A stretch of 57,204 nucleotides of DNA from Pseudomonadota bacterium. Its GTDB lineage: Bacteria > Pseudomonadota > Gammaproteobacteria > Steroidobacterales > JBCCMA01. A program made the translations under genes and the position numbers. Shown piece by piece: positions 1 through 57,204 of this stretch (its first letter is position 1; every line of letters starts with the position of its first letter). The stretch is taken from contig JBCCMA010000004.1 of assembly GCA_039026595.1 (NCBI GenBank), forward strand, positions 1 through 57,204. The letters are read 5' to 3'. The notes below the pieces were generated by a model. That model worked only from the letters and a program-made list of their open reading frames with translations, had not been told where the DNA came from and searched no databases.

Positions 1-442
1 CGAAGCCGCCGCCAAGATTGTCCGGGCCGGCCGACGGCCAGTTGGTCTCAAAACCCGTCCACAGAAGTATGTTGGTCCAGAAATTGTTGCCTTCCCCGCC
101 AAGCCATGGAAGCACCAGCACACGCGTGTAGAACAACGCGCCGAAAAAGGCGGCGAAGAACATGACCTCAGAGGCGATGAACCAGATCATGCCCATGCGG
201 AACGACACGTCGACCTGCTTGTTAAACATGCCGGCGACGCTTTCGCGAATCACAATGCCAAACCAGCCGAACACCATGTACAGCAGCAGGCCGAGGCCCG
301 TGAAGGTGATGTACTTGCCGGCGGGCCAACTGTTGAGCCACATACCGGACCCGAACATCGTCAAAAGCAGCGCGGCCGAACCGATAATCGGCCACTGGCT
401 CCCGTGCGGAACGTAATATTTGTCGGTGGAGGCATCAGCCAT
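1..442 (-). CDS. coxC: Cytochrome c oxidase subunit III (5' part; runs off the left window edge)
   Basis: Manual translation from ATG 442: MADASTDKYYVPHGSQWPIIG...FRMGMIWFIASEVMFFAAFFGA, the classic COX3 motifs; directly downstream of ctaG. Confidence 0.93.
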   Translation of the reverse strand, partial: MADASTDKYYVPHGSQWPIIGSAALLLTMFGSGMWLNSWPAGKYITFTGLGLLLYMVFGWFGIVIRESVAGMFNKQVDVSFRMGMIWFIASEVMFFAAFFGALFYTRVLVLPWLGGEGNNFWTNILLWTGFETNWPSAGPDNLGGGF

Positions 443-444
443 GG

Positions 445-981
445 TCAGTTCCCCGCGCTGGCTTGTGCCGCCAGCTGTTTCTCAAAGAAGGTGTAGGACA
501 GCGTCAGCACGTCGACATGCTTCGGCAGGTCCGGATCCAGTACAAACCGCACTGGCATCTGTTTTTCCTCGCCCGGACCGAAGGCCTGCTCTTCAAAACA
601 GAAGCACTCGGTCTTGAGCAGATACTTCGCGGCCGACCCGGGTGCGACGCTTGGCACCGCATGGCCGATCGCATCCCGGTCCACGCGGCTTCGGGCGATG
701 AACTCAGTCACATACGCCTTGCCGGGCCGCACCCGCATCGACGGTTCGTTCGGGCGAAAGTCCCATGGCGCTCCGCCGTTGGTTGAACCAATAAACTCAA
801 CGCGCACCCAGCGCGATTCATCCGGCACCTCGGTGACAATGGCCGCTTCGTTGGCTGTCTTGCCGTTCAGACCGGTGATCTCGCAAAACACGTCGTAGAG
901 CGGAACCAGCAGATAACCGAAGCCGAACATGCCGACCACGATGTCGCTCAATCCGAACACCAACGTCTGGTTGCGTGTCAT
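445..981 (-). CDS. ctaG: Cytochrome c oxidase assembly Cu chaperone CtaG/Cox11
   Basis: VPLYDVFC..TGLNG and KTECFCF motifs; cox operon context. Confidence 0.95.
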   Translation of the reverse strand: MTRNQTLVFGLSDIVVGMFGFGYLLVPLYDVFCEITGLNGKTANEAAIVTEVPDESRWVRVEFIGSTNGGAPWDFRPNEPSMRVRPGKAYVTEFIARSRVDRDAIGHAVPSVAPGSAAKYLLKTECFCFEEQAFGPGEEKQMPVRFVLDPDLPKHVDVLTLSYTFFEKQLAAQASAGN

Positions 982-991
982 CGCGTGCGCC

Positions 992-1153
992 CTAGCCCCC
1001 GCGCAGTGCCGTACCGACGAAATAGCCGATGTAAAGCAGGTACACCGCCGCCGCCATGCCGGCCAGCGTTAACGCCAGCCGCGTGGTGCGCTTCTTGCGC
1101 TCGGAGTCGTCGATCGGGGTCGACTCGTCCAGCGCGGGTTCACGCTCGGTCAT
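992..1153 (-). CDS. Small single-TM protein in the cox operon (53 aa)
   Basis: ATG 1153 preceded by AAGGA; MTEREP...RKKRTTRLALTLAGMAAAVYLLYIGYFV; fills the coxA-ctaG gap. Confidence 0.7.
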   Translation of the reverse strand: MTEREPALDESTPIDDSERKKRTTRLALTLAGMAAAVYLLYIGYFVGTALRGG

Positions 1154-1173
1154 GTTGTTCTCGTCCTTGTTGC

Positions 1174-2808
1174 TCAATCTGCGAAGCGGGACTCTTCCCA
1201 CTCGGTTTCATCGTCGAGGTCCGGCATCTCCGGCGGCGTCTCGAAGCTGTGGTACGGCGCCGGCGACGGGACCGTCCATTCAAGGCCACGCGCGCCGTCC
1301 CAGACGCGGTCGGTGGCGGGCTCGCCGCCACGCGCATTGACCCAGATGTTGTAAATAAACATGAGGTTCGACAACCCAAAGACGAATGCACCGATGCTCG
1401 AGAGCATGTTGAAGTCGGTGAACTGCACCGCGTAATCCGGGATGCGTCGCGGCATGCCTGCCAGACCCAGGAAGTGTTGCGGGAAGAACGTCACGTTGAT
1501 CGAAATGGCGGCGACCCAGAAGTGCCATTTCCCGAGGCGTTCGTTCAGCACATTGCCGGTCCATTTCGGCAACCAGTAGTACACCCCGGCCATGATGGCG
1601 AACACAGCGCCCGGAACCAGCACGTAATGGAAGTGAGCCACAACGAAATACGTATCGTGATATTGGAAGTCCACCGGCGTGATCGCGAGCATGACGCCCG
1701 AGAATCCACCGATCGTGAACAGGAACACAAACGCGAGCGCGAACAGCATCGGCGTCTCAAACGTCATGGACCCGCGCCACATGGTGGCCAGCCAGTTGAA
1801 CACTTTCACTCCGGTCGGCACCGCGATCATCATGGTTGAGAACATGAAGAACAGTTCACCGGCCAGCGGCATGCCGACGGTGAACATATGGTGCGCCCAG
1901 ACAACAAATGAAAGAAACGCGATGCTCGCCGTGGCGTACACCATCGAGGAGTAGCCAAACAGCTTCTTGCGAGCAAACGTCGGGATGATCTCGGACACAA
2001 TCCCGAACGCCGGCAGGATCATGATGTAGACCTCGGGATGACCGAAGAACCAGAAGATGTGCTGGAACATCACCGGGTCCCCACCGCCAGCAGCATTAAA
2101 GAAACTGGTGGCGGCGTACTGGTCGGTCAGAAGCATCGTGACCGCGCCGGCCAGAACCGGAATCGCGAGGATCAACAGGTACGCCGTGATCAGCCAGGTC
2201 CATACGAACAGCGGCATCTTCAGCATATTCATGCCCGGTGTGCGCATGTTGAGTACGGTGACGATGATATTGATCGCCCCCATGATCGACGAGATGCCCA
2301 TCACGTGAACCGACAGCACCATGAACGGGAAGGCCGCTCCGGTCTGCAGCACGATTGGCGGATACATGGTCCAGCCCGCGGCAGGCGCGCCGCCCGGCAT
2401 GAACAACGTAGACAACAGAATCGTGAACGCCACCGGCAGGAGCCAGAAGCTCCAGTTGTTCATACGCGGCAGCGCCATATCGGGCGCCCCGACCATCAGC
2501 GGAATCATCCAGTTCGCCAGGCCCACGGTGGCGGGCATCACGGCACCGAACACCATGATCAGCGCGTGCATCGTGACCATCGAGTTGTAGAAGCCAGGAT
2601 CGATAAACTGCAGGCCGGGCTGGAAAAGCTCGAGCCGGATGATCATCGCCATCGCGCCGCCGATCATGAACATCGCCAACGAGAACAACAGGTACATCGT
2701 GCCGATGTCCTTGTGGTTTGTGGCGAAGATCCAGCGCTTGATGCCCTTCTCCGGGCCGTGATGATCGTGGTCGTCGTGGTGATCGTGCGTGGCGGATGTA
2801 GCGCTCAT
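1174..2808 (-). CDS. coxA: Cytochrome c oxidase subunit I (type A1)
   Basis: [23 protein letters not shown] and VVAHFHYV motifs. Confidence 0.98.
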
Positions 2809-3701
2809 CGTGCGTCTCCCTGGCCCGTAACAGCGGGCGCGGCGTCCTGAGTCAGGCCGGCGTTCTTCTCGGCCCCTGCATTAATCTTGCGTGCGAAACG
2901 GGAGGGGTTTTCGACACCCTGATCACCCAGCCACGCGACGTAATCCACTTCGTCAACGACCTTCACAACGATGGGCATGAAGCCATGGTCGTAGCCGCAA
3001 AGCTCGGCGCACTGACCGCGATACACGCCGGTTTCGCTGGCCTTGAACCACATCTCATTCACAAAACCCGGGATGGCGTCGCGCTTGCCGGAGAGCTCAG
3101 GCACCCACCACGCATGGATCACGTCGTTGGCGGTCACGAGCAGCCGGACCTTGGTATCGACCGGAACAACCACCGCCTTGTCCACATCCAGAAGATAATT
3201 GTCGACGGTTGCAGGATTGATGCCGGATTCGAGCTGTCGAGCCTCGTTGCTGGCGGCATCGAGCGCGCTGAAAAATTCCACGCCCTCTTCCAGGTAATTG
3301 TAGTGCCAGCGCCACTGATACCCGGTGACCTTGATGGTCATGTCCGGGTTGCCCGAATCTTCGATCTTCACAAGGGTCTTGGCCGCCGGTACCGCCATCA
3401 CTACCAGAATAATGATGGGAATGGTGGTCCAGATCACTTCCGCCGTGGTGCTGTGCGAGAAGGTTGCTGGCGTGGGATTCTTTTTCTTGGTGTGCGCGAA
3501 GACGCTGTAGAACATGGCGCCAAACACCACCACGCCGATGCCGACGCAGATCCAGAACACCAACATATGCAGGTCATAGACCTCGTTGGTGATCGGGGTG
3601 ACGCCCCGCGGCATGTTCAATTCCATGTCCGCCAAGGCCGAGGGCGCCGAAAGCAGTGCGCACAGCGCACCGGACAATCGGGCAGTCCGATTCATTCGCA
3701 T
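2805..3701 (-). CDS. coxB: Cytochrome c oxidase subunit II (CuA; no fused cytochrome c)
   Basis: GYQWRW, DVIHAW and [12 protein letters not shown] CuA motif; GGAG upstream of ATG 3701. Confidence 0.96.
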
Positions 3702-3820
3702 GTTTTTTCTCCCCACGCCCTAGATCGCGGTTTGGATTGAGGTAAAAAAATCGTGTTGTCTAATCGCCGGAGGTCGGGTCGACGTTCTCCATTTTCATTG
3801 AATCGACTCTGGCACTGTGC

Positions 3821-4324
3821 TCACTCATCGCCCGCCAAAAGCGCGGGGGATGAATCATGTGGACCGATGCACTCGACGAGTCTCCGTGCCAAAGAGCGGC
3901 GCTCGACCTCAGTCAAGCACTCCCCGATAACACATCGACGCCCGTGTGCGGTGATGCTGAGCCGGCTCGCGGACGACGGCCCACGCGTCGCTCGCATTTC
4001 CACACCGGCCCAGTGCCGTGCAAATTCAACCCGTTCACTGACTTCCGATTCGCCCTTTTCCACCACAACGGTGTCGGCGCTAATTGTCAGAACCTCGCGG
4101 TACCGGCCTCGCTTCTGGACGCTCCAGAGCACCCAGCCGAGCAAGCCAAGCTCGAGGCCAGCAAACGGCAACACGGGCCAGTATCCCTGTAGAGCGACGC
4201 TTCCCGACACCAAAGCGGTGGCGGTCACGACGGTGAGGTAGAACATCAGTGCGCCTTCGGGGCTGAGCGACAGATTAGGCGAGATTTGAAACGTACGCTT
4301 CATACCTCGCTCGCGGTCACTCAT
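3821..4324 (-). CDS. DUF2244-family integral membrane protein
   Basis: PNLSLSP...GYWPVLPFAGLE...IGECLTEVERRSLA pattern; upstream of coxB; start may be 4303. Confidence 0.8.
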   Translation of the reverse strand: MSDRERGMKRTFQISPNLSLSPEGALMFYLTVVTATALVSGSVALQGYWPVLPFAGLELGLLGWVLWSVQKRGRYREVLTISADTVVVEKGESEVSERVEFARHWAGVEMRATRGPSSASRLSITAHGRRCVIGECLTEVERRSLARRLVECIGPHDSSPALLAGDE

Positions 4325-4327
4325 CCG

Positions 4328-4340
4328 TAACGCCCTGATT
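4328..4340 (-). promoter_or_regulatory. IHF-consensus site upstream of the DUF2244/cox genes
   Basis: Minus strand AATCAGGGCGTTA matches WATCARNNNNTTR. Confidence 0.45.
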
Positions 4341-4609
4341 TATAACGAACCTACAGGTTCTGCTGGCGCCGCCTCGCGGCACTTGAAATGCCTCTCGAAA
4401 CAAATCGCGACACATCACAGCCTTCACCATTCTAGGGGACGCCTGCGTTAAGCGCAATGCAACATCCGCACTGAACGTGTAACCGTCACGGCGCCTTAGC
4501 GGACCCCGTAATATGTCCAATCTGGCCTCGTCTCGCGACCACTGCCCATTTCCCTGCCGGATCGCCACTTTCCGGCCTCGCGGCCAGCCGCACGCTTCGT
4601 AACACTACG

Positions 4610-5317
4610 GTGATGCGTCGCATTTTGGAGAATCTTGCAGTCTGTACGCTGTGCGACACGCCGTGCCCGGGCGACAGCCTCTGCTCCGCCTGCGTGCGTG
4701 ACCTGCCCGTATACGGCGATGCCTGCGAACGCTGCGCCCGGCCGTGGCATCACGGCACCTCAGTCTGCGGACCGTGCGACATGGAAACCCCCGCGTGGGA
4801 CAACGCGCTGTGCGCGTTTGCCTACCGCTTCCCGGTGGACGAACTGTTGCGAATGGCCAAATACAGACGCTCGGCGCCGGCTCTCGACGCGGTGGGCCGG
4901 GCCGCCGCGGCCATATTCAAGGACCGCTGGCGCTTTGCCGCCGATGTCCTGATTCCGGTACCGCTCCACTGGTCTCGACACTGGCGACGCGGCTTCAACC
5001 AGGCCTGCGAATTGGCGCGTCCCACCGCCGCCGCGCTCGGACTCCCGGTGACACCTGAAGCGCTTAAACGCACCCGCCGAACGTCCGCCCAGTCGCGCCA
5101 GGATCTCGCATCGCGCAGGCGCAATGTCGACGGGGCGTTCGCGGCCCGCGTTTCGCTCACCGGACTGCGCGTGGTGTTGTTCGATGACGTGCTGACCACC
5201 GGCGCCACGCTGTCCGCAGCCGCCATGGCCGCTCGCGCCGCAGGCGCGCGGCACATCCGGGTGCTCACCTGCGCCCGCGCGGACGTACAAGCCAACTTGA
5301 AGAACACTCGGACATAA
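4610..5317 (+). CDS. comF: ComF family competence protein (zinc ribbon + PRTase domain)
   Basis: Several N-terminal CxxC pairs, PVPLH..R...RGFNQA, VVLFDDVLTTGAT. Confidence 0.9.
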   Translation: MMRRILENLAVCTLCDTPCPGDSLCSACVRDLPVYGDACERCARPWHHGTSVCGPCDMETPAWDNALCAFAYRFPVDELLRMAKYRRSAPALDAVGRAAAAIFKDRWRFAADVLIPVPLHWSRHWRRGFNQACELARPTAAALGLPVTPEALKRTRRTSAQSRQDLASRRRNVDGAFAARVSLTGLRVVLFDDVLTTGATLSAAAMAARAAGARHIRVLTCARADVQANLKNTRT

Positions 5318-5346
5318 AAAAACCGGCCGGGTTTCCACACGGCCGG
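5316..5346 (-). terminator. Intrinsic terminator of kbp
   Basis: CCGGCCG/CGGCCGG stem with an A7 tract on the left (U tract on the minus strand). Confidence 0.7.
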
Positions 5347-5364
5347 CGCAGCGTGAGCGTGCGA

Positions 5365-5838
5365 TTACGCTTTTGGCAAGCGGATCCTCTGACCGACAAA
5401 GATCTTGTCGGGATCCTCAATCACCTCACGATTGGCTTCGAAGATCTTTTTGTATTCCATCGCGTCGCCGTACACTCGCTTGGCGATTTTGCTCAGCGTG
5501 TCACCGCTCTGAATTTCGTAATACTCAACGTTTTCATTGACCGCTACAGCAGGGTCGATCGTCGCCTCGGGATTGTCCGCCGGCCGGGGCAGTTGCAGCT
5601 CCGACCCATCAACACCTTTCACGCCCGCGACGTTGCCGACCATCAGCACGGCCTTTTGCATGGCGTCGACCGACTCGCAGTCGCCGCACAGTGTGACATT
5701 GCCGTCGTCGTATTTGACTTCGAGATTCTGGATCCCCGGATTGTTGTCGTTAATCATCTTCTCGATCTTTTCTGCCGCTTCTTCATCCTGATTGAAAAGG
5801 CGACGACCGATATCGCGTGCAAAACCTAGCAAGCTCAT
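5365..5838 (-). CDS. kbp: BON-LysM protein (Kbp/YgaU-like potassium-binding protein)
   Basis: MSLLGFARDIGRRLF N-terminus; LysM YEIQSGDTLSKIAK...IFEANR...PDKIFVGQ. Confidence 0.88.
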   Translation of the reverse strand: MSLLGFARDIGRRLFNQDEEAAEKIEKMINDNNPGIQNLEVKYDDGNVTLCGDCESVDAMQKAVLMVGNVAGVKGVDGSELQLPRPADNPEATIDPAVAVNENVEYYEIQSGDTLSKIAKRVYGDAMEYKKIFEANREVIEDPDKIFVGQRIRLPKA

Positions 5839-5911
5839 AGTGTTTCCCCCTGGAACAATTTTCATTGGCCTGACGTCGGGCTCACCGGGCTTGGATCGCG
5901 GCGATGTTGCG

Positions 5912-6814
5912 TCAGCGCGCGAAAGTATAGTGCAGGGCGATTCCGCAAAACACCAAGGCGCCGCTCCACGAGTTGTTAAGAAATGCGGCGAAGCAACGTG
6001 ATCGATCGCGACCGCGCGCGCTGGCGAGCTGAAATGCGAATGTGGCCGCCGCCAATCCCACTCCCGCATAGAACCATGGGCCCAGCGACGCGAGCAGGCC
6101 CGCGACAATCAGCAAGGCCAGCGTCAGGACCTGCATGGCAGCAACACCGGCCAGATCGTAGCGACCCAGAAGCACCGCGGTCGACTTGACGCCGATCTTT
6201 ATGTCGTCATCCCGGTCGGTCATCGCGTAGAGCGTGTCGTAGGCCGTCGCCCAACAGACGGTTGCGGCGAACAGCACCCACGCGACCGCGGGCACGGTAC
6301 CGGTCTGTGCGGCGAAGGCCATCGGAATTCCCCAACCAAACGCCGCTCCGAGGTAAAGCTGGGGCACATGTGTGAAGCGCTTGAAAAAGGGATACGTGGA
6401 CGCGAGTACGGCACCGACGATGGACAACCGGATCAACTCCCAACCCAGCGTCGACACCAGCGCCAGCGCGACCGCCATAAGCGCAGCGAAAACGCCCAGT
6501 GCTTCCCCGGGCGCGATCTCGCCCGCGGCAAGTGGCCTGTCTTTTGTTCGCGCCACTTTGCCGTCGACGTGGCGATCCGCGTAATCGTTGATGGCACAGC
6601 CCGCCGATCGCATCACGATCACGCCGAGCACGAAGACAGCGAATACGTGGGGTGACGGTTGACCCGCCCCGGCAATCCACAGCGCCCAGAGCGTTGGCCA
6701 CAGCAATAGCAGCCAGCCGATAGGCCGGTCGAATCGAATCAGTCGCAGATACGCTGAGGTTTTTTGGGCGAGTGTGCGCGCCGCACCCCTGCCCGGCGTC
6801 AGGGCGTCGGGCAC
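5912..6814 (-). CDS. ubiA: 4-hydroxybenzoate octaprenyltransferase
   Basis: RFDRPIGWLLL, NDYADRHVD, YDTLYAMTDRDDD motifs. Confidence 0.96.
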   Translation of the reverse strand: MPDALTPGRGAARTLAQKTSAYLRLIRFDRPIGWLLLLWPTLWALWIAGAGQPSPHVFAVFVLGVIVMRSAGCAINDYADRHVDGKVARTKDRPLAAGEIAPGEALGVFAALMAVALALVSTLGWELIRLSIVGAVLASTYPFFKRFTHVPQLYLGAAFGWGIPMAFAAQTGTVPAVAWVLFAATVCWATAYDTLYAMTDRDDDIKIGVKSTAVLLGRYDLAGVAAMQVLTLALLIVAGLLASLGPWFYAGVGLAAATFAFQLASARGRDRSRCFAAFLNNSWSGALVFCGIALHYTFAR

Positions 6815-7365
6815 AACGCCGGCAGGAAGACCTCGGTCACAAGCAACGGGGCTTCGCTCGCAAAAAAACAGGAACGACGGGCAAACACCGGCGAGGCAGC
6901 GGGAATCAGCCTGAGCTCAGCAGAACGCTGGTGCAGCGGCTGACCGGGCTGGACGTGGGCGAACGACAACGGGGAGCGAATCACGTCGTCGCGCGCGAAC
7001 AGGGCATGCCCGAGCGGTTGCCCACCCATCTCGGCCACCCACGGCGCGGCCTCAACGGTCGACATGGGAATCACCGTCTGGGCGAACACCCAATCCTCAC
7101 CGGCACCGCGCAGAATCACTTCGCGCACGATCCCGCGATCGGCGCTGATCGGGCCGGTTTGCAGATCAATCAATGGCAGGGTGCTCTGCCGGACCAGATG
7201 GAGTCCGAACCGGTTGTCGCTGTGATCACGCAACGCCTGGGTCAACGACCCTTCGCATCGAAGCAGCCGGGCCGCTTCCGCATCGGGCAGATCGACGGAT
7301 GGCACGGGCCAAGGCCCCCAGATGGATGGGTCCGATACGGCCAAATCACGTGCTTGTACGCTCAT
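6799..7365 (-). CDS. ubiC: Chorismate pyruvate-lyase
   Basis: GSLTQAL, REVILRG..WVFAQTVIP, PLG..LF, ARRS, LLVTEVFLP; adjacent to ubiA. Confidence 0.88.
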   Translation of the reverse strand: MSVQARDLAVSDPSIWGPWPVPSVDLPDAEAARLLRCEGSLTQALRDHSDNRFGLHLVRQSTLPLIDLQTGPISADRGIVREVILRGAGEDWVFAQTVIPMSTVEAAPWVAEMGGQPLGHALFARDDVIRSPLSFAHVQPGQPLHQRSAELRLIPAASPVFARRSCFFASEAPLLVTEVFLPALCPTP

Positions 7366-7410
7366 ATTCGTAGTGTACACGCTCTTCGTGGACGCCTGTA
7401 GAGCACGCAC

Positions 7411-9498
7411 TCAGGCCTGCACATAACGCGTGGCATCGCCCACCCAGCGACGAACCAGCGCGTCCGCGCGAGCGCGATCCGTACTGACCAACTCAGCGGC
7501 GACGTCCGCCGCGTCCTCCAGCAGATCGGCATCGCGCATGAGATCGGCCACACGCAGCCGCGCCATGCCCGCCTGACGCGTGCCGAGCACCTCCCCCGGA
7601 CCGCGCAACTCCAGATCGCGCTCGGCGATAAAAAAGCCGTCATTGCTGCTGCGCATCGCCGACAGTCGAGCGCGCGCCGCCATCGAAAGCGGCGATTTGT
7701 ACATCAACATGCAGTAGCTGCGCGCGGCACCCCGCCCTACCCGGCCACGCAACTGGTGCAGTTGCGACAAACCCATGCGCTCGGCGTTCTCGATAATCAT
7801 CAAAGACGCGTTGGGCACATCCACACCCACTTCAATCACCGTTGTGGCAACCAGCAACTGCACATCGCCGGCGCTGAATTGCGCCATCGTGTCTTCCTTC
7901 ATCGCGCTCTTTTGCCGTCCGTGGATCAGCCCGACCGCGACGTTCGGGAGTCGCTCGGTGAGCCGCGCTGCCGTGTCCTCTGCCGCCTCGGCCTCAAGCA
8001 CCTCGGATTCCTCGATGATCGGACAGACCCAGTACACCTGCTGACCCTCGGCACAGGCGCGGGCGACCCGGTCGATCAGTTCGTCGCGACGCGTGTCACT
8101 GACCACCGCGGTTTTGACAGGCGTGCGTCCGGGGGGCAACTCGTCGATGATCGACACATCCAGATCGCCATACTGCGTCATCGTCAGCGTTCGCGGTATG
8201 GGCGTGGCAGTCATGACCACCTGATGCGGAACGTGCGACTCGCTCGCACCCTTGTCGAGCAACGCCAGCCGCTGGTGCACACCGAAGCGATGCTGTTCAT
8301 CGACCAGCACCAGCGCCAGCGAGTGAAAGTCCACTCCCTTCTGAAACAGCGCGTGGGTCCCCACGACCACCTGCACGGCGCCGGAAGCGATAGCCGCCTG
8401 CGCTGCCCGTCGATCGGACGCTCCGAGTCGTCCGGTCAGCCACCCCACCTCGACACCCAGCGGCGCGAGCCACGCCGTCAGGCTGCGTCGATGCTGGTCG
8501 GCCAGAAGTTCTGTGGGCGCCATCAGCGCCGCCTGATAGCCGGACTGCACGGCCATCAGCGCCAGAACGGCGGCGACCACCGTTTTGCCCGAACCCACAT
8601 CGCCCTGCAAAAGCCGCAGCGCGGGCGTGTCGCCAGAAAGGTCCGTGCCGATTTCGTCAATCACGCGTGTCTGCGCGGGGGTGAGTCGGAAGCTCAGCCC
8701 CTCAAGAAATCTCCCCACGAGCGACCCGTGCATCGCCAAAGCCGGCGCGCGCTCCGACCTCTGGGTCTCGCGCACGAGCTGTAGCGAGACGCGCTGCGCA
8801 ACCAGTTCCTCAAACGCAAGACGGCGCACGAAGTCCGGCGCCTCGCCGTCGGGGCCAGTAAAACGGGTGCCCACCGGGGGGCAGTGCGCCAGCGTCAACG
8901 CCTCTGCCAGCGTCATCGACGGCGCGAGGGTGAACACGCCAGACGGCAGTAGTTCGGGCGGTGGTCGATCGGACAAGCGTGCAAGCGCCTGTTCGACCAG
9001 TCCGCGAAGCCGCGGCTGCGTGACGCCGTCGGTGACCGGATAGACCGGAGTGAGTGCCGGCGTGGCGTCCTGTGCCTGTTCGCCGCGGCGCGCGGCCGCC
9101 CCCGTCTGATATTCGGGATGCACCATTTCAAGACCGCCGGGGCCGCGGCGCACTTCACCAAACGCCCGAACCGGCGTGCCGCGCTTGAAATAGGAGGCCT
9201 GCGCTTTTGAGAAATAAAAAAACCGCAGCGTCAGCGCACCGCTGCCGTCGGAGACGCGCACAAGCAGACTGCGACGGCCGCGGTACACCGTTTCAGCAAG
9301 ATCGACGTCCGCCTCGATAACCACGCGCTGTCCCGGCTGCAACGCGCCGATGCGAACGACGGTCGTACGGTCCTCATAGCGCAGCGGTAGATGAAAGAGC
9401 AGATCGCTGATCGCGCGAATGCCGAGTCGTTCCAGCTTTTCAGCGAGCGCGGGACCAACGCCCCGCAGACCAGTCACCGGGGCAGGGGTAACGCTCAC
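7411..9498 (-). CDS. recG: ATP-dependent DNA helicase RecG
   Basis: QGDVGSGKT, DEQHRFG, MTATPIPRT and QLRGRVGRG motifs. Confidence 0.97.
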   Translation of the reverse strand: MSVTPAPVTGLRGVGPALAEKLERLGIRAISDLLFHLPLRYEDRTTVVRIGALQPGQRVVIEADVDLAETVYRGRRSLLVRVSDGSGALTLRFFYFSKAQASYFKRGTPVRAFGEVRRGPGGLEMVHPEYQTGAAARRGEQAQDATPALTPVYPVTDGVTQPRLRGLVEQALARLSDRPPPELLPSGVFTLAPSMTLAEALTLAHCPPVGTRFTGPDGEAPDFVRRLAFEELVAQRVSLQLVRETQRSERAPALAMHGSLVGRFLEGLSFRLTPAQTRVIDEIGTDLSGDTPALRLLQGDVGSGKTVVAAVLALMAVQSGYQAALMAPTELLADQHRRSLTAWLAPLGVEVGWLTGRLGASDRRAAQAAIASGAVQVVVGTHALFQKGVDFHSLALVLVDEQHRFGVHQRLALLDKGASESHVPHQVVMTATPIPRTLTMTQYGDLDVSIIDELPPGRTPVKTAVVSDTRRDELIDRVARACAEGQQVYWVCPIIEESEVLEAEAAEDTAARLTERLPNVAVGLIHGRQKSAMKEDTMAQFSAGDVQLLVATTVIEVGVDVPNASLMIIENAERMGLSQLHQLRGRVGRGAARSYCMLMYKSPLSMAARARLSAMRSSNDGFFIAERDLELRGPGEVLGTRQAGMARLRVADLMRDADLLEDAADVAAELVSTDRARADALVRRWVGDATRYVQA

Positions 9499-9519
9499 GT
9501 CAGCCGCGCCCGGACGACG

Positions 9520-9906
9520 TCAATCGTCAAGCGACAGGACGCCATCCACCTCGACGATCGCGCCCTTGGGCAGAGCGGCAACGGCGATCGCCGCACGCGC
9601 GGGGTACGGCTCATTGAAGTAGCGCGCCATACAGTCGTTAACCGCCGCAAAATTGCCAAGATCGAGCAGATAAACGTTCAGTTTGACCATCTTGTCCAGC
9701 GTGCCGCCCGCCGCCTCAGCAACCGCTTTGAGGTTCTCAAAAACCTGGGTCACGTGCTGTTCGAACGGCCCTTCGACCAGTTCGCCGGTCTTCGGATCAA
9801 GCGGAATCTGACCCGAAAAATACACTGTCGACCCGGCGCGAATGGCTTGGGAATAGGTGCCGATCGCGGCCGGTGCGCGCGGCGTCTCAATGGCTTGTTT
9901 CGTCAT
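9520..9906 (-). CDS. ridA: RidA/YjgF enamine deaminase
   Basis: [36 protein letters not shown]. Confidence 0.93.
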
Positions 9907-9963
9907 CCCCCTACTATAATGCGCAACTGTGAGACAGCGAAACCGAATCGGCGCCCAAGCGGC

Positions 9964-11055
9964 GTGCACCCTACGCCGGACATCTCAGCCGTGATCGGGC
10001 TGCCGACAGTCGGAGAGGTTGCGCAGGGCGCGGTCATACTCGGCGCGCTTGGCGGTGGTCTTTATTTTGCGAACCGTCGTCTGGCCACGCATTACGCGGA
10101 CAAGGCGCATCTGCAGTTTCGTCGCCAGCTGATCATGCTGGGGCTCGGTGTCCTCGCGGTATTGCTTGCGATCATTTTCGTGCCGACAGATGGAAATCTG
10201 CGCAAGGATTTGCTCAATCTGTTCGGCATTGTGCTCTCCGCGAGCATTGCGCTGTCATCCACCACATTCATCGGCAATGCCATGGCCGGCATCATGCTGC
10301 GCTCGACCCAAAGCGTCAGGCTGGGCGATTACATCCACGTGGGCGAACACTTCGGCCGGATTACCGAGATGGACTTGCTGCACGCCGAACTGCAGACCGA
10401 AGATCGCGACCTCACCACGCTGCCCAACATGTATATGATCACGCACCCGGTCCGGGTCTTGCGACGCTCCGGCACCATCCTGAGTGTCGAGGTGTCGCTG
10501 GGCTACGACGTGCCCCGCCAGACCGTCGAAACCGTGCTCAAGGATGCCGCAACGCAGGCCGGCCTCGACAATCCATTTGTCCAGATCCGTAGCCTGGGTG
10601 ACTTTTCGGTTGTGTACGCGGCCGCCGGACTTCTGACCGACCTGACCAACCTGATCCAGCGGCGGCGTCAGCTGAGGGCACTGACCATGGATCTGCTGCA
10701 CGAAGCGGGTATCGAAATCGCGTCACCGAATATCCACAGCGTGCGGGATTACAAAACCGGTCACACCTTCATCCCCAAACCGCCCGAACATCCGATCGAG
10801 GCCGACGCCACGCCGACACTCGGGCCGGACGACCTGATATTTGACAAGGCGAATGAAGCGCAAAGCCTGCAGTCCCTGCGCGACGCGCGAGCCAGCCTGA
10901 CAGAGAAAATTTCAGCGCTTGACGAGCAGATCAAGTCCGAATCCGATGACGCGGCGCGGGCGCAGCTTGAAACCCGCCGGACCAATCTGACCGGTCGTGT
11001 AGAGTGGCTAGATCAGCAGATCGGACAGAAATCGACGGACATCGCGACCGACTAG
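9964..11055 (+). CDS. MscS-family mechanosensitive channel with C-terminal coiled-coil extension
   Basis: Three TM segments, [30 protein letters not shown]; start uncertain (9964 or 9991). Confidence 0.85.
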
Positions 11056-11097
11056 GCGCGTGCGTACGACAGGCGCGCGCTCAGCGTCGCGGTTGGA

Positions 11098-13257
11098 TCA
11101 ATCGCACACCCGGGTGACACGCATGACATCGCTGTGCGCGTCGAGCTTGCGCATCACATCATGTAGATGCTCGGTATCACGCACTTTCACCGTGAAATTG
11201 ATCAGCGATGCGTCCTCTTCCTCGTGTACGGACGCCTCGTCGATGTTGGACCGGCAATCGGAGATTGTTCCGGCTAGTGTGGCGAGCACACCGACCCGAT
11301 TAATCGAGTCCACGCGCAGTTCGACCGGGAATTCGCGGTCAATGCCCGGCTCCCAGGCCACGGATACCCATTTCTCGGGCTGCTTTCGGAACTCGGCAAG
11401 GTTCCCGCATTCGTTTCGGTGCACAACCACACCCCGACCAGCACTCAGATAACCCATCACCGGGTCGCCGGGAATCGGCGAGCAGCATTGTGAAAAGCTG
11501 ACGACCATTCCCTCTGTGCCGGCAATCAGGATGGGCGCCGACTCGGAGCCCGAGATGGCAATATCGTCGCTATCGATCACCAGCCGCCGCGCGATAATCG
11601 GCGCGAGCTGGCGACCTAATCCGATATCCTGAAAGAGCGCATCGGCGCTGGCATGCCCGAGCGATTCCGACACATCCGCCAGACGCGCTTGGTCGGTCTG
11701 GTCGATCGTCATGCCAAGATCGCGCAGCGCTACATCGAGCAAGCGGCGCCCCAGCCGTACCGCTTCGCTGGTGCGCATATTCTTCATGTAGGCCTTGATC
11801 GCGCTGCGGGCTTTGGCCGTGACGACAAAGTTAAGCCAGACCGGATTGGGCTGCGCCCCGCTTCGTGTGTTGATCTTGACCGTCTGGCCGTTGCGAAGCG
11901 CAGTACGCAGCGGCACTCGACGACGGTCGACCGTGCCCTCAACACAACGATTACCCACATCCGTATGCACCGCGTAGGCAAAATCGATAACGGTCGCGCC
12001 GCGCGGCAAGCGCATGATGTCACCGCGCGGTGTAAAGACGTAGACCTTGTCCGGGTAGAGATCCAGGCGGACGCTCTCGAGAAATTCCTCGGACGTGGTG
12101 TCCGCTTGCAGTTCCACGAGCGAATTCAGCCATTCCCTCGCCCGCGTGTGCGGGGTCACCGTGCTTGAGTCACCCAGCTTGTACAACCAGTGGGCCGCGA
12201 TGCCGGTCTCGGCCACCTTGTCCATGTCCGTGGTCCTGAGCTGGACCTCGATCGGCACGCCACCTGGCCCGACAAGAGTGGTGTGCAAAGACTGGTATCC
12301 GTTCACACGAGGGATCGCGATGTAGTCTTTGAAACGGCCGGGCATCGGCTTGTAGATCTGGTGAACGATACCCAGCGCGCGGTAACACTCGTCTACGCGA
12401 TTGACGACGATCCGAAAGCCGAATACGTCAACGATCTCGCTGAGGGATCGATGCTTTGTGCGCATCTTCTGGTAGATGCTGGCAGTGTGTTTTTCCCGAC
12501 CGAACACTTCGCCTTCAATCTTTGCGGACGCAAGCGCTTTGCGCAGCTTCGACATGATCTTGCGCAGACTTTGGCGCTGCTCGCCGTGGGTCGCCTTGAT
12601 CGATTTCCGGATGACATCGTACCGCGTCGGGTAGAGCGCTTTCAGACACAAGTCCTCCAGCTCATGGCGTATCTGCGCCAGCCCCAACCGGTTGGCGATG
12701 GGCGCGTAGATGTCCATCGTCTCGCGTGCGATACGCCGACGTTTCTCAGGCACCATGGCGCCGAGTGTGCGCATGTTGTGCAGGCGGTCAGCCAGCTTCA
12801 GCAAAATGACGCGGATGTCCTGCGCCATTGCCAGCATCATCTTGCGCAGGCTTTCGGCCTTGGCCTCCGCTTTGCTCTTGAACCTGATCCGATCAAGTTT
12901 GCTGACCCCGTCAACCAGTTCGGCAATTTCATTCCCGAACTGAGCGGCCAGTTCCGCCTTGCTGATACCCGTATCCTCGATCACATCGTGGAGGATCGCC
13001 GCCACGATGCTCTCGTAATCAAGGTGCAGCTCAGCAAGGATGCTGGCCACGGCGATGGGATGGGAGATGTAACGCTCGCCAGACTGGCGGGTCTGCCCGA
13101 GGTGCGCCCGCGCTCCGAACTCATAAGCGCGGCGAACCACGTCGAGTTGCTCCGGGGGAAGATAATGTTTGAGCTTGGACAAAAGCCCGCGCAGCCCGTC
13201 AAGCGACCAGGCTTGGCCAAGGGGCAACCGCCCAATCAGAGAGGTGGCGGTATCCAT
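11098..13257 (-). CDS. spoT: Bifunctional (p)ppGpp synthase/hydrolase
   Basis: HD domain LHDVIED, KLADRLHNMRT, GYQSLHTT, TGS and ACT domains; downstream of rpoZ. Confidence 0.97.
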   Translation of the reverse strand: MDTATSLIGRLPLGQAWSLDGLRGLLSKLKHYLPPEQLDVVRRAYEFGARAHLGQTRQSGERYISHPIAVASILAELHLDYESIVAAILHDVIEDTGISKAELAAQFGNEIAELVDGVSKLDRIRFKSKAEAKAESLRKMMLAMAQDIRVILLKLADRLHNMRTLGAMVPEKRRRIARETMDIYAPIANRLGLAQIRHELEDLCLKALYPTRYDVIRKSIKATHGEQRQSLRKIMSKLRKALASAKIEGEVFGREKHTASIYQKMRTKHRSLSEIVDVFGFRIVVNRVDECYRALGIVHQIYKPMPGRFKDYIAIPRVNGYQSLHTTLVGPGGVPIEVQLRTTDMDKVAETGIAAHWLYKLGDSSTVTPHTRAREWLNSLVELQADTTSEEFLESVRLDLYPDKVYVFTPRGDIMRLPRGATVIDFAYAVHTDVGNRCVEGTVDRRRVPLRTALRNGQTVKINTRSGAQPNPVWLNFVVTAKARSAIKAYMKNMRTSEAVRLGRRLLDVALRDLGMTIDQTDQARLADVSESLGHASADALFQDIGLGRQLAPIIARRLVIDSDDIAISGSESAPILIAGTEGMVVSFSQCCSPIPGDPVMGYLSAGRGVVVHRNECGNLAEFRKQPEKWVSVAWEPGIDREFPVELRVDSINRVGVLATLAGTISDCRSNIDEASVHEEEDASLINFTVKVRDTEHLHDVMRKLDAHSDVMRVTRVCD

Positions 13258-13365
13258 ACCGGCGAACTCTGCAGGGCCGCGCTAACGCGCCCCGACGTAC
13301 AGGCTGCTGAACTCATCACACATTCAGGTTATACGCGCTGTTGAGGTGCAGTGCCAGTGGCGGAA

Positions 13366-13665
13366 TCAGTCGTGGGAAAGTCCCGGTGGCGGGGTCATCA
13401 CATCGCCGCCGAGCTCACGCGCCGCGGCTTCCGCTTCGCGCTGCCGCTGCTCTTCGGGCGTCTCATCGTGCTCATCAAGAATTTCTTTCCCAACGAGCCC
13501 TTCGGCCACTTCACGCAATGCCACGACGGTGGGCTTGTCGTTTTCCCAAGGCACCATGGCCTCGGCGCCGTTGGCCAGACGCCGCGCACGCTTCGCCGAC
13601 ACCAGGACAAGTTCAAACAGGTTGTCGATGTTGCCAAGGCAGTCTTCCACCGTAATGCGAGCCAT
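13366..13665 (-). CDS. rpoZ: RNA polymerase omega subunit
   Basis: [10 protein letters not shown]...[12 protein letters not shown]...[11 protein letters not shown]. Confidence 0.97.
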
Positions 13666-13760
13666 GCGATCTCCGAGATAAGGCAGCGAACGAGCCGCGT
13701 AGTGTAATGGCTGACGTTGGCCGTGTGCAGATATTTTTTATATCCAATAAATACAGAAAG

Positions 13761-14387
13761 TTAGCTGTTGAGAATCGCGGCAACCGTAGAGCGAATCTGC
13801 ACACGTGAGCTCCGATAGGCCTCGCTTTGACCCGAAACCACGCTCTCCAGCGCGCGGACGGCCTCTTCGAAGCGGTCGTTCACGATGACGAAATCAAACT
13901 CGCTCCAATGCCCCATGTCGTCCAGCGATTCGCCCAGGCGGTGTGCGATCACATCGTCTGAATCGGTTTTCCGTTGCCGCAAACGACGCTCGAGCTCGGC
14001 GCGCGACGGGGGCAGGATGAACACGCTCTGACAATCGGGCAGTGCCGAGCGGACCTGTCGGGCACCCTGCCAGTCGATTTCGAGGATGACGTTAAAGCCC
14101 GCCCCAATCAGGGCATCGACCTGCTGTCGGCCCGTGCCGTAATAATTGCCGAAGACTTCGGCGTGCTCGAGCATTTCATTGTTGCTCACGAGCCGCTCAA
14201 ACTCTGGCTTGTCCACGAAAAAATAGTCCTGGCCATCCACTTCGCTCTTGCGCGGCGTACGGGTGGTGTGCGACACACACATGCGGACCCCTGAATTGCG
14301 CGCGAGGAGTTTCTTGACGAGGCTCGTTTTGCCAGCGCCGGACGGAGCCGACACGACAAAAAGACGACCGGACGAGGCGTCATTCAC
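13761..14387 (-). CDS. gmk: Guanylate kinase
   Basis: SAPSGAGKTSL, SHTTR..R..E.DG.DY, LEIDWQGA; start taken at GTG 14387 (frame open to 14447). Confidence 0.95.
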   Translation of the reverse strand: MNDASSGRLFVVSAPSGAGKTSLVKKLLARNSGVRMCVSHTTRTPRKSEVDGQDYFFVDKPEFERLVSNNEMLEHAEVFGNYYGTGRQQVDALIGAGFNVILEIDWQGARQVRSALPDCQSVFILPPSRAELERRLRQRKTDSDDVIAHRLGESLDDMGHWSEFDFVIVNDRFEEAVRALESVVSGQSEAYRSSRVQIRSTVAAILNS

Positions 14388-14443
14388 CGGAGCGCTCCAA
14401 CAGGTGAGCAAGTCGCGCCAGGCCGGCACGGGGTGCGGGACAG

Positions 14444-15313
14444 TCATTCCACATTCTGTATCTGTTCGCGCATCTGTTCGATCAGGACCTTCAGCTCAAC
14501 AGAGGCGCGCGTGGACTCGGCGTCGTGGGACTTTGACGCCAGCGTGTTGGCCTCGCGATTGAATTCCTGCATCAGAAAGTCGAGCCGTCGACCCACGGGG
14601 TCTGGCTCGCCCAGCGCCCGACGTCCTTCTTCAATGTGGCTGTCGAGACGATCGAGCTCCTCCGCCACGTCCGCTTTCTGCGCGAGCAGCGCCACTTCCT
14701 GCTCGATCCGGCCGTCGTCCACCGGTATTTCCATGGTCGCGACGCGCTCGCGCATCCTGGCAAGCAGTGCAGCGCCGATCTGGGCGGTGCGGGACCTCAG
14801 TGTTGCGACCTCACGCGCCACACCGTCAAGCCGCTCAGACACCATCTGCGAAAGACGCTCGCCCTCGCGTTCGCGATGCTCGACCAGATCACTCAGCGCC
14901 GTATCGAACAAGGAAAGGGCGGCGGCCTGCAGCGGCCTGTCATCGGGCGCGACTTCCGTCACCACGCCCGGCCATCGCAGCACATCAGCTGCGGTCAGGT
15001 CAGTCAGCGTCGCGGGCCACGCCGCCTGGGCCTTGGCCGACGCCGCGTGGAGTGTGGCGACAAGATCCGTGTCGACGTCGAATCCGGCGGACACGGACGG
15101 TGCACGCTGACACTTCACATTGATGTCGACCTTGCCCCTCGACAGTGCCGCGCTCACGCGTTCGCGTAGCTCGGGCTCGAGCACCCTCAGCTCCTCCGGC
15201 AGTCGCAGGCTCGTTTCAAGATAGCGGTGGTTGACCGTGCGCACCTCAACGGCGAGCGCACCGAGCTCGTGGCTCATCTGCGCACGCGCAAAGCCGGTCA
15301 TACTTTTGATCAT
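14444..15313 (-). CDS. yicC: YicC/YloC family endoribonuclease
   Basis: MIKSMTGFAR, VNHRYLE, GRRLDFLMQEFNREANTLASK, EQMREQIQNVE. Confidence 0.95.
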   Translation of the reverse strand: MIKSMTGFARAQMSHELGALAVEVRTVNHRYLETSLRLPEELRVLEPELRERVSAALSRGKVDINVKCQRAPSVSAGFDVDTDLVATLHAASAKAQAAWPATLTDLTAADVLRWPGVVTEVAPDDRPLQAAALSLFDTALSDLVEHREREGERLSQMVSERLDGVAREVATLRSRTAQIGAALLARMRERVATMEIPVDDGRIEQEVALLAQKADVAEELDRLDSHIEEGRRALGEPDPVGRRLDFLMQEFNREANTLASKSHDAESTRASVELKVLIEQMREQIQNVE

Positions 15314-15470
15314 GGGGCTCGCTCCGCGAACAAAAAACGCCGGCGTCGTACGGTCGCCCGACATCAGGTGTGGCACACTCCGGGTGTAACGAGCCTGCAT
15401 GGTAAAGAGTTTTGACGGGAGTGCCAGTGACCCGCGCACAGCCGCACCGCGGCGCCCCGAGCGCTTAAGG

Positions 15471-16241
15471 ATGAGAGCCACAACCGCCGCCGCCAGCCTG
15501 ATTGGCAATCGCGACGAGAATCAGGATCGATACTCGGTCGTGAACCACGAAGATATTTCGTTCGTCGCCGTCGTCGACGGCATGGGCGGGCACGACGCGG
15601 GCGCGCGCGCCGCGGAGGTAGCCGTCGAGACGTTCCGCAATCGGCTGGCGTCGGCCACGCGGGCTGCGCACGATCCGCGTGATGCCATCAAAGGCCTTAT
15701 TCGAGCAGCCCACAGCGCCGTGGTGGCGATTGGCAAGAACGGGCCGCCCGAAAGCAGTCCGCGCGCCACCTGTGCGGTCGCGATCATACAAAACGGGAAA
15801 GCCTGCTTTGGCCACGTCGGCGACAGCCGCGCCTACCTGCTTCGCAGCGGCGAGGTTGTCACGCGCACGCGCGACCACAGCCACATCGAGATCCTGCTAC
15901 GTGAGCAACTGATCACCGAGGAGGAGTACCGGACGCACCCACTGCGACACTACGTTGAGCATTCACTCGGCGGCGACCCGGGCGATGCGTCGGTGACGGT
16001 CTCCCCGCTTCACACGCTGGAACCAGGCGATCAGATCCTGGTTTGTAGCGATGGCGTTTGGAACGCCTTTGAAGACACGGAAATCGCGTCCTTCCTGAAT
16101 CGACCGGAAGCCCGACTTAGCCCGGACCCGGCACTGCGCGATCTTATTAAAAAGAGCGTCGCCAAATGCGCGCCGTCAGCAGATAATACGACGGCGGCGC
16201 TCATCCAGTGGCAAGGCCTCGATGGGACCGACCGCAGCTGA
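15471..16241 (+). CDS. PP2C/PPM-family Ser/Thr phosphatase
   Basis: R..NQD, VVDGMGGH, HVGDSRAY, T.DHS, CSDG, DNTT motifs. Confidence 0.92.
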   Translation: MRATTAAASLIGNRDENQDRYSVVNHEDISFVAVVDGMGGHDAGARAAEVAVETFRNRLASATRAAHDPRDAIKGLIRAAHSAVVAIGKNGPPESSPRATCAVAIIQNGKACFGHVGDSRAYLLRSGEVVTRTRDHSHIEILLREQLITEEEYRTHPLRHYVEHSLGGDPGDASVTVSPLHTLEPGDQILVCSDGVWNAFEDTEIASFLNRPEARLSPDPALRDLIKKSVAKCAPSADNTTAALIQWQGLDGTDRS

Positions 16242-16273
16242 CCACCCATAAACTCATTTAGTCGAGTGTTGCC

Positions 16274-16999
16274 ATGCGACCCAGCGGCCGCCAGCCTGAT
16301 CAACTGCGCGAAGTGTCTTTCACGCGCCATTTCACCAAGCACGCCGAGGGATCGGTTCTCGCCTGTTTCGGGGATACCCGTGTCCTGTGTACCGCCAGCA
16401 TCGAGGAGCGCGTGCCCGGGTTTTTGCGCGGCAGGAACTCCGGCTGGATTACCGGTGAATACGGGATGTTGCCGCGGGCCACACACACCCGCGGGAATAG
16501 AGAAGCTGCGCGCGGTGGTCAATCCGGGCGAACACAGGAAATTCAACGGCTGATTGGCCGTTCGCTGCGCTCCGTGGCGGATCTCGAGGCACTGGGCCAA
16601 AGAACAGTCACACTGGATTGCGATGTCCTGCAAGCCGACGGCGGCACGCGCACAGCGGCGATCAGCGGCGCCTACGTGGCCCTGGTCGACGCCATCGAGT
16701 CACTTCGCCGCGAAGGCTGGGTCGAAAAGCCGGTCCTTCTGGGACAGGTTATCGCGGTCTCGGTCGGTATTTTCGACGGCAAGCCGGTGCTCGACCTTGA
16801 TTACGCGGAAGACTCCCAGGCCGAAACCGACATGAATGTGGTCATGAACGAGTCGGGCCAATACATCGAGATTCAAGGCACAGCCGAGGGCCACGCGTTC
16901 ACCCGTCCGGAACTCGACCAGCTGCTGGCACTGGCCGCGCTGGGCTGCGATCAGATTGGCGCCGCTCAGCGCGCCGCGCTCGAGAAGCAGGACGGTTGA
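16274..16999 (+). CDS. rph: Ribonuclease PH
   Basis: [35 protein letters not shown]. Confidence 0.97.
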
Positions 17000-17631
17000 G
17001 CGTGACAACGCCCACGCCCCCCGAGGTGGAACTGATCGTCGCGACGGGCAATCCCGGCAAACAGCGCGAGATCGGCCAGACCTTGCGCAGCCCGGGCATC
17101 GTTCTGACCACCCACCCCGACCTGAATATGGCGAGCGTCGAAGAGACCGGCGCCACGTTTGTCGAGAACGCGCTTCTCAAGGCGCGCTACGCCTCACAGA
17201 TCGCCAAACGCCCCGCGCTGGCAGACGACTCGGGCCTCGAAGTCGACGCTCTGGGCGGCGCGCCCGGCATTTATTCCGCACGCTATGCTGGGACCTCTGC
17301 CAGCGATGAAGCCAATGTGGACAAGCTTCTCAGCGCGTTGGCCAACGTCGCAGACGAGCGCCGAACGGCCCGGTTTCGCTGCGTGATCGTGGTGTTGCGC
17401 CACGCGCTGGACCCGGCGCCGATGATTTGTGAAGGCTGCTGGGAGGGTCGCATTGCATTTGAACGGCGTGGCACCGGCGGTTTTGGCTATGACCCCGTTT
17501 TTATCCCTGACGGTATGGCGCGCCATGCCTCCGAACTCTCGCCGGATGAGAAAAATGCGGTGAGCCACCGGGGTCAGGCGCTGGCCACACTGGCCAACGG
17601 GATTGGACCGTTCCTTGCGCGCCATCGCTGA
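16996..17631 (+). CDS. rdgB: dITP/XTP pyrophosphatase
   Basis: [29 protein letters not shown]. Confidence 0.96.
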
Positions 17632-18823
17632 TCGCCCCCTTGGGCTCTACCTCCATTTGCCGTGGTGCGTAAGCCGGTGTCCGTATTGCGATTTCAATAG
17701 CCACGAGTTTCCGGGCGAACTGCCCGAGGTCCCCTATACCACCGCTCTTTTGAACGACCTCGAACGCGAGTCGCGCATTGCCCGGCACGAGGGCTGGATT
17801 CGGCCCTTCACCAGCGCGTTCATCGGCGGCGGCACGCCCAGCTTGTTTTCTTCAGGATCGATCGGACAGATGCTCGACCAGGCCGCGCGGCTATTCGGTT
17901 TTACTGCCGACGCGGAAATCACGCTGGAGGCTAACCCGGGCTCGGTGGAGCGACATTCCTTTACGGGCCTGCGAGATACCGGGGTCAACCGAGTGTCGCT
18001 CGGGGCGCAGAGCTTTAACGATGCATCCTTGCGCGCGCTGGGCCGGGTCCACCGGGCGGAAGAAACAACAGACGCCGTTGAGGAAATTCGCCGAAGCGGC
18101 ATCGACAATCTCAACATTGACATTATGTTTGCGCTGCCCGGGCAGTCCGTCGCGGACGCACAGCGTGACGTCGAGGCCGCCCTCGCACTCGGCCCGCAAC
18201 ATCTCTCTTATTATCAGCTCACGCTGGAACCCAATACGGCGTTCTACCGGCATCCACCGGCCCTGCCGGATGAGGAACTGGCTTGGGAGATGCAGCACAA
18301 CGGAATCGAACGCCTCGCCAAGGCCGGGTTTGGTCAATATGAGGTGGCGGCACACGCGCCGCCGGGGTCCGAAGCCCGCCACAATCTGAACTACTGGACC
18401 TTTGGCGATTACGTCGGTCTCGGCGCCGGTGCCCACGGCAAAATCACCCTGTCTGGCGGGCAAGTGGTCCGCACGTCGCGGCCGCGGTCACCACAGGCTT
18501 ACATGAGGTCACGAGGGACCGATCAGCCCTGTGACCGGAGCGTGCAGGCTCTGACCGCACGCGATCTGGTCTTCGAGTACGCGCTCAACCATCTGCGACT
18601 TCGCCACCAGTACCTCAAGCCGGGTCACTTCGAGACCGCAACCGGACTTGACCGCTCGGCGCTCGCCGGGCCCATCGCGCGAGCATGCGACCGCGGGTTA
18701 CTGGCTCACCACGGCGAGTCGGGCTACCAGACCACAACCCTCGGATGGCGCTTTCTCAATGATCTGCAGGCCATTTTTCTGCCCGATGCACAGGATCGTG
18801 ACCAGCCGCAGCGGGCCGTCTGA
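17603..18823 (+). CDS. hemW: Radical SAM heme chaperone HemW
   Basis: YLHLPWCVSRCPYCDFNS, GGGTPS, HNLNYW motif. Confidence 0.93.
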   Translation: MDRSLRAIADRPLGLYLHLPWCVSRCPYCDFNSHEFPGELPEVPYTTALLNDLERESRIARHEGWIRPFTSAFIGGGTPSLFSSGSIGQMLDQAARLFGFTADAEITLEANPGSVERHSFTGLRDTGVNRVSLGAQSFNDASLRALGRVHRAEETTDAVEEIRRSGIDNLNIDIMFALPGQSVADAQRDVEAALALGPQHLSYYQLTLEPNTAFYRHPPALPDEELAWEMQHNGIERLAKAGFGQYEVAAHAPPGSEARHNLNYWTFGDYVGLGAGAHGKITLSGGQVVRTSRPRSPQAYMRSRGTDQPCDRSVQALTARDLVFEYALNHLRLRHQYLKPGHFETATGLDRSALAGPIARACDRGLLAHHGESGYQTTTLGWRFLNDLQAIFLPDAQDRDQPQRAV

Positions 18824-18843
18824 CGGCAGTCCGTGCTTTGCGG

Positions 18844-19058
18844 TTATGCACAAACCACCGAAGTTGGTCAGTAAAAGTGAAAGTAACAGAATGTTCCTTG
18901 TGTGACGTGATATAAGAACGATATAAATTACTGAATTATATATATTTATATGAAATTGTTGTTATTTTCGCCAATTTAACCAAAGTGCTTATTAACAACG
19001 GGGCGCGAGCGCTCTGTACACGGTCTTCCACAACGTTATCCACAGATTCTGGGGATAA
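18844..19058. promoter_or_regulatory. DnaA-box cluster with AT-rich tract (DARS-like element or oriC candidate)
   Basis: TTATGCACA 18844-18852; TCTTCCACA 19024-19032, TTATCCACA 19036-19044, inverted TGGGGATAA 19050-19058; only 8 G/C in the 58 bp 18911-18968. Confidence 0.75.
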
Positions 19059-19094
19059 CCCCACAGCGTTGTTGTGGCCGCTCGAGTGATTCGC

Positions 19095-19107
19095 TATATT
19101 GCGCGCC
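19095..19107 (+). promoter_or_regulatory. Putative rpmE -10 element with GC-rich discriminator
   Basis: TATATT followed by GCGCGCC, as in stringently controlled r-protein promoters. Confidence 0.45.
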
Positions 19108-19165
19108 CCTCCAGCCATCGGCGGAATCGTCCAGCAGGTGAAGCAGAGGGAGATGGAGAGTCCCG

Positions 19166-19369
19166 ATGAAAGCGCAAATCCACCCCGATTACGCCGAGAT
19201 TACGGTCACCTGCAGCTGCGGCGACACGTTCAAGACCAAGTCGACGATGGGCAAGGATCTTACGATCGAAGTCTGCTCGTCCTGCCACCCTTTCTACACA
19301 GGGAAGCAGAAAATCGTTGATAGCGGCGGTCGTGTAGACAAGTTCCGCAAGAAGTACGGCGGCAAATAG
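19166..19369 (+). CDS. rpmE: 50S ribosomal protein L31 (Zn-binding type A)
   Basis: [33 protein letters not shown]. Confidence 0.97.
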
Positions 19370-19414
19370 AGCGTCACGGGCGCCCTGGCCTCAGGTCAGG
19401 GTCCCTGCCGACGT

Positions 19415-20026
19415 TCAGTCCAGCTCCTCTTCCAGCTCGCTCAGCGCTTTCGCTGTCAGACGTTTCATCGGTTTCCCTGTGACCGGACTGAGCGGCGCCT
19501 GACGCTGTGCGTCGATCGGGAAGACGGTGACGTCCACCTCCGTCCCATCCACGTCGAATCGATAGGCCGGGTAGATTTCCGTACGCTCAGCCGTATAGCG
19601 GACCCGCGATTCGGCCACGATCATGTCGGGCGCTGACTCCAGCAGCGCCATAGCGACCATCTCAGGCGGCTCGCTAAAGAAATGAAGCTCGACGGCCGTT
19701 GTGGCCCCGAGCGCCCCGCTGACCACCGCGCCGACCGCACGCGGCGAAAACTGCGGCAGGGTCTGCATCACCGCTATCGCACAGTCGCGCATCCGCGCCA
19801 GTCTCTGGCGATGTTCGTCGCCACCAAAAAGCCGCGCTGCAGTTTGCAGGGCCGCCTCAATCTCGCGGTTGTTCGGCAGCGCACCTTTATCCACGACGCC
19901 CAACGTCGTCGCGGCCTTGGTTTTCGCAAGGTAGTAATCGTTGATGCCGTGGTGGGCCATCAGGCGCGCAGCCTCAGCTGCAACCCGCAGGCGCAGCGCC
20001 CGCGTTGGGTGGGATCGTTTTGCCAT
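19415..20026 (-). CDS. Conserved hypothetical protein, nucleotidyltransferase-like fold
   Basis: AAEAARLM...DYYLAK.KAA...LP.N.EIE..L, F.PR.VG.V..G, VELHFF; starts 4 nt after the mrcA stop. Confidence 0.7.
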   Translation of the reverse strand: MAKRSHPTRALRLRVAAEAARLMAHHGINDYYLAKTKAATTLGVVDKGALPNNREIEAALQTAARLFGGDEHRQRLARMRDCAIAVMQTLPQFSPRAVGAVVSGALGATTAVELHFFSEPPEMVAMALLESAPDMIVAESRVRYTAERTEIYPAYRFDVDGTEVDVTVFPIDAQRQAPLSPVTGKPMKRLTAKALSELEEELD

Positions 20027-20030
20027 GGCG

Positions 20031-22448
20031 TCAGAAAATATCGCCGGTCTGGAAGTCGTCTTCCTCGTCCTGACTGCCGAACTCGAGGTCCGAGGCCGCG
20101 CGGGTGGGTACATTGTCCTGACGGAACGTCTCAAAAATGGCGTTCTCGGCACCGGCGGCGGCCAGGAGACCGCTCTCTGGTGAAATGCGCACCGTGACCA
20201 GCCCATTGGGTTCGGGTTGCGCGCGTTCCTCCACGCCGGCCAGCGCCCTGCCCATAAAGTCGATCCAACCGGGCAGTGCGGTCGCGGCGCCCGCTTCGCC
20301 GCGGCCGAGCGAACGCTCCTGATTAAAGCCCACCCAGTTCACAGCCACGAGCGACTGGTTGAAGCCGGCAAACCATGCGTCGCGCTGATCATTTGTCGTG
20401 CCGGTTTTGCCCGCCAGATCGCTGCGCCCCAGCGTTCGGGCGCGCGCGCCGGTGCCACGCGTCACCACGTCCTGCATCATATCGGTCATCAGAAATACAT
20501 TTTGCGCCGACAGCACACGGGCCGCCGCACGGCTCGGCAAGAGCGGCGCCTCCCGCTCGCAGGTCTCTGCGGTAGCTGGGGCGGTGATTTCCTCCAGCGT
20601 CACGCACTCCCGGCAAGCGGTGACCGGCTCCGCGCTGAATACGGACTGGCCTTCAGCATCCTCGATACGGTCAATAAAGTAGGGAGTGACCCCGAATCCA
20701 CCGTTCACAAACACCGTATACGCCGTTGCCAATTCCAGTGGTGTGACGGCCGCGCTGCCGAGCGCGAGAGACAGGTCACGCGGCAGTTCGTCGGTGTTAA
20801 AGCCGAAACGCCCCAGATGGTTGATGGTGAAGGCGATACCCACCTCGTTCAGCAACCGGATGGAGACGAGATTACGCGAGCGGATCAGCGCCTCGCGCAT
20901 GCGCGTCGGCCCGCGGAACACGCCGCCGTAGTTCTTTGGCCGCCACGTGTCATCCAGCGCGTCGTCCGCAAAAACAATTGGGGCGTCGTTGATCACGGTG
21001 GCAGGCGTGCGTCCGCTTTCGAGTGCAGCGGAGTAAATGAACGGCTTGAATGACGAACCAGGCTGGCGTTTCGCCTGAACGACGCGGTTAAACTTGCTTT
21101 TGAAGAAGTCATACCCGCCCATGAGCGCCGACACAGCGCCGTCCGTCGGATCGAGGGCCACCATGGCCCCCTCGACCTCCGGTGTCTGTGCCAGTTCGAT
21201 CCCGTCGTCGCCGCTGATCAGATACACAAGATCCCCTGCCGACAGCACATCGCCCACGGACTCAATCTCAGGGCCGCGCGTGTCGTCACTAATGTATCGG
21301 CGGGCCCAGGCAACCTGCTCCAGACCCAGATCGATGAAGTCACCGTCCACAGTCGCCAGTTGCGCGCGATCGGCCTCAACCACAGTCACCTGTGCCGGAA
21401 TCAGGTCACCAACACGGGGCACATTGGCCAGTGCCCCTTCGGCATCCGGGGGCTCAAGGCCAGCCGTGTTGCCGACGGCCCCTCTGTAACCATGTCGACG
21501 ATCGTAGGCGTGGAGATTGGCTCGCAGCGCAGCTTGAGCGGCGAGTTGCAGGTCGGAGTCGATCGTTGTGATCACCCGGTACCCACGGTTTATGGCGTCA
21601 CGCCCAAGGCGCCGCTCGACATCGGCACGCACCATTTCGGCCACATACGGCGCCTTGACCGCGACGTTGGCCCCGTGCAACCGCGCGACCATGGTCTCGT
21701 CTCCGGCCGCGTCGTGCTCCTCGGGTGTGATAAAGCCCAGTTCAAGCATGCGCCGCAGCACGTAGCCCCGCCGGTCCGTGGCCCGCGACGCGCTGCGCAC
21801 CGGATTGTCGCGCGACGGGCTCTGAGGTAAGCCGGCCAGCGTGGCCGTTTCCGCGAGCGTCAGGTCATTCAGTGTTTTGCCGAAGTACACTTCGGCCGCG
21901 GCGGCGACGCCGTAGGCACGCTGTCCGAGAAAAATCTTGTTCAGATAGAGCGCCAGGATCTCTTCTTTGGTCGATTCGCGCTCCATCCGCAGCGAAAGAA
22001 AAATCTCCTGAAGCTTTCGCTTGTAGGTTTTGTCCGGAATCAGGAACAGATTGCGGGCCAGCTGCATGGTGATCGTGCTGCCGCCCTGCGAACGCTCGCC
22101 GCCACTGCTGACAAGCTTGATGACCGCGCGCAAAAGGCCCTGGTAATCCACGCCCGGGTGCTCGAAAAAGCGGTCATCTTCAGCGGCAATGAACGCCTGT
22201 ACGACCTGCTCCGGAAGTTCGTCATACCCCACCGGAATGCGGCGCTTGTCGCCGAACTCGGCGATCAGTCGACCGTCACGCGTAAAAATGCGTAAGGGCA
22301 CCTGAAGTTCGACCTCGCTGAAATCGGCCGACTCGGGAAGCGTGGGCGCAAGATAGGTGTACGCCGCCAGCGCGGAAAGAACGGCAATGGACGTACCGGC
22401 CGCCGCCAGAGCGATCAGAAGCCCGACAAATTTAACTGCAAATCTCAT
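20031..22448 (-). CDS. mrcA: Penicillin-binding protein 1A
   Basis: AAEDDRFFEH, GGSTITMQL, QPGSSFKP (SxxK), SRN, GKTGT. Confidence 0.96.
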   Translation of the reverse strand: MRFAVKFVGLLIALAAAGTSIAVLSALAAYTYLAPTLPESADFSEVELQVPLRIFTRDGRLIAEFGDKRRIPVGYDELPEQVVQAFIAAEDDRFFEHPGVDYQGLLRAVIKLVSSGGERSQGGSTITMQLARNLFLIPDKTYKRKLQEIFLSLRMERESTKEEILALYLNKIFLGQRAYGVAAAAEVYFGKTLNDLTLAETATLAGLPQSPSRDNPVRSASRATDRRGYVLRRMLELGFITPEEHDAAGDETMVARLHGANVAVKAPYVAEMVRADVERRLGRDAINRGYRVITTIDSDLQLAAQAALRANLHAYDRRHGYRGAVGNTAGLEPPDAEGALANVPRVGDLIPAQVTVVEADRAQLATVDGDFIDLGLEQVAWARRYISDDTRGPEIESVGDVLSAGDLVYLISGDDGIELAQTPEVEGAMVALDPTDGAVSALMGGYDFFKSKFNRVVQAKRQPGSSFKPFIYSAALESGRTPATVINDAPIVFADDALDDTWRPKNYGGVFRGPTRMREALIRSRNLVSIRLLNEVGIAFTINHLGRFGFNTDELPRDLSLALGSAAVTPLELATAYTVFVNGGFGVTPYFIDRIEDAEGQSVFSAEPVTACRECVTLEEITAPATAETCEREAPLLPSRAAARVLSAQNVFLMTDMMQDVVTRGTGARARTLGRSDLAGKTGTTNDQRDAWFAGFNQSLVAVNWVGFNQERSLGRGEAGAATALPGWIDFMGRALAGVEERAQPEPNGLVTVRISPESGLLAAAGAENAIFETFRQDNVPTRAASDLEFGSQDEEDDFQTGDIF

Positions 22449-22531
22449 TGGGTGTGCTGGGATGGCCTGCGTAGTGGCTGTGATCGCGGCCCGTGGTCGG
22501 CCGCGCCTCAAATTCTACATGACTCCGGGAT

Positions 22532-22547
22532 TGTGAAAAAAATCACA
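22532..22547. promoter_or_regulatory. CRP/Vfr/Clp-type site in the mrcA-pilM intergenic region
   Basis: Perfect TGTGA-AAAAAA-TCACA. Confidence 0.65.
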
Positions 22548-22662
22548 CCTACAGGGATTTACGGGAGTGATAATGGAATAGAGCGCGTCAACTCTTATGT
22601 CATGCAATGGGAAAACCGGGGCATCGTGGCCCGGTTCAGTCGAGTCAAGGACTGTCCGTCGA

Positions 22663-22708
22663 TGAGCGGCGGATCACATTACATTTCAAAAATTTATTGT
22701 TATATAGT
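22663..22708 (+). promoter_or_regulatory. Second CRP/Vfr-like site plus -10 element of the putative pilM promoter
   Basis: TGAGC-N6-TCACA at 22663-22678; TATAGT at 22703-22708. Confidence 0.5.
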
Positions 22709-22775
22709 GGCCGACCGGGGTCTTGAAATTTGACCACCTTGTCTCCGCAAGTCACGGACTGAAAAAGGAAAAAAT

Positions 22776-23837
22776 GTGATTTTTTCCCCGTCGCAAAAGG
22801 CTCTTTTGGGGCTTGACATAACCACGTCATCGGTAAAGCTGATCGAACTGTCGAAAAGCGGCAACACTTTTCGCGTCGAATCGTTCGCGGCCGAACCCAC
22901 TCCGCTGAATGCGATCAATGAAAAAGCGATCGTCGATGTCGAGGCCGTCGGCGAAGCCGTGCGCCGCGCCGTAAAGCGAGCCGGCGCCAAATCCCGCGAT
23001 GCTGCGGTGGCCATCAGCGGCGATGCCGCCATCACCAAGGTCATCCAGATGCCAATCGCGCTGAAAGAGGCGGAGCTGGAAGGCCAGGTGGAGCTGCAGG
23101 CCGATCAGTACATTCCGTTTCCCATGGAAGAGGTCAGTTTTGATTTCGAGGTCATCGGCGCCGCCGAAAAAGACCCCGAAATGCTCGATGTCCTCCTGGT
23201 CGCCACCCGCAGCGAGAACGTGGAACAGCGTCAGGCCGCAGTGGAAGCCGGCGGTGTCAGCGTCAGGGTGGTCGACGTCGAGCCGTTCGCGCTTGAAAAC
23301 GCGTGCATGCTGATGCGACACCAGATGCCCGACGAAGGCATGGGACACGCCGTCGCGGTGGTGGATTTTGGTGCCAGCAGCACGACCTTCAGCGTGCTGC
23401 GGGACTTGAAGGTGATTTATACCCGCGATTTCGCATTCGGCGGCCAGCAACTCACCGAGGAAATCATGCGCACCTACGGTTTGAGCCTCGAAGAAGCCGG
23501 TCGCGCCAAAAAAGAGGGTGGCCTGCCCAGCAATTACCAGCCGGAAGTGCTCGACGCGTTTATTGACGACATGACCCAGCAGGTCAGTCGATCGCTGCAG
23601 TTTTTCCTTGCCTCCGGCGGCGGCCGCGAGCAGCCCGAGCAGATCATCGTCTGCGGCGGCTGCGCCAACGTACCCGGCGTGGCCGACGTCATCGCATCAC
23701 GCGTCGGCATACCGACGGTCACCGGCGATCCGCTGGGTCGCATGAAGATCTCATCCAAGGCCAAGGCGCAGGGCGTGCAGAAAGACGCCACAGCGCTCCT
23801 GACCGCATGCGGACTCGCCCTACGGAGTTTTGACTGA
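22776..23837 (+). CDS. pilM: Type IV pilus assembly protein PilM
   Basis: LGLDI...SVKLIEL, VVDFGA, FGGQQLTEEI, ACGLALRSFD. Confidence 0.96.
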   Translation: MIFSPSQKALLGLDITTSSVKLIELSKSGNTFRVESFAAEPTPLNAINEKAIVDVEAVGEAVRRAVKRAGAKSRDAAVAISGDAAITKVIQMPIALKEAELEGQVELQADQYIPFPMEEVSFDFEVIGAAEKDPEMLDVLLVATRSENVEQRQAAVEAGGVSVRVVDVEPFALENACMLMRHQMPDEGMGHAVAVVDFGASSTTFSVLRDLKVIYTRDFAFGGQQLTEEIMRTYGLSLEEAGRAKKEGGLPSNYQPEVLDAFIDDMTQQVSRSLQFFLASGGGREQPEQIIVCGGCANVPGVADVIASRVGIPTVTGDPLGRMKISSKAKAQGVQKDATALLTACGLALRSFD

Positions 23838-24415
23838 TGCCACGCATTAATTTGCTCCCATGGCGCGACGAACTGCGAAAACAGCGCCAACAGAGCTTCT
23901 TTCTGGCGCTGGGCGGTGCTGTGCTGCTCGCGGGCGTCATCGTGTTTGGCACCTCGGCGGTCTTCAAATCACAGGTTCGCCATCAGGACGCACGCAACAC
24001 TTATCTTGAGAACGAGATCAAGAAGCTCGATCGCCAGATTACGGAGATCAGCGAGCTTGAAGCGGTCAAGGAGCGTCTGCTCGCCCGCATGGAAGTGATC
24101 GAAACCCTGCAGCGCTCGCGACCTGAAGTCGTGCACCTGTTCGATGAACTGGTCGCGACGGTCCCCGAGGGCGTCCACCTCGAGTCGGTGAAGCAAAGCG
24201 GGTCGCGGGTGACCATTACCGGTATCGCGCAGTCGAGCACACGCGTCTCCACATTCATGCGCAACATCGATGCGTCAGAGTGGCTGACCAATCCGGGGCT
24301 CGACGTCGTGCAAACCTCTAACAGCGACGGCGGCTCCGACCGCTCGGCGCGCTTCACCATCTTCGCGACGCAGACCAGTCCGCGCAGCGCAGAAGATGAG
24401 GAGGCGGACGGATGA
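23837..24415 (+). CDS. pilN: Type IV pilus assembly protein PilN
   Basis: RINLLPWR motif followed by a TM helix. Confidence 0.95.
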   Translation: MPRINLLPWRDELRKQRQQSFFLALGGAVLLAGVIVFGTSAVFKSQVRHQDARNTYLENEIKKLDRQITEISELEAVKERLLARMEVIETLQRSRPEVVHLFDELVATVPEGVHLESVKQSGSRVTITGIAQSSTRVSTFMRNIDASEWLTNPGLDVVQTSNSDGGSDRSARFTIFATQTSPRSAEDEEADG

Positions 24416-25014
24416 ATTTCCTCGAAGAACTTCAGGGTCTCGATTTCAATGACATCGGTCGCTGGCCGCCGCTGTTCCGCGCACTGGCCATCGGTCTGGC
24501 GTTCGCAGCGGTCTTGGGGCTGGGCTACTGGAAATTTGTCCACACCACCGTCCTGGTCAACCTGGACCGGGTGAAAGAAAAGGAAGTCGAGCTGAAAGAG
24601 ACGTTCGACGACAAGCAGGGCAAAGCGGCCAATCTGGACGCCTACAAGGACCAGCTTGACCAGATGAACACCAATTTTGGCGCCATGCTGCGACAGCTCC
24701 CGGGCCAGACCGAGATCGACAGTCTGCTGACCGATATCTCGCAGACCGGCGTGGCGAGCGGCCTGGAAGAAGAGCTGTTCCAGCCAATCGAAGAGCAAAA
24801 TCGCGAGTTTTACGCCGAGAAGCCCATTTCGATCCGTCTGCGCGGTTCGTACCACGAACTCGGCAAGTTTGTCAGCGGCATCGCCGCGCTGCCGCGGATC
24901 GTGACTCTCCACGACATTGACATCGAACCGATCTCCAAAGAGTCCGGCTCAGAACTCATGCTCAATGTCACCGCCAAGACCTATCGCTACCTCGACGAGG
25001 AAGACGAAGAATGA
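24412..25014 (+). CDS. pilO: Type IV pilus assembly protein PilO
   Basis: GRWP, LRQLP..TEI..LL.DI, EFYAEKPI, LPRIVTLHD, AKTYRY. Confidence 0.95.
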   Translation: MNFLEELQGLDFNDIGRWPPLFRALAIGLAFAAVLGLGYWKFVHTTVLVNLDRVKEKEVELKETFDDKQGKAANLDAYKDQLDQMNTNFGAMLRQLPGQTEIDSLLTDISQTGVASGLEEELFQPIEEQNREFYAEKPISIRLRGSYHELGKFVSGIAALPRIVTLHDIDIEPISKESGSELMLNVTAKTYRYLDEEDEE

Positions 25015-25556
25015 TGACCGCCAAACACCGGCCATCGCGCGGCACGCCGCGCGCGCTCGTCCTCGCCCTGTCCATCGCGGTTTTGTCCGGACTGGGCGGG
25101 TGCACCAGTGACATGAGCGACCTGGAGCAATGGGTCGCAAAGACCAAATCTCGTCCGGGTGGTCGTATTGATGAGCTGCCCACCGTGGAGCCGTACGCGT
25201 CATACACGTATGAATCGGCCGGGGAACGGTCGCCGTTTGTGCGCACGCGCCGACAAGAGGCCGTGCCGCAGGGCAACGGCTTGACGCCCAACCGCAATCG
25301 CGCGCGCGAGTTCCTCGAAGGGTTCCCGCTGGACTCACTGCGGATGGTCGGATCGCTCACGAACAACGGCCAGAACTATGCGCTCGTGCAGGCGAGCGAC
25401 GGCCTGATCCACCGCGTGCAGCCCGGCAACTACATCGGACAGAACGATGGCCAGATCACGGCGATCACCGAATCCGAAATCATTCTTAACGAAATCGTGC
25501 CCGACGGCCTTGGCGGTTACATCGAACGCCGCGGCGCCCTCGCGCTCAACGACTGA
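25011..25556 (+). CDS. pilP: Type IV pilus lipoprotein PilP
   Basis: Lipobox LGGC, RSPF, EFLEGFPLDSLRMVG, GNYIGQNDG. Confidence 0.94.
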   Translation: MMTAKHRPSRGTPRALVLALSIAVLSGLGGCTSDMSDLEQWVAKTKSRPGGRIDELPTVEPYASYTYESAGERSPFVRTRRQEAVPQGNGLTPNRNRAREFLEGFPLDSLRMVGSLTNNGQNYALVQASDGLIHRVQPGNYIGQNDGQITAITESEIILNEIVPDGLGGYIERRGALALND

Positions 25557-25578
25557 CGCCCCCCTGGAGTATTGACCC

Positions 25579-27846
25579 ATGACGCTCAACCCATCGTCAT
25601 CCGCCCGCATGCCCGCGGCAACACGCCGCCTGCACTCCGGAATGTGGCGCACTGTTCTTGCCTTTTTCGCACTGACGGCCTCCGCGCAGGCGGTCGCGCA
25701 GAGCAATCAGCTGCTCGACATCGAGACCCGCGCCCTGCCCGGTCAGCAGGTTGAACTGCGGCTGCGGACCAGTGGTCCCGCACCCGAGCCTCTGACGTTC
25801 ACCATCGACGATCCCGCGCGCATCAGCCTGGACTTGCAAGACACGTCGCTGGCGCTTAGCACGCGGCGTCAGGACGTGGGTATCGGCGCGCTGACCACCG
25901 TGCTCGCCGCGCAGGCCAATGAGCGCACGCGAATTGTGCTGAATCTCGACCAGATGGTCCCCTACACCACCAGTGTTCAGGGCGACACGATCGTGGTGAC
26001 ACTGGGCTCCACCGCCGCCGGTGGCCAGGCCGTCGTCAGCGAGAGTACAACTCAGCCCTTCGGTGAGCCGAGCGGTGCGCCGAGCGGCCGCACGGTCACA
26101 AGCGCCGCGTTCAAGGCGATCGATAACGTCGATTTCCGCCGGTCCACAGAAGGCGCTGGCCGCGTCGTGGTCACACTGACCGATCCGAAAACGGTCGTTG
26201 ATCTGCGTGAAGAAGGCGGTCGGGTCATCGTGGACTTCAAGGACACGGCACTCCCGGCAGGACTGCAGCGTCGCTACGACGTACTCGATTTCGCAACGCC
26301 GGTGGCGTCCGTGGACGCGCGTCAGGTCAACGGTGACGCGCGCGTGGTGATCACATCGCACAAAGCCTACGAGCAGGTCGCCTATCAGTCCGACAATCTG
26401 TTCACGATCGAACTTCAGGAGTACGTGCAGACGGCCGAGGATCGATTCGAGGACGAGCAAAACAAGGTGTATGTGGGTGAGCGTCTGACGCTCAACTTCC
26501 AGGACATCGAGACGCGCGCGGTGTTGCAGCTTCTGGCCGATGTGAGCCAGCAGAACATCGTCGTCAGCGACACCGTGCAGGGCAACGTAACCCTGCGCTT
26601 GCAGAATGTTCCGTGGGATCAGGCGCTGGACATCGTGCTGCAGACCAAGGGTCTGGATATGCGCCAGAACGACAACGTGATCATCGTCGCACCCGCTGAA
26701 GAGATCGCGGCGCGCGAACGCCAGCGTCTTGAAGAGCTGCGCGATATCAAAGAGCTTTCACCGCTTCGCCTTGAATACATTCAGGTGAATTACGCGAAGG
26801 CCACAACGCTGGCTGCGCTGATCCAGGGCATTCCGGTCGGGCTTCAGCAAGGCGGCGCGGGTGGCGGCGCTGGCGCGGGCATTGCCCCGGGACAGCAGAT
26901 TCGCTCGCTGCTCTCGGACCGCGGCACCATCACGGTCGACGAGCGCACCAACACGCTGATGGTCAACGACACCACCGACAAGCTGAACGAGATCCGTCGC
27001 CTCGTACAACGCCTCGACATTCCGGTGCGTCAGGTTCTGATCGAATCCCGTGTCGTGGTTGTGAACGACGACTTCCGTCGCGCCCTCGGGGTACGCGCCG
27101 GCTACACCAACGTATCGCAGAACAGCTCGGACGGGCTGATCACCGTCACGGGGAGCGCCGATGGCGCGGATACCACCATCGGATCGGCGTTGACGAATCT
27201 CAATACGAACGGTCAGGTCTTCCCCGTGGAGGCGCCGACGCTGGGCGACCGGCTGAGCGTGAACCTGCCGGTGGCCAACCCGGCCGGCCGATTCGCACTC
27301 GGTATTCTCGACTCCGACTTCCTCGTCGACCTGGAGCTGTCCGCCGTACAGGCTGAGGGCCGCGGCGAGATCATCTCGACGCCGCGTGTGATTGCCACCA
27401 ACCAGATCGAATCGCGCATCCTGCAGGGTGTGGAAATCCCGTTCCAGGAAGCGGCCGCCAGCGGCGCCACCGCCACCCAGTTCAAAGACGCAGTGCTTGA
27501 GCTGAAGGTAACGCCGTTGATCACTCCGGACGATCGCATCGTGATGGACCTGCTCGTCACCCAGGACACCGTCGGTGAAAACGTGCCGAGCGCAACCGGC
27601 GGATTTGTGCCGAGCATCGACACGCGTGAGGTGCAGACTCAGGTCATCGTAAACAACGGCGAGACAGTGGTTCTCGGCGGCATCTACGAGACAGAGAATC
27701 GGGAAGTGAACAGCAAAGTCCCGGTTCTGGGTGACCTGCCCGGCGTCGGAGCGCTGTTCCGTACGACCAATCGCATCTCGAACAAATCCGAACTGCTTAT
27801 TTTTGTTACCCCGCGCATCCTGAACGATAGCGCCAACCTGAACTGA
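25579..27846 (+). CDS. pilQ: Type IV pilus secretin PilQ
   Basis: Two AMIN-like domains, LTLNFQDI, VPWDQALD, KVPVLGDLP..G.LF, ELLIFVTPRI. Confidence 0.97.
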   Translation: MTLNPSSSARMPAATRRLHSGMWRTVLAFFALTASAQAVAQSNQLLDIETRALPGQQVELRLRTSGPAPEPLTFTIDDPARISLDLQDTSLALSTRRQDVGIGALTTVLAAQANERTRIVLNLDQMVPYTTSVQGDTIVVTLGSTAAGGQAVVSESTTQPFGEPSGAPSGRTVTSAAFKAIDNVDFRRSTEGAGRVVVTLTDPKTVVDLREEGGRVIVDFKDTALPAGLQRRYDVLDFATPVASVDARQVNGDARVVITSHKAYEQVAYQSDNLFTIELQEYVQTAEDRFEDEQNKVYVGERLTLNFQDIETRAVLQLLADVSQQNIVVSDTVQGNVTLRLQNVPWDQALDIVLQTKGLDMRQNDNVIIVAPAEEIAARERQRLEELRDIKELSPLRLEYIQVNYAKATTLAALIQGIPVGLQQGGAGGGAGAGIAPGQQIRSLLSDRGTITVDERTNTLMVNDTTDKLNEIRRLVQRLDIPVRQVLIESRVVVVNDDFRRALGVRAGYTNVSQNSSDGLITVTGSADGADTTIGSALTNLNTNGQVFPVEAPTLGDRLSVNLPVANPAGRFALGILDSDFLVDLELSAVQAEGRGEIISTPRVIATNQIESRILQGVEIPFQEAAASGATATQFKDAVLELKVTPLITPDDRIVMDLLVTQDTVGENVPSATGGFVPSIDTREVQTQVIVNNGETVVLGGIYETENREVNSKVPVLGDLPGVGALFRTTNRISNKSELLIFVTPRILNDSANLN

Positions 27847-27873
27847 TCGGCGCAGGGATCAAGAGGACCAACC

Positions 27874-29829
27874 ATGCGGAAACTCAACACGTTTTTGGCG
27901 CTGGCCGCGCTGACACTGCTCGCCGGGTGCGGCAACGAAAGCACGATCGTCTCCGACATGCCGACGGGCGACGGCACGACGGATCCAATGACGCCGCCGC
28001 TCCCCGAGGTCGCCAGTATTCAGGTACTGACCAGCAGCCCGCAGATTCCGTCGGACGGCAGCATGCCGGCCACGATCACGGCGCTGCTGCGCGATGCCGG
28101 CAACAACTTCATCGCCGGTCAATCCGTGTCGTTCTCGACCACCTCTGGCGGCCTCAGCATTCCGGTCGATCCGGACGGGGCGACAAGCACCACAACGGAC
28201 GGAGACGGCCGCACAAGCGCCACACTCTCCACCGCGGGTGACCCGACCAACCGCATCATCGCCATCACCGCGACGAGCGGCGACCTGTCCAGCACGGTTC
28301 AGGTTCAGGTGACCGGTACACAGCTCACCATCAGTGGACCAGATAACCTGGTCCAGGGTGCGCAGGCTGACTACACGATCGTTCTCGCCGACGCCGGCGG
28401 CAACGGCATCGCAAACCAGACCATTAACCTCTCCTCCAGCCTCGCCAACGTCCTCGCGGCGACGACGCTGACCACGGACTTCAGCGGGCAGGCGCAGGTG
28501 CGTTACACCGCGATCAACGGCGGCACGGACTCCTTTGAAGCCTCGGCACTCGGTGAGACGATTGCCAGCACCATTCAGGTCTCCGCCGACACGTTCAACT
28601 TCAGCGCGCCGGCTGAAGGCGCAGAAATCAATCTCGGCGCCATCGCCAATGTGTCCGTGACGTGGGTCCAGAACAACGCGCCGGTCGTCGGGCAGACGGT
28701 GGTGTTCTCCACCACGCGCGGCTCGGTGTCACCGGCCTCGGTTGTAACCGACGCGAACGGCGTCGCATCGACCACGGTCACCGCGCAGAATTCCGGCCCT
28801 GGCGTTATTACGGCCACCGCACTGAACGGCCCGGTGGCCTCGCGCGCCATCGAGTTTCTGGCGGTGACGCCGGATTCCATCGAAGTTCAGGCCGACCCCT
28901 TCACCGTCGCGCCCAACAGCCAGAGCACGATCACCGCCGTGTTGCGGGATCCGGCCGGCAACCTCGTCAAGAACAAACGCGTGACGTTCAGTCTTGAGGA
29001 CATCACCGGGGGCACGCTGTCGGTCAGTTCCGCAGTCACCGACAGCCAGGGCCGTGCACAGACGTTTTATACATCAAGCGCCACGACCAGCGCCGCCGAC
29101 GGTGTGATCGTTACCGCCGTCGTTGACGAAAACACGTCCATCCGGGACTCGGTCAACCTGACCGTGGCCGGCCGCGAAGTGTTCTTCGTATTTGGTACGG
29201 GTAACACGATTTCCGAACCGAACGACGCCCAATACCTTCGCAACTACGCTGTGCAAGTGACCGACGCCGACGGCCGCCCGGTGCAGAACGTCGAGGTGGC
29301 GATGAGTGTGGTCTCGGTGCGCTACGTCAAGGGGTTCTACTGGCCCAACACAACCGACGACGTGTGGTCGTCGTTCAGCCGCGTGCGCTGCGACGATGAG
29401 GACATCAACCGCAACGGCATCCTGGATCCGGGCGAAGACTTCAACAACACCGGGCAGATCGAGGCCGGCAACGTGGCAACCATCAGCCCGGGCACGTTTA
29501 CCACCGATGAACTGGGTGAGGGTCAAGTGGTTATTCGCTACCCGCAGCAGTTCGGTGGCTGGCTGGAGGTTGAACTGCAGGCGCGCGCCTCGGTGCAGGG
29601 CACGGAATTCAGCGAACGGGCCTCGTTTATCCTCGGCGTCCTTGCCGACGACGTGAACGACCTCGAACAGGCACCGCCCGGTGTCCGGCTTTTCGTCAAC
29701 GACTTCAATTCCAGCGACGTGCCGGGTGATGTGACGACAGCGATCGGCGTTCAGGGCTCGACCGTCGAGTTCTTCAGCAGCCCGTTCGGTTACAACAACA
29801 ACTGCTCGGTCTGGGAATTCTCCGACTAA
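27874..29829 (+). CDS. Lipoprotein with about five bacterial Ig-like (Big_1/invasin-type) repeats
   Basis: Lipobox LLAGC; repeated 'L.D..GN....V.F....TD..G.A' units; Thr/Ser/Ala-rich; DEDINRNGILDPGED acidic motif; SD AGAGGA. Confidence 0.85.
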   Translation: MRKLNTFLALAALTLLAGCGNESTIVSDMPTGDGTTDPMTPPLPEVASIQVLTSSPQIPSDGSMPATITALLRDAGNNFIAGQSVSFSTTSGGLSIPVDPDGATSTTTDGDGRTSATLSTAGDPTNRIIAITATSGDLSSTVQVQVTGTQLTISGPDNLVQGAQADYTIVLADAGGNGIANQTINLSSSLANVLAATTLTTDFSGQAQVRYTAINGGTDSFEASALGETIASTIQVSADTFNFSAPAEGAEINLGAIANVSVTWVQNNAPVVGQTVVFSTTRGSVSPASVVTDANGVASTTVTAQNSGPGVITATALNGPVASRAIEFLAVTPDSIEVQADPFTVAPNSQSTITAVLRDPAGNLVKNKRVTFSLEDITGGTLSVSSAVTDSQGRAQTFYTSSATTSAADGVIVTAVVDENTSIRDSVNLTVAGREVFFVFGTGNTISEPNDAQYLRNYAVQVTDADGRPVQNVEVAMSVVSVRYVKGFYWPNTTDDVWSSFSRVRCDDEDINRNGILDPGEDFNNTGQIEAGNVATISPGTFTTDELGEGQVVIRYPQQFGGWLEVELQARASVQGTEFSERASFILGVLADDVNDLEQAPPGVRLFVNDFNSSDVPGDVTTAIGVQGSTVEFFSSPFGYNNNCSVWEFSD

Positions 29830-29887
29830 CGCACGATTTGCACGGCCGGAACCGGGACCAGCGACCGGCTCGGACCGAAGATCAGAC

Positions 29888-29919
29888 AACGGGCCCCTCG
29901 GGGCCCGTTTTCTTTTTTT
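29888..29919 (+). terminator. Intrinsic terminator after the Ig-lipoprotein gene
   Basis: AACGGGCCC-CTCG-GGGCCCGTT followed by TTCTTTTTTT. Confidence 0.9.
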
Positions 29920-29948
29920 GACCACAGGCAACCCGTACACTTCGGTCG

Positions 29949-30464
29949 ATGCCCGATCATGAACGAATCTTCCTAATTGGCCCGATGGGCGCCGGCAAGA
30001 GCGCGGTTGGCCGCAGTGTGGCGTCGCAGCTCGATTTCGACTTCGCCGATACGGACAGCGAGGTGGAGCGCAACGCAGGTGTCGATATTCCGTTCATTTT
30101 TGAGAAAGAGGGTGAACCCGGATTTCGCTTGCGGGAGCACCGCGCTCTGAGCGCGCTGTGCAACCGTTCGAGGGTTGTCGTGGCCACCGGCGGTGGCTGC
30201 GTCACCACGCCGGCCAATCGTGACTTGCTGGAGCGCAATGGCACCGTTATTTATCTTATGGCCAGCATCGATCAGCTGTTTGAGCGTGTGCGCTGTTCCC
30301 ACCACCGGCCTTTGCTACAGACCGATGACCCGCGGTCTGCGCTCGAGTTAATTGTGGCGTCACGGCGTGACCTCTACGAGAGCGTGGCAGACGTCACCGT
30401 GGACACCGAAGGTCAGCGTGTCATGCAGGTGGCACGCGGAATCGCTCGGCAGCTCGTGACATGA
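29949..30464 (+). CDS. aroK: Shikimate kinase
   Basis: GPMGAGKS, IFEKEGE.GFR.RE, ATGGG, RPLL. Confidence 0.96.
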   Translation: MPDHERIFLIGPMGAGKSAVGRSVASQLDFDFADTDSEVERNAGVDIPFIFEKEGEPGFRLREHRALSALCNRSRVVVATGGGCVTTPANRDLLERNGTVIYLMASIDQLFERVRCSHHRPLLQTDDPRSALELIVASRRDLYESVADVTVDTEGQRVMQVARGIARQLVT

Positions 30465-31543
30465 CCGGGCACGCCCTGCACGTCGAGCTTGGCGAGCGCC
30501 GGTATCGCATCGATATCGGCGCCGGCCTTCTTGGTGATCCCGACATCTGGTCCGCGCTGCCGTTGGGACAAACCGTTCTGGTGGTCACCGACCACAATGT
30601 CGGAGCGCACTACGCTGCCGCCGTCTGCGACCGTTTGAGCGACCGGGACTGCCGCGTCCACAGTGTGCCGCCGGGCGAGTCGACCAAATCGATGGCGCAC
30701 GTTAACCGGATTCTGGACGCGCTGATCGACCATGGGGCGCGGCGTGATGCCACCGTGATCGCCCTAGGCGGTGGTGTGGTGGGCGATCTGGCCGGCTTCG
30801 CCGCGGCGTGCTATCTGCGCGGCATTGCGTTCGTGCAGATTCCCACCTCGCTTCTGGCCCAGGTGGACTCATCCGTGGGCGGGAAGACCGGAGTCAACCA
30901 CGCCCGTGGCAAGAACCTGATCGGCGCGTTTCACCAGCCGGCTGCCGTGGTGATTGACACCGATACGCTGAGCACGCTGCCGGACAACGAACTGTCAGCC
31001 GGACTTGCCGAAGTTATCAAGACCGCCCTTCTCGCCGACGGTGAGTTCTTCGAGTGGCTGGAGCAAAACATGGACGCGCTGCGTCGCCGTGACCCAAACG
31101 CACTGGCGCACGCCATCTCGCGCTGCTGCGCGATCAAAGCCGGCGTTGTGGCACGCGACGAGCGCGAAGCAGGCGAGCGCATGCTGCTCAATCTCGGCCA
31201 CACGTTCGGACACGCCATCGAAAACGTCACGGCCTATCGCGGATGGCTGCACGGAGAGGCCGTCGGTGCCGGGCTTGTGATGGCAGCCGATCTGTCGGCG
31301 GCGCGCGGGCACATCGCACCGGACGACGTGGATCGCGTGCGGCGCGCGGTCGCAAGCGCTGGCTTACCGGTCGATGCCCGGAACCTCGACGCCGAAGCAC
31401 TCGTCAGCGCCATGGCCCACGACAAGAAGTTCCAGCACGGCAGAGCCCGCTTCATCTTGCTCGAACAACTCGGCTTGGCGTTTGTTGCCGATGACGTGGA
31501 CCCGGCGATGATGTCGTCGCGCCTGGCGACGTTTTGCCGATGA
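30461..31543 (+). CDS. aroB: 3-dehydroquinate synthase
   Basis: GGGVVGDL, PTSLLAQVDSSVGGKT, LNLGHTFGH, HGEAV. Confidence 0.97.
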   Translation: MTGHALHVELGERRYRIDIGAGLLGDPDIWSALPLGQTVLVVTDHNVGAHYAAAVCDRLSDRDCRVHSVPPGESTKSMAHVNRILDALIDHGARRDATVIALGGGVVGDLAGFAAACYLRGIAFVQIPTSLLAQVDSSVGGKTGVNHARGKNLIGAFHQPAAVVIDTDTLSTLPDNELSAGLAEVIKTALLADGEFFEWLEQNMDALRRRDPNALAHAISRCCAIKAGVVARDEREAGERMLLNLGHTFGHAIENVTAYRGWLHGEAVGAGLVMAADLSAARGHIAPDDVDRVRRAVASAGLPVDARNLDAEALVSAMAHDKKFQHGRARFILLEQLGLAFVADDVDPAMMSSRLATFCR

Positions 31544-32643
31544 CCCTCGCACCCTTTGCCGCGCACCCGGCCACCTCCCGCGGACGTCAACACGACGAGC
31601 CGCCCTCGCGTTTCCGCGACGAATTCCAGCGGGATCGGGACCGCATCATCCACTGCACCGCGTTCCGGCGGCTGGAATACAAGACGCAGGTGTTCGTCAA
31701 TCACGAGGGCGACCTGTACCGCACGCGGCTGACACACTCACTTGAGGTCGCGCAGGTGGGTCGTGCCATCGCCCGCGCGCTTGGACTGAACGAAGATCTC
31801 ACCGAAGCGATTTGTCTGGCGCACGATCTGGGGCACACACCCTTCGGTCACGCCGGGCAGCACGCATTGAATGACTGCATGCGCGATCACGGCGGGTTTG
31901 AGCACAACCTCCAGTCGCTCCGGGTGGTGGATTTGCTCGAGCACAAGTACCCCGATTTTGACGGGCTGAATCTGACCTTCGAGGCCCGCGAGGGCATTTT
32001 AAAACACTGCGCACGCCGCCATGCACGCGAGCTTGGCAACGTCGGACGTCGGTTTCTCGATGGCACTCAGCCGGGCGCCGAAGCACAACTGGCCAACATT
32101 GCGGATGAAATTGCCTACAACAACCACGATGTGGATGACGGACTGCGCTCCGAGCTGATCACGGTCGACGCCCTGCGCGAGGTGGCGCTGTTCAGCGAGC
32201 ACTACGATGCAGCCAGCCGTGAACACGCCCAAGCGGATACGCGCATCATCGTGCACGAAACCGTGCGACGGATGATCGGCGATATGGTCCACGACGTGAT
32301 CGGCCACAGCACAGCTCGCCTCGAAGAAGATGCACCGACCACCATTGACGCGCTGAGGCAGCTGCCCTCAGCGTGCATTTCCATGAGCCCGGGCATGCTG
32401 GACAGCCACCGGGCGATGAAGCGTTTCCTGATGGCCAACTTGTACCGACACCCGCGCGTGCGGGCGATGACCGACAACGCGGAACGCACGATCCACGGAC
32501 TGTTCGCGGCCTACACCGAGCGGCCCGAGCGGATGGCGCTGACCCGGGATCCCGCCGTCGCGTTTGAACGACAGGTCGCGGACTACATTGCCGGGATGAC
32601 CGACCGGTTTGCGCTGCGTGAATTCGACCGGTGGTGCGGCTGA
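31540..32643 (+). CDS. dgt: dGTP triphosphohydrolase (short form)
   Basis: FQRDRDRI, RTRLTHSLEV, HDLGH, DYIAGMTDRFA. Confidence 0.93.
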   Translation: MTLAPFAAHPATSRGRQHDEPPSRFRDEFQRDRDRIIHCTAFRRLEYKTQVFVNHEGDLYRTRLTHSLEVAQVGRAIARALGLNEDLTEAICLAHDLGHTPFGHAGQHALNDCMRDHGGFEHNLQSLRVVDLLEHKYPDFDGLNLTFEAREGILKHCARRHARELGNVGRRFLDGTQPGAEAQLANIADEIAYNNHDVDDGLRSELITVDALREVALFSEHYDAASREHAQADTRIIVHETVRRMIGDMVHDVIGHSTARLEEDAPTTIDALRQLPSACISMSPGMLDSHRAMKRFLMANLYRHPRVRAMTDNAERTIHGLFAAYTERPERMALTRDPAVAFERQVADYIAGMTDRFALREFDRWCG

Positions 32644-32689
32644 AGCAATCCGGCCGCGCGGGCAACTAACGGTGGTAGGATACGCGCCG

Positions 32690-33427
32690 ATGAACGGACC
32701 CCGACCGCACAAAGCCGAAATCGCCAACCGCGATCGATTGATCTTCGCTCTCGATGTCGCGTCGGTCGACGCCGCGCGCGATCTGGTGGACGAACTGGGT
32801 GACAGCGTCCAGTTCTACAAACTTGGACTCGAGTTGATGACCTCGGGCGGCTATTTCGATTTGCTCGACGAATTGACCGGGCGGGGCAAGAAGATCTTCG
32901 CTGACCTAAAGCTGTTCGATGTGCCGGCAACCGTCGCGGCCGCCGTGCGCGGCTTGAATAATCGGGGCATTCACTTTGCGACGGTCCACGGCAATCAGGC
33001 CGTTATGGAGGCCGCCGCCGAAGCGGCCGAAGACGTCCGCATTCTTGCGGTCACCGTGCTGACCAGCCTTGACCGCGGCGATCTGGATGACCTCGGATTC
33101 GATTGTGACCTCGACGCCCTTGTTCTGTCCCGCGCGCGACGTGCCCTGGAGGCCGGCTGCGCTGGAGTGATCTCATCCGGTCTGGAGGCGCCAAAATTGC
33201 GCGCCCACGTTGACCCTGCGCTGACCGTGGTGACACCCGGCATTCGACCGGTCGACAATCGACCCGCCGACGATCAGAAGCGCGTAGTGGATGTCGCACA
33301 AGCGTTCGCCAATGGCGCCGACCACATCGTAGTGGGCCGCCCTATTCGCAATGCGCCCTCGCCCCGCAAAGCGGCGGAGGCCATGCAGGCCACCATTGAT
33401 ACCGTGTTCAGCACCGTGACGACCTGA
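32690..33427 (+). CDS. pyrF: Orotidine-5'-phosphate decarboxylase
   Basis: [31 protein letters not shown]. Confidence 0.95.
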
Positions 33428-33476
33428 AAGCAAAATCGCAAAGACAACCACGACAGACCATCACCAGAGAAGACCA

Positions 33477-34538
33477 TTGACCCTTACCTTCGCGCCGAAA
33501 AACGACCGCTTTCTGCGTGCATTGACGCGCCAGAGCGTGGATTGCACACCCATCTGGCTGATGCGCCAGGCGGGCCGATATCTGCCTGAGTATCGTGAAC
33601 TTCGCGCCGAAGCCGGCAGCTTTATGGCGCTGGCCAGCAATCCCGAGCTGGCGTGCGAGGTCACGATCCAGCCAACGCGGCGCTTTGACCTGGATGCCGC
33701 CATCCTGTTTTCCGACATTCTGACGGTGCCGGATGCCATGGGCGCGGGCCTCTATTTTGCCGAGGGCGAGGGACCGAAGTTCCATCACCCGGTGCGCTCG
33801 GAGGCCGACGTTCGCACGTTACCAATTCCGGACGTGGAAGAAACCCTCGGCTATGTGACCGAGGCGATCAAGCGCATCCGGATCGAGCTGGCCGACCGGA
33901 TCCCGTTGATCGGATTCTGTGGGTCGCCGTGGACGGTCGCCACGTACATGGTAGAAGGCGGCTCATCCAAGAATTACGCGATCATCAAAAAGATGATGTT
34001 CCAGTCTCCGGACGTGCTGCACGCCCTGCTCGCCAAGCTCACCGAAACAACGGTCGCCTACCTCGATGCACAGGTCCGCGCGGGCGCGCAGGCCCTGATG
34101 ATTTTCGATACCTGGGGCAGCGCGCTGTCGGGTCCAAGTTACCGCGAATTTTCGCTGCGCTACATGGCCGAACTGGTCGACCGCGTCAATCGCAACAGCG
34201 ATCACTATGTGCCGCTGGTCCTGTTCACCAAAGGCGGCGGTGGCTGGCTTGAGGACATGGCAGCCACCGGCTGCGATGCGCTGGGCTGCGACTGGACGGT
34301 GTCACTCGGTGATGCCAAACGACGGGTCGGGGACCGCGTTGCGCTACAGGGCAATCTTGACCCCGGCGCGCTGTACGGCACGCCGGAGTCGGTGCGTGCC
34401 AGCGCAAGGGCCGTCCTCGAGGACTTCGGCGACGGCCATGGCCATGTGTTCAACCTCGGCCACGGCATCCATCCCACGATCGATCCCGCCAACGTCGAAG
34501 CCCTGGTCAACGAAGTCCACGCGGCCAGCGCGCGGTGA
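33477..34538 (+). CDS. hemE: Uroporphyrinogen decarboxylase
   Basis: [30 protein letters not shown]. Confidence 0.97.
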
Positions 34539-35797
34539 CTGCGCCGGCGCCCGCGTCGGCGACCGGCACTCCGCAAGACCTGGCATTGCGGCGCATGAAG
34601 CGCGTCGCCACCCTGCTGCTTCTGGCGATGACCTTGTTGTTCGTCGCGACCTATCAGATCGCCCCTGCGTCATGGGTCGGCTACGTGCGCGCATTTGCCG
34701 AAGCGGCCATGGTGGGGGCGCTGGCCGACTGGTTCGCCGTCACGGCGCTCTTTCGCCATCCGCTCGGCTTGCCCATCCCCCACACGGCCATCATTCCCGA
34801 GAACAAGGACCGACTTGGCGATGCGCTCGCGCGCTTTGTTCGCCAGAATTTTCTGACACCCGAGGTACTGGCGCCGCGGCTTGAAGGCATCGCGTTCGGT
34901 CGTCGTCTCGGTAGTTGGCTGCAGCGCGATGACAACGCGGCGAGGATCGCGCGCGACGCCGGCGCGCTGGTGACCTGGATTCTGCGCGCGGTGGACGATG
35001 ACGCTATTCGCGGGTTCTTATCCCGAAACCTCCACCTTGGCTTTGGACAGATCAAGGCCAGCCAGCTCGTATCACGCGTCCTCGCGCTGATCACCGCCGA
35101 CGGTCGCCACCAGAGGCTGGTCGACGAGGTGGTGAAGATCCTGCGCGAGCAGCTCTATGAAAATCGACGACGTTTGCGGGAACGCATCACCAACCGCACG
35201 CCGTGGTGGATGCCGGACTTCGTGGACGATGAAATCTACGACAAGATCATGACCGAGCTGGAGAGCGTGCTGGACCAGATCGGTGATGATCCCGACCACC
35301 CCGCTCGCATCAAATTTAATGACGCCACCGACGAGTTGATCCGCAACATGGCGAGTGACCCGGCAATGATCGCGCGGGGCGAACAAATCAAGCGCGAGAT
35401 ACTGGAACACCCCAGTGTGACCGAGTACCTCGGCGGCAGCTGGACACAATTGCGCGATTGGCTCGGGGGGGAGATGAGCGCACCTGACTCCGCCACCCAA
35501 CAAAAACTGACCCGCGCCTTGAAACGACTGGGCGCAGCTCTGGACGACGACGATGCGATGCGTGAGCAGGTCGACGGATGGCTACGAGGTGTTCTGCTTT
35601 ATTTCGTGGCCAACTACCGTGAGGCGATCAGCCAGGTGATCTCGGACACCGTGCGTGCGTGGGATGGAGAGGCGACCGCCCGACGAATTGAACGGCAGGT
35701 TGGTCGCGACCTGCAGTTTATCCGCATCAACGGCACGCTGGTGGGGGGCTGCGCGGGCCTATTAATCTACACGCTCGTGCACGCGCTTACAGGCTAG
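34535..35797 (+). CDS. DUF445 family membrane protein
   Basis: [22 protein letters not shown] and [16 protein letters not shown]. Confidence 0.9.
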
Positions 35798-36677
35798 CAA
35801 AGCGGGCGACCAGCGCATCCACGAAAACGGTGACCTTGGACGAAAGATGTCGGTGCCGCGGGTACACCGCGGAGAGTGTCAATTCGCCCGGCGCCTGCTC
35901 AGGCAACACAACCACCAGCGCGCCGTCGGCCAGTTCAGGCGCCACAATAAATTCAGGCAGCAGCGCAATGCCCTGATCCGCCATCGCGGCGGCCGCCAGC
36001 ACCTCACCATTGTTGGACCACATGACGCAGTGGATCGGATAGGCGCGCTCTCCGCCCTCGCCGGCAAGTCGCCATTGGCTGGCAACGCCGGAGTAGCCGT
36101 ACTGAAGGCAACGGTGTTCGCGCAGATCCTCGGGCTTCGAAAGCGGCGGCGCCGCCGCGAGATACTCAGGCGATGCGCACAGGACCCGCCTGACCGGCGC
36201 GATATCGCGACGAATCACGCTGGTCAGATAGCTGGGAGACGCGATCCTGAGCGTCACGTCGAACCCCTCTTCAATGGTATCGACCGGCCGGTCGTTGAGG
36301 AGAAGCTCGATCCGAAGGCGCGGGTACTCACGCAGGAAGTCGGCCACGGCGTGGCGCAGGTAGGTCATGCCAAAGGACATCGGCGCGTTGACCCGCAGGG
36401 TGCCAGATGGCGTCTCGCGACTGTCGCGCACGGCCGCCACCGCGTCGTCATAATCAGCAAGCAAACCACGCGCGCGATCGTAGAAGGCCAGACCTGTGTC
36501 CGTCGGGGTGACCTTCCGCGTACTGCGCTGCAAGAGCTGAACTCCCAGCTCGTTCTCAAGCGCAATCACCGCCTTGTTCACGGCCGAACGGGACAGGCCC
36601 ATATCGCGCGCCGCCGCCGCGAAGCCGAGTTTTTCCACTACGCGGGTAAACGCCCGCATCCCCGCGAATCGGTCCAT
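35787..36677 (-). CDS. LysR-family regulator (CrgA/DmlR-like)
   Basis: MDRF..M..F..VVE..GF..AA HTH; EEGFDVTLRI; divergent from pirin. Confidence 0.92.
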   Translation of the reverse strand: MDRFAGMRAFTRVVEKLGFAAAARDMGLSRSAVNKAVIALENELGVQLLQRSTRKVTPTDTGLAFYDRARGLLADYDDAVAAVRDSRETPSGTLRVNAPMSFGMTYLRHAVADFLREYPRLRIELLLNDRPVDTIEEGFDVTLRIASPSYLTSVIRRDIAPVRRVLCASPEYLAAAPPLSKPEDLREHRCLQYGYSGVASQWRLAGEGGERAYPIHCVMWSNNGEVLAAAAMADQGIALLPEFIVAPELADGALVVVLPEQAPGELTLSAVYPRHRHLSSKVTVFVDALVARFASL

Positions 36678-36689
36678 AATTCAACCTAT

Positions 36690-36708
36690 TGTCGCTAATT
36701 TAGCGACA
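36690..36708. promoter_or_regulatory. Perfect palindrome, probable operator of the divergent LysR
   Basis: TGTCGCTAA-T-TTAGCGACA just upstream of the LysR start. Confidence 0.6.
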
Positions 36709-36794
36709 CTATGATTCTCTTTTGCATGATTGTCTTGATTATTGAGCGCTCTCAGACTTGTCGTATCCAATATTCAACCTCAAGGAGAGCGGTT

Positions 36795-37490
36795 ATGTTA
36801 ACGATTCGACCCTCACAGGAGCGCGGCCGCGCCGACCACGGCTGGCTAAAGAGCCAGCATACGTTTTCGTTCGGTCAGTACTACGATCCCCGGTTCATGG
36901 GCTTTGGCCCGCTGCGTGTGATCAACGAAGACCACGTCGCGCCCGGAAAGGGCTTTGCGACCCATCGCCACCAGGATATGGAGATCATCTCCTACGTGCT
37001 GGACGGCGCGCTTGAGCACAAGGACAGCCTCGGCACCGGTTCGATTATCCGCCCCGGCGATGTGCAGCGTATGACGGCGGGGACCGGTGTCAGCCACAGT
37101 GAATACAACGGCTCGACCGACCAGAGCGTCCATTTCCTGCAGATCTGGATTGTTCCGGAGCGCGAGGGCCTCACCCCGGGCTACGAGCAGATCCATATCC
37201 CGCGTGCGGAAAAATCAGACCAGTGGCGATTGATCGGGTCACGGGACGGTCGGGCAGGCTCAGTAACGATCCATCAGGATGTGGATCTGTACGCCGCCGT
37301 GCTGAGCGGTGACAGCGCCGTGACTCACACGCTGGCACCCGGCCGACGTGCCTGGCTGCAGGTGGCAAAGGGAGCGGTCAAGCTGGACGGCAACATGCTC
37401 AATGCGGGCGACGGCGTGGCCATTGTCAACCGCGAGGCGTTTACGGTCGCCGGTGATGGAGGCGAGGTGCTGCTGTTTGATAGGGCGTAA
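36795..37490 (+). CDS. Pirin family protein (YhhW-like)
   Basis: RGRADHGWL.S.HTFSF, H.HQDMEI, MTAGTGVSHSE, LQIWI; SD AAGGAG. Confidence 0.93.
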   Translation: MLTIRPSQERGRADHGWLKSQHTFSFGQYYDPRFMGFGPLRVINEDHVAPGKGFATHRHQDMEIISYVLDGALEHKDSLGTGSIIRPGDVQRMTAGTGVSHSEYNGSTDQSVHFLQIWIVPEREGLTPGYEQIHIPRAEKSDQWRLIGSRDGRAGSVTIHQDVDLYAAVLSGDSAVTHTLAPGRRAWLQVAKGAVKLDGNMLNAGDGVAIVNREAFTVAGDGGEVLLFDRA

Positions 37491-37504
37491 TCGACCGCGC
37501 GGCG

Positions 37505-38035
37505 TCAGCGTCCCTGGCGCCGCGCGCGCTTCTCGCGATAGTGCGCTTTCGTCGCGACATAGAGCGTCTTCGTGACCTCGCAAAACGTCTTCTCGCGCGC
37601 GCGATCGGTCAGAGCAACCGCTTTGTCAAAAACAAATTCACCCTGCTCGTCGGCTGCTTGGCGAATCGACTCAATTTCTTCCTGCGTATACACAAAGTCT
37701 GCGTAAAGCGTCTCGCGGCCAGGGCGTCTGAAGCGTATCGTCGCGGCCTTGTCCCAGACCACGTAACCGTCGCCGAGAATATTGATGAGCTGGACCATAT
37801 AAATCGGGTCCACCGCCGAATAAAGGCTGCCGCCGAAAATGGACCCAACGTAGTTGCGGTTACGCCAACTCAACGGAAGTTTGATCGTCGCGTGCATCAG
37901 ATCCGGCGTCATCGATGTAATGCGCGCCGTTGTGCGGCGATACATCGGCGACAGGTTGAACGCGTATTTGAAAAACACGTGTGGCGGCACCAGGCGCAGA
38001 CCCGCCGCGGTGAGTTTCTGGTAGAAGCTCGGCAT
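37505..38035 (-). CDS. DUF4442/PaaI-like hotdog-fold protein
   Basis: NRNYVGSIFGGSLYSAVDP, VVWDKAATIRF. Confidence 0.8.
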   Translation of the reverse strand: MPSFYQKLTAAGLRLVPPHVFFKYAFNLSPMYRRTTARITSMTPDLMHATIKLPLSWRNRNYVGSIFGGSLYSAVDPIYMVQLINILGDGYVVWDKAATIRFRRPGRETLYADFVYTQEEIESIRQAADEQGEFVFDKAVALTDRAREKTFCEVTKTLYVATKAHYREKRARRQGR

Positions 38036-38045
38036 GTCGCTCCCT

Positions 38046-38810
38046 CTATGGCGGCAGAATCTCGTGAAGCACGTCGCCGTACCAACTTTCGACCGGCGCA
38101 TCATCAAAAAGCGCATCCAGTACGTGTCGTTCGCGCTCCGCCAGCGCATCCAGAAAACGATAGGACCCTTTCATTTTCTTGAAAGCGGCTAGCCCGCGCT
38201 CCAGAAAGCTCTGCAATTCGCCGAAGCCGGCTGCTTTCGCCGGTGCCCGGGCGACCTTCACCGTCAGGTAAATCATTTTCTTTTGCACAGCCGCCTCAAG
38301 CGTCGACGCCGCTTCAACGGCCAGTTCGATCTGGCGCTGGCGCTCTTCATAGTTGTCACAGATGCGGTACGCCTTTGCGTACATTTCCGGCGTCAGGGCG
38401 TCGAGGCCGCCGGCGGGATCGAGACCCAGATTGTCAGTGAGTGCCCCGGCCAAATCCCGATCGAGGGCCATACTCAATGCATTGAGTTCGAGGGCCTGCG
38501 CCAGCGATTCAATCGCATCAACGGACAGAACCTTGACCATCAACGGGTACACACGCTCGATATCGCTGTCGCGCTGACTGAAGTCCGTGGGTCCGTAGAT
38601 ATCGGTCAGAAAGAAATCCAGCGCCGCGCGGTAGCGTTTGGTCTTATGGTAATCGGCGTAGGTCACGCTCAGACGATCAACCTGCCACCTGGCCAGCAGT
38701 TCGCGATCGGCCGGCAGGCCTTCACCAACCTGATCACTGGGGGTCAGGCGGCGCGTCTCGTCGATGAGCCTTTTGAATCGGCTGGCGGCAGACTGCCGGG
38801 CGGTGGGCAT
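38046..38810 (-). CDS. Conserved hypothetical protein (FFLEELY-motif family)
   Basis: WQ..RL..TYAD, FFLTDIYG..DFSQRD, LQSFLERG..AF..M. Confidence 0.75.
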   Translation of the reverse strand: MPTARQSAASRFKRLIDETRRLTPSDQVGEGLPADRELLARWQVDRLSVTYADYHKTKRYRAALDFFLTDIYGPTDFSQRDSDIERVYPLMVKVLSVDAIESLAQALELNALSMALDRDLAGALTDNLGLDPAGGLDALTPEMYAKAYRICDNYEERQRQIELAVEAASTLEAAVQKKMIYLTVKVARAPAKAAGFGELQSFLERGLAAFKKMKGSYRFLDALAERERHVLDALFDDAPVESWYGDVLHEILPP

Positions 38811-38899
38811 GATGGAGGCGCTCGCTTGGGTTCGTGCTACAATGCTGCGGTGCGCAATTTTACACGAAACCGGGACGCCATGAAGTCTCGACGAATCCT

Positions 38900-40087
38900 A
38901 TGACCACGCCGGCATCGCGCGGGGTGGGTCTTGCCCTCGCCGGAGGGGGGCCGCTGGGTGGTATGTATGAGGTCGGCGCGCTGATCGCGCTGGATGAGGC
39001 GCTCGACGGCGTCGATCTGCATCACCTTGACCTCTATGTGGGGGTCAGCGCCGGGGCCTTTGTCAGTGCAAATCTGGCCAACGGCCTGAGCATCAGCGAC
39101 ATCGTTCGTATTTTTATAGCGAACAAGTCGATCCGCCACCCCATTCGCCCTGGTCTGTTCATGCGCCCCGCCGTGCGTGAATACCTGCGCGGACTGCGTG
39201 CCCTGCCCGGCTCGGTCGCGCGGGCGGTCGACGATCTGGTCAGGCGGCCGCTGGATGCCGGCCTGTTCGGCGCCCTGCGTCATCTGCAGCAGGCCATTCC
39301 CAACGCGGTGTTTGCCAACGAGCCGCTACGGCGCTTCTTATCCGAACTCTACACATCGGGCGGGCGCAGCGACGATTTTCGCGAGCTCGACCGACAGCTG
39401 CATATTGTTGCCACCAACCTCGACACGGGACGGCCGATCGTGTTCGGCCCGTCGCGCGATAACGACGTGCCCATCTCAACGGCGGTACAGGCAAGCACCG
39501 CCCTGCCGGGCCTGTTTCCGCCCGTGAACATCGATGGCGAGGACTATGTCGACGGCGGACTGTTGCGCACCTTGCACGCATCGGTGGCGCTGGAGCATGA
39601 CGTCGACCTGTTGATTTGTGTAAACCCGATCGTTCCGTTTGACGCCAGTCGCAGCACCGAAGACCCCGGCCAGGTGCGTCTCGCTCGTCAGGGGCTGCCG
39701 GTGGTGCTGTCACAAACCTTCCGCGCGTTGATCCACTCCCGCATGGAAGTGGGCATGGGGCGCTATGAAGAGCTGTTCCCGGATCGAGATGTGGTGCTGT
39801 TCGAGCCGAAACGCGAAGACACGCTGATGTTCTTCTCCAACCCGTTCAGTTACGCCAGTCGTCGACGCGTCTGTGAGCACGCGTATCAATCCACGCGAGC
39901 AGATCTGTGGCGACGCCGCCGCGTGCTCGCGCCGGTTCTGGCACGCCATGGCATCACACTCAACACGTCCGTACTGCGCGATCGCAAACGGCACTACCAC
40001 ACCAATCTTGACGCCCTGCCGCCGCCAGCGCGCAGCGGCAACCTGCGCGAGCGCCTGGTCGCAGCGGTCGCTCGTCTGGAGAGCTAG
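38900..40087 (+). CDS. Patatin-like phospholipase/esterase
   Basis: AGGG oxyanion loop, GVSAG nucleophile, YVDGG. Confidence 0.92.
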   Translation: MTTPASRGVGLALAGGGPLGGMYEVGALIALDEALDGVDLHHLDLYVGVSAGAFVSANLANGLSISDIVRIFIANKSIRHPIRPGLFMRPAVREYLRGLRALPGSVARAVDDLVRRPLDAGLFGALRHLQQAIPNAVFANEPLRRFLSELYTSGGRSDDFRELDRQLHIVATNLDTGRPIVFGPSRDNDVPISTAVQASTALPGLFPPVNIDGEDYVDGGLLRTLHASVALEHDVDLLICVNPIVPFDASRSTEDPGQVRLARQGLPVVLSQTFRALIHSRMEVGMGRYEELFPDRDVVLFEPKREDTLMFFSNPFSYASRRRVCEHAYQSTRADLWRRRRVLAPVLARHGITLNTSVLRDRKRHYHTNLDALPPPARSGNLRERLVAAVARLES

Positions 40088-41763
40088 GCCGACTCCGCGT
40101 CGCGCAGCTCGCGGCGCAGGATTTTGCCCACGTTGGACTTGGGCAGTTCCTCCATAAACGCAACGTGTTTCGGAACCTTGTAGGCGGTCATGTTTTCGCG
40201 GCAATGCGCACGCACGGCATCGCGGTCGAGCGCCGGATTGGTGCTGACGATAAAGACCTTGATCGCCTCCCCCGACTTGTCATCGGGCACACCCACAGCG
40301 GCCGCCTCCAGAATATCGGGGTGCTGACACAGCACATCCTCAAGCTCGTTGGGGTAGACGTTGAACCCGGACACCAGAATCATGTCCTTCTTGCGGTCGG
40401 TCAGGTACACGAAACCATCTTCGTCCATGCGCCCCATGTCGCCGGTGCGCAACGCCCCGTCGGCGGTCATGACCTCGGCCGTTGCCTCCTCACGTTGCCA
40501 GTAGCCCTGCATGACCTGCGGGCCCGAGATGCAGATCTCACCGATCTCCCCGAGGGGCAGTCGATTACCGTCGTCGTCTCTGATCGACACTTCCGTCGAC
40601 GAAATCGGCAGACCGATCGCACCATTGAATTCCTTCAGGTCCATCGGATTGATGCACGCCGCCGGCGAGGTTTCGGTCAAGCCATAGGCCTCCACCAGCG
40701 TCCGCTTGGTTATCGACATCCACTTCTCGGCCACGCTGCGCTGCACGGCCATGCCGCCGCCGAGCGTCAGTTTCAACTCGGAGAAGTCGACATTCCCGAA
40801 TTCGGGATGGCTGACCAGTGCATTGAACAGCGTGTTGACGCCGGTAAAACCGGTGAACGGCTTGGCCGCCAGCTCTTTTACAAAGCCGTCGAAATCACGC
40901 GGATTGGTGATCAGTACGTTTTCACCACCCATCTTCATGAAGGTCAGGCAGTTCGCTGTTAATGAAAAGATGTGATAAAGCGGCAGCGCAGTGATGACGC
41001 GGTCCTCGCCCTCGTTCGTGTTGTTGCAAATCCACGCAGCGGACTGCAGCACGTTGGCCACCATATTGCCGTGGCTCAGCATGGCGCCTTTCGCCACGCC
41101 GGTGGTGCCGCCGGTGTACTGCAGAAACGCCAGGTCCGAATGATCCAGATTCACATGGTCGAGCGAGCGATTCCTGCCGGAGGCCAGCACATCATCAAAC
41201 GACACGGCGCCGGGAAGGGTCCATTCCGGCACCATCTTCTTGACGCGCTTGATCACAAAGTTGGTGATCTGGCGCTTCGGGAATCCGAGGCGGTCACCAA
41301 TTTGCGTGGTGATGATGCGCTCGACGCTCGTGCGTCCGACCACCTGCTGCGCAGTGTGGGCAAAGTTCTCGACCACAACCAGCCCCTTGGCACCCGAATC
41401 CGTGAGCTGATGCTCGAGCTCGCGCGGGGTGTACATCGGGTTCACATTGACCGCAACGCAGCCGGCGCGCAGCGTGCCAAACACGGCGATCGGATACTGC
41501 ATGATGTTGGGCATCATGATCGCGACGCGATCACCTTTGGAAAAGCCCGCTTCGTGCTGAAGCCACGCACCAAACGCCGCGCTGGCCTGATCCAGTTCCG
41601 CATAGGACATGGTCTTGCCAAAATTGCTGTACGCGGTCAGCCCGCTGAACTTGCGACAGCTCGACTCGATGATGTCCTTTAGCGAACGATATTCAGACAG
41701 GTCGATGTCGGCCGGAACACCCTTCGGATAACTCTTTAACCAGATGCGTTCTACTTCGCTCAC
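40084..41763 (-). CDS. fadD: Long-chain fatty acid-CoA ligase
   Basis: LQYTGGTTGVAKG, EAYGLTE, DRKKDMILVSGFNVYP, LPKSNVGKILRR. Confidence 0.95.
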   Translation of the reverse strand: MSEVERIWLKSYPKGVPADIDLSEYRSLKDIIESSCRKFSGLTAYSNFGKTMSYAELDQASAAFGAWLQHEAGFSKGDRVAIMMPNIMQYPIAVFGTLRAGCVAVNVNPMYTPRELEHQLTDSGAKGLVVVENFAHTAQQVVGRTSVERIITTQIGDRLGFPKRQITNFVIKRVKKMVPEWTLPGAVSFDDVLASGRNRSLDHVNLDHSDLAFLQYTGGTTGVAKGAMLSHGNMVANVLQSAAWICNNTNEGEDRVITALPLYHIFSLTANCLTFMKMGGENVLITNPRDFDGFVKELAAKPFTGFTGVNTLFNALVSHPEFGNVDFSELKLTLGGGMAVQRSVAEKWMSITKRTLVEAYGLTETSPAACINPMDLKEFNGAIGLPISSTEVSIRDDDGNRLPLGEIGEICISGPQVMQGYWQREEATAEVMTADGALRTGDMGRMDEDGFVYLTDRKKDMILVSGFNVYPNELEDVLCQHPDILEAAAVGVPDDKSGEAIKVFIVSTNPALDRDAVRAHCRENMTAYKVPKHVAFMEELPKSNVGKILRRELRDAESA

Positions 41764-41837
41764 GCGTTCCCCCAGGAGGCTTGATCGTTGTGGAGCCGGA
41801 TTATTGCACAGCCCTGCCAGACGCAGGGAAACGCGAG

Positions 41838-42761
41838 CTATGCCGCGTCGAGCGTGGCCTGCATCGTGTGCACGACCACATCACAGACGCGCGTTATTGA
41901 CGCGGTGCGCACGCTGCTGGCGCGCCATAGGGCTGCGATGGTCCGGGTTGGCGCGGGCGCGGTGAAGGGCCGAATCACCGACCGACCCAGATGGGCGTCC
42001 GAGGTGATGCTGAGCTCAGGTAAAAGCGTGATGCCCTGGCCAGCGGCCACCATCTGGCGCAGTGTCTCGAGACTCGTGGCCGCCAGCGTTTGCCGTCGGG
42101 GGTCGTCTCCGGCGCTGCCCCCGATGCCACAGACATCCAGCGCCTGATCGCGCAGACAGTGCCCTTCCTGCAAGAGCAGCAAATCGTGCTGCGCAACCTC
42201 ACCCGCATTGATGTGCGCGGCGTCCGCAAGCACATGCGAGGCGGGCATGGCCACCACAAATCGCTCATTGAACAGTGGGCGGCGTTCCAGCGGCACCGAT
42301 TCCACCTGCCCGTGCGGCAAGGCAAGAAACACCACATCCAGTTCGCCTGCGGCGAGTCTGGGAATGAGGTCGGCGGTCTGATGCTCGGCAAAAAAGAACG
42401 CCAGATCCGGCAACGCGTCGGCCAGGGGGCCAACAATGTGCGGCAACAGATAGGGACCGAGTGTCGGGATGAACCCCAGTGACAGCTGTCCGGCAAACGG
42501 ATTCTGGTGGTAACGCGCCAAGCCGCGGATTTCATCAACGAGCCCGTGGATGGACCGGGCGCGCGCAACGATTCGCTCCCCCACTGGCGTCAGCATGACG
42601 TTCTTGTGCTGGCGCTCGACCAGTTCTACGCCGAGCTCGAATTCCAGCTTTTTAATCTGGGCGCTCAACGTCGGCTGACTGACGTGGCACTGCTGCGCCG
42701 CACGCCCGAAGTGGCGGGTTTCGGCCAGAGCCACCAGATACTGAAGCGTACGCAGGTTCAT
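41838..42761 (-). CDS. oxyR: Hydrogen peroxide-sensing LysR regulator OxyR
   Basis: HFGRAA..C.VSQPTLS, IPTLGPYLLP, EGHCLRDQALDVC with both redox Cys, ATSLETLRQMV. Confidence 0.88.
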   Translation of the reverse strand: MNLRTLQYLVALAETRHFGRAAQQCHVSQPTLSAQIKKLEFELGVELVERQHKNVMLTPVGERIVARARSIHGLVDEIRGLARYHQNPFAGQLSLGFIPTLGPYLLPHIVGPLADALPDLAFFFAEHQTADLIPRLAAGELDVVFLALPHGQVESVPLERRPLFNERFVVAMPASHVLADAAHINAGEVAQHDLLLLQEGHCLRDQALDVCGIGGSAGDDPRRQTLAATSLETLRQMVAAGQGITLLPELSITSDAHLGRSVIRPFTAPAPTRTIAALWRASSVRTASITRVCDVVVHTMQATLDAA

Positions 42762-42786
42762 CGCGCCCCGAGTATACGACCGTCCG

Positions 42787-43761
42787 TCAGGATGATGAGA
42801 CCACCGAGACGGGGGAGCCAGATCGAAACGCCAGCAGATTGGCTGCCACGGAATCCAGAGCGCGCTGGCGTGCGGTCTGGCTGGCCCACGCCACGTGCGG
42901 TGTCAGAATCAGGTTGGGCAGATCAACATTGAGAAGTGGCTCGTCCGCGGGCGGCGGCTCCGACGGCAGAACGTCGATCGCCGCCCCGGCGAGATGACCG
43001 TCACGCAGCGCGTCCGCCAACGCCACGCTGTCCACCAGACCGCCGCGCGCTGTGTTGATCAGTATGGCGCCGGGCTTGAGTTGGCGCAGGACGTGACGGT
43101 CGATCAGGTTTCGGGTGTGCGCGGTCAACGGACAGTGGAGACTAAGAACATCTGACTGCGCAAGAAGCGCATCGAACGCAACCCGCTCGCGCCCAGCCGC
43201 CGCTCCACCGTGGGATTCGGCGACCAGGACGGTCATCCCGAAATGGCGCGCGGTGGCTTCAACCGCACGCGCCAGTGCGCCATAGCCCACCAGACCGATC
43301 ACGAGGCCCTGCAGATCCCGAATGCCGGTCACGGGGACACCAGAACGAGCCCCATCGCGCTGCGGCGTCCGCCATCGGCCTTCAGAGACCGTTGCGCGGG
43401 CCGCATCGAGCCGGCGAGTCAGCGCAAGCAGGACGGCGAAGACATGCTGGGCGACCGAGTGAGAACAGTAGTCCCGAATGTTCGTGACGGTGATTCGATG
43501 GTGCGCCGCCGCATCAAGATCGACGTTATCCGCCCCCGTTGCCGCCAGACCCACGTAGCGCAGGTCCGGCAAAGCGGCGAATTCAGCGGGCCCCAGACGT
43601 ACTTTATTGACGAGCGCTGCCTCCGCGCCCTTCAAACGGGGGACGACGGTGTCAGGCGTCGCAAAATCATACAGCGTGACGGATGACACCGAGTCCATCA
43701 GTCGTCGAGCGTCGAGATCGCCGGCGTCGACGGTGCCGTAGTCCAGAAAAACTGCTTTCAT
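42787..43761 (-). CDS. D-2-hydroxyacid dehydrogenase (glycerate DH/HprA-like)
   Basis: MKAVFLD, ATGADNVD, GYGALA, LHCPLT, INTARGG, TPHVAW. Confidence 0.9.
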   Translation of the reverse strand: MKAVFLDYGTVDAGDLDARRLMDSVSSVTLYDFATPDTVVPRLKGAEAALVNKVRLGPAEFAALPDLRYVGLAATGADNVDLDAAAHHRITVTNIRDYCSHSVAQHVFAVLLALTRRLDAARATVSEGRWRTPQRDGARSGVPVTGIRDLQGLVIGLVGYGALARAVEATARHFGMTVLVAESHGGAAAGRERVAFDALLAQSDVLSLHCPLTAHTRNLIDRHVLRQLKPGAILINTARGGLVDSVALADALRDGHLAGAAIDVLPSEPPPADEPLLNVDLPNLILTPHVAWASQTARQRALDSVAANLLAFRSGSPVSVVSSS

Positions 43762-43911
43762 GCGGAAAGTCCGGGAGTTATGTCTGATCTGGCGCACTGC
43801 AGCAGCACACTCGAGATAATCGAGAGCGGACATTGCGCCCCACGTGCGCTGGGGCAATCTTGTCAGACATTATGGCGAAATAGCAGCCCCATACGGCGGG
43901 GCGCTCCGCGG

Positions 43912-43928
43912 TGTCGGGCTCCTTGACA
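43912..43928. promoter_or_regulatory. Putative enhancer (upstream activator) site for the PEP-CTERM genes
   Basis: TGTC-N9-GACA dyad about 140 bp upstream of the sigma54 site. Confidence 0.5.
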
Positions 43929-44065
43929 GGTTTTGATTCTGAGCCGGTCTCTGGCGAATTTTCGAAGGCGAGCGGTATGGTGAGCCGGCGGACCTGTTAT
44001 TTTTTTCCTATCAAATTCATTTACTTATGAGAAATATAGCGGAAAAGCTACGCGACGAAAAAAAA

Positions 44066-44082
44066 TAGGCACGCCGATTGCA
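44066..44082 (+). promoter_or_regulatory. Sigma54 (-24/-12) promoter
   Basis: TAGGCACGCCGATTGCA versus consensus YTGGCACGNNNNTTGCW, with correct GG-N10-GC spacing. Confidence 0.75.
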
Positions 44083-44173
44083 TCGTATCCCCCAACGGCG
44101 CGGATAGACGCGCTCGTCGCACAAAGAAAGCGGCGATTGATAATCGAAGATTGTGAATACAGAGGCTTTAACA

Positions 44174-44722
44174 ATGAAAACCAACATCCTCCGAGCAGCA
44201 GCCGTCGCCGTCGCGTTGTCCTTCGCGGCCGCACCGGCACACGCCGCGTTCATCGAAGGTGAAATCACTATGAGCGGTGACGTCGCTCCTACGGGTGGAA
44301 CCGGTCTTGCCGACGCCACCGGTCTGGACTTCCTGGGTGATGACTTCGAAATCGATCAGGTCAGCGGCGACTTCGCCACCGCAGGCATCATGGTCGGCGA
44401 TTCGGGCACCTACAACGACTTCAGCTTTGATCCTTTCACGTCGCCCACGACGGTCTGGAGCATCGGTGGCTTCTCGTTCGTGCTGGACCAGATCCAGATC
44501 GTTTTCCGCAACGATGTCGTCCTTGCCCTCGCCGGCACGGGTTTCATCACGGGTAACGGCTTTGACGACACCATGGGCGCGTGGACGCTGACGGCAAACA
44601 CCTCGGGTGCGCTGTTCAACTTCTCGAGCTCGGCTGCTTCGATCGACGAGCCGGCCATGCTGGGTCTGCTGGGCCTTGGCGGCCTGATGGCCTTCGGTCT
44701 GCGCCGTCGCCGTAGCGCCTAA
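44174..44722 (+). CDS. Secreted protein with a variant PEP-CTERM sorting signal
   Basis: Signal peptide ending AHA; C-terminus IDEPAMLGLLGLGGLMAFGLRRRRSA. Confidence 0.85.
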   Translation: MKTNILRAAAVAVALSFAAAPAHAAFIEGEITMSGDVAPTGGTGLADATGLDFLGDDFEIDQVSGDFATAGIMVGDSGTYNDFSFDPFTSPTTVWSIGGFSFVLDQIQIVFRNDVVLALAGTGFITGNGFDDTMGAWTLTANTSGALFNFSSSAASIDEPAMLGLLGLGGLMAFGLRRRRSA

Positions 44723-44821
44723 GTTACTTTTCGCACAGCGGCCCGCGGTCGGGTGTCGGCGCCACACAAGAAGCGCCAAGCCTGATTCGCGGGCCTCTCC
44801 ATCTCTGACGGAGACAGAAGC

Positions 44822-45364
44822 ATGTTTACACGGAAATTTATTGCCCCCGCCCTCGCAGCCGCCGCGCTTGCACTCAGTGCAGTGCCAGCATCCGCTGCGC
44901 TCTTTCAGGGTGCACTGAGCTTCTCAGGCGACATTGGCCTGACCAGCTGCGACACGCTGGCGAGCATCGATGCGCTGAGCTTCATCAACGATGACTTTGA
45001 CGTGGACGGGGCAGAGGGGGACTTTGCCGCAGCCGGTATCGGTCAGGGCGATCTCGGTGCCATCACCGATTTTGATTTCGCTCTTAGCACCGTTGACGGC
45101 ACGACGCTGTCGATCAACGACATCGACTTCACGCTCACCTCAGTCGAGGTGTTGTTCCAGTCGACCGCATTCCTGCTGATCCAGGGCACCGGCTTCATCA
45201 CAGCCACGGGCTTTGATCAAACGGCTGCGGACTTTGTGCTGACCGCCAACACGAACGGCCAGCTGGAAGTCATGTCGGGGTCGATCTCAGCGGTACCCGT
45301 TCCGGGCGCCTTGTGGTTGATGGGCTCCGCACTCGTGGCACTCGGCGCACGCCGCCGTAAGTAG
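44822..45364 (+). CDS. Secreted protein with a VPLPA-CTERM-like sorting signal (paralog of the upstream gene)
   Basis: Signal peptide ending ASA; C-terminus AVPVPGALWLMGSALVALGARRRK. Confidence 0.87.
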   Translation: MFTRKFIAPALAAAALALSAVPASAALFQGALSFSGDIGLTSCDTLASIDALSFINDDFDVDGAEGDFAAAGIGQGDLGAITDFDFALSTVDGTTLSINDIDFTLTSVEVLFQSTAFLLIQGTGFITATGFDQTAADFVLTANTNGQLEVMSGSISAVPVPGALWLMGSALVALGARRRK

Positions 45365-45408
45365 GACCTGACCGAGAAAGTCAGTCCGCCGCGAAGCGCA
45401 CTAGCTTG

Positions 45409-45443
45409 AACGGCGAGTCGGGAAACCGGCTCGCCGTTTTTTT
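45409..45443 (+). terminator. Intrinsic terminator
   Basis: AACGGCGAGTCGG-GAAA-CCGGCTCGCCGTT plus T tract. Confidence 0.9.
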
Positions 45444-45446
45444 ATG

Positions 45447-45845
45447 TCAGCGATCGATGAAGTGGCTGGCCAGCAGCGCGGCGCCACCAATCAGCCACAC
45501 ACCCGCACCCCAACACAGATCGAGCGGCGTCCGAAACTCGACATAGATCGCCAGACCCAGTCCGCACGCCGCAACACCGAACGCCACCCGACGCGCTGCG
45601 CGGCCTCCGATCACCGCCGCCGCCGGCAGCGACACGTTTCCGGAAAGTGCCAATAAAACGAACAGAGAAATGGCGATAGATCGAACAGACGGCGGGGCAT
45701 GCAGGATAGACAGCGCGTAATCCAAGCCACGGTGCACGACCCCGAGGCCGCTCACCGGGGAGGAGAGCCGCAGCGCGGGCGCGAAAAGGGATACCGCAAA
45801 CAACACGCCACCCGCGCCAACCAGACCCGCACGAAGACGCGTCAA
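45447..45845 (-). CDS. Small hydrophobic membrane protein, hypothetical
   Basis: About four hydrophobic segments; abuts the zinc-ribbon gene; TTG start. Confidence 0.55.
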   Translation of the reverse strand: MTRLRAGLVGAGGVLFAVSLFAPALRLSSPVSGLGVVHRGLDYALSILHAPPSVRSIAISLFVLLALSGNVSLPAAAVIGGRAARRVAFGVAACGLGLAIYVEFRTPLDLCWGAGVWLIGGAALLASHFIDR

Positions 45846-45846
45846 T

Positions 45847-46149
45847 CTACGGATTGCCCGATACGCCCTGATGCATGCGGATCCAGGAAATCACCGCAGG
45901 ATCGTCAGCGGGGTCCCCCCTCCGGATGACCGCATTACGTTCGTTTCCAAGCTGGAAACCGTCACCGCACCCGGCGCAACGCAGCCAGAACTCATTACCG
46001 GTGGGCAGCACCCTGACCAGGAACAACGACAGCCACATGGTGACCGTGTGCAGATGCCATGGGCGCTCCTGACCGCAGGCCTGGCAACTTGTCTCGACCA
46101 CGGGCCCTTCATCGCGGTTTCTGGGCGTCCAACCAAACACGATAATCAC
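45847..46149 (-). CDS. Zinc-ribbon domain protein
   Basis: IIVFGW, CQAC, WLSLFLVRVLP, CAGC; GTG start 1 nt after the ppc stop. Confidence 0.75.
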   Translation of the reverse strand: MIIVFGWTPRNRDEGPVVETSCQACGQERPWHLHTVTMWLSLFLVRVLPTGNEFWLRCAGCGDGFQLGNERNAVIRRGDPADDPAVISWIRMHQGVSGNP

Positions 46150-46150
46150 A

Positions 46151-48862
46151 TCAACCGGTGTTCTGGAGGCCCTGCGCGATGCCGTTGACGCTGACCTTGA
46201 GCGCACTCAAAAGCGCGTCATCAGAGCGGTCCGAGGCACGCCAGCGTCGCAACAGATCGATCTGAATCATGCTCATCGGGTCAACATAGGGATTGCGAAG
46301 CAGAATGGCCCGGCGGAGCGTGGCGTCGTCCTCGAGCAAACGTTCGTTGCCTTTCAGTTGAAGAATGCATCGAACCGAGCGATCGTATTCCTCGCGAATC
46401 GACGTAAAGAAATGGCGTACCGACGGTTCGGCCAGCGCGGCGTAGCGCTCCGCGATGTCCATGTCCGCCTTGGCGAGCACCATTTCCACATCGTTCACAA
46501 TGCTCTGGAAAAACGGCCAATCGGCCAGCATTTCCTGCAACGTCTCGACACCAAAGGACTCGGCGGCGGCGACCAGACCTGTGCCGGCTCCGAACCAACC
46601 CGGAAGGATCTGACGGCTCTGGGTCCATGCAAATACCCACGGAATGGCGCGGAGATTTTCAACGCCGGCGCCCTCGCGGCGCGATGCCGGCCGCGACCCG
46701 ATCGCCAGACGTTCAATGACATCAATCGGCGTGGAGGCGCGAAAATACGACGTGAAATCCTCCGCGTCGTACACCATATGGCGGTACGCTGCGCGACTAC
46801 GCGCGGCGATTTCATCCATGGCGTCACGCCAGGGTGCCGGCCGCGGCGCTCGCGACTGTGGGCGACTGGCCAGGATGACCGCCGACGCCGCCTGCTCGAG
46901 CGTCCGTAATGCCAGCCCTCGAAGCCCGTACTTGGCATTGATGATCTCGCCCTGCTCGGTGACCCGAAGGCGGCCCTGAACCGAGTGCCTTGGAGCGGCG
47001 AGCACGGCGTTGTAGACCTTGCTGCCGCCACGACTGACCGAACCGCCGCGCCCGTGGAAAAACACCACCGCAACATTGTGCCGGTCCAGCGTCTCCACCA
47101 GCCGGGACTGGCCTTCCTGCAACGCCCAGCGCGCCGCCATGATTCCGCCGTCCTTGTTGCTGTCCGAATAGCCGATCATGATCATCTGGCGATCATCACG
47201 GCGCGTAAGGTGGCGGCGGTACATTTCATCGGTCAGCAACTCATGGAGCACGGTTGGGCCACCAACCAGATCATCCACAGTTTCGAACAAAGGTGCGATG
47301 TCGAGCCGAAGTGCGCCGTCCTCGCCGACCAGCCCGGCCCACATGGCCAGCACCATGACCGACAGCACATCGTCCGCACGCTGCGCCATGCTGATGATGT
47401 ACGGACCGACCGCCGACTCGCCGTACTGTTGCTGGCACTCGTCGATGGCGCGGAACACATCGAGCGTACGTTCGATCTCTTCCGACGTGCGTTCTGGCGT
47501 GGTGCGATTGGCGAGCTGCTCACGAAGTACACGGGCGCGATCCGCGGGATCGCGTTCGAGCCACGCGTCATCCCCCAGCACCTCGCCAATCACCTGGCGA
47601 TGCACCAGCGAATCCTGACGTATATCCAGCGTCGCAAGATGAAAGCCGAACGTCTCGATCCGCCGCAACAGACGTTCCACCGAGAAAAGTCCCGCGTTGC
47701 GGCCGCCATGGTTGGTCAGCGACCGGGCGACCAGCCGGATATCCGAGTGAAACTCATCGACGCCGGAATACGCGCCATCGCGTTCATGTTCAGTCGCAAG
47801 CAACCGCGCGTGCACAAACCGCAGAAAAGCCCGATACAGCATATCGGCGTGCCTCGGGCTGGATTCGGTGATGAGATCAGACCACCGCGCCTCGTAGTGC
47901 GCGAGCCGCTCGAGGAGCTGGGAATCAAAGTCGACACGGCCACTCGACTGGCTCAAGTGCCAGAACAACGCCTCGACCTCCTCGAGATAACGTCGCAACA
48001 CCAGATCCCGATGCCGACGCAGCGATGCCCGGATGGTCACGCCCGACACATTCGGATTGCCGTCCATATCGCCGCCGACCCACGACGCAAACCGCAACAG
48101 CCCCTTCAGTCGAGCGCCGGCGGCCGCTTCGCCTAGCGTCTTGGTAAGCGCCGCTGCCGTCTCCTCGTAGAAAGGCGGGACGATCCGATACAGCACGTTG
48201 GTAACGTAAAACAGGATGTTCTCGCGTTCATCTGCCACGGTCATCCTGCCGTCGGGGTGCTCGATCGTCTGCCAGATGATGGTCAGCTGCGCGCGCACCT
48301 GTTCCATCAATACGTCGCTTTCATGGGGTGTCAGCGACGGATCCATGCGCGCGACGAGGTGCCGCGAAATCTGCTGCTGCTTTTCGAGAATCGTCCGCCG
48401 CGTCGCTTCGGTTGGATGCGCGGTAAAGACCGGCTCAATTCGAATCGAACCCACAAGCTGGCGAGCGTCACGCTCACTCATGCCATCGTCGAGCAGCTGT
48501 TGCACGCTGCGCGAAATGGTCTCGCCCTGCGGGCCGTCGCCCTTGCGCAGATAGTCTCGCCGTCTGCGAATCCGGTGTATACGTTCGGCCAGATTGACCA
48601 TCTGGAACCACAACGAAAAGGCACGCAGTACGCTCACCGCTTCGATCGGTGAACGACCGGTCAGCACGTCGTCGAGATCATCCGCGACCTCGTGGTCGCC
48701 AGCGCGACGGGCAATGGCGAGGCGACGGGCCTTCTCGACCGTATCGAAAAACGCCTGGCCGCGCTGCTCCACCAGTAGTTCGCCCAACATGCGGCCGAGT
48801 TCACGGACATCGGCCCGCAGCGGCTCGTCCTTCTGTTCGAAGTGGACCGTCTCGCGCTGCAC
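46151..48862 (-). CDS. ppc: Phosphoenolpyruvate carboxylase
   Basis: VFTAHPTE, SWVGGDMDGNP, MIGYSDSNKD, FHGRGGSVSRG, LRAIPWVFAWTQ, C-terminal QNTG; start approximate. Confidence 0.96.
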   Translation of the reverse strand: MQRETVHFEQKDEPLRADVRELGRMLGELLVEQRGQAFFDTVEKARRLAIARRAGDHEVADDLDDVLTGRSPIEAVSVLRAFSLWFQMVNLAERIHRIRRRRDYLRKGDGPQGETISRSVQQLLDDGMSERDARQLVGSIRIEPVFTAHPTEATRRTILEKQQQISRHLVARMDPSLTPHESDVLMEQVRAQLTIIWQTIEHPDGRMTVADERENILFYVTNVLYRIVPPFYEETAAALTKTLGEAAAGARLKGLLRFASWVGGDMDGNPNVSGVTIRASLRRHRDLVLRRYLEEVEALFWHLSQSSGRVDFDSQLLERLAHYEARWSDLITESSPRHADMLYRAFLRFVHARLLATEHERDGAYSGVDEFHSDIRLVARSLTNHGGRNAGLFSVERLLRRIETFGFHLATLDIRQDSLVHRQVIGEVLGDDAWLERDPADRARVLREQLANRTTPERTSEEIERTLDVFRAIDECQQQYGESAVGPYIISMAQRADDVLSVMVLAMWAGLVGEDGALRLDIAPLFETVDDLVGGPTVLHELLTDEMYRRHLTRRDDRQMIMIGYSDSNKDGGIMAARWALQEGQSRLVETLDRHNVAVVFFHGRGGSVSRGGSKVYNAVLAAPRHSVQGRLRVTEQGEIINAKYGLRGLALRTLEQAASAVILASRPQSRAPRPAPWRDAMDEIAARSRAAYRHMVYDAEDFTSYFRASTPIDVIERLAIGSRPASRREGAGVENLRAIPWVFAWTQSRQILPGWFGAGTGLVAAAESFGVETLQEMLADWPFFQSIVNDVEMVLAKADMDIAERYAALAEPSVRHFFTSIREEYDRSVRCILQLKGNERLLEDDATLRRAILLRNPYVDPMSMIQIDLLRRWRASDRSDDALLSALKVSVNGIAQGLQNTG

Positions 48863-48869
48863 GTTGGGA

Positions 48870-49352
48870 TCAGTCGCGGAAATTGTCGAACTGCAGCGGC
48901 AGTCCGTATTCGCCGTCGCGCAACAGAGCAATCACGCTTTGCAGGTCATCGCGCTTCTTGCCGGTCACGCGCAGTTTCTCACCCTGAATCTGGGCCTGAA
49001 CCTTCATTTTGGCATCCTTGATCGCCTTGACCATTTTCTTGGCCAGAGGTGCGTCGATGCCTTGCCGGACGGTGGCGGTTTGCAGGGCACGGCGCCCGGA
49101 TTCGGTGGCCGGCCCCACGTCCAGACAACTCACGTCGATACTGCGCTTGGTCATCTTCATACGCAGAATATCGAGCATCTGGCGCAACTGGAACGTGGCC
49201 TCGGCGTTGAGCTGGATGCTTGCGCCGTTAATCTCGTAGCGTGCATCCACGCCCTTGAAATCAAATCGCGTTCCCACTTCACGGTTCGCCTGGTCAACAG
49301 CGTTGGCCAGCTCGTGTTCGTCCACCTCGGACACCACATCAAAAGAGGGCAT
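48870..49352 (-). CDS. yajQ: YajQ family nucleotide/c-di-GMP-binding protein
   Basis: MPSFDVVSE, RFDFKG, RVTGKKRDDLQ, QFDNFRD. Confidence 0.96.
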   Translation of the reverse strand: MPSFDVVSEVDEHELANAVDQANREVGTRFDFKGVDARYEINGASIQLNAEATFQLRQMLDILRMKMTKRSIDVSCLDVGPATESGRRALQTATVRQGIDAPLAKKMVKAIKDAKMKVQAQIQGEKLRVTGKKRDDLQSVIALLRDGEYGLPLQFDNFRD

Positions 49353-50602
49353 CAGGCCGGGTCCTCCTGCAACAGTTCATCGATCAACGCGCCGAACGAC
49401 GCCCTGAATTCGTCGTAGTGTACACCGGTACCGGGTCCGTTAAAGCCGGTATGCACAAGTCGGACAGCCCGATTACGGTCGAGCACAATCATGGTGGGGT
49501 ATGCGATGACCTCGTCGAGCAATCCCAGTGATTCCGTCGCCTGTTTCTTGTCAGAAAAGCCGGCGACCACCAATGGGTAATCAATGTCGAACTTGTCCCT
49601 GAACGCATTGACCTGCACGGCCGCCGCATTGAACTCATCGAGGTGCTCGAACATCAGTCCGACCACCTCCAGACCGTCATCGGCCCGGGCTTTGTGAAAT
49701 GGGGAGAGAAACGCGGCCTCGTCATGGCAGTTCGGACACCAGCTCCCGGCCAGAGCCAACACCACGACTTTGCCCGAAAAACGGGCGTCGTCCAGCGAGA
49801 CCATGTCACCTGCGGTGTCGGGAAAGCTGAAATTGATCCGCTCAACGCCCGCGCGGATTTTGCTCAAAGCGTTCGCATCGGGAAGTTCGACCGTGGCATT
49901 TCGCGTCGCCGTGAAGGTCTCGTGCCACTTCGTTCCGGACCAAAAATCCCCCGTGATGCGCCCGTTTTCGCCCTGGCGAGCCACAAACAGGAACGCGTGG
50001 GCACCGTCGAACGTCGACAGGTACAACAAGTCATCGCGCACGTCGCCGGCGAGATAACGGTAATCGCCCGTTGGCGTACGAAACGTCCCCGTAACCTTGC
50101 CGTTGAGCTGTTCGAACTCCCCGACGGCTTGCGTGGTTTTTCCGTCGTCATCCTGAAACTCAACGGCCCAACGCCCGCCAAAATCCGCGTTCACATCCTG
50201 CTCGCCCTCGAAGAAACGGTGCGTTTGACCGGCGCTTAGCACCAGCGGCATGACCTGACGCTTCCCGCCGCGTTTGATCAACGTGAGATCGCCCCGCCAC
50301 GTGTCGCCCTCACGGGTCAGCGCGATGCGATTGTTGAACGCTGGAAATTCAAGCTCGAGGCGGTCCCCGTCGAGCTGCACGCGCGGCACCTCGAGACGTT
50401 CGGCGCCATTTTCGATGACGGCCGAAAGGCCAGCGGCCGTATCCTTGAATCGAATCGTGAACGGAAGCTCGCCGCCCGGCAGTTCCAACGCCCCGCGCCA
50501 CGGCGTGCTTGCAAGTTCCGGAGGGGGCGCGCTGCACGCCGTGAGAGCCAAAATGAGAAGGACCGTCGTGGTCCGAAAAAGCGCGACGCGCAGCTTATTC
50601 AC
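49352..50602 (-). CDS. Lipoprotein with C-terminal TlpA-type thioredoxin domain
   Basis: Lipobox LTAC; TPTGDYRYL and FDGAHAFLF N-terminal domain; GSWCPNC. Confidence 0.85.
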   Translation of the reverse strand: MNKLRVALFRTTTVLLILALTACSAPPPELASTPWRGALELPGGELPFTIRFKDTAAGLSAVIENGAERLEVPRVQLDGDRLELEFPAFNNRIALTREGDTWRGDLTLIKRGGKRQVMPLVLSAGQTHRFFEGEQDVNADFGGRWAVEFQDDDGKTTQAVGEFEQLNGKVTGTFRTPTGDYRYLAGDVRDDLLYLSTFDGAHAFLFVARQGENGRITGDFWSGTKWHETFTATRNATVELPDANALSKIRAGVERINFSFPDTAGDMVSLDDARFSGKVVVLALAGSWCPNCHDEAAFLSPFHKARADDGLEVVGLMFEHLDEFNAAAVQVNAFRDKFDIDYPLVVAGFSDKKQATESLGLLDEVIAYPTMIVLDRNRAVRLVHTGFNGPGTGVHYDEFRASFGALIDELLQEDPA

Positions 50603-50616
50603 GTTGTGTTTTCTCC

Positions 50617-51714
50617 TTACGGGGTGGCGGCCTCCGTTACTTGCGGCGGCTCATCATTATTGCCTCGACGCGCGAGGCCTTCGCCCTCACCGCCCACTTT
50701 GGCCGCGAGCCAGTCCACCATGTCAAACCAGATACCGTCCATATCCTTGTCTTCGGGCAGCCTGCCGGCGCTCTCCAGTTCAAGGGTCAGGATCGGGATA
50801 CCTTTATACACGCCAACGTACCGACCCATCGAGCCGGGGTAGGTTCCCAGCAGGCGCAGCTCCAGCGGACCGAGGTTTTCCGGCGGAATTCGCGGCCCGT
50901 CGAAGTCAACGATACCGTGCGGCGCATGCACAGAAATCACGGCGTCCGGCTTATAGGTATCGATCTGCTCGGCGATCCAGCGCGACTCCGGCTCACTCAG
51001 TGGTCCGGGGCCGGGATACCTGCGTTTGTTGCGGCGGGCGGTTTCAATCCAGTACTTGGTCGCCTCTTCCGTCCAGTTCGGCGTCGGGAAATTTCGATTG
51101 AGATCGACGCCGTTGGCATTCATGCGCGTCGACTGGTCCGGTGGCATCAACAGGCCGTCGGGATTCAAAAGCGGAACAACGCGCCAGTGGAAGCCACCGC
51201 CCTGATCCTTCGCAAGACGCTGCTGCCAGCGAAAAACCGCCGTAACCGAGCTGTACTCGTCGCCGTGGATACCGCCGATAAACAGCACCCGACCGCGCGG
51301 CGAGGCATCACTCGGCGCGTAGTCACGCATCGCGATCACTTTTTTCTTGTTCGAAACGGCACCGCTTGGATACAGGCCGAGCGCCATGCACTCTTCAAAA
51401 TTGACCGACGTCAGCTTCGTGTCGATTTCTGAACACAGTGTGGCGATCGGATCGACGTCTTCGACCCCATCGCCGTCTGTTTCAGCCAGCGCCGGGTCCG
51501 CCTGTGGGATCACGTCGATCGCAGCCTCGACGGGCGCGTCGACCGTCTCATCAGGCGCGTCATCCGGCACGGCCTGAAATACGGGCATTGAAAACGGATC
51601 GAAGCCATACAGGCTGCTGACCGCTTTTGCGGGTGGCGCGGCACTTAAACAAACCGCCGCCATTGTGAGCACTGCGACGCCGCGGCGCGCGACGTGCCGC
51701 GCGCCACTGCGCAT
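50617..51714 (-). CDS. Exported M14 zinc peptidase, murein tripeptide amidase MpaA-like
   Basis: GGIHGDE, NPDG, NANGVDLNRNFP, SEPES, ISVHAP, YPGSMG, LTLEL; N-terminal signal peptide and acidic linker; start uncertain. Confidence 0.85.
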   Translation of the reverse strand: MRSGARHVARRGVAVLTMAAVCLSAAPPAKAVSSLYGFDPFSMPVFQAVPDDAPDETVDAPVEAAIDVIPQADPALAETDGDGVEDVDPIATLCSEIDTKLTSVNFEECMALGLYPSGAVSNKKKVIAMRDYAPSDASPRGRVLFIGGIHGDEYSSVTAVFRWQQRLAKDQGGGFHWRVVPLLNPDGLLMPPDQSTRMNANGVDLNRNFPTPNWTEEATKYWIETARRNKRRYPGPGPLSEPESRWIAEQIDTYKPDAVISVHAPHGIVDFDGPRIPPENLGPLELRLLGTYPGSMGRYVGVYKGIPILTLELESAGRLPEDKDMDGIWFDMVDWLAAKVGGEGEGLARRGNNDEPPQVTEAATP

Positions 51715-51732
51715 GCGCTCGTTTATGTAATT

Positions 51733-51751
51733 ATTATAAATCAATGGCTTA
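51733..51751. promoter_or_regulatory. Perfect -10 element (minus strand) abutting an IHF consensus site upstream of the M14 peptidase
   Basis: Minus-strand TATAAT at 51738-51733; AATCAATGGCTTA at 51739-51751 matches WATCAANNNNTTR. Confidence 0.55.
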
Positions 51752-51835
51752 TCTCTTCTTCACAGGGGGAAAGTGACGCTAGCAGATGCGTTTTGGCGAT
51801 GCCATGACGCACCTCTGCCTTTCCTCCACTGACCG

Positions 51836-53188
51836 TCAGTCCGACACCCGCCAGGCCACCGCGAACGGGGTGCGCGCATCATGCGGACGCGCGGCGCCTA
51901 CGACAACGTCGATACGCTCGCCGTCCGCAATCGCGATCTGAAGATGCTCTCCGGTATCCGCATGTCCATCGACCCGCTGGATCAGCCTTGGTTCCGATTC
52001 GCCTGTGAACACCGCCAGTGACAGATCCGACGGGTGATTTCGTCGGGCGGGCGACCAGTCCCAGATCAGCGCCACCGTCAGCGTGCCGGCGCGTGGCGGT
52101 GTCAATGCCAACCGCGACGCCAGACCAGTGCCGCCGACCTGCCCCACCCGGCGCGCGTGCCAATAGCCGCTCGACTCGACACTTTGCCACGTCGCATCGC
52201 GTTCCGGTACGGGCTCGGCCGCACCCGTCAGAACAATCCGGCCGCTCTCGTACACATTCAGCTCACCTGCACCAAACTGGGCGTTCAACCCGTTTGGCGT
52301 GTTCACATCGAGCCGCTCCGGCGGACCGCTGGGCGCACCTTCGGCTCGTTTGAGACGCCGGTCCGCACCCGCCATCAATGCTGCTCGAACAATGCGAGCG
52401 TCATCATCGGGCCGACGACCCGGAACAGGATCGGCCACCAGCGCATCGAGCAGCAACGTGGCCACTGACCCAACCCGCGGCGCCGCTTCACTGGTCTTGC
52501 TCGCCGAGGCCACCAGATGAGGACGGTGCACCGTGGCCTCGTAAGGACCGTCCACAGCGGACAGTCGGGTGGAGTGGTTGCCATCGCTGCGGCCCACGGC
52601 CAGCACATTAAACGCCGAGGCCAGCAACGGCGGGTTGCGCTTGCGCGGATTATTGGCGATGCCGCAGGTCACCACCCATCCACGCCGAACCACGGCGCTG
52701 TCCAATGCGCGAAGCACACGCCCATCCTGCTCGGGGAGGCCACCGATCCAACTGTGATTCCATACCCGCGCCGGGCCAAGGCCCGACGGTCGCCCGAGAC
52801 CCCGTAGAAATTCATTCGCCGTATACAAATGCACGCGGTTGACGCCCGGCGCCACGCTCGTGCCGCGCCCGTACAGCGCGCGGCCTGTCGTGGTCGCGTG
52901 ACTGCTGTCGTCCAGTGCGTTGTCTGCGACGTTCAGGAAGGTCACGCCGCGGAATTCGGGCCGATGTCGTCCCGGAATATGCGAGCGACGCGAGGCGTCC
53001 TCGTCGTCGCCGATGAGCGGGGACGGCGGTTCGACCTGCGCCACCTCGATGCGCCGTCCGTCAGGGACACGGTCGCCGAATTCGGCCACCAATCGGTCAT
53101 AGCCGGGCCGATGCCCGCCGGCAAGCGCCGGAATCGAAACCAGCGCGGTCAGCAACGCCACACCGCTGCTGACCGCCCGAGTCGTCAC
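51836..53188 (-). CDS. Secreted divergent subtilisin-like (S8) serine peptidase
   Basis: Signal peptide; ordered subtilase motifs VAQVE, SSHAT, VAPG, NHSW, GIAN, VLAVG, RPHLVA, TSEAAP, FGAG.LN. Confidence 0.7.
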   Translation of the reverse strand: MTTRAVSSGVALLTALVSIPALAGGHRPGYDRLVAEFGDRVPDGRRIEVAQVEPPSPLIGDDEDASRRSHIPGRHRPEFRGVTFLNVADNALDDSSHATTTGRALYGRGTSVAPGVNRVHLYTANEFLRGLGRPSGLGPARVWNHSWIGGLPEQDGRVLRALDSAVVRRGWVVTCGIANNPRKRNPPLLASAFNVLAVGRSDGNHSTRLSAVDGPYEATVHRPHLVASASKTSEAAPRVGSVATLLLDALVADPVPGRRPDDDARIVRAALMAGADRRLKRAEGAPSGPPERLDVNTPNGLNAQFGAGELNVYESGRIVLTGAAEPVPERDATWQSVESSGYWHARRVGQVGGTGLASRLALTPPRAGTLTVALIWDWSPARRNHPSDLSLAVFTGESEPRLIQRVDGHADTGEHLQIAIADGERIDVVVGAARPHDARTPFAVAWRVSD

Positions 53189-54471
53189 GGTCGGCGGTAG
53201 GCCGGAGGAAGATCGCCCGTTGGCGTGCGGTAGCGGTCCCGTAGCCGTGTCTGACGGCTGTGCATGCTGACTTTCTCTCCGCGCACAAACACCGCATCCG
53301 CGTACGTGGTGGTTTCGAGCGGATCACCGTCCCAAAGCACCAGATCCGCTTCGTTCCCCTTGCGCACTGCACAGCATCGTTTGTTGAGGTTCAGCATCGC
53401 GGCCGCATTGACCGTGATGGCGCGAAGCGCCGTACCCCGATCCAGCCCGTGCGCCACCGCGTTGCCCGCGACCTGAGTCAGGTTGCGCGGATTGTGCGAA
53501 TCGCCCTGCGCAAACGCAATCGTGACGCCGGCCTCGGTGAGGCGCGCCGCGTTCTTCATCGTCGCGTTCAGTGAATCGAACGACCCGGGCAGGTTTTCAA
53601 ACGGATCGAGAACCACGCCGATCTTGTGCTTGGCGAGCGCCTCGGCCACAAGCCACGCCTCGGCCCCGCCGGCGACAATCACACGCAGATCGTAATCCTG
53701 CTTGAGTCGGATGACCTCGTGAAGATCACTCGCGCGATCTGCAAAAATCACCATCGGCGTCCCGCCTGAAATCACGGGCTGTAAAGCCTCAAGATCGATT
53801 CGCGTGGCGGCGTACTCGCGACGCTCGCCTTCCTCAAAATCATCGCGGTGCTCAGCGTAGTCCAGCGCATCGTCCAGCGCCTCGCGCAGCTGCTGCACCG
53901 CCGCCGCACGCGACCCACCGGCAAGTCCGCCTCCACGCTGCCCCAGATACGCGATCAAAGCGGCGCCACGTCGTACAACCGTTTCGTCAGGACTGACCGA
54001 AAACGTCACGGCCGCGGCACGACCGGCGAATACCGAGTGCGCGCCGCCGTAGGGTGCACTTGGCACGACCAGCGCCCGCGTGACGCCTTCAATACGGTTC
54101 ACGCCCACGACAGAAGACCGCGGATTGATGGCGGAGGACAAATCGAAACCCGCGCCGTAGCGCCCCGTGTGTGTTGTGTCGACACTCTCCTCCACGAGAC
54201 TGACCTCCATGGCCCCGAGCGCACTCAACGGATCGAACAACCCCGGCGTAATTTGGCGTCCCTGGGCATCGATGACCTCAACGCCCTCGGGAATGGCGAT
54301 GTCGGCCCCCACAGCGGTGATGCGCCCATCGCGCACGACGACGGTGGCCGACGGCAGTGTGCCCTCGTCGGTCATGGTGTGAATTTGTGCGTTTGTGATC
54401 GCAAAGTCAGCGTGGGCTGTGATGCTGAACGCTATGCACAGCGCAGCTGTGATCGTGGTTATGCGTTTCAT
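53185..54471 (-). CDS. Exported amidohydrolase-fold protein, probably non-catalytic
   Basis: Amidohydrolase beta-sandwich termini, ADLVLWDGDP; HxH motif replaced (PGLFDPLSALG). Confidence 0.82.
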   Translation of the reverse strand: MKRITTITAALCIAFSITAHADFAITNAQIHTMTDEGTLPSATVVVRDGRITAVGADIAIPEGVEVIDAQGRQITPGLFDPLSALGAMEVSLVEESVDTTHTGRYGAGFDLSSAINPRSSVVGVNRIEGVTRALVVPSAPYGGAHSVFAGRAAAVTFSVSPDETVVRRGAALIAYLGQRGGGLAGGSRAAAVQQLREALDDALDYAEHRDDFEEGERREYAATRIDLEALQPVISGGTPMVIFADRASDLHEVIRLKQDYDLRVIVAGGAEAWLVAEALAKHKIGVVLDPFENLPGSFDSLNATMKNAARLTEAGVTIAFAQGDSHNPRNLTQVAGNAVAHGLDRGTALRAITVNAAAMLNLNKRCCAVRKGNEADLVLWDGDPLETTTYADAVFVRGEKVSMHSRQTRLRDRYRTPTGDLPPAYRRP

Positions 54472-55889
54472 TGCACGCCTCCTGCCTCTACGGTCAGACC
54501 GAGTTCGAAATCGCTGGCCGGCTGATAGGCCGCGTCGCGCCGGTCGTAAACCAGCGCGCCATCAATGTAGACCTGATCAGCTAGCGCGTAGACGCTGAAC
54601 GGGTCACGATTCCAGATCACCACGTCCGCTGATTTGCCCACCTCGAGTGTCCCCGTCTCCTCTTCGATGCCGAGCGCGCGGGCGGCGTTGCGGGTGATCC
54701 AGGTCATGGCGTGTGCGCGCGTAATGGACAAGCCCATGCGATTGCCCGACGCCATGGCCTTGGCCGCCTCCTGATTCAGGCGTTGAATGCCGATGCTCGA
54801 ATCCGAATGGACGATGGCACACGCGCCGGCGGCGTCCACCATGGCCACGTTCTCGCGGATGGCATCGAAGGCTTCCATTTTAAAGCCCCACCAGTCCGCC
54901 CACATCGCCGAGCAGGTGTCCGCCTCGGCCAAAAGATCGGGGATCTTGTACGACTCGGTTGCGTGGTGAAACGCCGTGACCTTGTAGCCAAACTCGCGCG
55001 CGACCTCAAGCATGGTCGCCATTTCGTCGGCGCGATAACAATGATTGTGGACCAGGATGTCGCCGCGCAGTACGCCGGCGAGCGTTTCGAGTTTGAGATC
55101 GCGATCGGGCGCCTCACCCTTACCGTTGGCGGCGGCGTCCTCCTTACGCCGGTACCGCTCGGCCGCGATCCACGCCGCGCGATAACCCGCCACGTTGCCC
55201 ATACGGGTACCTGGCGCTCGGCCCTTGCTGCCGTACACGCGCTTGGGATTCTCGCCACACGCCATTTTGAGGCCGTAGGGTGCGCCCGGGAACTTCATAC
55301 CCTGCATCGTGCGCGATGGCACGTTTTTCAGCGTGACCGTGCGACCACCAATCAGGTTGGCCGAACCGGGCAAGATCAGCATCGTTGTCACGCCGCCCGC
55401 GCGAGCTGCGTTAAAACCGGGGTCCTGCGGCCATACCGCGTGTTCGGCCCAGACCTCCGCGGTCACCGGATCGGTCATCTCGTTGCCATCATTGTGGGCC
55501 GCCACACCCGGTGACGGGTACACGCCGAGATGGGAGTGCACATCGATAATCCCCGGCGAGACAAAACGGCCCTGAGCGTCGATCACCTTCGCACCTTTCG
55601 GCGCGCGCAGCGTTTCGCCGACAGCGGCCACACGGCCATCTTTCAGGAGTACGGCGCCCGGATCGAGCACGCTGCCGGTGCCGGTGTAGACCACGGCGTT
55701 CTTGATCAGAAGTGTCTCGGCGGGCAGCGGCGAGTAGGTCGAGGCATAGGCCGCGCGGGTCTCATCCGCTTCGCGGTCCGCACAACCGGCCAAGACAAGT
55801 GACGCCCCGAACCAAACCGAGACGATTACGCCGCGCGTCATCGCGCAGTGTGCCGACTGTGACCAGTCAGACGAAAGCAAAGTGCGCAT
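54468..55889 (-). CDS. Amidohydrolase lipoprotein (metal-dependent, imidazolonepropionase-like)
   Basis: Lipobox LAGC; IDVHSHLG, KMACGENP, HNHCYR, FHHATE, HSDS; start may be 55841. Confidence 0.9.
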   Translation of the reverse strand: MRTLLSSDWSQSAHCAMTRGVIVSVWFGASLVLAGCADREADETRAAYASTYSPLPAETLLIKNAVVYTGTGSVLDPGAVLLKDGRVAAVGETLRAPKGAKVIDAQGRFVSPGIIDVHSHLGVYPSPGVAAHNDGNEMTDPVTAEVWAEHAVWPQDPGFNAARAGGVTTMLILPGSANLIGGRTVTLKNVPSRTMQGMKFPGAPYGLKMACGENPKRVYGSKGRAPGTRMGNVAGYRAAWIAAERYRRKEDAAANGKGEAPDRDLKLETLAGVLRGDILVHNHCYRADEMATMLEVAREFGYKVTAFHHATESYKIPDLLAEADTCSAMWADWWGFKMEAFDAIRENVAMVDAAGACAIVHSDSSIGIQRLNQEAAKAMASGNRMGLSITRAHAMTWITRNAARALGIEEETGTLEVGKSADVVIWNRDPFSVYALADQVYIDGALVYDRRDAAYQPASDFELGLTVEAGGVQ

Positions 55890-55931
55890 CGCATCCCCAA
55901 ACGTGCAGCAAACAACACGGCGATGCTAGCA

Positions 55932-55963
55932 GTCCGGTGGAGCAGGCGCACACTCCACCGGAC
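55932..55963. other. Intergenic stem-loop (11-bp perfect stem, no U tract)
   Basis: GTCCGGTGGAG-N10-CTCCACCGGAC, 18 nt past the BON gene stop. Confidence 0.6.
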
Positions 55964-55981
55964 CCGTGCAGCGGACGGAAA

Positions 55982-56362
55982 TTACTGAACCGTCAAAACC
56001 ACCTTCAATCCGACCGAGTCCACGCCCGGCGTCTGTGACGCGACGGCCACGGCGCGCTCCAGCGTACGGGCGTCGTCGACTTCTCCGGAAAGCGTGACGA
56101 CACCGTCGCTCGCCGAAATCAGAATCGGTTCTTCGCGAAGAAACTCATCGCCATTGAATCTTGCGCGCACGTCTGTGACCACCGTGTCCGACGGATAGGC
56201 CGAATCGTACTGCGAGCTGGCGAAGGTCGAGTGGTGATCCACCGGGTCGGCGTAGACCAGTTCGTCATCGTAGTTGTCGTCGTCACCAATTACGATGACG
56301 CACCCGTTCAGAAGTGTCGCCATGGCGACCGCGCAAAGTCCGTTCCGGATTTTCTTGTTCAT
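55982..56362 (-). CDS. BON-domain lipoprotein
   Basis: Lipobox LNGC; SD.VV..VRA...I.ISASDGVVTLSGEV...A..VA..TPGV.SV. Confidence 0.85.
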   Translation of the reverse strand: MNKKIRNGLCAVAMATLLNGCVIVIGDDDNYDDELVYADPVDHHSTFASSQYDSAYPSDTVVTDVRARFNGDEFLREEPILISASDGVVTLSGEVDDARTLERAVAVASQTPGVDSVGLKVVLTVQ

Positions 56363-56394
56363 GCAGGAATCCTCTTTTCCAGCTTGTCGTTTGA

Positions 56395-57204
56395 TCAACC
56401 GATATCGATGCGCTGGTGGCGCATGCGTATTGTCAGAAAGAGCAGCGCCGCCGCGATGACGAGGCCCACGAGCAACGCGGGGTCGAGTAGCGCACTCACC
56501 ACATCCATGGGCCCGGGCAAGTCGCCGTTGACCACAAAGTCATCGAAGTTGCCGCCGTTGTGCCGGATGCCAAACTCGGCCATCCGCTCGCCGAAGTTCT
56601 CGAAAAACCCGCCAGCGTAATTGCTGATCGTTTCGAGAAACACGCTGGTGTTGAACGCCACTTTTTCTGCGAACGCCACGCCGGCCGGCACCAGTAACGC
56701 AATCAGAAACGGCGTGCGCGTGGATGCGGCTGAGGCGAAGAACAGCCAGGCGACGAACGGCAGGAACCAGATCGACATGCCCAGACCCAGTGAGACCATG
56801 CTCAGGACAATCCTGAAGAACGGCACCTCGGTCCAGAGCAACCCGAAGGGATTGACACCCTGGAACATGGCCGCGATCGACGCCACGATCATAGACAGTA
56901 TCGTCGTGCCCAGTACCGCGACGATTCCAATCACCGGTGCCACAATCAGCGCGGTCAGCAGCTTGGAGACCACCGTCTGCGTGTCGGTTACCGGCAGAGA
57001 TTTCCAGAACAGGACGCTGCGATCCTTGCGATCTCCGTACAACGCATCGAGTGAGTAAAAGAACACGACGACCATACCCACGAGCAGAAACACGCCCCAC
57101 AGACCGAGTGACCAGACCGACACGGCCCGGCCGACAGTCTCAGCGTCGAAATACTGAAACGCCTCAACGATGTGCGCACCACCGACGTAAGCGGTACCGC
57201 GAGC
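56395..57204 (-). CDS. ABC-2 type transporter permease (3' part; runs off the right window edge)
   Basis: FYSLDALYGDRKDRSVLFWKSLPVTD..TV.SK; frame open to 57204. Confidence 0.87.
   Translation of the reverse strand, partial: ARGTAYVGGAHIVEAFQYFDAETVGRAVSVWSLGLWGVFLLVGMVVVFFYSLDALYGDRKDRSVLFWKSLPVTDTQTVVSKLLTALIVAPVIGIVAVLGTTILSMIVASIAAMFQGVNPFGLLWTEVPFFRIVLSMVSLGLGMSIWFLPFVAWLFFASAASTRTPFLIALLVPAGVAFAEKVAFNTSVFLETISNYAGGFFENFGERMAEFGIRHNGGNFDDFVVNGDLPGPMDVVSALLDPALLVGLVIAAALLFLTIRMRHQRIDIG

Follow-up and report, generated by a model that had tools for sequence, protein, structure and literature searches.

DARS elements are central to the Escherichia coli model of once-per-cycle replication timing. 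Two of them have to be considered here: DARS1, a 101-bp element of the bioD-uvrB spacer that needs no protein activator, and DARS2, which lies in the rppH-mutH spacer and is activated by IHF and Fis. The definition of the DARS core that we used is based on the available parts of PMC6868365 and PMC11724364. According to the former, the DnaA boxes numbered I and II lie opposite to each other with a 5-bp space, which is the hallmark of DARS, boxes II and III have the same direction, and box II of DARS1 displays the full consensus. The same text describes residue Gln208 of DnaA as specifically required in E. coli for ADP release at DARS, through the head-to-head interface. In the consulted portions of the DARS papers, the essential FBS2-3 of E. 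coli DARS2 are situated beyond the IHF site and overlap box V, and the description of DARS1 includes neither an IHF or Fis site nor a distal box.

In a third site, datA, an IHF site accompanies the DnaA boxes (figure legend of PMC11724364), and the effect of datA on DnaA is opposite to that of DARS. As to the distribution of DARS, PMC8682772 shows DARS homology for seven species proximal to E. coli, including Vibrio cholerae and Shewanella, and PMC6090056 and PMC5010248 describe DARS-like sequences in V. cholerae and in E. coli-like species. For the lineages that carry the element described below, a full-text search found no published DARS-like sequence beyond E. coli-like species, a species set that supplementary figures S3 and S10 of PMC4245941 and those of Fujimitsu 2009 may widen.

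The window that we analyzed, 57,204 nucleotides long, is the entire contig C4 of a 3.45-Mb assembly made of 227 contigs with a G+C content of 61.6%. On its plus strand, the gene of the radical-SAM haem chaperone HemW (hemW, 17603..18823; NCBIfam TIGR00539, 322.7 bits for a cut-off of 205.4) is separated by a spacer of 342 bp from rpmE, which encodes ribosomal protein L31 (19166..19369; NCBIfam TIGR00105, 121.2 bits for a cut-off of 38.35). The spacer thus lies between hemW and rpmE, unlike DARS1 and DARS2, and its surroundings share no synteny with bioD-uvrB or rppH-mutH. It contains a core made up of three DnaA boxes, TCTTCCACA-3-TTATCCACA-5-TGGGGATAA, that spans 19024-19058 and whose third box is inverted. 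Box III (TCTTCCACA, 19024..19032, plus strand) has the same direction as box II, from which the 3-bp spacer acg separates it. Box II (TTATCCACA, 19036..19044, plus strand), as read from the sequence, has the full consensus and is followed by the spacer gattc. Box I (19050..19058, minus strand) reads TGGGGATAA on the plus strand, i.e. TTATCCCCA inverted with one mismatch, and stands head-to-head with box II across 5 bp. Finally, a distal box, TTATGCACA (18844..18852, plus strand), is found 192 bp upstream of box II, as the positional counterpart of box V of E. coli DARS2. An earlier sequence-only reading of this DNA had pointed out the trio and the fourth box, and all four are present where it placed them.

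A 46-base query taken from the trio of a relative matched a single place, about 87% identical across 31 bases, and did so in 5424 of the 5426 E. coli genomes. The record, once opened, showed this place to be the bioD-uvrB spacer, which we take to be the published location of DARS1. E. coli DARS1 reads TAATACACA-tgg-TTATCCACA-ggaat-AGTGGATAA and is the best sequence match of the window's core, with identical spacers and a box II of full consensus in both. As for the DARS2 core, it was placed in the rppH-mutH spacer of MG1655 by means of deletion primers quoted in the available part of PMC4585315, where the reverse strand gives TTCTTCACA-act-CTATCCACA-gaaaa-GGTGAATAA; its box II, CTATCCACA, differs from the full-consensus box II of the module. 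Box III of the window, TCTTCCACA, corresponds to TAATACACA in DARS1 and to TTCTTCACA in DARS2. Box order, orientation and the 3- and 5-bp spacers are identical in the three cores: the window's trio has exactly the layout of DARS1 and DARS2, 9-3-9-5-9 with an inverted last box.

One could wonder whether the element would rather be of the datA type, that is to say an IHF-dependent cluster of boxes that promotes the hydrolysis of DnaA-bound ATP and thereby inactivates DnaA. Like datA, it is a non-coding DnaA-box cluster with an IHF-type site outside oriC, and a distal high-affinity box would lie across the bend. The layout, however, argues against this possibility, since it differs from that of E. 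coli datA, which has boxes 2, 3 and 7 with an IHF site. DARS1 deviates from the 9-3-9-5-9 pattern by 2 mismatches, DARS2 and the window by 3 each, and the best site of the E. coli glyY-queG spacer, which we take to be datA, by 6, so that no such trio was found in that spacer. Besides, the strong boxes of the spacer taken as datA share one direction, with the exception of one terminal pair. As far as the available parts of PMC6868365 and PMC11724364 go, a head-to-head pair with a 5-bp space is attributed to DARS and not to datA. We therefore consider a datA-type element very unlikely.

The arrangement was also compared with what chance would give. The trio pattern, with up to 3 mismatches, is matched once in the window versus 0 times in 100 shuffles. 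Perfect TTATNCACA boxes are only two in the 57-kb window, box II and the distal box; shuffled windows contain 0.42 such boxes on average, and two or more are present in 6 of 100 shuffles. Genome-wide, 424 DnaA boxes with at most one mismatch were counted, and clusters of at least three boxes within 300 bp occur at two places only, the hemW-rpmE spacer and the dnaA-dnaN spacer. When 1026 sites of the genome with a good middle box were scored for the 9-3-9-5-9 layout, the hemW-rpmE site came out with 3 mismatches and the runner-up with 7; the three-box layout is present in one copy in the 3.45-Mb genome.

Between the distal box and the core, the window contains an AT-rich tract with 8 G/C in 58 bp (18910..18967), as the sequence-only reading had reported. 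This tract contains an IHF-like site and overlaps a Fis-like site, both of them identified as motif matches. The former, TAAATTACTGAAT (18924..18936, minus strand), has 2 mismatches to the consensus WATCAANNNNTTR and is located 112 bp upstream of box II. The latter, GTTGTTATTTTCGCC (18958..18972), is located at -78 and keeps G1, T11, C15 and the AT-rich center, with three of the six consensus positions failed. The window's own IHF-like and Fis-like sites are therefore degenerate. Between the Fis-like site and the core lies a conserved motif, GCCAATTTAACCAAAG (18970..18985), for which the MAFFT consensus is ttTTcgCCAAttT.Ac. Two Fis half-sites had been proposed earlier, GGTCAG and GGTTAAAT, and both sequences are present, at 18866-71 and, as ATTTAACC whose minus strand reads GGTTAAAT, at 18974-81. 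Their assignment to Fis did not hold, however: GGTCAG aligns with no conserved block among the relatives, GGTTAAAT falls within the conserved CCAATTTAAC motif, away from the position of the Fis consensus, and the conserved Fis-type site is instead the one at 18958-18972. The absence of a GATC cluster was borne out, with 0 GATC in the 342-bp spacer, although the window as a whole has 420 of them, or about 7.3 per kb. In addition, a search of positions 18700-19450 against Rfam gave no match at E <= 1, by which we ruled out an RNA element or an L31 leader in this spacer.

The comparison of these accessory sites with those of E. coli DARS2 reveals both likenesses and differences. E. coli DARS2 possesses an IHF-consensus match at -99 and box V, of full consensus and inverted, at -197. 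The match at -99 overlaps the PciI site that the available part of PMC11724364 places beside IBS1-2. In the two elements, the match to the IHF consensus is located some 100 bp away from box II, on the same side as box III, and reads away from the core (-99 in E. coli, -112 in the window), which is roughly midway along the module in the window. Both also possess another strong DnaA box, at a distance of about 195 bp (-197 and -192, respectively), and a Fis-type consensus within the module, and both are non-coding and located outside oriC. On the other hand, the Fis-type site of the module is interposed between core and IHF site, and the distal box of the module points in the opposite direction to box V of E. 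coli.

Conservation of the spacer in relatives, a check that the sequence-only reading had called for, likewise spoke for a DARS-type element. Relatives were drawn from 40 genomes of the same order, 36 of which matched HemW; 30 loci were fetched, including that of the window, and the HemW proteins of the fetched relatives are 47-57% identical to that of the window. The genome behind one of these relative loci (L022, from G019) is unpublished. The order hemW then rpmE is observed in 26 of the 30 loci (window counted), the other 4 being too short to tell. Boxes and spacing are maintained, since the trio, i.e. the head-to-head 5-bp pair plus box III, is kept in 24 of the 25 hemW-rpmE spacers of the relatives; the sole exception is L025, whose spacer measures 110 bp. 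Within box III, nnnTCCACA is retained across the relatives.

Positions were then counted with the start of box II as 0 and box III upstream, in 25 spacers including that of the window. A distal box with at most one mismatch is present at -190 to -203 in 22 of these 25 order spacers, a count that covers the spacers themselves, the expected position falling in 3 of them inside hemW and outside the searched stretch. The IHF consensus, with at most one mismatch and reading away from the core, is found at -110 to -113 in 16/25 spacers, and the Fis consensus at -78/-79 in 13/25 with at most one mismatch, among which 5/25 are perfect. The internal spacing of the module mostly shows a variation of about 3 bp, and the two outliers are at -202 and -203. 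The distances to the flanks vary from 81 to 317 bp between box I and the start of rpmE, and from 13 to 386 bp between the hemW stop and the distal box. The module is thus rigid within and floats between its flanking genes.

The AT-richness behaves differently. The sequence-only reading had made an AT-rich island part of the element, but the extreme AT-richness turned out to be specific to this genome and is not conserved: it is weaker in the relatives, where the minimum GC over 60 bp ranges from 0.18 to 0.43. The AT-rich tract was accordingly ruled out as a conserved unwinding element, because the relatives are far less AT-rich.

This observation is relevant to another alternative, already raised by the sequence-only reading, namely that the element would be an oriC unlinked to dnaA; the AT-rich tract would in that case be the unwinding element. 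Like the oriC of Gammaproteobacteria, it does combine DnaA boxes and an IHF-type site with AT-rich DNA, here with very few G/C, and in two relatives it is located within 100 kb of dnaA. Unlike an oriC, it shows no skew switch. The GC skew of contig C4 is -0.046 on the left and -0.035 on the right of the element, without any sign change. The contig skews of this genome form two groups, at about +/-0.02-0.05, and skew is therefore informative in this genome. The dnaA gene is split between the ends of contigs C62 and C3, and it is across dnaA that the skew switches, from -0.037 on C62 to values that turn positive within some 20 kb along the reverse of C3. The dnaA-dnaN spacer, moreover, possesses its own three DnaA boxes and its own AT-rich tract, and the origin is predicted to lie there.

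Two relatives lead to the same picture. In G041, a Woeseiaceae represented by a 2.94-Mb contig, dnaA and the trio are found at 2,701,242 and 2,800,461, respectively, and the minimum of the cumulative skew is at dnaA; in G043, which has a 3.57-Mb chromosome, dnaA is at 291,042, the trio at 343,844 and the skew minimum about 30 kb before dnaA. In both cases, the sign of the skew does not change across the trio, and the stretches contain only two box clusters, the dnaA-dnaN spacer and the trio. Many genomes of the class sample described below, furthermore, carry two or more copies of the trio, which also speaks against an origin. Because the skew switch and the second box cluster sit at dnaA, both in this genome and by the skew of the two complete relatives, we rejected the oriC alternative, to which we assign a negligible probability.

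In the region that precedes rpmE, a promoter of this gene is predicted on the plus strand at 19072..19109, with a -35 box TTGTGG (19072-77), a 17-bp spacer, a -10 box TATATT (19095-19100) and a GC-rich discriminator; it was read by eye and agrees with a conserved block. In the alignment of the relatives, this promoter-like block, cTTGtca...TAtacTg.CGCGcC, stands before rpmE, separate from the module, and likewise has a GC-rich discriminator. In the window, 13 bp separate the end of box I from the predicted -35 box, and DnaA bound at the module may therefore affect transcription. A fixed operator for the rpmE promoter is nevertheless unlikely, since the distance between the trio and rpmE varies from 81 to 317 bp.

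The distribution of the module extends far beyond the order. A scan for CACANNNTTATNCACANNNNNTGTGNATAA in one genome per species yielded at least 120 loci, 116 of them with enough flank for position counts and 80 with full flanks. The matches listed bear labels such as Woeseiaceae, Steroidobacteraceae, Lysobacterales, Pseudomonas, Legionella, Methylomonas, Thiomicrorhabdus, Halomonas, Nitrosomonas, Rhodocyclaceae and Massilia/Duganella, among others; nearly all the named records among them are Gamma- or Betaproteobacteria, two labels falling outside, Haliangium (L037) and Ca. Planktophila (L053). Among these listed matches, a distal box with at most one mismatch is found at -176 to -205 in 55 of the 116 usable loci. 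Its positions show two modes about one helical turn apart, with 35 loci between -188 and -192 and 13 between -176 and -182 among the same 116 listed loci. The IHF consensus, in one orientation and with at most one mismatch, is present at -120 to -101 in 57/116 listed loci, for a background of mostly 1-2 and at most 4-5 per 10-bp bin. As to Fis, the perfect consensus GNNYANNNNNTRNNC is found at exactly -78 in 32/116 listed loci. An AT content of about 0.70 is reached only at -110 to -70 across the 116 loci listed, and the listed loci of the -190 group share a conserved TGgt.A.aattT...Ca.ttt.a.a.

Larger samples confirmed the breadth of the core itself. In an even sample of 401 genomes of the class, 4 unpublished genomes included, the trio was found with at most 2 mismatches in 328/401 genomes, and the reversed control pattern gave 1 hit overall. 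In a sample of the phylum, the trio was detected in 34 of 37 genomes of the same class and in 47 of 113 genomes of other classes, with 0 hits for the control; the 47 carriers from other classes are concentrated in few families.

The genes around the module change from one lineage to another. Among the matches listed, hemW and rpmE flank the trio in at least 15 loci, full flanks being available for 80 of 120, and rpmE follows it in 25/120. The 65 non-hemW loci among these listed matches have diverse neighbors: the N-terminus of PriA starts just past box I in 11/65, and xseA is found on the opposite side of the module in 7/65.

We next considered the proteins that would act on such a module. The genome encodes DnaA, as well as Hda (TIGR03420, 226.2 bits for a cut-off of 194.8), Fis (NF001659, 106.4 bits for a cut-off of 99), IHF alpha (TIGR00987, 165.7 bits for a cut-off of 120.25) and IHF beta (TIGR00988, 150.8 bits for a cut-off of 119.95); HU is encoded too, below the NCBIfam cut-off (111.6 bits for 157). 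With Hda, Fis and IHF encoded, the genome is therefore equipped for the hydrolysis half of the DnaA cycle and has the two activators of DARS2.

The situation of DnaA itself is less straightforward. The Gln at position 208 of E. coli DnaA was checked by translating dnaA of NC_000913.3. At the equivalent position, the DnaA of this genome has a Gly, unlike the host of DARS2; a Gly is also found in G041 (Woeseiaceae), an Ala in G043 and in G044 (Pseudomonas), an Asn in G042 and a Gln in G045. Gln208 is thus replaced in 4 of 5 other trio-bearing genomes besides this one. The other interface residues given in the consulted part of PMC6868365 are largely conserved, with the exceptions of V211I in G045 and Q215R in G042, a comparison that for this genome covers the residues upstream of positions 239, 243 and 290, before which its DnaA fragment ends. 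The replacement of Gln208 by Gly is the main evidence against a mechanism that would be identical to that of E. coli DARS. Going by sequence, the element would therefore differ from E. coli DARS as follows: the core is the same, the predicted DARS2-like accessory sites are reordered, and the host DnaA is devoid of Gln208.

Could the module be a DnaA platform devoted to another task, without any nucleotide exchange? It would then serve as a high-affinity titration sink for DnaA, or in the control of a neighboring gene, rpmE here and priA or xseA elsewhere, by DnaA, IHF and Fis. The lack of Gln208 in this DnaA would fit such a role, as would the 13 bp between the trio and the predicted -35 box of rpmE and the recurrence, among the matches listed, of priA, rpmE and xseA, which all have to do with replication, repair or growth rate. 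The position of the module 53 and 99 kb from dnaA in two complete relatives would also suit a titration site with early duplication, but in three further complete genomes the trio is 0.48, 1.45 and 2.05 Mb away from dnaA. Such another role is also at odds with a distance to rpmE that varies while the interior of the module is fixed, and with the high diversity of neighbors in the 65 listed loci. More generally, a head-to-head 5-bp pair, a third box and phased IHF and Fis sites make up a DARS signature that goes beyond what a sink or an operator would need. We thus regard this other role as unlikely, though clearly less so than a datA-type element or an origin.

Altogether, the hemW-rpmE spacer holds a conserved predicted docking platform for DnaA. 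The reading that we favor, and which seems to us fairly probable, is that this platform is a DARS-type module, non-coding and regulating DnaA, whose make-up comes nearest to that of E. coli DARS2. A DARS-type element had been suggested from the start by the sequence-only reading, and the layout match, the conservation in 24/25 relatives and a skew that is not that of an origin all lend support to this proposal. We infer protein binding, DNA looping and ADP release at the module, and the following scenario can be proposed. DnaA would bind to the full-consensus box II and recruit more DnaA to box III, through a head-to-tail contact across the 3-bp spacer, and to the inverted box I, through a head-to-head contact across the 5-bp spacer. 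IHF, about 100 bp from the core, would bend the DNA, and the bend would return to the core complex both the Fis-type site and the distal box, the latter from 192 bp away. The strained head-to-head DnaA pair would then let go of ADP, and the freed DnaA could take up ATP again and become initiation-active, which would offset the Hda-driven ATP hydrolysis.

A broader hypothesis, that we put forward only tentatively and with less confidence than the DARS-type assignment, is that the element represents one copy of an ancient module made of four parts (distal box, IHF site, Fis site and head-to-head trio), which would be near-universal in GTDB Gammaproteobacteria going by named records. DARS1 and DARS2 would then be its derived and rearranged descendants. 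Since most carriers lack the Gln208 of DnaA, ADP release would take place via a different interface, perhaps with a contribution of the Fis contact, or else the ancestral role would have been other than nucleotide exchange.

The module is found in about four of five of the class genomes sampled, uncultured marine lineages such as the present one included. This breadth suggests that a cycle of inactivation and reactivation of DnaA, with Hda on one side and DARS on the other, may be general in these bacteria. As most carriers are without Gln208, they also offer a natural test of the head-to-head mechanism proposed for this residue. Finally, for the annotation of such genomes, DnaA-box sites of this kind should not be labelled as oriC.

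The dnaA-dnaN spacer on contig C3 (61901-62104, equivalent to L004:769-972), which lies outside the window, is the likely oriC of G000, the 3.45-Mb assembly under study. It contains three DnaA boxes (TGTGGAAAA, TTGTCCACA and TTATCCACA) as well as aattgttgttgttgttggg inside a very AT-rich tract, and the contig skew changes sign there. A sequence similar to aattgttgttgttgttggg, namely gaaattgttgttatttt, is also present in the AT tract of the window. The dnaA gene of this assembly is divided, one part standing at the end of contig C62 and the other at the end of C3. At the extremity of C62 (last ~150 bases, about 19653-19806; L001/L003), the final ~120 bases repeat the immediately preceding stretch as its reverse complement, a hairpin-like assembly artefact by which the DnaA reading frame is truncated.

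Concerning the DARS-like module of the hemW-rpmE spacer, the spacing of the distal DnaA box is bimodal among the listed trio-pattern matches of the one-genome-per-species scan (L036-L155), with one group at -188 to -192 (n=35) and another at -176 to -182 (n=13) from the start of box II. The two groups are about one helical turn apart, which is compatible with a helical-phase constraint. E. coli DARS1 (L035:1628-1680, bioD-uvrB spacer) is adjoined by an inverted pair, ttggttaaattgc ... gcaatttaaccaaa, whose arm is almost identical to gccaatttaaccaaag, the motif conserved at 18970-18985 of the window. The E. coli pair lies on the opposite side of the core and at another distance, and the likeness may be due to chance or reflect a binding site common to both elements.

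Downstream of rpmE, an ORF of 263 residues on the minus strand (19415-20206) gave no match in a Pfam search. It overlaps the PBP1A gene (20031-22511, minus strand), the overlap involving the 5' end of the ORF and the 3' end of that gene, and is possibly not a genuine gene. Outside the taxonomic order of this genome, the module often has priA directly downstream (11 of 65 listed loci: L038, L041, L042, L059, L062, L065, L067, L077, L078, L086 and L093) or adjoins a divergent xseA (seven of the 65: L046, L052, L058, L063, L073, L081 and L097), with exbB or exbD on the opposite flank in L097 and L081.

In the class and phylum samples, a few genomes, such as G234, G475, G098 and G298, carry 8-11 trio-pattern matches, and the flanks of some copies in multi-copy genomes are near-identical. 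Multiplication of the module is evidently possible in some lineages. Finally, rph-rdgB-hemW-rpmE (window 16274-19369) occupies the negative-GC-skew, apparently lagging strand, whereas in two complete relatives, the Woeseiaceae genome G041 and G043, these genes and the trio are on the positive-skew strand. These opposite skew strands suggest a local inversion between the two arrangements, and they show that both orientations of the module relative to fork movement are retained.
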